A stretch of DNA of 64,000 bases from Callorhinchus milii. Its lineage: Eukaryota. Below the pieces are notes generated by a model. It was not told the origin of the DNA, ran no database searches, and saw only the letters and a program-made list of their open reading frames with translations. Each line of letters opens with the position of its first letter. Position 1 is the first letter of the stretch. A program made the translations under genes and the position numbers. Location: contig NW_024704742.1 of NCBI RefSeq assembly GCF_018977255.1, positions 87,360,001 to 87,424,000 on the forward strand. The letters are read 5' to 3'. Positions 1 through 64,000 of the stretch are shown one piece after another.

Positions 1-271
1 AGGTGATTCACAAAAAATGTTAGATAAACTGGTATAGCCTGCTGACCCACTGGTAAACACAATCTCTGGTCCGGAAAGTTAACTTTGTTTGTTTGCCTAC
101 TATAACAAACAGTCACTAGACCTCCCAGTAATTACCATGAACTGCTTTGAGATGTTAAGACATGATAAGGCTCTATAAAAATGCAATAGCTTTTTTTCTT
201 CTTTCATTCAGCTGAGATAAAAACCTGAAAGTTGGGTTTACAGTTTTTTTTGGGTCAGCCGGGCGTCTGAT

Positions 272-600
272 CACATGCGGAAACCCATGCTTAAGAGAAT
301 TCCAAACCAAGCTGAGATTTCTATATATCCCACCTAGACATGGAAATCCCAGAGATAGACTGTTGGAATGGAATGCGCACTCATCCTGGAGGGATTCATT
401 CTGCTTACCTAATTCCAGAAAGTATTAGGTCAGGTTGGCAAGAGCCAAGTCTTGGGGACCCCAGAGTGTGCGTTATGGGTACTGCTGGAGTCTAACCAGC
501 TAAAACCACATAGCTTGCCATTGATATTGTTGTCCGGCAAGCTTTCCCACTGCTTGTCCAGCTAGGACCACCATACCCACTAGGGCTTTGGCTTGAAGGG
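272..600 (+). repeat. Unclassified interspersed repeat of about 330 bp
   Basis: Homologous copies at about 17984-18320(+), 35056-35270(+) and 45190-45476(-). Confidence 0.75.
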
Positions 601-910
601 CTAAAAGGAGTTGACTAGTCTGCCCTTCCAGGTCCTGCCAGTGATCAGGCTGCCTGTGCTGTCATCAGCAGTGCCCTGGAACACTGCGGACCCGCCTGGC
701 TCAGGAGCCAGGCTACCAAGTCCGTCACAGAGTGCTGGCCCGATTCTGACATTCCATTACTGGGCATCTCACCTTGGAGCCAGTTCAGTCCCAAGGAGAC
801 CCCGCGTCACTTTTATGTTGACATGAACATGTTCAAAGACATTTTGCACAGTTCTGGAGCCACCACACCCACCTGCACATGCCAGGTGTCCCTTGAGGAC
901 GAACGACAAG

Positions 911-1130
911 GCCTAATATAATAATCCCTCCAAAACAAAAAAAACAATAATAAATTGGTCATTTTCAATCTACGACTGTTTGTGGGACATTGCTGTGCGC
1001 AATTGGCTGCCGCGTTCGCCCTCAAATATACAGTCAATTCACTTTACAGTGTGTTCTGTGAAGCGCTTTGGGACGTCCTCCCGACATGAAAAGCGCTATA
1101 TCAAATGCAAGGATTATTATTATTATTATT
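911..1130 (+). mobile_element. Young SINE, 5'-truncated
   Basis: Body and (TAT)n tail almost identical to the copies at 29859 and 57117. Confidence 0.9.
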
Positions 1131-2863
1131 ATAAGGCGCTCTATCAAATATATAAAGGATTGTTATTATCTCAGGATCTCATTCGTAACATGTACTGTAT
1201 TTTTTCAAATTAAGTTCAAGCAAATGAATATATCAGAAATGTGAATAGATGTTTGGTCACATATAAAAATAGTCCAGAGGCCGACATTCCACCTAACCTA
1301 AGATAATTTTCTTGAAAAGATTAAGATTCCTACAGAATTAGTAGGAAATTTAGAAGCTGACTTTCCTTCAGTTCTCAAAGCAACCGCTTCCAAATTAGGA
1401 CTGAATTTGAGAATTTACAATAGTGCTGAACTATTCTCTTTGAGCGCAGAATCTTACAAGAACACGAAAAAGTGTGAAACAATGAAAAGCGATCAGCACA
1501 TCAAGCCCGGCCCTTATCTAAAAACAATCACGTCAAGGTCTTAATGCCATGGACTCTAGCTCCCAGCCCGAAAATTAATCATTCAATGACATCACCTAAC
1601 CCTATGATCAGAGCAGCTTCTTGAAATCACACCAGTGATGTATACTTATGGAGTATAAACATCAGCATGGACTAGTTGAGCAAAATAGCTTGTTTCTGTG
1701 CCCTATCACTCTGTGTAATTCTATGTCAAAGTGGGTCTAATATAAACACGGTCATTTTCTAACTAACTAAGGCAGCTGGAAGCAAGTCGTGCTGACTAAA
1801 TATGAACTTTGCTCCAGTCTACAGCGCAGCAGAGCTCCTGCAGGTCACCATGAATGTACAGGATGCATGTTCTGGTTTCTGGAAGGCGTCTCTGAAGAAA
1901 CCACTTTAGATATTGTTGACAACAGCAACTTATATCGTGCCCTTCACTCTGGTAACATCTTTAAGCACTTATAAGACCCCATCATAAACTTCAAATCCAG
2001 GGCAATTTTCAATTTCCCACATTTTAAAGTCCCTCCCTCCCCCAGGTTTATGTAACAATAGCCTCTCGCACCCCCACCCCCAACCACCAAATTGCTGATC
2101 TGCCCAGTGAACACAACTAAAATGTGGGATTGAGTGAGAATAGGACAGATCTTGGGTGTGACATCCTCCACAGTCCAAAGCCTGCCAGCTCTCACTGTCT
2201 AACCTCACACACAAAGAACTTATTAATCTTTGTAACTAATAGCCACCTCAACAAGGCACTGGAGGATTTCTTGGGCTCAGAAACAGAACAAAATAGCCTT
2301 TGTAAAAAAAACAACCGTGAACAGTTTGTATCATAAATAATGTGACCAGGTGAGGTATATACAGTAAGTGATTATAGACAGAAAGAATTATAAATAAATA
2401 CTAACAATCCTTACAGTTGGTATAGCAAATGGACTCTCAAAGGATTCACAGGATATACTGTACTGTAAATTGCTGTGACTGTGTTTGTGGGCAGACACAA
2501 AATGAACAGGGTACGAATTTTAAACTTTAAGAATACAAAGAAACTATTGGAAACTATCAAGCCCCCAAATTCATGAGCCAAATATGCTGTTGAATCTGAA
2601 TAAGTTTGGACAAAAACCTCATAGAGGTTATCAAATTGGATATATAATAATAATCCTTGCATTCAATATAGCACCTTATCACGTAGTTAAGATGTTTCAA
2701 AGCGCTTCACAGAAAATATTGTAAAGTGAATAGACTGTATATTTTGTGGATTTATAACTTACTGTAAAACTGGCTTTACACCTGTTATGTGATCACAAAA
2801 AGAGTAAAATTGATAATGGTTTGTTTGAGAAGTACGCAGAAAAATGCACAGAAGCTCCCTTAC

Positions 2864-3352
2864 CCTGTGAAGTGAGGGATCTCCAGACTCATTCACACCT
2901 GTTTTCCTGCCAAGCATCCTCTCCAGCTTGCCTTCCAGAGCCTCCACCTTGCTGACAAACAACTGTCGTTCCTGCAATAACTGGGTTAGTTTGTCTCTGA
3001 GATCTGTGGATATCTTGTGAAGTTCTTGGTCCTGAAGTTCCAATGTCTGGGACTTAACTTTCAGAGCCTCACCACCGCTCTCCAAGTCCCTCGCCTGGCC
3101 CTCAAGTTGAATGAAGGAACTGTTGTAAACGTCTAGTTTTTCCACGATGGCATCGATCTCCACCCTCGTCCCGTCCACATGATGTTTCAGCGCTTGCCCG
3201 AGCTGAAGAAGACCATACGCAATGAGGTTCACATCGTCAGATGTGGCAAAGTGAGCCTTTTGCACTCCCTGAGACTTGTTCCCCAGTCTGCCCCCCAGCA
3301 CACATGCAGGGTTAACAAAGCAGATCATCATAGCAAAATAAAACGTCTTCAT
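2864..3352 (-). CDS. Angiopoietin-like protein (ANGPTL3/4/8 clade), coding exon 1, nested antisense in a DOCK8 intron; later exons not found in the window
   Basis: ATG at 3352-3350 gives MKTFYFAMMICFVNPACVLG (signal-peptide-like), then HFATSDDVNLIAYGLLQLGQALKHHV (SE1 motif as in ANGPTL3/4/8) and a heptad coiled coil. The exon ends at a phase-0 AGG|GTAAG donor after 163 codons. Confidence 0.9.
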
Positions 3353-3453
3353 TATGTGGATCCAAGCAGCTTGATGTTGCTTGTTTAGCTCACTTTCACT
3401 CTGTGCAGAGACAACTCTGCTGCTGATATGCCACAAGCCAGACACTGCACTCC

Positions 3454-3461
3454 CTTATATA
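3454..3461 (-). promoter_or_regulatory. TATA box of the nested ANGPTL gene
   Basis: The minus strand reads TATATAAG about 100 nt upstream of the ATG at 3352. Confidence 0.6.
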
Positions 3462-4497
3462 CTGTCTTTGAGAGCCTACCCAGTTGCACATATTTAAATA
3501 ATAATTAAACTCAGTGGGAACCAGTGAGGCATGCTCCATACCGCATCAGTGCTAACACTAAGGGAGTATCTCTAAAGTCTGTCCCACTTTTTTTTGCTTA
3601 TTAGCAGTGCAACTTGAACATCTTTCTGAAATTATTTTAAAACTCTCTGGGGGTAAACATTATGTTTGTTTTGTTGTATGTCGATTTGGTTGGATGCCCC
3701 AGTATGACGAATCGGGACTTGGAACTCACATAGTCTGTGATGACGCTCCAGTGTAGTGCTGGGGGTGTGCTGCGTTGTTGAAGGAGCCCTCCTTCGGATG
3801 AGACATTAAATTGAGGTGCTGTTCAGGTGAATATTAATGATTCAGTGGCACTGTTTGAAAAGAGCAGGAAGTTTCTACCGGTGTCCTGACCGACAGTTCC
3901 CCAAAATAAAATTAGTCATTCACTCCATGGCTGTTTGTGGAACATGGCTGAGTGTAAATTGGCTGTCGCGTTTGCCCACAAATACAGTCACTGCACTTTA
4001 TAGTATATCTGTGAAGTGCTTTGAGCATCCTCCCGACCTGAAAGAATTATTATTCAGTGGCTGGTGATAAGAGTGCATCAGGTGCACTGACGCATTGAGC
4101 ATGGAGCATTTATTGCATTTGCTCCCACCATTTCTTCATCCTGTGCATTTTAGGTTTCTGGCGTGTTGAGAGGAGGTGTCTGGCAGAGGCTAGGATAGGT
4201 GCCTTTTCTCCGGCCTCCCGCCCGAGAGAGGGAGCAATAATAGCCTGGTCACCTACTACCAAGGGCATTAGTCTCAGTGTCCCTCACCTCCTGCTTCTAT
4301 CTTTAGTTGGGATGTGGTGTGGGATGTGAGGGAGGGAGATAAGTTTAAAAAAAAGTGGAAAATGCCAACAATTTGCATTTATATAGTGCCCTTCAAGCAG
4401 GGTAGCATCCAACAGTGCTTAAGTAAACAAAATAATGGAACAGTTTGCATATTTCTGTGTTTTCTATGAGCTTCTGATTTCAGGTAGCTGGAAGATT

Positions 4498-4918
4498 GTG
4501 GAGTCCTGTAGCTCAGTTGTTAGAGCACACGCCTCGCAAGCGAGAGGACCTGGGTTCGATTCCCGGGATTGCGAAACCTTGGGCAAGTTTCCTTACTCCA
4601 CACGCCTGATAATAATCCCGTTTCCTTACTCCATACGCATCTGTTTACCTAATAGTAAGTAGGAACCCAGTTGTTAGTCGATTGGCGGATCGCTTTTCCG
4701 GGGGTGATAATCCCTTCAAGACAATAAATAAATTTTAAAATAATAATTTGGTCACTCAATCCACGACTGTTTGTGGGACACTGCTGTGTTCAGTTAATTG
4801 GCTGCTGTGTTTCGCCTACAGAATACAGTCAATTCACTTTACAGTGTATTCTGTGAAGCACTTTGAGACATCCCGAAGACGTGATAAGGCACTATACCAA
4901 ATGCAAGGATTATTATTA
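4498..4918 (+). mobile_element. tRNA-Ala-derived SINE, short/long chimeric copy
   Basis: A box TAGCTCAGTTG, B box GGTTCGATTCC, conserved body, ATT tail. Confidence 0.88.
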
Positions 4919-5267
4919 CATTATTAATATAGTGGCAGATAGATATGTATTATTTGTTTATTCATTCAAGGATTGTCTGCAGTACTAATGAAAGTGAGCT
5001 GCGTATTGGGTTTCTGCAGACATTATTTTCAGAAACACTAGTACTGCCTCTACACTACCTCCCCCCAAAAAGTTCACATTGAATTCTACCCCAGTACCTT
5101 TTGGTCCCCATTGTTATTAGCTAACAAGCAAGGAGATCTGCTACGGAAATGTTCTTTCTGTAGGAAAGTGCACAAAGTACACAATCACTGCACTTTACAG
5201 TAAACCCTGTCAAGTGCTTTGAGATATCCTAAAGGCGCTATATCAAATGAAAGGATTATTATCATAA

Positions 5268-5590
5268 AGAGCATTCGCCTTGCAAGCGAGAGAACTGGGT
5301 TCAATTCCCAGCTGGTCGAAACTTCAGGCAAGTTTTCTTACTCTACACGCCTGATAATAAGCCCTCAAGAAAAAAAACAATAATAAATTGGTCACTTCAA
5401 TCCACAACTGTTTGTGGGACACTGCTGTGCGCAATTGGCTGCCGCGTTCGCCCACAAATATACAGTCAATTCACTTTACAGTGTGTTCTGTGAAGCGCTT
5501 TGGGACGTCCTCCCAAATGCAAGGATTATTATTATTATTATTATTATTATCTAGAAGACGTGAAAAGTGCTATATCAAATGCAAGGATTA
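5268..5590 (+). mobile_element. tRNA-derived SINE, short form with rearranged tail
   Basis: Same family body; tail segment duplicated. Confidence 0.88.
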
Positions 5591-5784
5591 TCCACCAAAT
5601 ATTAGCCCAAAAAGGATGTCAATAATAGTGCTTTTGAACCTTTAAGAAAAGGGTCTTCAAAGGGGAGTGAAACAAGAACAAAAACGTTTTGCAGCTTTAA
5701 TTTTTTTAATTAGGCACCATCTCAAAATTATAAATGTAGTTTAATTTCTAACAACCACGGGTGTCAGGAGGTCAGGCGGTCGGA

Positions 5785-6880
5785 CAACAACAACAAGATT
5801 GCATTTATAGAGCGCCTTTCACGTCGGGAAGACGTCCCAACGCGCTGGACAGTTGGGTCAGGACCCAAGCAGGGGGGAATGGTCAGGGTGAGGGGAGGGA
5901 AGGGAAGGAGCGAGGAGGGGGTAGAGAGTCGAGAGGGGAGCTGAAGGCACGGTTGAAGAGAAAGGTCTTGAGACCGGCCTTGAAGGAGGAAAGGGAGGAA
6001 GCAAAGCGAAGGCACTGAGGGATGGAGTTCCAGAGCCTAGTGGCTGAGAGGCTGAAAGCCCGGCCACCGATGCTAGGGCGGGGGATGTGGAGCAGACCGG
6101 AGCCAGAGGAACGGAGGGTACGGGCGGGTACATAGGGGGATAGTAGGTCGGAGGGAGCAAGGCCATGAATGGCCTTGTAGGTGAGGATGAGGATCTTGAA
6201 TTTGATCCTCTGGGGGATGGGGAGCCAGTGGAGGCGAGCGAGGGTGGGAGTGATGTGGTCCCGAAGCCTGGTGCGGGACAGTACACGAGCTGCAGAGTTC
6301 TGAATGACCTGCAGCTTGTGGAGGGAGGTGGCGGGAAGGCCGGCGAGGAGAGAGTTCCCGTAGTCCAGCCTTGAGGTGATAAAGGCGTGGACCAGAGTTT
6401 CAGCAGCGTGAGGGGTGAGGTAGTGCCGTAGTCTGGCGACATTCCGGAGGTGGTGGAAGGCAGTGCCAGCTGTAACGCGGATGTGGGGAAGAAAGGACAG
6501 CTCAGGGTCGAACAGAACCCCGAGGTTCCTGACCGGCTTTGAGAGGTGGAGAGTGCAGCCTTGGATGCTGATGCTGTCAGCGCCTGAGGTGCGGAGGCGC
6601 TGACGTGAGCCAATCAGGAGGGCCTCAGTTTTACGCACGTTGAACTGAAGAAAGTTGTCTCTCGTCCAGGACTCGATGTCGGACAGGCAGCTGTCAGGAC
6701 ATCGGTGGTCGTGGAGTTGAGGGTAGAGGAGGAAAGGTAGAGTTGGGTGTCATCCGCATATATGTGGAAGTTAACCCCATGTCTGCGGATGATGTCACCA
6801 CAGGGGGAGCGTATAAAGGGTGAAGAGGAGGGGACCGAGGACAGAGCCCTGAGGGACACCGCACGAGACAGGGTTTGACA
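5785..6880 (-). mobile_element. L2-clade LINE, 5'-truncated (RT C-terminal half plus 3' UTR and (TTG)n tail), frameshifted
   Basis: Minus-strand translation GVPQGSVLGPLLF...FHIYADDTQLY...RNLGVLFD...SRLDYGNSLL...LHWLPI...LWNSIP; the + strand starts with ACAACAACAACAAG. Confidence 0.93.
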
Positions 6881-7031
6881 GAAATTAATAATAATAATCC
6901 TTACATTTGATGTAGCCTCTTATCACATCTTCAAGACGTCTCAAAGCGCTTCACAGAAAATACTGTAACGTGAATTGACTGTATATTGTGCGTAAAAATT
7001 AAAACACAATTTGTAAAGTCCACCAAACAAA

Positions 7032-7329
7032 GGTTAGAGCACTCGCCTCTCGAGCGAGAGACCTGGGTTCGATTCCCGGCAGGGCAAAACCTTGGGCAAG
7101 TTTCCTTACTCCACACGCCTAATAATAGTCCCTCAAGAAAAAAAACAATAATAAATTGGTCACTTCAATCCACGACTTCTCTGTGGGACACTGCTGTGCA
7201 CAATTGGCTGCTGTGTTTTGTCCACAAATATACAGTCAATTCACTTTACAGTATATTCTGTGAAGTGCTTTGAGACATCTAGAAGACGTGAAAAGCGCTA
7301 TATCAAATGCAAGGTTTATTATTATTATT
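7032..7329 (+). mobile_element. tRNA-derived SINE, short form
   Basis: GGTTAGAGCACTCGC...GGTTCGATTCC...TGCAAGGTTTATTATT. Confidence 0.88.
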
Positions 7330-8013
7330 AAGTTGTTTGGTGATATCTTCCAGTCTCTCAGTCTCTGGTAGTGATCTTGGGTTACGAGTGCTGAAGGTAA
7401 ATCAGTAGTACTTAAAAGTTTTTTTTCTTGCCTTATTTATCAGCAGCAATTTCTGTGGGTGGCAATTATCTAATATTACTGATGGATGTCCAGAGCTAAT
7501 GAGACTGTTTGGGCCTACAGAATAGACTTGCTTGTTTTAGCGCATTTCCATCCACATAGACCACACAGACATGGAATATATAACTCGTGCTTGCTGCACG
7601 ATTCTAATGTTTCCAGGTGCCAAGTTTTCTCCTGAGAAACTTTGTTGTTTCCGTCCAAAATATCTGAGGATTTCACCACGTTCCCTTAAGGACCTGAATG
7701 CTTGTGGTTCTGGGGCTTGTTCACAAAGTGATGCAGTGCCAGCATAAGGAAGTGGCTGCAGTGGTGGTGGTTGAGTCACACCTGCTGATAAATAATAATC
7801 TTGTACCAAAACAGACAAGTGTGCTGCTAAAAGATTGTTTTAACTTCACAGCAGCCAACTAGGCAAAGCTCCCTAACTTCACAATGCCAATCAACAGCAG
7901 TGCGTGTGTCCTGAGTATACTGTGGAAAACTTTTTTGTCCTCTTTTGAGAATTTTACATGATCCCCTTTTCCGTTTCTCCCAGCTCCCATGAGGGCTGGG
8001 CATCCTGTGTGTT

Positions 8014-8435
8014 AGCCTTGGCTCAGTTGGTAGCAAGCTTGTCTCAAGGCAGAAGGTTGTGGATTCATGCCCCATGTTACGATATGGAACCCACATAGTC
8101 CAGGGTGACACTCCAATGCAGTGTTGGGAGAATGCCACTTTGTTGGAGGTGTGTCCTTCAGATGAGATGATAAACTGTTAAAGTTAAAGTTTTTTGAGAA
8201 TATTAAAGTTCCCATGACACTATTCAAAAAGAGAAGGGAGTTTCTCCCGTGTCCTGGCCAACAATCTCTCAAAAACAATTGGTCATTCTCTTCACGGTTG
8301 TTTGAAAGACATTGCTGTGTGTAAATTGGCTGCTGCGTTCACCCAGAAAATATAGTGACTCCACTTTGCAGTGTATCCTGTGAAGTGCTTTGAGATGTGA
8401 AAGGTGCTATACAAAATGCAATGATTATTATTATC
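8014..8435 (+). mobile_element. Older Deu-domain SINE (SacSINE1/AmnSINE1-like), near full length
   Basis: tRNA-like head, then the Deu core (CCAATGCAGTG..GGGAG...CTTCAGATGAGA...CCCATGACACTATT...GAGTTTCTCCCGTGTCCTGGCCAACA...AAATTGGCTGCTGCGTT). Further copies at about 3740-4040, 9530-9915, 10245-10545, 11600-11770(-), 19190-19545, 27420-27560, 29120-29810, 46355-46490 and 50090-50420. Confidence 0.75.
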
Positions 8436-10003
8436 TTCCGGTGTGTCACACGGGTAGCAATTTTTCACATGTGATTCATAACAGTGAGTTTCAGCGGACT
8501 ATTTGAGTGTGAGGGGATGTGTCGCAGCCAAACTCTATTCTTTGCCTCACCCAAGGTGTACACAAACTTGCATAGTGATCAAGAGTGGAACCCCTGGTTG
8601 ATTATCTCCTCCCTAACAGGGGACATTGAGCTATAGTGTGACACATCTCACCTCAGCTGAGATCAGATAGCTCAGCACAGAACAAGGAGACCATTCAGAC
8701 AAGTCATTGGACAATTAAGTTTTACTATATACCAAGGTTACTGGGCTTGTTTTCTGATCTTAATGTAAGGTAGTTGCTGATGTATTTTTGTTATATTTTA
8801 TTTGGTGTATCTTGTTGATAATTCTTCAAAACTCTTGGTTTACAAAGCAGCTTCACACAAGGAAACTGACCTTATTTTGCTTTTAATAACATACTTGTTG
8901 AAAGTAAACCTTGAAATGCATGGGCGTGTGAGCTCCAGTCTGGAACATGTACATACATATCATCAAAATTATTGGTCTCAAAATAGCCACAGCAGATGCT
9001 AGTAAAAAGGAATTTATTGTTTTTGAGAATAAACTCCCACTGATCTGTCCTCAAGGGAACAGGCAACTCTGTACAGAGGTTACTGTGTTAAACATATCAT
9101 AGCTGCAAGAGTCAATCCTACATTTGCAAATATCAGCAAGCGTTTACATTCTTCAGTAAGCTGTATATTTTGTGGAAGCATTGATTTACAACTGTTGGCT
9201 TAATTCTCTCTTGTTTGCTTGCTGGACTCAAGAATGACATTTAGCGCCATCGAACATATTGAGTTGCAACCGCAGCAACAACAACTTGCATTTATACAGC
9301 ATCCTTTACATAGGAAATGTCTCAGAGGACCTGATATTGGCTGGATTTAATGTGGAGCAAGGAGGAAGGGGAGGGAGAGGTGAGCTTAGGCATGGTCAAA
9401 GAAGCAGCAAGATTCAAGAATACAAAACACAATAATTAATCTTTCACAAACAATTTAAACATTTGGGTTTAAATTTTATTGCTGATCTATGATAGTCTCC
9501 TGCTTATAAAATATATAGATATTTAGCGAGGTGTCAGAAGGTTGTGAGTTCAAGCCCCACATTGGAGCTTTGAGGCTCACAGTTTCAGCTGATACTCTAA
9601 TGCAGTGCTAGGGGAGCAGAGGTGCTGTCCTTCAAATGAGATGTTCAAACAAGGTCCTGTCTGCCTGTTCAGGTGGATGTTAAAGATTCCATAGCATCAA
9701 AATGAGAAGAGAGTTTCCCCCCAGTGTTCTGGCTGACAATTCCCTGAGATAACATTGATCATTCACTTCATGGCTGTTTTGGGGATATTGCTGTGTGCAA
9801 ACTGATTGTGTTCAGGCATAAAATACACAGTCAATAGACTATAGAGTACATCATGTGCAGAGCTTTGAGACATCGAAATGACATGACTATATCAAATGCA
9901 AGGCTTAATATTATGTTATTAGAGAGCAAAATAGACCACTGTTTTCATCTGTTGGTGTTACATTATTGGTAGCGTTTTCATTTACTCTATTTATTATCTA
10001 CAG

Positions 10004-58313
<48,310 letters not shown>

Positions 58314-59065
58314 TGGACCCTGTCTGCTTGAGACACTAGGATCCCTTTCTCGTGGTTCATTTGGAGCTTTGAAAGCTGCCACTGCAAGCGGATGAAAAAG
58401 ATAACTTTACTCAGTCAACAAGGAAGCACTTTTATTTAAGATGTAAATGGGCGACTTTACTGGTGTCAAATTCTTCATGTGCAGAGAGTGGACCCTTTTG
58501 GATCTTGGACAATTTTAAGCTGTTGCTTGTCTCGAAACTCAGAAGACTTGTTGGTTCTGCCCGATAATGCTGCCTACAAGGTGACTGCGCTGTTCAATGC
58601 AAGTTTTGTTCCTAATATTATTCCTTTGCCATCATTAAAAGATCCACTTAATGATGTTTACATGGACTGGTACTGTACATGCTGGATACTGAAACCCAAA
58701 GTGTAGATAGATTGATATCACACGGTTTGCTCTCTCTGCCTTATCTGTACATAAGCCATCACTTATTTTTTGTGGGTCTGATCTGATTTTAAGCGATGTT
58801 GAAGAAAAACTTTTTTACTCTTTGTAATCTTCCTTGCAGCTTTTAGTGTGCAGTCAAACCCTGGCAATGTTTAACCTAATTATTCAGTGTATAGTACATA
58901 AGTTCAACAGGAATTCCTTCCAGAACAGCAAAAACCTGGAGCCAGGTTTGCAAATCTGTTTTTAATTTCTGCTCTGCCAAAAAGGTTTCCCAGCTGTTTG
59001 TTGCCCTATCTGCTTTTTAAAGATCCTAGAGGATTTTTTTAAAAAAAACGATACTCATTATTTTT

Positions 59066-59445
59066 GTGGAGTCCTGTAGCGTATTGGTTTGAGCACGTGC
59101 TTAGCAAGTGAGAGGACCCAGGTTTGATTCCCGGGCAGAGTAAATCCCTAGGCAAGTTTCCTTACTCCACACAGCTCTGTTTACCTAGCAGTAAGTAGGA
59201 ACCTGGTTGTTATTCGATTGGCAGATCACTTTCTGGGCTAATAAACCCTTCAAAAATAAATAAATTAATAATAATTTGGTCACTTCAATCCACGAGTGTT
59301 TGTGGGACACTGCCATGTGCAATTGGCCTCCACGTTTCGCCCATAAATTATATAGTCAATTGACTTTACGTTATATTCTATGAAGTCCTTTGAGATGTCT
59401 CAACAGCGTGAAAGCGCAATATCAAATGCAAAGATTATTATATAT
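59066..59445 (+). mobile_element. Long-form SINE within the probable DOCK8 3' UTR
   Basis: GTGGAGTCCTGTAGC head, long-form insert, body and tail. Confidence 0.87.
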
Positions 59446-59698
59446 TATTGAGGAGCTGGTGTGAATAATAAAGACTTTTAAAAGAATTGTTTTGCACATT
59501 CGGTAAAATAATACCAATGGAGATGAGACCTAACTTTATAAGTCCAAAAACTGAATATCAGTTAAGAAGTAAAGAGCAAAACAGACCACTGAATATTTGT
59601 ATGTGATTAATTATTATATGCCTTTCAGAAGATGATACACAGCTCAAACCCTATTGCTTCTCCCAATTTCTATGTGTGGAACATGACAAGTGCTTGTT

Positions 59699-59704
59699 AA
59701 TAAA
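59699..59704 (+). terminator. Candidate DOCK8 polyadenylation signal
   Basis: AATAAA in non-repetitive sequence about 1.4 kb after the stop, followed by TG-containing sequence; alternatives at 59255, 59259 and 59467. Confidence 0.45.
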
Positions 59705-62563
59705 ATACCAAGTTTGTAAACCATGTGCCTGCTGTTCAGTATAAAATAACTTTCATGATAAAAGCCATGTGCCTGAGGAGCTGAGATTAAAGGCTAGCTC
59801 TCAATGGTGACCAAAGAAATCCAATGAAAAGAAATGCATCACCTGATATACCTTCGAACAAAACCCGTGAGTGACATGCAACTCTGAAACCTGACCACAG
59901 ACCATATCTGCTGTTCAACTTTGACTTTACCATCACAAAGCACCTGTCTGCTGTGGTCAGTGGGTGATGGCGAATCTTTCACCAAAATTGCATCCGCCAA
60001 TAGCAGGACCTTCCTGTGTGCTGCAGGAACATGCAGTTAAACAGTGAGAGAGAAGGTTGAAAATAGGAATGTATGGAAGTGGGAATGTATGGCAGTGTGG
60101 CAGCATTAAGATGGAATAACAAATAACACATGAGGAGAGATGTTATCAGATTTTTGTTTAATATAATACTGTACAAGCTGTAACAGAAACAGAGAAACAG
60201 AACAGACTATTATAAAATATATTTGACACAAAAAAGTACAGGGTAAAATTGGGATGAAATCAACTGTATGGTGATTAAAATGATTTTAGAGAGATGATTT
60301 TAAGGAGTGTGATTATTTACTTTCGAAGACATTGTGTAAGACAAAAGAAAAAATAATGCCTACGTTACACGAGGGTTTGTGGGACGTTCTTGTACGCAAC
60401 TGGCTGCCAAGTTTTGCCCACAAAACATACAGTCAATTCACTTTACAGTATATTTTGTGAAGCACTTTGAGACATCTCAAAGACATAAGGCGCTATATCA
60501 AATGCAAGGATTATTATTATTATTACATTGCACAAGTGTGTTGGGGGAGGGTAGTGGGATGGGGGAGGGAGGTATATATTTCCAGGAAAGAAGACCAAAC
60601 CTCCTTCAATTGCTGCATTTTAAATTTTAGTCTGCTTAGATTTTTTTTTCTGTCTGAGATATATCCTATCAGACATTTTTTAAATTTCCAATTGTTCTGA
60701 AGATTATTTGTAAATAAGTACTACATGCGGTGGGTTGGGGAGCCAGGGGACTTAGTGGCTCTTGAAAGATATCAATCACCAGAGTAAAACCAGATTATTG
60801 GAGCATACAGAAAGCAGCCTCACCCACCCTTGCATTTCTCAGTTACAAAAGTTTTATGCGTAAAATTGACGGAATCATACTGCACTGAACAGGGTGAAAA
60901 ATGCTGTAGAATTGATGAACTGTTTGTTTGCATGGAGCGTGATCTTCACAGGAAATGCCAGAGCTATCATCCAGCACAGCAGATTAGAAACAAAAATTTG
61001 GCAAGATCAAATCTTTCATTTTAATGATCGGTCTCAAGGCTCCCCGTTGTTCTTTTTTAGATCATGACTGCAGACCTTCCTCTTTGACCGTGCTTACAGT
61101 CACCTCCACCCTTCCCCCCCAGTTCGGTGTCAGTTTCCGCCGCTATTAAGCGCTCCGAGAAGCTGGCTGGTGAAGGGCGCTATTATAAACGCAAGTTGTT
61201 TTTATTGTGTTTGACTGCACTTTCAGTTGTCTTCCCTCTCCCTCTCCCCCACTTCCTCCCCCCACCGGCTTCCTCCCCTGGCTCGAGTGCCAAGCCAGGA
61301 TTGTCAACGCCTTGGGAAGTCCTTCTGATCTGAAAGGAGCTGCATACATGTGAGTTTGTGTTTAAATTTATAATAATGCCACTCTAATTGCATCAACAGT
61401 TTTAATATTTTAAATTATTTTAATTTGTGGACTTTACGTTTTTATTCTTTCATTTTTCGAAGCCTTTCTGTGGTTTTTGGGAGGGGGGGTTATTTTTCTC
61501 CTTGCCGCAAGATTCAGGGTGAACTGAAGATTGCAGTAATTTTCTACAAAGGAGACAGGTGCGACGACGTCTGAAGTCTGTGAAAGAACAGAAAAGAAAC
61601 CCTTCCTTTCACCCACTCAGCACTTCAAAGGGACAATCTGAGGCTCAGGCTGTGCGTACACCATTCATGCCTCGGTTTTTGATCTCTGTTTAATCCATCC
61701 TTGAGGAACAAATGCCGGTAATAAAATCTGGTGCTGTGTTTGTTTAAAGTTCAATAAAGACTTCGTTTCACATATAGATAACGTGCTTCATGATGCCACG
61801 GTTTCCAAAGGAAAGGGCAATTCAGCCCCCAAAAATCTAAACTTATGAAAATAAGCCGTGCTTTTGCAAACTAGTAAACAGAACGGGTTCTCAGCATACA
61901 GCAGCCAAACCAGCCCTTCTGAAAAACTGACAACAAATTGCCAGTCTTGCTCAGAAAGGCTATATCCACCCCTAGCACTGCACTGGAGTATCACCTTAGA
62001 CAATGATTCGAAAGCCCGACATGAAAACAGAAAGTAGAACCAGAAAAGTATTTTTTTAACGTTAAATAGTATTTGTATTTGTTTCAGTGGATTAGGATTA
62101 ATATTACAATATAATATTTGATATATTGATATAAATACAATTATTCCAGGTCTTTAAGTAGCCATATCACTGTCATATTTATTAGTTCAGCATTACAGGT
62201 CCTCCTAGACCTGCCAGCCCTCTTATGGGTTAAGGATTAAGTCACCAATTTAATAAACTATTCTTGGGAAATAGATAAGTTTAAAATGTAAATTTCCATA
62301 TTTCTAAATTTGCACTGCTAGAAAATGCTGGACTATGACTGCTTTATAATAATAATCCTTGCACTTGACATAGCGTCTTTGAAACGTCTCAAAGCCTTTC
62401 ACAGAATATACTGTAAAGTGAATGTATATTTTGTGGGCGAAATGCAGCAGCAGTGTCCCACAAACAGTCGTGGATTGAGGTACAAAATTATTTTAAGACT
62501 CAAAGATCTGACACATCAGTTGAAAAAGAATTATTCATGATAATTGCAGATCCCTTGGCCCCA

Positions 62564-62644
62564 CTTAAGAGTATCCAAACCAGACCGAGTTCCACAAAAC
62601 TTATACAAAAGTGCAATTCTCAGTCTGGTTTGGATACTCTTAAG
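62564..62644. repeat. Hairpin with 22-bp perfect inverted arms
   Basis: CTTAAGAGTATCCAAACCAGAC (62564-62585) / GTCTGGTTTGGATACTCTTAAG (62623-62644). Confidence 0.85.
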
Positions 62645-62930
62645 CATGCTGACTCATTTCTACATGTGTTACTCACCTGGCTGACCAAAAAAAACAACTT
62701 CAAACTGAAGCTTTCAGAGCACTGAAAACCCTAAAGAGCATTATTGTATGCTGAAACTAAAAGAGGCACTGTCAGAAAACTGATGCAGCAGGCCTTTATC
62801 ATGGATAAGATCATTTATTTGAGTGACTTCATCCATTAGGTTTGAGCTGCTCACTACTAGCCTGAGTTAGAAAGTGAAATGTTCAGGCTCCATCGTTGCA
62901 GAAACTGCACATTAAAATTCGGCAAATATA

Positions 62931-63115
62931 AGGCCCTAATTTGTGGTACTTCTTTATGGGATTCCTTAATAAGGAATCTGGTTTGAATCCCTGTTGGAAA
63001 CTCTAGATCATTTCAGAGCAGAGTTCCAAAGGATCAGTGGGCTCAACCTGGGTAACCTAGTCATTAAGAATTATTATGAAGAAATCCCATTAAGAAATAC
63101 TAGAAATTAGGCCCT
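62931..63115. mobile_element. MITE with 37-bp imperfect TIRs (PIF/Harbinger-like termini)
   Basis: AGGCCCTAATTTGTGGTACTTCTTTATGGGATTCCTT versus the reverse-complemented right end AGGGCCTAATTTCTAGTATTTCTTAATGGGATTTCTT (6 mismatches). Confidence 0.65.
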
Positions 63116-63788
63116 GAGGTCTATTGATAGTAATTTAGCGTAATTCTACATTGTAATTAAGACAATCTGGCTCTCAAGAGTGAGAAAGAGTCTCAAAGGA
63201 TGAGACACGACACCTGCAGTTGGTATGCTTATTTAAATTACTGAAAAGCTATTTTGTCTATCGAAAAGTGCTAAAGGTGCTGTCACCCTAAACGTTTCAA
63301 TCCCACCACTTCATATAAAACTGAATATGGCACAACTAACGTTTCTGCTTATCTTCTTACTATATATGTTTTTATTGACATAAAAATACTTATCGATTAT
63401 GGAATAATTTGCTTAAGACATTTAAATCATAGTGTGCTGAAGTTATTTTTTATTCCAACAAAAATGCACTTTTAAAGATTATTCTTATCTCCCCTGTGCC
63501 AGTAATGCTAATAGACTTCCCAAAGAAAGGAAAGTGCCCTTAAGTACCATCCAGCTACTCTCATTGACACAGATAGAAACTACGGGCATAGATACCAGTG
63601 CTTGTTGCCAGACAATTTTCCTGTTGCTTGGAGAACCTATTCTCATAAGGCTACTTTTGTATGTATTTGTATCAATAAGTATTGAGACATCACTCTTTGG
63701 AGTGATGATGACAGGAAGGCACTGACATTTTTATGTACAGATTCCATATATCTGTATTGACTAAATAAGATGAACCATAGCACCTGAC

Positions 63789-64000
63789 AATAATAATCCT
63801 TGCATTTGATATAGTGCCTTATCACGTCTTCAAGAAATCTCAAAGCGCTTCACAGAATATACTGTAAAGTGAATGTACTGTGTATTTTGTGGGCAAAACC
63901 CGGCAGCCAATTGCACACAGCAGTGCCCCACAAACAGTCGTGAATTGAAGTGACCAATTTATTATTATTATTTTTAAGGGATTATTATCCTTGGAAAAGC
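63789..64000 (-). mobile_element. SINE 3' part, running off the window edge
   Basis: Reverse-complement family tail and body. Other minus-strand 3' fragments at about 2644-2750, 6887-6990, 17518-17630, 44445-44610, 51235-51335 and 62347-62480. Confidence 0.85.

Follow-up and report, generated by a model that had tools for sequence, protein, structure and literature searches.

The window analysed here, the whole 64,000-nucleotide stretch G000:C1:87360001-87424000 of the Callorhinchus milii genome (assembly size 991.5 Mb), contains the first exon of an angiopoietin-like gene on the minus strand and, on the plus strand, coding exons of DOCK8, the gene in which it is nested (Table 1). We use the name ANGPTL-X, or X, for the nested gene. 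The coding part of its exon 1 is an open frame of 489 nt, or 163 codons, which ends in phase 0 directly before the donor (CAC AGG/GTAAGG). The stop-to-stop frame that holds it (2759-3454, 231 aa) ranks fourth among the six-frame open frames of the 64-kb window, four of which reach at least 231 aa at a GC content of 0.42; no Pfam match was obtained for four other long open frames of the window. A TATATAA motif starts 109 nt 5' of the ATG. The original prediction, made from the letters of the DNA, had described an intact 163-codon minus-strand exon with a phase-0 GTAAG donor and an upstream TATA box, placed in the intron just before a DOCK8 exon, and the locus was found to be built in this way.

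Table 1. Features of the ANGPTL-X locus and of its host gene; window positions count from the first letter of the window.
Feature	Window	Contig	Strand	Basis
TATA box TATATAA of ANGPTL-X	3455..3461		-	read from sequence; motif starts at 3461
5' UTR, minimum extent seen	3353..3408		-	contig X2 record 8 covers window 2863-3408 (L029 7363-7908); 3408 is the 5' reach of the transcript-like contigs
Exon 1 coding, 163 codons: signal-peptide-like N-terminus, SE1-type motif, first long helix	2864..3352		-	ATG at 3352, last coding base 2864; donor GTAAGG, phase 0
Intron 1, right end (whole intron 5,935 nt)	1..2863		-	exact exon walk of P0001; exons 2-7 left of window
ANGPTL-X exon 2		C1:87356818-87356928	-	exact exon walk of P0001
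ANGPTL-X exon 3		C1:87355806-87355911	-	exact exon walk of P0001
ANGPTL-X exon 4		C1:87350358-87350462	-	exact exon walk of P0001
ANGPTL-X exon 5		C1:87348710-87348805	-	exact exon walk of P0001
ANGPTL-X exon 6		C1:87345348-87345623	-	exact exon walk of P0001
ANGPTL-X exon 7		C1:87344581-87344756	-	exact exon walk of P0001
DOCK8, whole mapped extent (P0121, 1989 aa)		C1:87331034-87417416	+	mapping of P0121
DOCK8 exon before host intron, residues 428-484		C1:87343280-87343450	+	mapping of P0121
Host intron of DOCK8, 26.5 kb		C1:87343451-87369998		
DOCK8 exon, residues 483-525 of P0121, first after host intron	9999..10127	C1:87369999-87370127	+	mapping of P0121
Remaining DOCK8 coding exons, 33 tblastn pieces, residues 483-1989 of P0121	9999..57416		+	

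The translation of exon 1 is identical (100 %, E 1.3e-98) to residues 1-163 of a 452-aa protein already in databases (P0001), which its sources name 'angiopoietin-related protein 3 [Callorhinchus milii]' and 'Angiopoietin-related protein 4-like'; labels of the ANGPTL3-like or ANGPTL4-like kind had been anticipated. An exact exon walk of P0001 gave a gene of seven exons with a coding sequence of 1359 nt, in which every donor is GT and every acceptor AG. Exon 1 is the sole exon within the window, and exons 2-7 span C1:87356928 down to 87344581. A profile search of the genome also found exons of the fibrinogen C domain (PF00147) 14-19 kb further along on the same strand. Paralogous exons of exon 1 are present elsewhere in the genome, which, like the identity to P0001, speaks against a chance open frame; the exon-1 search had matches only on contigs C1, C5 and C21. 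A 100 % copy occurs at a single locus, and the assembly thus holds no retrocopy.

Of seven runs guessed to be RNA, four, from two studies, were searched for spliced contigs over C1:87355501-87363600. The joint of exons 3 and 2 was present in contigs of all four runs, flanked by CT..AC on the plus strand, which is GT..AG on the strand of the gene. Single contigs ran from exon 2 straight into exon 1 in three of the four runs (X2 record 8, 867 nt; X5 record 22, 1528 nt; X1 record 3, 641 nt), and the contigs from X2 and X5 also contained exon 3. As the assembly has only one 100 % copy of exon 1, the form with exons 1-2-3 joined is best read as a spliced transcript. The best explanation of these observations is that exon 1 begins a real, expressed gene. 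It is hardly credible that the exon is instead a pseudo-exon, an annotation artefact or part of a decaying gene without function: all seven exons are open with canonical splice sites and the spliced contigs come from two studies, even if the runs are guessed, and not recorded, to be RNA. The downstream exons with a fibrinogen-like domain that a real gene of this type was expected to have are present and, in the contigs, spliced to exon 1.

The positions of the two flanking DOCK8 exons (residues 428-484 and 483-525) place the entire ANGPTL-X gene antisense inside one intron of 26.5 kb. The host had been predicted to be DOCK8 and not DOCK6 or DOCK7, and three lines of evidence bear this out. When a DOCK-C2 exon of the window was searched, all paralogue-specific source names among the matches listed were DOCK8, the top two being DOCK8 of C. 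milii itself. The DHR-2 exon of the window matched solved DOCK8 best (142 bits, compared to 132 for DOCK7 and 113 for DOCK6). Downstream of DOCK8 and on the same strand follow a KN-motif exon (C1:87546754, at 129 kb) and a DM domain (C1:87596720, at 179 kb). In the Atlas the KN-motif exon lies closest to a cluster named KANK1 (score 0.97), which is a lead only. The DM domain matches solved DMRT1, but no other vertebrate DM protein is among the PDB matches, so that this match does not discriminate. The order on C1 agrees with DOCK8-KANK1-DMRT1, which we take to be the human gene order.

The deduced protein appears to be of the secreted type with the build of ANGPTL3 and ANGPTL4, i.e. a signal-peptide-like N-terminus, an SE1-type motif, long helices and a C-terminal fibrinogen-like domain (FReD). 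The N-terminus MKTFYFAMMICFVNPACVLGG is hydrophobic as judged by eye. The FReD occupies residues 236-447 of P0001 (PF00147, E 4e-59), and its best PDB matches were ANGPTL4 (236 bits) and ANGPTL3 (230 bits), compared to 183 bits for angiopoietin-2. No Pfam family and no PDB match was obtained for the N-terminal half. AlphaFold2, run with a 39-row alignment, gave helices at residues 38-148 and 159-214 (pLDDT 55-66) and a fibrinogen-like fold; as confidence was low (mean pLDDT 61, pTM 0.46), the model was used for secondary structure only. The FReD positions that are invariant across 39 ANGPTL3, ANGPTL4 and X sequences are kept in X, which again argues against a decaying gene.

Among proteins, the chief inhibitors of lipoprotein lipase are ANGPTL3, ANGPTL4 and ANGPTL8, all of them drug targets. 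By analogy with ANGPTL3 and ANGPTL4, the N-terminal domain of ANGPTL-X would be expected to oligomerise and to bind and inhibit this lipase. The SE1 motif predicted for exon 1 was confirmed as IAYGLLQLGQAL, which aligns with LANGLLQLGHGL of ANGPTL3 and IAHGLLQLGHGL of ANGPTL4 and shares nine of 12 positions with the latter, chondrichthyan sequence. The SE1 consensus is taken here as LAxGLLQLGxGL. The core GLLQLG is intact in X of C. milii, and lipase inhibition is therefore at least plausible in this species; judged from the protein sequence, we would put it at slightly less than an even chance. In all six shark X proteins that have the N-terminus the core reads GLYLLG or GLYLVG, an alteration that would also be in line with a gene without function. 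The linker of ANGPTL-X has a basic stretch, VKLRKKLKG, and no canonical R-X-K/R-R (RRKR-type) cleavage site was seen in it. The altered core in sharks and the missing cleavage site speak against a lipase role or at least complicate it. X could serve as a natural experiment on which N-terminal features lipase inhibition needs.

A search with P0001 returned 260 proteins at E<=1e-20, of which the best 120 were listed. The closest seven of these 120 are all from sharks (500-583 bits, 50-66 % identity), followed by two partial proteins, one of a sawshark and one of a skate, with 66-79 % identity across the part that aligned. Among the same 120, bony vertebrates score at best about 390 bits, at 43-44 % identity, with proteins named ANGPTL4; close full-length relatives of X among the best 120 of 260 are thus from chondrichthyans only. 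The identity retained at full length between the holocephalan and seven sharks further weakens the case for a pseudo-exon. A separate protein named ANGPTL4 is present in four of these sharks (Heptranchias, Cetorhinus, Scyliorhinus, Chiloscyllium) and in Pristiophorus, the sawshark, which has one named ANGPTL3 as well.

Which of the 120 listed matches entered the main tree was decided ahead of tree building, from their taxon spread and length, and 57 were taken. The 63 left out were mostly bird ANGPTL4 and partial proteins, together with extra teleosts and turtles, four unnamed Logan proteins and one MetaClust protein. To the 57 were added approximate, script-made models of the C. milii genes on C5 and C21 and, as outgroups, three FReD-only sequences of the C. 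milii genome, giving 62 rows and 465 columns, which were analysed under LG+C20+F+G4. The 59 ingroup rows (ANGPTL3, ANGPTL4 and X) were split from the three outgroups with support of 98/96. X formed a clade of its own (10 chondrichthyan rows, 100/100), with holocephalan, skate and sharks branching in the order of the species tree, which does not fit a decaying gene either. Jawed-vertebrate ANGPTL4 (40 rows) formed a clade without X (99/99), X and ANGPTL4 were joined at 98/97, and ANGPTL3, including the C5 gene, was supported at 97/87. As the sister of all jawed-vertebrate ANGPTL4, X split off before the divergence of cartilaginous and bony vertebrates.

It had been foreseen that the protein might fall inside the ANGPTL3 or ANGPTL4 orthogroup, and it lies outside both. 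Membership of ANGPTL4 was ruled out by the 99/99 clade that excludes X and by rejection of the forced grouping (AU p 0.0078), and membership of ANGPTL3 by the host, DOCK8 and not DOCK7, and by the separate ANGPTL3 clade with the C5 gene. ANGPTL8 was ruled out as well: X has 452 aa and a FReD, its host is not DOCK6, and proteins named ANGPTL8 group with ANGPTL3.

One alternative, named before the tree was built, is that an ANGPTL4 (or ANGPTL3) duplicate specific to cartilaginous fishes landed in DOCK8 and then evolved fast. The restriction of full-length close relatives to chondrichthyans among the best 120 of 260 would agree with this. The stem of X is long (0.52 changes per column) and the outgroups are FReD-only and very long, so that long-branch effects may bear on the position of X and a fast-evolving copy could be drawn toward the base of ANGPTL4. 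However, the tree that forces X together with chondrichthyan ANGPTL4 is 21.6 lnL units worse and is rejected at the AU p value given above, and X falls outside an ANGPTL4 clade that takes in bony vertebrates. A random insertion would also have to strike the exact intron and the antisense strand that ANGPTL3 uses in a paralogous DOCK gene. We consider this origin highly unlikely.

The genome has one further DOCK-C-type gene on each of contigs C5 and C29. In the C5 gene 12.3 kb separate the homologous exons (residues 410-484 and 482-524), and between them lies, antisense, an ANGPTL3-type gene of the seven-exon type. This nested gene gave 526 bits with a guide from shark ANGPTL3, compared to about 260 with ANGPTL4 guides, and its exon 1 includes SRFAMLDDVRILANGLLQLGHGLKDFV. 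The DHR-2 exon of this host is closest to DOCK7 in the PDB (166 bits). On C29 the homologous DOCK exons are only 1,033 nt apart with nothing between them, and three ANGPTL8-named proteins searched against 100 kb of this DOCK6-like locus gave nothing better than E 0.9. The exon for residues 660-742 scored against solved DOCK6 highest for C29 (100.5 bits), followed by C5 (84.9) and C1 (65.7). Over 1575 shared positions the DOCK proteins of C5 and C29 are 78.2 % identical, those of C1 and C5 66.9 % and those of C1 and C29 63.8 %. Contig C21 carries at its start an ANGPTL4 gene (ANGPTL4 guides, 489-496 bits; ANGPTL3 guides, 281-346 bits), 609 kb from a KN-motif gene. The KN-motif search of the genome gave two loci only, on C1 and C21, and no KANK2- or KANK4-type neighbours for C29 and C5; DM-domain genes accompany the C1 and C5 blocks. 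Of the separate loci expected for the paralogues, ANGPTL3 in a DOCK7-like gene and ANGPTL4 were thus recovered, and the expected DOCK6-ANGPTL8 pair was absent, the corresponding intron on C29 being of about 1 kb and empty.

These results favour the view that ANGPTL-X is the DOCK8-linked, fourth ohnolog of the DOCK-ANGPTL block, to which we assign a probability of about 0.75. An ancestral block consisting of a DOCK gene with a nested ANGPTL gene, plus KANK, would have been copied by the two early vertebrate genome duplications (2R). ANGPTL-X, the sister of ANGPTL4, would then have been kept at full length in cartilaginous fishes, its full-length form not being seen in bony vertebrates. The case for a 2R origin is built on three paralogous loci of a single genome and on the trees, with synteny that is local. 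On both C1 and C5 an ANGPTL gene lies antisense between homologous DOCK exons, i.e. in the same intron and orientation, and KN-motif genes are found on C1 and C21. The topology of the guests, ((ANGPTL3, ANGPTL8), (ANGPTL4, X)), matches that of the hosts, ((DOCK7, DOCK6), DOCK8). A fourth copy from the genome duplications had been proposed in the original prediction, and the nesting in homologous introns, the position in the tree and the separate ANGPTL3 and ANGPTL4 loci all support it.

As an ancient paralogue, X could also have arisen by segmental duplication of DOCK-ANGPTL-KANK, or before 2R, and not by whole-genome duplication. The synteny seen is indeed local (DOCK, nested ANGPTL, KN-motif gene and DM-domain genes), and in humans two of the blocks presumably share one chromosome arm. 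We nevertheless regard this origin as unlikely, given the congruent pairing of KANK (four clades), DOCK-C (three genes) and ANGPTL (four lineages) and the DM-domain genes that stand beside two of the blocks (C1 and C5). The accessible text of PMC4904190 also describes the KANK3-ANGPTL4 linkage and ascribes the expansion to four KANKs to 2R.

Short relatives of the N-terminal domain bear on the fate of X in other vertebrates. Searched by phmmer against 1.84 billion representatives, exon 1 had 86 matches, most of them ANGPTL3 or ANGPTL4 fragments, and among the 20 source-named matches were several sorts of short proteins that lack a fibrinogen domain. Non-mammalian proteins of the ANGPTL8 type came from paddlefish ('angptl8'), Pleurodeles ('angiopoietin-like protein 8') and Arapaima. 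Short proteins of 245-257 aa without the domain occur in lamprey and hagfish. A further set of FReD-less proteins of 200-239 aa, here called group S, comes from the frog Ascaphus and ranid frogs (Rana/Lithobates), the salamanders axolotl and Pleurodeles, a snapping turtle (Chelydra) and a bat (Glossophaga), with source names 'angiopoietin-related protein 3-like' or uncharacterised.

In a tree of the N-terminal domain (38 rows, 218 columns) the ANGPTL8-named proteins joined ANGPTL3 (82/61), and X (99/97), S (100/99) and ANGPTL4 (99/99) formed one group (93/93). X and S were sisters in the best tree (79/34). AU tests rejected neither S with ANGPTL4 (p 0.40) nor X with ANGPTL4 (p 0.21), and X, S and ANGPTL4 are read as a trichotomy. 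In tblastn of six S proteins against the shark loci, the best match was X in four and ANGPTL3 in two. The bat S protein found only automatically named or 'hypothetical' chordate clusters in the Atlas, with scores of at most 0.91. It is conceivable, if rather doubtful, that group S consists of ANGPTL-X orthologues truncated in parallel with ANGPTL8, in which case X was not simply lost in bony vertebrates and the 'lost in humans' of the original prediction may need refining. If so, S would be a fourth, unstudied ANGPTL3/4/8 member in tetrapods including some mammals, and it might pair with ANGPTL4 as ANGPTL8 does with ANGPTL3. Through ANGPTL-X, attention is drawn to a short tetrapod relative that may have gone unrecognised.

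The gene model of ANGPTL-X is already in public databases, under the misleading names 'ANGPTL3' and 'ANGPTL4-like'; the true ANGPTL3 of C. milii is on contig C5, and the database names can be corrected accordingly. A full-text search brought up no paper in which an ANGPTL gene is placed within DOCK8 or a fourth ohnolog of ANGPTL3/4/8 is reported; subscription journals and Table S1 of PMC5237311, which lay outside its scope, may list the gene under another name. An earlier account of the origin of the family, as given in the accessible text of PMC4172915, has ANGPTL3 in DOCK7 and ANGPTL8 in DOCK6 as duplicates and leaves ANGPTL4 alone. The fourth slot, empty so far, is taken by a full-length ANGPTL gene in the homologous intron of DOCK8, and this implies that the nested DOCK-ANGPTL arrangement is older than the vertebrate duplications. 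The pairing of ANGPTL3 with ANGPTL8 and of ANGPTL4 with X is testable.

Among the known family members, 'angptl9' (Costa et al. 2017) resembles X as an extra ANGPTL member reported absent from mammals, but it belongs to an ANGPTL7-9 cluster and not to the ANGPTL3-4 cluster (PMC5237311, accessible text). The same text gives five angptl genes for elephant shark, states that non-teleost fishes are single-copy for each family member except Angptl5, and in the part accessible mentions no DOCK8-nested gene. ANGPTL8 is, like X, located within an intron of a DOCK-C gene (Quagliarini et al., cited in PMC4172915), which in mammals is, according to the literature, the corresponding intron of DOCK6, and has an SE1-like N-terminal domain; unlike X, it is FReD-less and groups with ANGPTL3 (82/61). 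The statement that ANGPTL8 is absent outside mammals (PMC5237311, accessible text; PMC10475376) is qualified by the sources that name angptl8 in paddlefish and newt.

ANGPTL3 shares with X the antisense position in the homologous intron of a paralogous DOCK gene, the same domains and the seven-exon plan. It differs in its host, DOCK7 and not DOCK8, and in its separate clade (97/87), and exon 1 of the true ANGPTL3 on C5 is only 38 % identical to that of X. ANGPTL4 has its own locus on C21 and does not lie in an intron of another gene (PMC4172915, accessible text), whereas X sits within DOCK8, next to a KANK1-like gene, and has no RRKR-type cleavage site that we could see. In other respects ANGPTL4 resembles X: it forms the sister clade (98/97), has the same architecture with three FReD exon breaks at identical profile positions, gives the top FReD score among solved chains (236 bits) and carries an SE1-type motif with the nine of 12 positions in common.

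In the tree of N-terminal domains (paired supports for the short proteins), a group of short tetrapod proteins formed a clade with support of 100/99 (P0254, P0305, P0308, P0297, P0336 and P0307; all encoded outside the window). These proteins, from frogs, salamanders, one turtle and one bat, are 200-239 aa long, lack a fibrinogen domain and each contain an SE1-like motif. They were placed together with ANGPTL-X, the gene antisense in the DOCK8 intron, and with ANGPTL4, apart from ANGPTL8. The sources label them 'ARP3-like' or uncharacterised, and they may represent a family member so far unrecognised in tetrapods. In lampreys and hagfishes, too, ANGPTL3/4-like proteins lacking the fibrinogen domain are present, with lengths of 241-257 aa (P0268, P0326-P0330, P0304); they formed one clade (100/100), the placement of which was weakly supported (82/61).

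Among P0312, P0321 and P0324 are paddlefish and newt proteins named ANGPTL8 by their sources, and an Arapaima protein joined them with support of 99/97. These names and this grouping are at odds with the absence of ANGPTL8 beyond mammals stated in two papers (PMC5237311, PMC10475376).

Several features of the DOCK8 locus involve repeats or open frames (table below). At least five places matched the C-terminal 18 residues of P0121, the UniProt model of DOCK8, with 89-100 % identity, and one of them lies within intron 1 of ANGPTL-X. The C-terminal exon of this model looks repeat-derived. The oppositely oriented frames flanking exon 1 of ANGPTL-X have ...LPTNTVTA(I/L)YS... in common, which indicates a repeated element on both sides of the exon. 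In nearby parts of intron 1, contig depth in the sequencing runs analysed reached thousands to hundreds of thousands (window 91-1170 and 2521-2790), as is typical of expressed repeats. Four further long open frames (189-297 aa) in DOCK8 introns of the window had no Pfam match.

Repeat-related matches and open frames
Feature	Location	Strand	Remark
P0121 C-terminal 18-residue match	window 29884-29937	-	
P0121 C-terminal 18-residue match	G000:C1:87357774-87357827		
P0121 C-terminal 18-residue match	C5:4103535-4103588		
P0121 C-terminal 18-residue match	C29:2745554-2745610		
LPTNTVTA(I/L)YS frame	window 2411-2662	-	flanks exon 1
LPTNTVTA(I/L)YS frame	window 3837-4067	+	flanks exon 1
LPTNTVTA(I/L)YS frame	window 917-1213	+	
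Long open frame	window 43175-44065	+	DOCK8 intron
Long open frame	window 5886-6749	-	DOCK8 intron; S/P-rich, low complexity
Long open frame	window 40880-41560	+	DOCK8 intron
Long open frame	window 27637-28203	+	DOCK8 intron

The ANGPTL4-type gene of C. milii starts less than 250 nt from a contig end (G000:C21:1-545, L027). Its reading frame upstream of the SE1 motif encodes a G/L/P repeat and is rich in GC, and a stretch of about 65 residues in the exon-1 coiled coil could not be aligned with other ANGPTL4; this odd 5' part may reflect an assembly problem or genuine divergence.

The DOCK7-like gene is followed, about 43 kb downstream, by a DM-domain exon (G000:C5:4147770-4147910). DOCK8 on C1 likewise has a DM-domain gene on its downstream side, and this parallel hints further that the paralogy of the two blocks extends past DOCK and ANGPTL. 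In the DOCK6-like gene, the homologue of the ANGPTL-bearing introns spans only 1,033 nt (G000:C29:2741834-2742866, L018) and contains no nested gene. The C. milii genome therefore has the DOCK8 guest and lacks the DOCK6 guest, whereas the pattern in mammals is the opposite.
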